Virus record (IMG/VR): IMGVR_UViG_3300031578_000015
Source of the DNA: an uncultured virus (IMG/VR IMGVR_UViG_3300031578_000015)
Lineage: Duplodnaviria; Heunggongvirae; Uroviricota; Caudoviricetes
Strand: one strand, 5' to 3'
Length of the DNA stretch: 20,000 bases
The position numbers and the translations under genes are program-made. Positions 1 through 20,000 of this stretch are shown one piece after another; within the stretch, counting starts at the first letter, position 1, and each line of letters opens with the position of its first letter. The notes beneath the pieces are model-generated. The model was given only the letters and a program-made list of their open reading frames with translations, searched no databases and was not told where the DNA came from.

Positions 1-447
1 GAAAAACAGAAACCCGTAGTTGAAGCTACTATTAAGGCTAGAGTCAATGAAGAGATCCAGAGAATGAATCCTACAGAAACACCAGAAATGAGGCAGATTC
101 GAGAACTTCGCCAAAGTCAAGAAGACATGCAAAAGACTATGGAAAAGGAAAGACTCGATTATGCAATTACTCAAGAGTATGCAAAGCGGAATATCCCATT
201 AGAGTTTGCTAAAGATATTCCTTGGCCATCTGTTGAGCATGCTATTAATGGTGCATTGGTTTGGGAAAAGGTGAAGGCAGGTGAAATTGATAAAGCAGTA
301 AATGCCCGTTTAGCTGAAACGCCTAAGCCTAATGGATCAAAAGGAAAAGATGGCGAACCTGATTATAAGACCATGTCTAAAGAAGAGCGGTTTGCATTTT
401 TTAAACAGCAAGCAGAACAACGTGATAGCCGTGGTGCTATTAGTTAA
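1..447 (+). CDS. Capsid scaffolding protein (DUF4355-like), 5'-truncated by window edge
   Basis: Frame is open from base 1 (EKQKPVVEATIKARVNEEIQRMNP...), so the gene starts upstream of the window. Charged helical protein with a 'KAVNARL..TPK' plus flexible tail, directly before the major capsid gene. Confidence 0.75.
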   Translation, partial: EKQKPVVEATIKARVNEEIQRMNPTETPEMRQIRELRQSQEDMQKTMEKERLDYAITQEYAKRNIPLEFAKDIPWPSVEHAINGALVWEKVKAGEIDKAVNARLAETPKPNGSKGKDGEPDYKTMSKEERFAFFKQQAEQRDSRGAIS

Positions 448-463
448 ATAAAGGAGAAGTATT

Positions 464-1333
464 ATGGGTTTAGAGAATTTTATTCCTGAGATGTGGAGTG
501 CAACATTATTCGTAAAGCTCCGCAAGGCATTAGTTTTTGGTGGATTAACTAATAAGAACTTTGTTGAAGATGTTTTTAATTATGGTGATACTGTTCATAT
601 CAATGAAATTGGTCCCGTAACTGTTAATAGTTATACAAAACATGCAACACTTACTTATGAGACACTTACTTCCGCTCAGAAGACCCTTATCATCGATCAA
701 GCTTCTAGCTTCTCTTTCAAAATTGATGATATTGATAAAGCCCAGACTCAGCCTAAAGTGATGGATGGGGCTATGTCTGATGCTGCGTATCGAATTGGCG
801 ATACTATTGATCAGTTTATTGCCGGTCTTTATGCACAGGCAGGTGCTACTCCCGCCGCTACTACTTATATTGGATCAAGTGGATCAAGCCTTTCTGTTTC
901 TTCAGGTAACGTTATCGAGACTCTTTCTTATGCACAGCGTTACCTTACCGAAGCTAATGTACCTACTCCTGGTCGCTGGATTACTCTTCCTCCTTGGCTT
1001 ACTCAGAAATTGATTCTTGCCGAAGTTGGCGGTATTTCTGCAATTGCCGTGCCTAAGATTGAAGATGATGGAGCAATTGTTAATGGATTTGTGGGCCGCG
1101 CATTTGGATTTGATATTTTTGAATCAAATAACGTTTCTAACAATGCTACTCAGTATCGTGTAATGTGTGGTGATCGTTCGGCTATTAGTTATGGTGGTCA
1201 GGTTTCTGAAATTGAAGCTCTTCGCTTACAGACTACTTTTGCTGATGCAGCTCGTGGACTATATGTGTATGGTGCTAAGGTAACCAGGGCTGAGGCTCTT
1301 CTTACTCTATATCTCGCCGAAGCTGCGGGCTAG
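464..1333 (+). CDS. Major capsid protein (P22-coat-like family, HK97 fold)
   Basis: N-terminal NFIPEMWS, GDTVHI, LIIDQ..FSFKIDDIDKAQ and C-terminal FADAARGLYVYGAKV motifs typical of this capsid family; AAGGAG RBS upstream; follows the scaffold. Confidence 0.9.
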   Translation: MGLENFIPEMWSATLFVKLRKALVFGGLTNKNFVEDVFNYGDTVHINEIGPVTVNSYTKHATLTYETLTSAQKTLIIDQASSFSFKIDDIDKAQTQPKVMDGAMSDAAYRIGDTIDQFIAGLYAQAGATPAATTYIGSSGSSLSVSSGNVIETLSYAQRYLTEANVPTPGRWITLPPWLTQKLILAEVGGISAIAVPKIEDDGAIVNGFVGRAFGFDIFESNNVSNNATQYRVMCGDRSAISYGGQVSEIEALRLQTTFADAARGLYVYGAKVTRAEALLTLYLAEAAG

Positions 1334-1348
1334 GAATAGGGGGATAAT

Positions 1349-1738
1349 ATGGCTAACGGAACTTTAAAGGTAACTACTGTTGCATTAACTGGTGTGGCTG
1401 GAACTGCTGCATCTACCACAATTGCATCTTCAGAGACAATGACTATTTCCGCCACTACTGCCCAGGCCGCGCTTAGTTTACGCTCGCTTATGGTATATGT
1501 AGCAAATGCAAGCTCCACCGCTTCTGTTACTCTTTCTCTAGGGGCTGGAACTAACTTCTCTGAAATTGGCCAGGGAGCTTATTCTATTACAGTTGGTACT
1601 GCTGCAACTGTAATGATCGGTGGACAGGGTTTTGAATCTGCTAGATTCCTAGATTCAAATGGTGCTATTGTATTCACCCAGGCAGGGGCTGGGCCTACCA
1701 CTTGGCTTGCTTTCCAAGAACCTAATGTTTGGGAATGA
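1349..1738 (+). CDS. Probable capsid decoration/cement protein
   Basis: 129 aa, Ala/Thr/Gly-rich, beta-strand-like, FESARF motif, immediately after the capsid gene, AGGGGG RBS. Function inferred from position. Confidence 0.6.
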   Translation: MANGTLKVTTVALTGVAGTAASTTIASSETMTISATTAQAALSLRSLMVYVANASSTASVTLSLGAGTNFSEIGQGAYSITVGTAATVMIGGQGFESARFLDSNGAIVFTQAGAGPTTWLAFQEPNVWE

Positions 1739-1744
1739 TTAATA

Positions 1745-1792
1745 ATATAAATGGGGGAGGAAAGTTTATAATGAGTACTTCCCTATTTATAT
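1745..1792 (+). terminator. 15-bp stem-loop after capsid/decoration genes (terminator or RNA processing/stability element)
   Basis: ATATAAATGGGGGAG (1745-1759) pairs with CTTCCCTATTTATAT (1778-1792) with two G-U pairs and an 18-nt loop; no clear poly-U tail. Confidence 0.5.
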
Positions 1793-1805
1793 AAAGGAAT
1801 AACTT

Positions 1806-2003
1806 ATGGCAACTAAAAAGAATTGGATTCAAGGAGCAATCGAAAAACCAGGTTCATTTTCTAAGAAAGCAAAAAATGCTGGAATATCCACAAGTGCCTA
1901 TGCTACTAAATCACTGAAAAAGAAAAGTAAGGCAAGTTCTACAACAAAAAAGCAAGCAGTGTTAGCTAAAACTCTTGCAGGAATGAGAAAAAAGAAGAAA
2001 TAA
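1806..2003 (+). CDS. Small Lys-rich basic protein (65 aa)
   Basis: AAGGA RBS; 18 K + 1 R versus 1 E; KNWIQGAIEKPG...AVLAKTL pattern resembles small basic proteins of phage head modules. Confidence 0.75.
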   Translation: MATKKNWIQGAIEKPGSFSKKAKNAGISTSAYATKSLKKKSKASSTTKKQAVLAKTLAGMRKKKK

Positions 2004-2004
2004 A

Positions 2005-2598
2005 GTGGCAACAATACTTTCCGTTTCAGAGTTACTAGATTTTCAACCTAATATCACAGCCACAGCCGGGACTATCATATCTAGGAAATGGATTGAAATT
2101 GTAGAGCAAAGATTGCCATTACTTACTAATGATTATTTTACTTCAGATATTATGCATATTGATTGTACTGCCACTTTTAATCAAACTGCTGGAACTATCA
2201 TTATAGATCAAAATACATGGTCTCAATTTGGATTTAAAGATGGTGACAATATCCTAATTTATAAATCATTGCGAAATGAAGGTTATTTACAAGTTGATAC
2301 CTTTGTTGATAGTACTGCTACAATTGCATCAGCTTATACGGTTTACGATGAAGCTTATAATTATAATATGGGAAGAATCATTTATTTCGGTGTAGTACAT
2401 TGGACAATTGATATAAAAGCAATTGCTTCTGAAATGATTTATTATGATGCTGAATTGCGAAGTAAAAGAACTCCAGGTATTCGTTCAAGATCATTAGGAC
2501 CATGGAGTGAATCATATGCAGGTGATACAGGGACATTTGGGTATCCATTAGAAATTTTAGAGAAACTTGAAAAGTACAATATTGCTAGGTTAATGTAA
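2005..2598 (+). CDS. Head-tail adaptor (SPP1 gp15/HK97 gp6-like) with central inserted domain
   Basis: GTG start; C-terminal GIRSRSLGPWSESY...YPLEILEKLEKY pattern typical of adaptors; position after capsid genes. Confidence 0.7.
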   Translation: MATILSVSELLDFQPNITATAGTIISRKWIEIVEQRLPLLTNDYFTSDIMHIDCTATFNQTAGTIIIDQNTWSQFGFKDGDNILIYKSLRNEGYLQVDTFVDSTATIASAYTVYDEAYNYNMGRIIYFGVVHWTIDIKAIASEMIYYDAELRSKRTPGIRSRSLGPWSESYAGDTGTFGYPLEILEKLEKYNIARLM

Positions 2599-2608
2599 GG
2601 AGAAAAAC

Positions 2609-2740
2609 ATGGCAAAGAAAGCAAGTCCAGCACAATTAGCAGCTAGGGCAAAGTTTGCGAAGATGATTAAATCAAAGTCAAAGAAAGGTTCTGCAAATAC
2701 TTCTACTACACCTAAAGTAAATACAAGTAAGGGAAAATAA
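2609..2740 (+). CDS. Small basic peptide, 43 aa (not in ORF track): MAKKASPAQLAARAKFAKMIKSKSKKGSANTSTTPKVNTSKGK
   Basis: Manually translated; AAGGAG RBS at 2597-2602; fills the gap between adaptor and closure genes (next ATG at 2742); 11 K + 1 R, no acidic residues. Confidence 0.75.
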   Translation: MAKKASPAQLAARAKFAKMIKSKSKKGSANTSTTPKVNTSKGK

Positions 2741-2741
2741 A

Positions 2742-3098
2742 ATGGCATTAAGGGATATGTTGAATATAGTAAATGGAGTCTCTATCATCAAAACTACGTC
2801 AACTAATGATGGAATGGGTGGAATGACTTCAACTACTATAACTACAGTAATCCCTTTATGTGCATTATGGCAAAATTCTAGTACCAATAAGTATATCTAT
2901 GACAAATATGCAATGAATAGTTCTCATATTTTATGTTTTGAATATGGCGCTTACACTTTTAATGTTCCTGATAGTAGTGGAGGAACAGTTATTGAAACAG
3001 TATCTCATAATGGATCAATATATAATACTATGGGATTTCAAAATGATTATATGGATTTTCATGAAATAGTCACAATGAACTTGGATAGATTATCATGA
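2742..3098 (+). CDS. Head closure/stopper protein (SPP1 gp16-like)
   Basis: 118 aa with TSTNDGMGG loop (DGxGG motif of stoppers); lies between adaptor and neck genes. Confidence 0.75.
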   Translation: MALRDMLNIVNGVSIIKTTSTNDGMGGMTSTTITTVIPLCALWQNSSTNKYIYDKYAMNSSHILCFEYGAYTFNVPDSSGGTVIETVSHNGSIYNTMGFQNDYMDFHEIVTMNLDRLS

Positions 3099-4624
3099 GC
3101 ATGGTCAGAATCGATTTAAAAAAGAAATGGGATGGCTCTATTGTTAAATTATTAGGGAAAAAGGTAATAGATAAAAGTATATATGAAGTTGGATTGATTG
3201 TAGAAGGGAATGCCAAAGAATTAGCGGCTAAAAATTATGGTTATTTAGCAGCTAGTATCAATACACAATTTCAAGGTGGGGGAGATGAATTAGAAGATCC
3301 TAGTAAATATGCTAAAGAAATACCCCCAGTAGGGCATAATGTTGAAACATTTAGAAAAATACAAGCACCTTCACAAGAGGAAGTCGTGTTTGTTGGTACT
3401 GCGGTTGATTATGCTTGTATTTTTGATGGGCATACTAATATAAAAGTACAAGGAGGAAAAGGGTATAAGGTTATATGTCAAATAAAAAAAGGGGATATGG
3501 TATTAACACAAACTGGAGAATATCATAAAGTAATTGAAACATTCAAAAAACCTGCTATACTATCTCCAGATTTAATTGAAATTATTTGCGAGTATAGAAA
3601 AAATAGAAATCACAAATTGATAGTGACCAAAGAGCATAAGATATTGGTTTTTAGAGATGTGCGAAATAAATGGGTTAAGGCAGAAGAATTATTATTAACC
3701 GATAAACTATTTTCTTTGAAAAAGAAAGAACCAAATAAAGGAAAAGGACTTCATAGGAACTGTTTACAATGTGGAAAAGAATTTCAGCCTCCAGGTCATA
3801 ATGAGATTCATCAATATTGTTCTATGGATTGTAGGAATGAATATTGGAAAATTAATGGCAGTCCTAATATTGGTAGTAAGAGGACTAAAAAAACTAGAGA
3901 CAAAATGAGTTTACTTAAAAAGAAGTATTTTGAATTGAATCCAGAAAAACATCCTAATCGGATAATGAATAAAAAGGGATATCAAACCGATGTTGAAAAA
4001 ACTATTGAAGATTGGTTGATTGAACAACAAGTACAATATGAAAAACAAAAAAGAATAGGAAGAATATATGCTGATTTTTATTTACCTATTACAAATGAAA
4101 TATTAGAAGGAGATGGAGCTTTTTGGCATTCAAACCAAAAAAAGGATATTGAAAGAGATAAATATATAAAAAGTATTGATCCAACTATTAAAATAACTCA
4201 CATGCACTTTTATGATAAACGATTTTCTAAAAATATAAATAGAAATCCATTAGAAAATGTATATTATCAGGTATGTAATCCAAGTCCTAAAAGTTATGTT
4301 AATATGGGGGATTTTGAGTGTAGAAAAATTGTCTCTATAAAACCAATCAAGTATGGTGAAAATATAAAAAAACATGCCAGTACACAAGCATATGTTTATG
4401 ATTTATCGGTTGAAGGTGTTCATTCATATTATGCTAATGGCATATTGGTTTCTAATAGTCATGTGGAATTTGGAACTGTAAAAATGGACGCTCAGCCTTT
4501 TCTCAGGCCAGCAGCTGATATGGCACAAGGAAAAGTATTAGAAACAGTAGAGGCTAATGGTAAACAACATTTTCTTGGTTATTTGCGACAGCATGAAGAA
4601 TATTTACAAAGTAGGGGATTATGA
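3095..4624 (+). CDS. HK97 gp10-like neck/tail-completion protein interrupted by an intein (predicted spliced product 162 aa)
   Basis: Removing residues 108-454 restores VFVGTAVDYA|SHVEFGTVKMDAQPFLRPA, matching the gp10 motif VGT.V.YA..VEFGT.KM.AQPFLRPA; N-terminal VEGNAKELA...GYLAASI also fits. Confidence 0.9.
   Translation: MSMVRIDLKKKWDGSIVKLLGKKVIDKSIYEVGLIVEGNAKELAAKNYGYLAASINTQFQGGGDELEDPSKYAKEIPPVGHNVETFRKIQAPSQEEVVFVGTAVDYACIFDGHTNIKVQGGKGYKVICQIKKGDMVLTQTGEYHKVIETFKKPAILSPDLIEIICEYRKNRNHKLIVTKEHKILVFRDVRNKWVKAEELLLTDKLFSLKKKEPNKGKGLHRNCLQCGKEFQPPGHNEIHQYCSMDCRNEYWKINGSPNIGSKRTKKTRDKMSLLKKKYFELNPEKHPNRIMNKKGYQTDVEKTIEDWLIEQQVQYEKQKRIGRIYADFYLPITNEILEGDGAFWHSNQKKDIERDKYIKSIDPTIKITHMHFYDKRFSKNINRNPLENVYYQVCNPSPKSYVNMGDFECRKIVSIKPIKYGENIKKHASTQAYVYDLSVEGVHSYYANGILVSNSHVEFGTVKMDAQPFLRPAADMAQGKVLETVEANGKQHFLGYLRQHEEYLQSRGL
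3416..4456 (+). mobile_element. Intein (347 aa) with Zn-ribbon, NUMOD3-like motif and Vsr/DUF559-like endonuclease
   Basis: Block A CIFDGHTNI, block B LIVTKEHKILV (TxxH), block F/G VYDLSVEGVHSYYANGILVSN followed by +1 Ser. Internal CLQCGKEF...YCSMDC, GSKRTKKTRDKMS and TDVEK...ADFYLP...ILEGDGAFWH motifs. Confidence 0.9.
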
Positions 4625-5028
4625 GTCCTTCACAAATGATAGGATGGTCCTTAAATCAAACTTCATCGGTGACAAATATAGTATCAACTAGAATATATGC
4701 TGGGCAAAGACCAGTAACAACTACGGTGCCTTGTATTAATTATTTTGAAATGGCTGGGACTAAAAGATTGAATGGATTTGAAAGATCTACTTATTCTATA
4801 AATTGTAGGGCAACTACGGCGGAAACAGCACTACAACTAGCTAGAAAAGTAGTTGATTTATTTGAAGGAGGAATATCAGGACGGGGTGGATATGGAAGTA
4901 TGAATGGGTTTGAAATAACTAGAGCAAGTTTAAGACAAGGACAAGGATTGATTCCAGAACCAGATGATACTTTATATAATGCTCCGGTTGATATTTTTAT
5001 AGTATATCCTACATCAAGTGTAAGTTAA
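4621..5028 (+). CDS. Tail terminator/completion protein (SPP1 gp17-like)
   Basis: 135 aa, IVSTRIY....P....PCI.Y pattern and YSINCRA...ALQLA; lies between neck and tail tube genes. Confidence 0.75.
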   Translation: MSPSQMIGWSLNQTSSVTNIVSTRIYAGQRPVTTTVPCINYFEMAGTKRLNGFERSTYSINCRATTAETALQLARKVVDLFEGGISGRGGYGSMNGFEITRASLRQGQGLIPEPDDTLYNAPVDIFIVYPTSSVS

Positions 5029-5039
5029 AGGAGAATAAA

Positions 5040-5198
5040 ATGGGGGGGCCAGGAAGCGGAAGGAAACCTAACGGGGTACCTAAAATAACTTCAAATAAAA
5101 TAATTTCAATTAAAAATGGTAAAGTCATTCCAAAAATATCTAAAAGAAAAGCAGCTGGAAGAAAAAATGGAGTTTGGACTTACAATATTAAAGCATAA
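5040..5198 (+). CDS. Small basic peptide, 52 aa (not in ORF track): MGGPGSGRKPNGVPKITSNKIISIKNGKVIPKISKRKAAGRKNGVWTYNIKA
   Basis: Manually translated; AAGGAG RBS at 5028-5033; fills the gap before the tail tube gene; 10 K + 3 R, no acidic residues. Confidence 0.75.
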   Translation: MGGPGSGRKPNGVPKITSNKIISIKNGKVIPKISKRKAAGRKNGVWTYNIKA

Positions 5199-5210
5199 AG
5201 GAGATTAATT

Positions 5211-5756
5211 ATGCCCATTTATCAGAATAGTACAGTAGCAGATGCAAAAGTAGAAATTGGAAACTATGCAATGTATGTTGCAATTACAGCTGGGACCACT
5301 GTAGGCGGAAGTTGGATTAATCTAGGTGCCGGTATGGTTAAGAGTTTTTCTTATGATCCAGTTAGCTTTACTTCACAGGCTGGCAATGCACCTGATCCTA
5401 TTCAAGGTATTTCAAGAGAAACGGCTAAGATTGCTATTGATTTGATTGAATATGATGGTTCTTCTTTCTCAATTCTGAGTGATGGAGCAATGACAGGCAG
5501 TTCAGGGTCATTAGTTGTAGGTGGTCAAACTAATGTGCAAGCTGGTAATGGATTTAAATTAGTTAATAACAGAAAATTAGCTTCCGGTTCCACCCAGACT
5601 ACTACTTATGTATTTAATTTTGTATTTATGGATGGTGGATTCTCCACTTCTCCCAAATCCGATAATGACGCTGATCCTATCAATGTTTATAGTTTTAATC
5701 TTTTAGCCAAGCAGTATATGACTGCACAAACAATCTTTACTAAGACGGTATCCTAA
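5211..5756 (+). CDS. Major tail (tube) protein
   Basis: 181 aa, Gly/Ser/Thr-rich, WINLGAG near N-terminus, AAGGAG RBS; lies between terminator and chaperone genes. Confidence 0.75.
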   Translation: MPIYQNSTVADAKVEIGNYAMYVAITAGTTVGGSWINLGAGMVKSFSYDPVSFTSQAGNAPDPIQGISRETAKIAIDLIEYDGSSFSILSDGAMTGSSGSLVVGGQTNVQAGNGFKLVNNRKLASGSTQTTTYVFNFVFMDGGFSTSPKSDNDADPINVYSFNLLAKQYMTAQTIFTKTVS

Positions 5757-6142
5757 TGAAAGTTGAAGATTTAGATGTACTTAGACCTGAACCAAGAATA
5801 GTCCATATAGGGGGCAAGGATATTGACGTATCCTTTGTTCCTTGTGGAATTACTTTTGATGTAGATGCAATTGTAAGAGAACTGCAAGGAATGGATCAAA
5901 ATAAATTGTTAGAAAATGGACTTGAAACTAAAAGGGCTTTTGAATTATCTGTAGAATTGTGTTCAGTATTTTGTTCACATAATTATCCTGAATTAGATAA
6001 AGAGTGGTTTTTTCAAAATACTGATGCAAATCAGATAAAACAATTTTCAACTGCTATTAAAGATGCTCTAGTTAAAGCTTATGCTGGAATAGAGAATAAT
6101 TCAAAAAATCAGAGGGCTCCCAAGATGAAGGAGAACAAGTAA
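5756..6142 (+). CDS. Tail assembly chaperone (gpG equivalent)
   Basis: Between tail tube and tape measure genes; ends with a slippery heptamer linking it to the next ORF. Confidence 0.85.
   Translation: MKVEDLDVLRPEPRIVHIGGKDIDVSFVPCGITFDVDAIVRELQGMDQNKLLENGLETKRAFELSVELCSVFCSHNYPELDKEWFFQNTDANQIKQFSTAIKDALVKAYAGIENNSKNQRAPKMKENK
6103..6109 (+). other. -1 programmed ribosomal frameshift site A AAA AAT
   Basis: X XXY YYZ heptamer correctly phased (TCA AAA AAT); the -1 frame from 6109 (SEGSQDEGEQVIHLGSLFT) runs without stops into the 6166..6411 ORF. Confidence 0.85.
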
Positions 6143-6411
6143 TTCATCTTGGGAGCCTATTTACAATGATGGCTTTTTTATATTCATGGGCGACTAAAGA
6201 ATATTTATTGTGGAATATGACAATTGGGCAAATAATTATGTATCATAATAGAGGCGTAGATTTAAAATGGCCTGATCCTAACAAGACTTCAAATGGCCCT
6301 GGATTATTGAATAAAAGTGCATCTGAATTAAGAAGAATGCGCGATGAATATAGGACACAAGTAGATTTAAAAAAGAAACAATTGACAGAAAAATATGGAG
6401 ATATAGGATGA
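6109..6411 (+). CDS. C-terminal part (gpT) of frameshifted tail chaperone gpGT (about 218 aa fusion)
   Basis: Open -1 frame includes the listed 6166..6411 ORF; W..EYLLWNMTIGQI pattern is gpT-like; directly precedes the tape measure gene. Confidence 0.8.
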   Translation, partial: SEGSQDEGEQVIHLGSLFTMMAFLYSWATKEYLLWNMTIGQIIMYHNRGVDLKWPDPNKTSNGPGLLNKSASELRRMRDEYRTQVDLKKKQLTEKYGDIG

Positions 6412-6432
6412 TAAACAAACAAGGAAATCTCC

Positions 6433-9400
6433 ATGGCTAACACACTCGGAGATATGGTTGTTGCCATAACTGGCGATACTAGTAATTTTAATCTTTCTAT
6501 AGATGCAGCTGGAAAAAAGTTGGATTTACTCGCGCAAATAACTGCTAAAAGTGCAGTTGAAATGTCTACATCATTTAAAAAAATAGATAATGAAGCAAAA
6601 TTATGGGGTAATAGTACTGATTTAATAGCACAAAAACAAAAAGCCTTGAAAGATGAAATGACTAATTTAATGAATCAAGGTTTTGATCCCATGAGTGCTA
6701 AAGTACAAAGTTTAAAAACTCAATATAGCGCTTTAGGTGATGAGGCTTTAGCATTAGAAAAGAGTCAAGTATCATTAAAGAATAATCTAAAAGAATTTGG
6801 TTCACTCATGACTGGATTAGGCGTTGGATTAACGGCAGGTGTGACTGTACCTATAATTGGTATGGCTAAAGCTGCTATTGCTTCTTCCGCGCAAATGGAA
6901 ATGCTTCAGGCATCATTTACTACCTTTTTAGGTAGCGCAGACCAAGCCGCAGTATTAATGAATAATTTAATTCAAATGGCTGCTAAAACACCATTTGTAA
7001 CTACAGATTTAGCTAGTGGTGCTAAAATGCTATTGCAATATGGTATTGCTACTCAAGATGTAATTCCTGATTTGAAGATGCTAGGTGATGTATCTTCGGG
7101 CAATACTGAAATATTTAATAGATTAGTTTATGCTTTTGGACAAATAAATTCAACTGGCAGATTAATGGGTCAAGATTTGCGTCAAATGACTGAGGCAGGA
7201 TTCAACCCATTATATATAATAAGTCAAAAAACTGGGGAAAGTTTTCAATCATTACAAAAAAGAATGGCTGCTGGTGGAATATCTGCCGGTGAAGTTACTA
7301 AAGCATTTAAAATTGCTACAAGTGAAGGTGGAAAATTTTACCAGGGAATGGAAAGAGGAAGTTTAACATTTACAGGATTGGTTTCTACTTTAAAAGATAA
7401 TATAGGAATAATGGGGAGATCAATAACAGATCAATTTATACCTGGATTAAAAGAAATAATTAAATCATTGAGTGGAATGGCTCAATGGCTTACGGCATTA
7501 GATCCAAGTACAAAATCATTTATAGTTATTATGGGGGCATTTGCAGCTGCCGCTGGCCCTGTTGCATTAGGCATAGGATTGATTTCTAGTGCAATTGCTA
7601 CAATGGATGTTGCAACTAAATCATTAATGCTTACTACAGGTCCAGTTATTTTAGCTATTGGGGCAGTTGTTGCTTTAGTAGCATTAATTGGTACAAAAGC
7701 TGCTGAATCTAAAAAACAATTAGATGATTTATCCACTGCCACATCGAAGATAGGAACATCTGATCCAGCCATATTGAATAATGCATTGGTTGAAGTAAAT
7801 AAACAGATACAGGCACAAAAAGATTTGATTGGTTTAGCAAAAATGAGAAAAGAATCTTTAGCTGCCGTTCCTGATTTAGAAAAAAAGTTAGCAGATTTAG
7901 AGCAAACTAGAATAGGGATATCTAGTACATTATTCCAAGTATTAAAGAAAGGAGAAAATTCTAATTTAACTGATGTTCAAACATCTATTGAAAAAGAAGA
8001 TGAATGGACTACAAAAAGAAAGGCTGCTGAAGCTGCATTAGCACATGAATATGCCTTGATCGATGAAAAGCAAAAAGCTGCATATATCAGTGGTGAAGCT
8101 TATGATGCTCAATCTGAAAAAAGAAAAGCGTTATTAGAACTTTTAAATAAAATGCTAGAACAAGGCTTTACCGTACAAGGTGCTGGATACCAAACTATTC
8201 TGCAAGCTAATTTAGATGTAATGAACGGTGAAGAAGCTCGTTATGAAGCACTAAATAGAATGGGCAAGGAATATGCTGATAGCCAAATAGAAAATAATGC
8301 CAAAATAGCTACTGCTGAACAAGCCCAAGGCCAAGCATTAGAAGTTCAAGGTCAAACATATATTGATAATCAAAATAGAATAAAAGTAGCAGAACAAGCT
8401 AAATGGAATGCCTTAAATAAGATGGGACAAGATTACATAGATAATGAAAATAAGACAATTAATCTATCATTAGATATTGCTACTACAACATTATCTGCTA
8501 TGGATGCTATAAAAAATGGAATTAATTCTAAAGATCCCTTAGGTGGATTGATTAAAACTATAGAAACTGTAACGGCTTCTATGGGACCTGAAGGTAAATT
8601 AGTAAGTACTATAATGCAAATTGGCACTTCATTTGTCGATATAATGAGATCATTAAATGATGATATTCAAGGAATATTGGGCAATTCCACTAAAGAAACA
8701 CAAGATTTTGCCATGAATATAATGAATATAAATGAACAAATACTTAATGCTAAAATGCAAAATAATAGGGATCAATTGGCGGATGATCTTGCATTACTTG
8801 GTGTTGAAGAACAAACCGCTCTTGAAGATGCCGGATTTAAAACTAAAACCGCGGAAGAACAATTACAAGATCAATTAGCAACTGCTATAAAAAATGGTGA
8901 TCTTGCAACTCAAGCAACCTTAAAGAATGAAATAGCTAAACAAAAAATAATTGATACTTATGAAGCCAAAAAAGCTGAGGCACAAGATATTGCTGATGCT
9001 GCATATAAAAAAATGGTGCATGATAAGGCTATACTAGATCAAAAAATTGCAATTGCACAAACAGAAATAGCAAAACAAGAATCAATTGCCAAATTACCAT
9101 GGTGGGATTTTTTAACAGGTTGGAGCCAAAGAAAACAATTAGATAGTTTATATACTGATTTAATTTCTGCAATACAAGCAACACCAATCCCTGCTGCTGC
9201 AAATGGTGCAATAGTTAATCCTACTCCTGGCGGGACGGTGATTCGTGTTGCAGAAGCTGATCAACCAGAAGTTATTTTCCCATTAGATAGATTGGAAAGT
9301 TTCTTATCAAAAGGATTCAACACAAATAATATGAACACTAATGAAAATGAAGGGAATATAAATCTAGTTGTTACTCTTGATAGTAAACCATTCTTGGATA

Positions 9401-9459
9401 AGATATTTCCAGCAACTAAAAACAGAACTGTATTAATTAGTCAAGGAGCAGTAGTATGA
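6433..9459 (+). CDS. Tape measure protein
   Basis: 1008 aa, helical; N-terminal LGDMVVAITGD; tape-measure domain MAAKTPF...AFGQINSTGRLMGQDLRQMTEAG; hydrophobic segments; C-terminal AANGAIV..TPGGT...VAEA.QPEVIFPL. Confidence 0.95.
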   Translation: MANTLGDMVVAITGDTSNFNLSIDAAGKKLDLLAQITAKSAVEMSTSFKKIDNEAKLWGNSTDLIAQKQKALKDEMTNLMNQGFDPMSAKVQSLKTQYSALGDEALALEKSQVSLKNNLKEFGSLMTGLGVGLTAGVTVPIIGMAKAAIASSAQMEMLQASFTTFLGSADQAAVLMNNLIQMAAKTPFVTTDLASGAKMLLQYGIATQDVIPDLKMLGDVSSGNTEIFNRLVYAFGQINSTGRLMGQDLRQMTEAGFNPLYIISQKTGESFQSLQKRMAAGGISAGEVTKAFKIATSEGGKFYQGMERGSLTFTGLVSTLKDNIGIMGRSITDQFIPGLKEIIKSLSGMAQWLTALDPSTKSFIVIMGAFAAAAGPVALGIGLISSAIATMDVATKSLMLTTGPVILAIGAVVALVALIGTKAAESKKQLDDLSTATSKIGTSDPAILNNALVEVNKQIQAQKDLIGLAKMRKESLAAVPDLEKKLADLEQTRIGISSTLFQVLKKGENSNLTDVQTSIEKEDEWTTKRKAAEAALAHEYALIDEKQKAAYISGEAYDAQSEKRKALLELLNKMLEQGFTVQGAGYQTILQANLDVMNGEEARYEALNRMGKEYADSQIENNAKIATAEQAQGQALEVQGQTYIDNQNRIKVAEQAKWNALNKMGQDYIDNENKTINLSLDIATTTLSAMDAIKNGINSKDPLGGLIKTIETVTASMGPEGKLVSTIMQIGTSFVDIMRSLNDDIQGILGNSTKETQDFAMNIMNINEQILNAKMQNNRDQLADDLALLGVEEQTALEDAGFKTKTAEEQLQDQLATAIKNGDLATQATLKNEIAKQKIIDTYEAKKAEAQDIADAAYKKMVHDKAILDQKIAIAQTEIAKQESIAKLPWWDFLTGWSQRKQLDSLYTDLISAIQATPIPAAANGAIVNPTPGGTVIRVAEADQPEVIFPLDRLESFLSKGFNTNNMNTNENEGNINLVVTLDSKPFLDKIFPATKNRTVLISQGAVV

Positions 9460-11114
9460 GAATAGCATATGAAAATATTATTGATGATTTAAATGCCTCA
9501 ACGTTGACTGCTTTAACTACTGCAACTGGATATTCTATATTAGATGTTCAAGATCAGAGATTGACCACTCAATGGCGAAGCGGTTCTTTTGTTGTGGGGG
9601 CATCTGCACAAACTATAACTATTGACTTTGGTTCCGCTAAAAAAATAAATACTGTTGCTATTTTAGGGCATGATCTATCTTTAGGCGAATTCCAAAATAT
9701 TCAGCGTTTAGGATCAGAAATATATGTTCAAAGTTTAGCTTCGTTAGGATCAGGAATAGTAATAGCCGGTACTGCCGCTACTGGGCAAATATATAGATCA
9801 TTGGATTCCGGCTCTAGTTGGACTAATATTCAGCGTTTAGGATCAGAAACACAGATATTAAGTTTAGTATCGTTAGGATCAGGGATAGTAATAGCCGGTA
9901 CTTATCCTACTGGGCAAATATATAGATCATTGGATTCTGGTTCTAGTTGGACTAATATTCAGCGTTTAGGATCAGAAACACAGATATTAAGTTTAGTATC
10001 GTTAGGATCAGGGATAGTGATAGCTGGTACTGGAGCAACAGGTCAAATATACAGATCATTGGATTCTGGTTCTAGTTGGACTAATATTCAGCGTTTAGGA
10101 TCAGAAACATATGTATATAGTTTAGCTTCGTTAGGATCAGGAATAGTAATAGCTGGTACTGCCACTACTGGGCAAATATATAGATCATTGGATTCTGGTT
10201 CTAGTTGGGCTAATATTCAGCGTTTAGGATCAGAAACATATGTTAATAGTTTAGCATCATTAGGATCAGGAATAGTAATAGCTGGTACTGCCACTACTGG
10301 TCAAATATACAGATCATTGGATTCTGGTTCTAGTTGGACTAATATTCAGCGTTTAGGATCAGAAACATATGTTAATAGTTTAGCATCATTAGGATCAGGA
10401 ATAGTAATAGCTGGTACTGCCACTACTGGGCAAATATATAGATCATTGGATTCCGGCTCTAGTTGGACTAATATTCAGCGTTTAGGATCAGAAACACAGG
10501 TGCCGAGTTTAGTATCGCTAGGATCAGGAATAGTAATAGCTGGTACTGGAGCAACAGGTCAAATATATAAGTCGGAATTATATATCACAATTATGGGAAA
10601 TGCTGTGAATTCATGGACTGCACCATCTGTTATTGAAACATTATCATGGAATGAAGGTGCAATACTTAAATTTATAACTGATGCGCATTATCAATATTGG
10701 AGATTTTCAATAGCAAACTCTAGTAATTCTAATGGTTATGTACAAATAGGCAGATTATGGTTAGGAGATTATATTACCATTGATCCTTCATCATTATTAG
10801 ATTTTAAAGTAATAAAGAAAAGATCAGATCAGGTTATTTATGGACGCAATAGACAAAAATGGGCAAATATAGGAGTAGGATGGAGACAATTTACATTTAA
10901 TTTTCCACCTACACAAGAAGCTACATTACAACTAATTCAAAATATGTATGATACTGTAGGCAATCATAGTTCATTTATTTTCTGTAATTTCGATACCATT
11001 CGCGATTATAAATTAGTAGAGCCTTGTTATGTATCAATAAATGGGGATTTAACTTTCTCACATGATAATAGAATGAAGTTTACTTATCAATTAATTATGG
11101 AAGAGGATAAATAA
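9456..11114 (+). CDS. Distal-tail-position protein with discoidin-like domain and inserted 7-bladed Asp-box (BNR) beta-propeller
   Basis: First gene after the tape measure; ITIDFGSAKKINTVAILGH and YQYWRFSI...VQIGRLWLG flank seven 43-aa repeats containing YRSLDSGSSW. Confidence 0.75.
   Translation: MRIAYENIIDDLNASTLTALTTATGYSILDVQDQRLTTQWRSGSFVVGASAQTITIDFGSAKKINTVAILGHDLSLGEFQNIQRLGSEIYVQSLASLGSGIVIAGTAATGQIYRSLDSGSSWTNIQRLGSETQILSLVSLGSGIVIAGTYPTGQIYRSLDSGSSWTNIQRLGSETQILSLVSLGSGIVIAGTGATGQIYRSLDSGSSWTNIQRLGSETYVYSLASLGSGIVIAGTATTGQIYRSLDSGSSWANIQRLGSETYVNSLASLGSGIVIAGTATTGQIYRSLDSGSSWTNIQRLGSETYVNSLASLGSGIVIAGTATTGQIYRSLDSGSSWTNIQRLGSETQVPSLVSLGSGIVIAGTGATGQIYKSELYITIMGNAVNSWTAPSVIETLSWNEGAILKFITDAHYQYWRFSIANSSNSNGYVQIGRLWLGDYITIDPSSLLDFKVIKKRSDQVIYGRNRQKWANIGVGWRQFTFNFPPTQEATLQLIQNMYDTVGNHSSFIFCNFDTIRDYKLVEPCYVSINGDLTFSHDNRMKFTYQLIMEEDK
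9696..10574 (+). repeat. Coding tandem repeat, 129-bp unit, 6 full copies plus 1 partial
   Basis: Units start at 9696, 9825, 9954, 10083, 10212, 10341 and 10470; the first 25 nt (AATATTCAGCGTTTAGGATCAGAAA) are identical in all seven. Confidence 0.97.
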
Positions 11115-13225
11115 TGTCTTTTTCGACTGATATTACAAAATCAGTTTCTGATTTTAGAATATTGATTCATGTCGATAGCAAGGATGGAAATTATGCCGGA
11201 AGATTTTCATTTGATTCTTTTACTCCAATAGGTAGTGTAGTTCCTTACGATGGAAGAGTTCGTCAGGCACCCAGTATTTCAATTAATAGAGACTCTAATC
11301 AATTTGGAATATTAGTGTATTCCTCATCTGGTTTTACATTAAATAATGCTGATGGTTTATTTGATACATTGATTGAAAACTATAATGTGATTGGTGCTAC
11401 TTTTAGATTATATATAGGTTATGTTGATTTGAATATTTCAGAATATGTAAATATATATACTGGGTATATTGAAAGCATAAATATTGATGAAAATGAAGCA
11501 TCATTTTCCGTAGCAGATTTAAGGAAAAGATTACAAACAGGAAATAGTACTGATATTAGTTTTGTTAATTCAGTACAGGGAATTGAAAATATATTATTGG
11601 GTAACTATGCAATAACGGCAGGAAGCACTTATTTTGATGTTAGTGCAATGACTGCGGCGAAATCATTAGCTTATGATGTTATTAGGGAAGCGCCAGTTAA
11701 TGATACTGTAGAAGCCGCGATAAGTGATTGCGTTATAAGTACAATGGGATTCTTTTTTATAACTGGGGATGGAAGATATAGTTATAAGATGGTTGATATT
11801 GCAGCAACATCAGTAGGTACAATTAGTCATTATGATATTATAAATCCAATATCTATTAATTATGATAGTTCTGGAATTATTGCTAGTAGTAGTGTTAAAG
11901 CCCCAAATTACCCCCCACAATTTTTAGCAACACACTCTAGTATTTTTGTAGTAGCCACCGCATTTACAACTGTTTTTGAATGTACGTTACCCAATAATGG
12001 GGCTTTAATCGGGGTTTCTTTGCCCACTACATCAACATTAAATGTTTATTCTAGTTATGATCATTGTAAAAGTATGGCAAATATAAGTAACCTATCTTTA
12101 TCAAATCAAAATTTTACTTCTTTACAAAGACTAACAAATGATTATATTTTATTGGGTACATATTCATCAACTGATGTTGGAATTTTATATAGAAGCACTG
12201 ATTATGGTTCCACGTGGAGTAGTATAGTAACATCAAATAGTATAATGAGAATAACAAAAGATATAAATGGTATTTGTTATTTTTCCAATTCTATATCTAG
12301 TTCAGTTAAAAGTATATATAAAAGTGTTGATTATGGTAGTTCCTTTTCTTTAGTATATAATACATTACCAAATGAATCTATAGATCAAATTGAAATTGGT
12401 AATACGGCTAGTACCGTAATTATGACTAAGAGTCCATCTATAACAAGTACTTCAGTTTCAATATATAGATCCGTTGACTTTGCTTCTTCATTTACTCAAA
12501 TAATGACAATATCTGAAACATCAATAACATTAAATACTTCAATATTATATCTAAATGGAATTTTTTATATTTCTGTTATTTTTGATAATTCAATTGCATT
12601 ATATCAATCATTAGATGATGGTATTACATGGACAACTTTCTATACGTTTTATGATGCAAAAAATTTAAGAAGCGGAATTTATAAATTACGTTATGATAAT
12701 AATATGGATTTATTTGGTATAAATGTTGATGGTTTATTATATAAATCTGAAAAATCATTTGATAACAAAAATATAATTTCAACAATTTCTCCTATATCTT
12801 ATGATTCAACTATTAGATTTTATTTAAATTTTGATGATGGCACAACAGTTTATAATAAAAAAGATGTTGGAGTTGTTATAACAAAAATCGATCCAACAAA
12901 ACTATATTATATTAATAATACATATAAAGCCTCTACGTATTCACAATATGGAATAGACACATTACAACATTTTAATACAGTATTAACTAACTATTCAGAT
13001 GCACAAACATTAGGAACTGATTTAATTGAATACTATAAAGATTTACATGGGACTTTTTCTATTCAAGTTCCTGTAAAATACTATACTGTAAATATAGGAG
13101 ATAATGTCGATGTTGAAATATGGAGGGAAAGGCAACAATTCTTAGGAACTAAAAAATGCGAGGTAATGGGAAAAAGTTATAACTTAGAAAATGGATTTAT
13201 AAACTTTGATTTGAGAATAATTTAA
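11114..13225 (+). CDS. Tail tip/hub (Tal-position) protein with inserted divergent Asp-box propeller
   Basis: Hub-like N-terminus (FTLNNADGLFD...IYTGYIESI) and C-terminus (VNIGDNVDV); central Asp-boxes YRSTDYGSTW, YKSVDYGSSF, YRSVDFASSF, YQSLDDGITW. Confidence 0.7.
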   Translation: MSFSTDITKSVSDFRILIHVDSKDGNYAGRFSFDSFTPIGSVVPYDGRVRQAPSISINRDSNQFGILVYSSSGFTLNNADGLFDTLIENYNVIGATFRLYIGYVDLNISEYVNIYTGYIESINIDENEASFSVADLRKRLQTGNSTDISFVNSVQGIENILLGNYAITAGSTYFDVSAMTAAKSLAYDVIREAPVNDTVEAAISDCVISTMGFFFITGDGRYSYKMVDIAATSVGTISHYDIINPISINYDSSGIIASSSVKAPNYPPQFLATHSSIFVVATAFTTVFECTLPNNGALIGVSLPTTSTLNVYSSYDHCKSMANISNLSLSNQNFTSLQRLTNDYILLGTYSSTDVGILYRSTDYGSTWSSIVTSNSIMRITKDINGICYFSNSISSSVKSIYKSVDYGSSFSLVYNTLPNESIDQIEIGNTASTVIMTKSPSITSTSVSIYRSVDFASSFTQIMTISETSITLNTSILYLNGIFYISVIFDNSIALYQSLDDGITWTTFYTFYDAKNLRSGIYKLRYDNNMDLFGINVDGLLYKSEKSFDNKNIISTISPISYDSTIRFYLNFDDGTTVYNKKDVGVVITKIDPTKLYYINNTYKASTYSQYGIDTLQHFNTVLTNYSDAQTLGTDLIEYYKDLHGTFSIQVPVKYYTVNIGDNVDVEIWRERQQFLGTKKCEVMGKSYNLENGFINFDLRII

Positions 13226-13235
13226 GGAGAATGCT

Positions 13236-13385
13236 ATGGACGATGTGTGGATTGTCATTAGAGATGCAGCATTAGTCATTATATCAGGGGCTATTATTAC
13301 AGGTATTTATAAAATCATAAAGTGGATGTCTTCACTTAGTTTTATATTGAAAAATATGGAGGAAGGTGGGAAAGAAAGAAAATAA
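13236..13385 (+). CDS. Small single-TM membrane protein, 49 aa (not in ORF track): MDDVWIVIRDAALVIISGAIITGIYKIIKWMSSLSFILKNMEEGGKERK
   Basis: Manually translated; AAGGAG RBS at 13224-13229; one hydrophobic helix and a charged tail; start of the lysis region. Confidence 0.65.
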   Translation: MDDVWIVIRDAALVIISGAIITGIYKIIKWMSSLSFILKNMEEGGKERK

Positions 13386-13462
13386 TACTATATTTATTAG
13401 TGTTAATAATAGAAAAATAATAGAAAAATAATTAATTATAAACTTCTTTACAAGGGGAAAAC

Positions 13463-13843
13463 ATGGATGTGGAATGGAGAATTGATGAATTGGAGAAACA
13501 AGGACAAGATCAAGCCTTATTATTAAATGATTTACAAAGTACAGTAATGGGACCACCTCCGAATAGGAACAATGGATTAAGGGGTGAATTGAAATCACTT
13601 AATGAAAAGGTAGATGAAAGTATAAAATTATCTGATGTTAGATGGAATGTAAAAAGGAAGGAAGAATGCTATGGGATGTTAGCTGTCAAAGAATTGGAGG
13701 ATAAAATAATGACTAAATTAAAGGAGAATAATGAATTGAATCTAGCTAAACTCAATTTGAAAGGTGTTTATTTAATGGGAACATTACAATTTATTGGTAT
13801 GATTGTAGTAGCTCTTATTGCTGCCGGGGTATTTAAAAAATGA
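13463..13843 (+). CDS. Coiled-coil protein with C-terminal TM anchor (XhlA/holin-accessory-like)
   Basis: AAGGGG RBS; heptad-rich N-terminus; C-terminal GVYLMGTLQFIGMIVVALIAAGVFKK helix; lysis-region context. Confidence 0.55.
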   Translation: MDVEWRIDELEKQGQDQALLLNDLQSTVMGPPPNRNNGLRGELKSLNEKVDESIKLSDVRWNVKRKEECYGMLAVKELEDKIMTKLKENNELNLAKLNLKGVYLMGTLQFIGMIVVALIAAGVFKK

Positions 13844-14430
13844 ATGATTTATTTATAAAGATTATTAGAAAGAAACTATCTTATCAGTATAAGAAAAATA
13901 TGAATGCTCCTGATTCTTGGGAAAATAATGGAGTAAATACCTCATTAGATGATTTTCATTTTTATGTAGATGAGGCCATATTATTTTCAACTAAATTACA
14001 AACAGTTGCTAATATTCCTAATGGCAGATTTTTAGACACTATCGCTCCTGGTCCATTTCAACTTAAATGCTTTGTTGAAAATAGAAGTTTTCATGGTCGT
14101 ATCCATGGTATAATTAATACGTTTGATATGGATGGGCAAAGAATAAATGAAAATAGCATTGAAACAGTTATAGGGAAAAATGGTGCTCCTATTTCTTTAA
14201 CAAGATGGATTATGCATGATGATCAAAAATTATTACCAAATCCTCCTAATGAAATAACTCGTGTTGCCTGGAGCGCTGGATGTTATGTACATCATATAAC
14301 AAACTTAGAAGCATTCAATAATATATTAGATGCTTATAAAATAATGCCAGGAGACATTATAAATGGTGAATTAATAGAAGAAGATAATCCTATTTGGTCA
14401 GATGTTGGAGCACACATAAACAATAATTAA
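13840..14430 (+). CDS. Putative endolysin with L,D-transpeptidase (YkuD)-like catalytic motif
   Basis: DTIAPGPF, then WIMH-x18-SAGC resembling the H...S/TxGC dyad of YkuD/Tlde1/DUF5675-type proteins; located in the lysis region. Confidence 0.55.
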   Translation: MNDLFIKIIRKKLSYQYKKNMNAPDSWENNGVNTSLDDFHFYVDEAILFSTKLQTVANIPNGRFLDTIAPGPFQLKCFVENRSFHGRIHGIINTFDMDGQRINENSIETVIGKNGAPISLTRWIMHDDQKLLPNPPNEITRVAWSAGCYVHHITNLEAFNNILDAYKIMPGDIINGELIEEDNPIWSDVGAHINNN

Positions 14431-14438
14431 GGAATAGA

Positions 14439-15014
14439 ATGATGTTAAAAGAATTATTTGTTAATTGCATTAATGAACCTTGGCAAACAATTGGCTTAGA
14501 TACTCAATATAAAATATTGAATAATACTTTATATTTACAACCATCAAGTTCATTGTCTGATTGGATCAATAATTTTGATTTTCCTGCTAAGGCATACAAT
14601 GGTTCAAATATTAAATGGTATGTTCATAGAGGATTTTTAAGGGTGTATAAAGCTGCTAGAGAGCAATTGTTAAAAGTTATAATTGATAACAAAATAAATA
14701 CAATAGTTGGCTATTCTCATGGCGCGGCTATTGCTACATTATTGCATGAAGATTGTATTTTTAATGGATTGAATGTTTTTACTTATGTGTTTGGTAGTCC
14801 TAGAATAGTATGGATGCCTGGCAAGAAAATATTGAATAGATGGGACAATTTTTTTAGAATCAATAATAATGGAGATTTGGTTAGCCATTTACCACCATTT
14901 TTATTTGGATTTAAGCATGTAGGAACAAAAATAAATATAGGAAGTAAGGTATTTATACCAAAAATCAAATATCATGAACAATCAAAATATATAGATAATC
15001 TACAAGGGTTATGA
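14439..15014 (+). CDS. Class 3 lipase (alpha/beta hydrolase)
   Basis: DWINNF, VHRGF, nucleophile elbow GYSHG, FGSPR, NNGDLVSHLPP, HVG and a C-terminal His; no signal peptide. Confidence 0.9.
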   Translation: MMLKELFVNCINEPWQTIGLDTQYKILNNTLYLQPSSSLSDWINNFDFPAKAYNGSNIKWYVHRGFLRVYKAAREQLLKVIIDNKINTIVGYSHGAAIATLLHEDCIFNGLNVFTYVFGSPRIVWMPGKKILNRWDNFFRINNNGDLVSHLPPFLFGFKHVGTKINIGSKVFIPKIKYHEQSKYIDNLQGL

Positions 15015-15142
15015 TATATAGTAAAAATCTAATATTGTATAGGAACGGTTTGTTTTGATTAGATGTAGGATTATAGGGTTTTTCTAAGAGAATGCGTCTA
15101 TGAGGCTGTTTTTAAGCCTAGAACAAGAATAAGGAGCAAGGT

Positions 15143-15562
15143 ATGGCAGGTTTTAACATTGATTTATCAGGTTTAGGACAATTGGCAACTGGAATTGGAT
15201 CGGCAGCTAAAGACATACGCACTGCAATTACAGGAAAGGCTATTTTAGATCCTACGGCACAAGCGGAATTAGAGGAAAAATTAGCAGCTATTGATGCCTC
15301 AGTTATGAATGCTCAAGCGGCAATTAATCAAGCGGAAGCTGTCTCACCTAATCTATTTATTGCCGGATGGAGGCCCGCTATTGGATGGGTTTGTGTAATT
15401 GCATTAATATATAATTTTTTAGCCGAACCTTTAATGAAAACATTTGGTCTTAATGCTCCAACAATACAAATGCAAGATTTAATCGGTTTACTTGTCGGTA
15501 TGTTAGGATTAGCTGGAGCTAGGACAGTGGAAAAAATAAATAATGCTGAAAGTAATAGATAA
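15143..15562 (+). CDS. Holin, GTA_holin_3TM-like
   Basis: INQAEA.S..LFIAGWRPAIGWVC and LLVGMLGL.G.RT.EK signature; AAGGAG RBS; last gene of the late operon. Confidence 0.88.
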   Translation: MAGFNIDLSGLGQLATGIGSAAKDIRTAITGKAILDPTAQAELEEKLAAIDASVMNAQAAINQAEAVSPNLFIAGWRPAIGWVCVIALIYNFLAEPLMKTFGLNAPTIQMQDLIGLLVGMLGLAGARTVEKINNAESNR

Positions 15563-15573
15563 GTAATTAGTTT

Positions 15574-15647
15574 GCCCGCTGCATATGTATGCCATGGTTC
15601 AAAGCCACATAGGTGCAAGAAGGATCATTCCCTTCAAGCGGGTGCAA
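15574..15647 (+). ncRNA. Degenerate tRNA-like structured element at the convergence of the two arms
   Basis: 7-bp closing stem GCCCGCT/AGCGGGT plus GCAA end; GAAGG-ATCATTC-CCTTC T-arm-like hairpin; TGG-TTCAAAG-CCA anticodon-like loop; D-arm too short and T-loop non-canonical. Confidence 0.3.
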
Positions 15648-15666
15648 GGTAAATATACTAATTGTT

Positions 15667-16071
15667 TTAGAACTTTATATTTAAGCCATAGAATAACAGA
15701 ATAACAAAACCTACAACTAAATAAAAAGATAAAATAGCAAATAAAGCTTCTTTATTTATTTGTTTGTTTTTGGGATTCCCCGATTTTATCATCACCCGAT
15801 CATTAGTGTTGGCTGTTTTGTTGGTGTCAACACGATGGTCGTCGGGCGAGTTGTTAAGGATTCCTTGACTACTGCCCATGATGGCGGCGCGGAGACTGTC
15901 TGCCCTAAGCAAATTAAAATCAGGCACATTATTGCATCCCCACTCATGCGCTCGCTCTGCTGCCTTATCAAGCCGGACAGAGACATAGCGATTGACGCTA
16001 TCTATATTTGCTTCGCTAGCACCTACTCCCATAGTGTGGAGTAATGCCCTCGCGGTCTTCGGTCCACTCAT
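15667..16071 (-). CDS. Hypothetical protein with C-terminal TM helix; GC-rich 5' part
   Basis: AAGGAG RBS; 4-bp overlap with the upstream gene; C-terminal ALFAILSFYLVVGFVILLFYGL. Confidence 0.6.
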   Translation of the reverse strand: MSGPKTARALLHTMGVGASEANIDSVNRYVSVRLDKAAERAHEWGCNNVPDFNLLRADSLRAAIMGSSQGILNNSPDDHRVDTNKTANTNDRVMIKSGNPKNKQINKEALFAILSFYLVVGFVILLFYGLNIKF

Positions 16072-16397
16072 ACTACTTGCTCCTTTATTCTAACAAATAT
16101 AACATTATCAAAATCATTATTGACTTCTCTAGCACAATCTTTGCAAAAATATAGATTATGATTAGATTTATAAATAGGTTTATTTACACATTGTATTACT
16201 TTGTCATTTATTTTATGCCATCTGTCACAAATAGCAGGACATTTCCGCAATGGATTTGAAATGTTTATTTTAGTATTTTGTACTAATTCTCCATGTATAA
16301 ACTTATTCCATTCTTCATCAGTGAATATATGATCTTGATAGTAGTGTTTGGTTTTTGTTTTATTCTGATAATGTATATATGGATTTAATTTTTTCAT
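16068..16397 (-). CDS. Hypothetical protein, possible Zn-binding
   Basis: Overlapping start/stop with both neighbours; Cys cluster CPAIC...C...FCKDC. Confidence 0.6.
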   Translation of the reverse strand: MKKLNPYIHYQNKTKTKHYYQDHIFTDEEWNKFIHGELVQNTKINISNPLRKCPAICDRWHKINDKVIQCVNKPIYKSNHNLYFCKDCAREVNNDFDNVIFVRIKEQVV

Positions 16398-16882
16398 TTT
16401 ATTTCTCCAGCTAATTTCACATTATCTACATAATATTTATCAATTCCATATTCAATAGTTCCCATTATTCCTCGGCGGTATGATGATATTGTCCAATCCC
16501 AATTATGAAAAACTTTATAATTATTAGCTAATATTCTAGCAACAATAATAATTGATTCTATAGAATGAGGATCAAAATGTTTGCCTTTGTTGAAACGCCA
16601 TGTATATTCTCCAATCCATCTACTATTCAATCCAGGACCAAGATCAAACGTACCATTAGTATTTTTTACTTTAGTAGATAAATCATTGTTACATTCCCAA
16701 TTGACTATGCCTCTAAGATAATTAATAGGAACATTTGTTTCAGCTGATGCTTTTATAATTGCCCAATCTAAAGGATCAAGAGTGTGTATTACAACTAATG
16801 GTAATTTAATTGATGGAAATTCCTTTCCACCTGATATGAAAAGAAAAAATACCAATGCTAAGAAAAAAAGTTTAAAGTACAT
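16394..16882 (-). CDS. Membrane-anchored lytic transglycosylase (SLT)-like protein, divergent motifs
   Basis: N-terminal hydrophobic helix; ASAETNVP...GIVNWEC (catalytic Glu, ES->EC), NTNGTFDLG, FDP, W.WTISSYRRG (AYNAG-like). ATG at 16882 preferred to the TTG at 16891. Confidence 0.7.
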   Translation of the reverse strand: MYFKLFFLALVFFLFISGGKEFPSIKLPLVVIHTLDPLDWAIIKASAETNVPINYLRGIVNWECNNDLSTKVKNTNGTFDLGPGLNSRWIGEYTWRFNKGKHFDPHSIESIIIVARILANNYKVFHNWDWTISSYRRGIMGTIEYGIDKYYVDNVKLAGEIK

Positions 16883-16976
16883 AAGCCACAAATAATATTG
16901 CTGGAATAAATCCTAGTACAAATCCTAAAATAAAGCCCTTATAAAAATGTTTCTTTTCATTAGGTGTCCGATTCAT
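16872..16976 (-). CDS. Small membrane peptide, 34 aa (not in ORF track): MNRTPNEKKHFYKGFILGFVLGFIPAILFVAYVL
   Basis: Manually translated; GAGGAG RBS; fills the gap between deaminase and SLT genes and overlaps the SLT start. Confidence 0.65.
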   Translation of the reverse strand: MNRTPNEKKHFYKGFILGFVLGFIPAILFVAYVL

Positions 16977-16986
16977 AATTATCTCC

Positions 16987-17385
16987 TCAATAGTGGATTT
17001 CTTCTAAATGTAATAATCCATCATCCCCCGTAAAAATAATATTTCTAATCCCTACTTCTCTAATAGCTAAATTGCAAATATTGCAGGGCCTTGCCATCCT
17101 TACTAATCCTGTTGACGTTATTCTTACTATCATTATGCTTTCTGGATTGTTCCTGTTTTTTACTAGTGATGCTATTTCGGCATGTAAATATTCCCTGTTC
17201 CTATTGCCGCATTTCAATGATAATCTTGATTGCATGGGATGGGTTTTCTGGTAGCTATTCTCACCTATCGAAATGATATTATTATGATGATCTAGGGACG
17301 CAGCTATCACCCAGTATTTTTTTGTTGAGTCAATAGTAGGTGAAAGAGTATCGATCAATTTTTGATAGACTTTTTCTAGCTTCAT
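16987..17385 (-). CDS. Cytidine/dCMP deaminase-superfamily protein
   Basis: Zn-binding HAE (LHAEIASL) and PCxxC (ARPCNIC) motifs; IISIGEN...KTHP. Confidence 0.88.
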   Translation of the reverse strand: MKLEKVYQKLIDTLSPTIDSTKKYWVIAASLDHHNNIISIGENSYQKTHPMQSRLSLKCGNRNREYLHAEIASLVKNRNNPESIMIVRITSTGLVRMARPCNICNLAIREVGIRNIIFTGDDGLLHLEEIHY

Positions 17386-17603
17386 TTATGTAGTTCCACT
17401 ATAAATGAATTAAATGCTTCTAGTAAACAAGGATAAGGATATAAATATTTTGAAGTATCAGCAGTATGATTTTTCATTATAATATAATCGGTTTTAGACC
17501 AATAAGGAACGAATAAAACTTTTTCTATATTTTCTTTCCATCCATTAGGCATATATTTAGATATATAATTTCTACATGATATTTCATCATCATATAAATT
17601 CAT
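17382..17603 (-). CDS. Hypothetical protein
   Basis: 73-aa ORF with 4-bp overlaps to both neighbours. Confidence 0.6.
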   Translation of the reverse strand: MNLYDDEISCRNYISKYMPNGWKENIEKVLFVPYWSKTDYIIMKNHTADTSKYLYPYPCLLEAFNSFIVELHK

Positions 17604-17803
17604 ACATACCTCGCCTCGCTATGACTTTCATCCTTCATCGGTTCAGGATCAATAAAAATATCATACCAATGTTTTTTGTTTAAAACTTGTTTCTCTACTT
17701 CCGCGCAAAGCTCCAAGGCAAGCATCTGCAATTCTGTTGCCTCGCGGTTAATTTGCCGTTCCTTGTGCGCGGCGCCTCGGATATCTGCTATCAGTTTTTG
17801 CAT
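17600..17803 (-). CDS. Hypothetical protein (GC-rich, helical)
   Basis: 67-aa ORF tiling with neighbours on the - strand. Confidence 0.55.
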   Translation of the reverse strand: MQKLIADIRGAAHKERQINREATELQMLALELCAEVEKQVLNKKHWYDIFIDPEPMKDESHSEARYV

Positions 17804-17807
17804 ATTA

Positions 17808-17975
17808 TTAATGGATGTTATTCGCGTTGCCGATCAATGCCGAATAAATATTATTGGCATTATATTGGGAATCGCACTTTATCTCGATTGAAACATCTTG
17901 ATAATTTGGATCGGTAAGAAGGATAGTAAAAGTTCCGTCGTCATTATCAAGTACCATCGCCTGAATCTTATCCAT
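17808..17975 (-). CDS. Hypothetical acidic protein, 55 aa (not in ORF track): MDKIQAMVLDNDDGTFTILLTDPNYQDVSIEIKCDSQYNANNIYSALIGNANNIH
   Basis: Manually translated; perfect AGGAGG RBS 5 nt before the ATG; directly downstream of a sigma70-like promoter; ends 4 nt before the next ATG. Confidence 0.75.
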   Translation of the reverse strand: MDKIQAMVLDNDDGTFTILLTDPNYQDVSIEIKCDSQYNANNIYSALIGNANNIH

Positions 17976-18005
17976 ATCTTCCTCCTATCAATCAACCTTA
18001 ATAAC

Positions 18006-18033
18006 ATTATAAAGCATATTTTCAAATTGTCTA
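18006..18033 (-). promoter_or_regulatory. Sigma70-like promoter TAGACA-N16-TATAAT
   Basis: -35 TAGACA at 18033-18028, perfect -10 TATAAT at 18011-18006, followed about 20 nt later by AGGAGG and the ATG at 17975. Confidence 0.65.
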
Positions 18034-18145
18034 ATGATATTTGATTATTTTCTGCCTTCTTTCTACGATTTTTCTTCCAAACCACTTAAAACTTGTTAAG
18101 CAGAATTGGCTTATAGCCTATATAGCATTTACGCTATGACGTTTT

Positions 18146-18544
18146 CTAAGTTTTCCCGTACTTTCCTGCCTTGGACAGCTTATCTATTTTGTTTTGAAAG
18201 TATTCGATTTTCTCTATATAGTATTCTCTAGTAGCCATGAATGGCTTTTTGCTATCTAAATATAATTGTTCCATTTCTGCCATGGAATAATGTTTATACA
18301 TCCAATTGGCATAATCAGCCGCCTTGCCATGATGATGCTTATAATGGATCTTATTAGTCATGGCATGGGCATTCCGCTCATCCCATCTAAGGCTAGGTGT
18401 CTGCATATAATCATAATAATGAGAACATTGCAGATGATCTTTCTTTTTAGATAATATACATTTCTTATCACGCAAGCGAATGTATAAATTAAAAGTTTTG
18501 TCTAAACGATTTTTTAATGTTTTTAACTTGGGAAGTTTTTTCAT
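18146..18544 (-). CDS. NinG/Rap-like recombination endonuclease
   Basis: LDKTFNLYIRLRD..C, LQCSHY and SLRWDERNAH match the NinG consensus (F..YIR.RD..CI.C...GH...LRF.E.N.H). Confidence 0.8.
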   Translation of the reverse strand: MKKLPKLKTLKNRLDKTFNLYIRLRDKKCILSKKKDHLQCSHYYDYMQTPSLRWDERNAHAMTNKIHYKHHHGKAADYANWMYKHYSMAEMEQLYLDSKKPFMATREYYIEKIEYFQNKIDKLSKAGKYGKT

Positions 18545-18777
18545 TAAATATTGGAACTTTCGTTAATGCTATTTACCTTATCTAGTAATTCATTTATAAA
18601 AGCAGAATATATTTTTTCTCTGTCCATAATATTTATAGTATCTTGTGATAAATTAATCCCTTCGTTTTTTAGATAATCAATTAAATATAGCGGTAATGTA
18701 TAATCTTCTTTTTGGAATCTTTCAAATATACATTTCAAGTCTGCAAGATTAAAATATGTATCAATTAATTCTTTCAT
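18544..18777 (-). CDS. Hypothetical protein
   Basis: AAGGAG RBS; 77 aa; stop overlaps the ninG-like start. Confidence 0.6.
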   Translation of the reverse strand: MKELIDTYFNLADLKCIFERFQKEDYTLPLYLIDYLKNEGINLSQDTINIMDREKIYSAFINELLDKVNSINESSNI

Positions 18778-19000
18778 TTTCTATCTCCTTGAAATATTCT
18801 TTATTTATACTTTCAAATCCTAATACTATGAAATACTTGAATGTTTTAAAATTATTGTTATCAATACTTAATATCATTTCGCTTATGGCATTTGCCTTGC
18901 CGACTTCATTTGACAATAGATTGTATTCTTTCCATACTGAATATAATTGTGCTTTTGTCAGTCCTAAATCCTTGATGAGGCTTGTTGCTTTTTTAGTCAT
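18761..19000 (-). CDS. Hypothetical protein
   Basis: 79-aa ORF tiling in the - strand operon. Confidence 0.6.
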   Translation of the reverse strand: MTKKATSLIKDLGLTKAQLYSVWKEYNLLSNEVGKANAISEMILSIDNNNFKTFKYFIVLGFESINKEYFKEIENERIN

Positions 19001-19141
19001 TTATCTATAATTCCGAATAATAAGAACAGGCCCTATTTCCCAACATTCGCTTAATACTGGAAAATGGTGTTTATATTTATTCCATTTTTCAAATAAGAAG
19101 ATGCCAATATACCAATTATTATGTTTAGTTCTAAGATTCAT
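19001..19141 (-). CDS. Hypothetical protein, 46 aa (not in ORF track): MNLRTKHNNWYIGIFLFEKWNKYKHHFPVLSECWEIGPVLIIRNYR
   Basis: Manually translated; AGGAG RBS within the end of the recA-like gene; stop abuts the next ATG at 19000. Confidence 0.6.
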   Translation of the reverse strand: MNLRTKHNNWYIGIFLFEKWNKYKHHFPVLSECWEIGPVLIIRNYR

Positions 19142-20000
19142 ATTTTGGTCTCCTATTTAGCTTGACGCTGTTTTCTATCTCTTCCCATTTATCCTTTACC
19201 TTTTTCTTCAATTCTTTTGATACATTATTTTCTTCAATATATTTTACAAGCTCATTCCGCGACATTGATTTATCATCCCAATTGCCGCGAGGATTCTTTA
19301 CCAGCTTTCCTTGTGGTGTTAAAAAACCATATAGATAATCGATATTGGTAGTAATGTCATCAAGGCCATATTCAAAATACAATTTGATGAAGCATTCCCG
19401 ATATGGTCTTGGTGTTTTGCTTTTTGTATTTTTTGCTTTTACCGTTACTCCGATAGGAATACCCTTAGCTAATATCTTATTGACATTGGCAAGCCATAAT
19501 ACAGTATGGGCATAAAAATCCATCGCCTTTCCACCAGACCTAGTATATTTTTCAAAACTACCTGGAGTCAAATTACATCTTAATTGGGAAATTACAATTA
19601 TTAATGCATTTTTCCTTTCTGTTAAATCTGTCAATTGTGGGAAAAAGGTATTAGAAAGATATTTAGGTTTACCTAGTCTGTAAGAACCTTTTATTTTTTC
19701 TTCTTTTTCCCTAGTTATCTTTTCTCGTTTCTTTTTATATGCATTATATTGAGCATCAGCTAATTTCTTCCCTTCAAGACTATCAAGACCATCTAACGAA
19801 TCAATTACATAGACTCCAAATTCATTATCTTTTAATGATTCTAAAAAATTTCTTACATTGCAATATAAATCTTCTACTGTTTTTGATTTAGTTCTTTTGG
19901 TTTCATCCAAAGGCATGATTTCAAAACCATATAATTTTTTTGTATTAAAAGAAAACCCACTTTCACAGTCATCATAAACCCATTTGAATTTATCTAAAAA
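19131..20000 (-). CDS. RecA/UvsX-like recombinase, 5'-truncated by window edge
   Basis: Frame open to base 20000 (FLDKFKWVYDDCESGF...); Walker B VYVIDSLDGL, IIVISQLR, SGGKAMDFYA and KNTKSK correspond to RecA motifs; Walker A lies outside the window. Confidence 0.88.
   Translation of the reverse strand, partial: FLDKFKWVYDDCESGFSFNTKKLYGFEIMPLDETKRTKSKTVEDLYCNVRNFLESLKDNEFGVYVIDSLDGLDSLEGKKLADAQYNAYKKKREKITREKEEKIKGSYRLGKPKYLSNTFFPQLTDLTERKNALIIVISQLRCNLTPGSFEKYTRSGGKAMDFYAHTVLWLANVNKILAKGIPIGVTVKAKNTKSKTPRPYRECFIKLYFEYGLDDITTNIDYLYGFLTPQGKLVKNPRGNWDDKSMSRNELVKYIEENNVSKELKKKVKDKWEEIENSVKLNRRPKYES

Follow-up and report, generated by a model that had tools for sequence, protein, structure and literature searches.

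Why does a phage tail gene carry seven tandem copies of a propeller blade that are nearly alike in DNA and differ from one another at the same few residues, and what might those differences do? The question is raised by a 20,000-nucleotide stretch of an uncultured virus of the Caudoviricetes, a siphophage from soil (hereafter the window), in which a first-pass annotation had proposed a tail protein that varies host recognition by shuffling its blades. Tandem Repeats Finder reports a single tandem array in the 20-kb window, at 9696-10569 (period 129, 6.8 copies, 90% matches, 0 indels, score 1303). It lies in frame within the open reading frame at 9456-11114 (plus strand, as are all features of this gene given below) and comprises seven 129-bp units, the last truncated, at 9696-10574; these encode a seven-bladed Asp-box propeller at aa 81-373 of the 552-aa product, P0001. 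By repeat finding and translation the units start at 9696, 9825, 9954, 10083, 10212, 10341, and 10470, and the homology of unit 7 to the others is limited to its first ~100 nt. The 26-base head of the unit occurs seven times in the window, where 200 shuffles lead one to expect none, and has no further copy there. The six full units have a mean pairwise identity of 0.90, and the Asp-box motif SxDxGxxW appears, as SLDSGSSW, in six of the seven units.

The table of variable sites places amino acid change in two spots. Spot 1 (unit codons 9-12, at 9720-9731, 9849-9860, 9978-9989, 10107-10118, 10236-10247, 10365-10376, and 10494-10505) reads IYVQ, TQIL, TQIL, TYVY, TYVN, TYVN, and TQVP in units 1 to 7, and spot 2 (unit codons 27-28, at 9774-9779, 9903-9908, 10032-10037, 10161-10166, 10290-10295, 10419-10424, and 10548-10553) reads AA, YP, GA, AT, AT, AT, and GA. 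The DNA markers assort in different combinations, with CAG in units 2, 3, and 7, GGAGCAACAGGT in units 3 and 7, TAC in units 3 and 5, and TCCGGC in units 1 and 6; every one of these motifs was present as the first-pass annotation had listed it. Its description of the units as nearly identical at synonymous sites is contradicted by the same alignment: 26 of the 129 unit positions vary, 10 of them in codons without any residue change, and the scaffold dS is 0.22. A third, minor variable residue is found at unit position 15 (A or V), perfectly linked to Y or Q at position 10.

The product was taken from the outset to be a tail protein, and its gene directly follows a tape-measure gene (6433-9459, plus strand, 1008 aa), whose stop and the propeller gene's start overlap at 9456-9459. 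The tape-measure protein matches PF20155 TMP_3 (E 1.3e-21) and ten PHROG families, nine of which are annotated as tape measure (best 5.7e-53). Of the 21 related loci with the base protein, 17 likewise have a tape-measure match immediately before it, and a gene in this place is where a distal tail or tail-tip protein is encoded. On the evidence of the ORF list, Pfam, and an AF2 model, P0001 consists of a CBM32-like jelly roll, the propeller, which is an insertion into one loop of that jelly roll, and a C-terminal domain. The first jelly-roll strands (CBM32/F5-F8-type-C) occupy the N-terminal 80 residues (9456-9695; VIA-align, Foldseek). Pfam F5_F8_type_C matches aa 27-72, Foldseek returns CBM32 matches to the jelly roll, and VIA-align superposes the model of a two-unit relative on the CBM 4zxe_A with Z 15.1 and an rmsd of 2.2 Å over 126 of 132 residues (model residues 5-223). 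The remaining jelly roll (to ~aa 430) and a C-terminal alpha/beta domain (aa ~430-552) are encoded at 10575-11111, and phrog_8610, a family of unknown function, matches aa 397-511 (1.5e-12). Atlas structure matches connect aa 430-552 to clusters with PF09343 DUF2460 or PF05939 Phage_min_tail (TM 0.68-0.80), which we treat as a lead only; among 36 family members, Pfam gave no match to Dit, Phage_min_tail, or DUF2460 at E up to 1, and PDB fold searches barely tested these residues because the jelly roll filled the match lists. In phage lambda, gpM is the Dit protein. The next tail gene (11114-13225, plus strand, 703 aa) holds another Asp-box propeller at aa ~285-545, which is old and diverged (BLASTP, Pfam) and has weak BNR_6 and PSII_BNR matches; the N-terminal 260 aa of the gene product are kept in relatives. 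We rejected this neighbor as a donor for gene conversion, since its propeller is only 26% identical to the array (BLASTP, E 6e-11).

Several searches agree that the array encodes a seven-bladed propeller, as had been proposed. P0001 matches PF15902 Sortilin-Vps10 with 52.8 bits against a cut-off of 33 (E 3.6e-14), and its AF2 model (mean pLDDT 87.1) has four strands per unit and reaches pLDDT 93-98 in the propeller blocks. The best PDB fold matches of the propeller are to the seven-bladed Ycf48 (PDB 5ojr and 2xbg, TM 0.72-0.76 by target), the Foldseek match to 5ojr_C having E 2.5e-15 over 316 columns (TM 0.76 by target); a PDB sequence search with P0001 gave no match. Judging from the strand list of the model, the propeller would be closed by the strand at aa 78-84. 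DSSP assigns unit residues 10-18 to strand 1, 21-27 to strand 2, and 31-35 to strand 3 of this model, which puts spot 1 at the N-terminal end of the inner strand, spot 2 where strand 2 ends and the loop to strand 3 follows, and the Asp-box between strands 3 and 4. In the available text of Quistgaard & Thirup 2009 (PMC2716378), the top face of Asp-box propellers is defined as the side on which the inner strand has its N-terminal end and strand 2 turns into strand 3, the known Asp-box glycosidases carry their ligand-binding and catalytic residues in the top-face loop 2-3, and the Asp-boxes sit on the bottom face. By this definition and the strand topology of the model, both spots map to the top face, where the first-pass annotation had put them, and unit residues 10, 12, 27, and 28 are predicted to be exposed on the functional side of the propeller.

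The units are clean mosaics of one another, shared silent changes included: unit 3 equals unit 2 with a patch of the unit-7 type, and unit 6 equals unit 5 with the tail of unit 1. The four-gamete test was failed by 30 of 91 pairs of informative sites, and parsimony over all 945 trees left the best tree with 8 extra steps, whereas recombination-free simulations (n = 200) needed 1.9 on average and 6 at most, none of the 200 reaching 8. Thus, the marker incongruence noted at first sight exceeds chance, and segments have been exchanged among units. Such mosaic units are the expected product of ordinary unequal crossing-over in any tandem array. We then compared substitution rates as mean pairwise values. 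Scaffold codons gave dN 0.010 and dS 0.223 (dN/dS 0.04), which is very strong constraint and singles out the two spots; these gave dN 0.576 and dS 0.753 (dN/dS 0.76), a ratio that comes from six saturated codons only. Change is concentrated in the spots (dN 0.576 vs 0.010 in the scaffold), and their ratio in the window stays below 1.

The insert changes among related phages. Of 24 related loci, half (12) lack an insert, 4 carry a long one of another kind, 1 is a propeller twin, 3 hold the propeller only, and 4 are cut off; Laminin_G_3 matches 23 of 36 aligned relatives. By blastn, the window and the related phage L020 differ by a cassette at 9576-10743 between flanks of 91-92% DNA identity, L020 having a LamG-type insert there; P0009 (582 aa, PF13385) agrees in length with the 1746-nt span matched in L020, which is the basis for linking the two. 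The propeller and the LamG-type insert occupy two different loops of the jelly roll, and a PDB profile search with A3 returned lectin-like jelly rolls only, which match the LamG-type insert of the relatives and not the base domain. Two further proteins, P0003 and P0004, carry seven blades at the same insertion site as P0001. Within each of these two proteins the blades are only 65% and 54% alike, respectively; their base domains are 55-58% identical to that of P0001, with no blade-by-blade orthology between P0001 and either of them. On sequence comparison, seven blades at one site with no positional orthology, on bases that remain 55-58% identical, would support concerted evolution of the array. 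Closer relatives were sought elsewhere: no INPHARED phage matched the window in DNA, and a protein search of the same set gave 4 distant matches only, all from Vibrio phages; P0001 finds no counterpart in the nearest virus record (G001, 7 kb); and among 185,579 species genomes 40 pattern matches yielded no confirmed prophage relative and hence no clue to the host.

To place the variable positions in a wider family, we compared 255 proteins, of which 40 have at least 4 full units and 9 of these 40 a unit identity of at least 0.75. In these nine near-identical arrays, the four most variable positions include position 27 every time, position 12 in eight arrays, position 10 in seven, and position 28 in five. 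No residue is more frequent there than Tyr (23%). The same positions vary in proteins with the Asp-box repeat that are not phage tail proteins, so the design belongs to the repeat family, which counts 1,315 cluster representatives at E up to 1e-30, and is not an invention of this phage.

We consider it reasonably likely that the tail propeller is a host-binding module under concerted evolution combined with selection at its top-face positions. The propeller would be an accessory head that binds a molecule of the host surface, probably a glycan, through a surface on the top face around the central axis formed by four residues per blade (10, 12, 27, and 28). These positions differ among blades and often hold Tyr, Gln, Asn, or His. 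Within the array, unequal crossing-over and gene conversion would keep the blades alike in DNA, by concerted evolution or repeated re-amplification, and the same events would carry variant patches from blade to blade, with selection maintaining or promoting variation in the codons of the top face. Related phages also exchange the entire insert as a cassette (propeller, LamG-type domain, or none). The head most likely evolves by ordinary recombination between blades, with no dedicated diversifying enzyme.

Other accounts have to be weighed against this one. The unit order in the window rests on short-read assemblies, and both order and mosaic could be an assembly artefact, an objection already named in the first-pass annotation, in which case the true array would have another blade number or arrangement. 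The array contains 217 repeated k-mers at k = 31, 114 at k = 55, and 17 at k = 77, contig L017 stops exactly at the expected array start, and comparable fungal arrays defeat short-read assembly, according to the available text of PMC12222747. Collapsed forms are also seen: P0002 is unit 1 plus unit 7 and otherwise identical to P0001, a sister lineage has P0005 with 3 units and P0006 with 2, and P0079 stands in the same relation to P0014. A 77-nt stretch that an exact-repeat scan found at 9778-9854 and again, five units further on, at 10423-10499 would yield exactly the two-unit P0002 if recombination or an assembler took a short-cut across the copies; P0002 may thus be a deletion or an assembly collapse, and together with P0005 and P0006 it indicates that short-read assemblies of such arrays collapse. 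For the array in the window we nonetheless regard an artefact as very unlikely. No 99-mer occurs twice in the array, which lets reads of at least 100 nt order the units. Unit-specific unitigs of run X1 have depths of 472-482, compared with 477-511 in the flanks, and the unitig common to units 5 and 6 has a depth of 900, which fits seven units; Logan unitigs (k = 31) break within the array and carry no information on unit order, joints, or rare variants, and array parts without read cover were not taken as evidence. A second, independent assembly of a distinguishable variant (L001/L003) has 111 differing alignment columns upstream and 0 in the array. Seven units give a confident closed propeller, whereas the two-unit form of P0002 does not fold in its model (pLDDT <50 over residues 76-159), and P0003 and P0004, whose diverged blades are easily assembled, also have seven. 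The base-for-base identity of the array in two assemblies that differ elsewhere bears equally on a dedicated, fast diversifier of host range with many alleles within populations, driven by the phage's own UvsX/RecA-like recombinase (19131-19916, minus strand; phrog_97, 3.7e-19) and NinG/Rap-like junction endonuclease (18146-18544, minus strand; phrog_5034, 1.9e-12). Both genes lie in the window, as had been pointed out, the units are mosaic, and related unitigs of run X3 differ at spot codons (9903/9904, 10111, and 10292/10293). However, X3 variants may belong to other phages because their unitigs fit several places, and they include silent changes too; run X4 held only weak, partial relatives, and run X1 (~500x) showed no variant letters in the array, its contigs dropping rare variants. 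Such recombinases are common in phages and nothing was found that ties these two to the array, and the same design recurs outside phage tails. The population-level variation that varying host recognition implies was thus not seen in either data set, and we think a fast diversifier of this kind highly improbable. A diversity-generating retroelement was rejected as well: there is no template copy in the window, the changes are not adenine-specific, and, in accord with the initial reading, no reverse transcriptase was found among 26 ORFs compared with PHROGs, 9 of them also with Pfam (20-kb window of a ~72-kb genome).

Two further accounts concern what the blade differences are for. They could be non-adaptive features of a binding or spacer module, either an alternation of small and bulky residues near the sevenfold axis or neutral remnants that conversion has not erased. 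Spot 2 falls into two recurring loop types in distant, unrelated arrays, x-Pro and Gly/Ala-x (YP, HP, NP vs GA, AT, GG), which would suit packing near the axis; position 15 co-varies with position 10 as packing partners would; and the spot dN/dS of the array in the window is 0.76. Against this, the spot dN here is 2.6 times the scaffold dS, and the unrelated GC-rich array L004 has a spot dN of 0.566 and dN/dS of 2.8 with a scaffold dS of 0.26. A wide range of residues is found at positions 10 and 12, often Tyr, Gln, Asn, His, Arg, or Trp, the spots stand out from a scaffold held at dN/dS 0.04, and designed propellers of perfect symmetry do fold. We judge the non-adaptive account unlikely. The propeller could instead act as an enzyme that breaks down host polysaccharide, such as a sialidase- or GH74-like glycosidase: sialidase propellers occur in phage tailspikes, the fold matches include GH74 enzymes, and glycosidases are numerous among Asp-box propellers in the available text of PMC2716378. 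The best fold matches, however, are to the non-enzymatic Ycf48, no glycosidase family is significant in Pfam, and blades that are 90% identical leave no differentiated, blade-specific catalytic set; an enzyme in place of a binding head seems to us scarcely credible.

A host-binding module under concerted evolution has a close parallel in fungi, and the likeness drawn in the first-pass annotation was apt. In the HNWD WD40 arrays of Podospora anserina, HET-D and HET-E (Paoletti et al. 2007, PMC1805685; Ament-Velasquez et al. 2025, PMC12222747), the available text of both papers describes tandem propeller blades whose DNA concerted evolution keeps near-identical, repeats with four hypervariable positions each on the interaction face, their reshuffling, and unreliable short-read assemblies. 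The phage array resembles them in these respects, its own four positions being predicted by topology to lie on the top face. The phage differs in having an Asp-box and not a WD40 repeat, in an extracellular virion protein, and in a single array with no paralogous donor locus in the window. P0001 has no NACHT/STAND domain in Pfam, no allele polymorphism or repeat-number variation was observed (second assembly, X1), and a spot dN/dS above 1 is not reached in the window (0.76). With no NACHT/STAND domain, only one array in the window, and a neighboring propeller that is 26% identical, the phage array works in a HET-D/E-like manner and is not a member of that family. As a whole it is probably a known type of system, HET-D/E-like concerted evolution, in a new setting, an Asp-box tail propeller. 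Highly repetitive propellers have been surveyed by Pereira & Lupas 2022 (PMC9218822), whose available text draws the line at a median blade identity of 60%, far below the 0.90 of the phage blades, places such propellers in the Asp-box group (Sortilin- and PSII-like, ~5% of the set) and in viruses, and contains none of the terms "hypervariable", "gene conversion", and "phage". What the phage array adds is its placement inside a tail protein, the four positions that vary, and evidence for lineage-specific homogenization at one conserved insertion site.

With Ycf48/HCF136 the phage propeller shares the fold, the blade number, and SxDxGxxW between strands 3 and 4; identity is only 15-17%, the blades of Ycf48 are diverged, and its role as a photosystem II assembly factor is unrelated. 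The base protein invites comparison with the "evolved" distal tail proteins (Dit) of siphophages of lactic acid bacteria, which hold inserted carbohydrate-binding modules: their gene comes right after the tape measure, and a conserved base protein occurs with or without an insert that varies among relatives. In the phage family, likewise, the gene follows the tape measure, the conserved base of ~250 aa has insert-free homologues, and inserts differ between relatives. Unlike an evolved Dit, the base is a CBM32-type jelly roll with a candidate gpM/DUF2460-like domain, not a classical Dit N-domain with a galectin domain, and it has no PF05709 match; the insert is a seven-blade Asp-box propeller, and propeller and LamG-type insert sit in two different loops. 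In the T-even adhesins gp37 and gp38, conserved DNA stretches flank variable receptor-contact segments and permit recombinational exchange of specificity. Their fold is another one, and exchange there takes place between phages, here between blades of one gene.

Such genes would be systematically mis-assembled from short reads, as the collapsed two- and three-unit forms warn, and a near-symmetric Asp-box propeller that is predicted to fold with confidence may offer a natural start for binder engineering. More tentatively, and with some doubt on our part, the 43-residue Asp-box unit might be a widespread natural "binder scaffold" of phages, bacteria, and probably archaea, forming a seven-blade propeller with a near-invariant framework, 28 specificity positions (four per blade), a DNA uniformity kept for the exchange of blades and patches, host retargeting that in this phage needs no reverse transcriptase, and a jelly roll that accepts plug-in heads. 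If our preferred reading of a host-binding module is true, phage tails would share a device with fungal immune receptors, a recombination-homogenized array with a few selected contact residues, and binding specificity would be altered with no diversity-generating retroelement. The four positions per blade would then be where to seek host-range determinants in a large, unannotated family of 1,315 cluster representatives.

Tandem Repeats Finder (TRF) detected a single strong array in the window (9696–10569, period 129, 6.8 copies, 90% matches, 0 indels), and seven copies of the unit's 26-base head were counted across the window, all inside the array, against an expectation of 0 from 200 shuffles. 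The repeats are in frame within the ORF at 9456–11114, which encodes the 552-aa tail protein P0001 and whose start overlaps the stop of the gene for a 1008-aa tape-measure protein (PF20155 match; 10 PHROG families matched, nine of them annotated as tape measure). Cutting the array into 129-nt units, each one blade of 43 residues, exactly reproduced the DNA markers of the first-pass annotation and its residues at spot 1 (unit residues 9–12) and spot 2 (unit residues 27–28). Its description of the units as nearly identical at synonymous sites was too strong: with a mean dS of 0.22 in the scaffold (all other codons) they are similar, and 10 of the 26 variable nucleotide sites per unit fall in codons whose residue is constant.

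The units carry the Asp-box SLDSGSSW, and Pfam searches of P0001 gave Sortilin-Vps10 over its cut-off and an F5/8-type-C match at aa 27–72. An AlphaFold2 model of P0001 (43-sequence alignment) had a mean pLDDT of 87, with 93–98 in the repeats and four strands per unit; among solved structures, the top matches were to Ycf48 proteins with seven blades (E 2.5e-15, TM 0.76 by target), and other Asp-box propellers came next. Propellers of this type are common in predicted viral structures of tail-fibre and baseplate proteins. For the non-propeller part we used the two-unit relative P0002 as a natural construct. Its two blades are unfolded in the model (pLDDT <50, residues 76–159), and the body at its N terminus has a CBM32/discoidin jelly-roll fold (VIA-align to 4zxe_A, Z 15.1, rmsd 2.2 Å, 126/132 residues); many CBM32 modules were also matched by Foldseek. 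For the last ~120 residues, the Atlas structure search alone gave clusters with DUF2460 or Phage_min_tail (TM 0.68–0.80), a likeness unsupported by any sequence profile. Given the repeat fold of P0001 and the body fold of P0002, the propeller is an insertion into a jelly-roll loop of a protein in distal-tail position.

DSSP on the model placed strand 1 at unit residues 10–18, strand 2 at 21–27, strand 3 at 31–35, the Asp-box at 36–42, and strand 4 from residue 43 into the next unit, up to its residue 4. Spot 1 therefore falls at the N-terminal end of the inner strand, and spot 2 at the end of strand 2 plus the 2–3 turn. [quoted passage not shown] Because the spot elements match these top-face elements, the earlier assignment of both spots to the top face was right by strand topology and that definition; from this topology we infer that the variable residues are exposed.

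Protein change is concentrated in these spots. Nei–Gojobori means over 21 unit pairs were dN 0.010 and dS 0.223 for scaffold codons and dN 0.576 and dS 0.753 for the six spot codons, so that the spots change ~58-fold faster than the scaffold at the protein level and at 2.6 times the scaffold silent rate. The within-spot ratio in this array is 0.76, over few, saturated codons. On an unrelated contig with 61% GC (L004, 738–1640; TRF 6.8 copies, 87% matches), seven units of this 43-residue Asp-box type form a free-standing array with the same variable positions, a spot dN of 0.566, a spot dN/dS of 2.8 and a scaffold dS of 0.26. These values suggest selection on the spot codons; alternatively, the blade differences could be structural, reflecting packing near the axis.

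The pattern of variability extends to other arrays. Two protein searches yielded 255 proteins. Of these, 40 contain four or more full units without gaps, and nine of the 40 had a mean unit identity ≥0.75. Position 27 ranked in the top four for variability in all nine arrays, 12 in eight, 10 in seven and 28 in five. Aggregate variability was 0.82 at position 27, 0.74 at 12, 0.65 at 10, 0.64 at 28, 0.50 at 9, 0.30 at 29 and at most 0.23 elsewhere, and the commonest residue at positions 10, 12, 27 and 28 was Tyr (23%). The nine arrays, P0001 and some of its sister proteins among them, represent roughly four or five lineages by unit type; these include P0012, which is fibre-like, and P0007, a PKD-plus-membrane protein. 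An exhaustive propeller search returned 30,916 cluster representatives at E ≤0.001 and 1,315 at E ≤1e-30. The pattern of variable positions is therefore a property of the Asp-box repeat family.

The proposal that markers assort incongruently among the units held up. All four gametes were present in 30 of 91 informative-site pairs. Over nt 1–65, unit 3 is the same as unit 2 (0 differences), and it also has the 12-nt patch of unit 7 with two silent changes in it; unit 6 matches unit 5 exactly at nt 1–89 and unit 1 at nt 101–129, where the shared bases include the silent TCC GGC. Among all 945 trees, the best required 38 steps against a minimum of 30, an excess above that in all 200 recombination-free simulations (mean 1.9, never >6) under a crude model of 38 mutations on 47 free sites. 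Unequal crossing-over yields mosaic units in any tandem array, and the mosaic therefore needs no special machinery.

Could the arrangement instead be an assembly artefact? Unit order rests on short reads, and 17 77-mers and 114 55-mers are repeated within the array, but all of its 99-mers are unique. In read run X1, depths were 472–482 for unitigs unique to unit 2, 3, 4 or 7 compared to 477–511 in the flanks, the unitig common to units 5 and 6 had a depth of 900, and none carried variant letters in the array. An artefact is thus probably not the explanation. In run X3, related unitigs differ at spot codons and silent sites and fit several places; they may belong to other phages. A 77-nt exact repeat (9778–9854 and 10423–10499) predicts exactly the two-unit form P0002, which may be an assembly collapse or a real deletion (its source contig is 71.9 kb, that of the window 72.5 kb). 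We also noted protein pairs that match apart from how many near-identical units they contain (P0002, P0005/P0006, P0079/P0014, P0017/P0007), and contig L017 stops precisely at the point where an array would begin; genes of this kind are often collapsed or broken in public short-read assemblies.

Relatives place the array in a longer history. P0003 (552 aa) and P0004 (547 aa) have seven diverged blades at the insertion site of P0001, and short forms with two or three units also occur (P0002, P0005, P0006). Base domains of the three seven-bladed proteins are 48–58% identical, and blade likeness within each protein is 90% (P0001), 65% (P0003) and 54% (P0004). Positional orthology of blades was not found among them, though all are seven-bladed at one site. 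The simplest history would be one old insertion, then lineage-specific homogenisation or re-amplification. Pereira & Lupas (PMC9218822) describe a continuous cycle of this kind, and the highly repetitive propellers that they list include Asp-box members and some from viruses; hypervariable positions, gene conversion and phages are not discussed in that paper. The next tail gene (11114–13225, + strand, 703 aa) encodes a second Asp-box propeller (aa ~285–545, 26% identity to the array) with old, diverged blades, so that two neighbouring tail genes show young and old states of one fold; the N-terminal ~260 aa of its product are conserved in relatives.

A tblastn comparison of 24 loci (L002–L025; L001 was omitted as the twin of L003) found the insert-free base protein (about 231–250 aa) in 12, a long other insert in four, the near-twin of the window in one, a protein cut off after its N-terminus in four, and in three only a propeller of P0001's repeat type in other proteins. 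Of the 21 loci with the base protein, 17 have a tape-measure match immediately upstream. Some relatives (for example P0009 and P0021) carry a LamG-type insert (PF13385) in a loop other than the propeller's. The DNA of the related phage contig L020 is 91–92% identical to that of the window on either flank of 9576–10743 (L020 3254–4511) and differs in between, with a LamG-type head in place of the propeller, a clean cassette swap inside one gene. Whole heads are thus exchanged between related phages. Between the window and L001/L003, all 111 differing alignment columns lie in 5922–9031 and none in 9032–13277, array included. All but one (5922) fall within 6335–9031, covering a small gene (6166–6411), a short gap after it and tape-measure patches. 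Because these differences are clustered and the 4.2 kb downstream is identical, they suggest imported patches, not even divergence.

Elsewhere in the window, the 509-aa product of 3095–4624 (+) matches Intein_splicing (aa 164–454), PT-HINT (119–209) and DUF559 and HNH endonucleases (~203–382), and only aa 456–489 match PHROG 5, "tail completion or Neck1"; it looks like a neck/tail-completion protein split by an intein that carries a homing endonuclease. A class-3 lipase/esterase gene (14439–15014, +; PF01764, 7.9e-16) lies directly before a holin gene (15143–15562, +; phrog_3427), which suggests a lysis-associated esterase.

The first-pass annotation proposed blade shuffling, possibly aided by the phage's own RecA-like and NinG-like proteins, without a reverse transcriptase. 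The window does encode UvsX/RecA-like and NinG/Rap-like proteins, and nothing was found linking them to the array; the 26 window ORFs scanned indeed include no reverse transcriptase. We rejected a programmed diversity generator, since no within-population variation of the array was seen (run X1 unitigs, L001/L003 contig) and the window holds neither a reverse transcriptase nor, outside the array, a template copy of the unit. Because no such variation was seen, our reading of the array is a probable host-binding head, evolving by concerted evolution and selection on a few contact residues as fungal HET-D/E WD40 arrays do (PMC1805685, PMC12222747).
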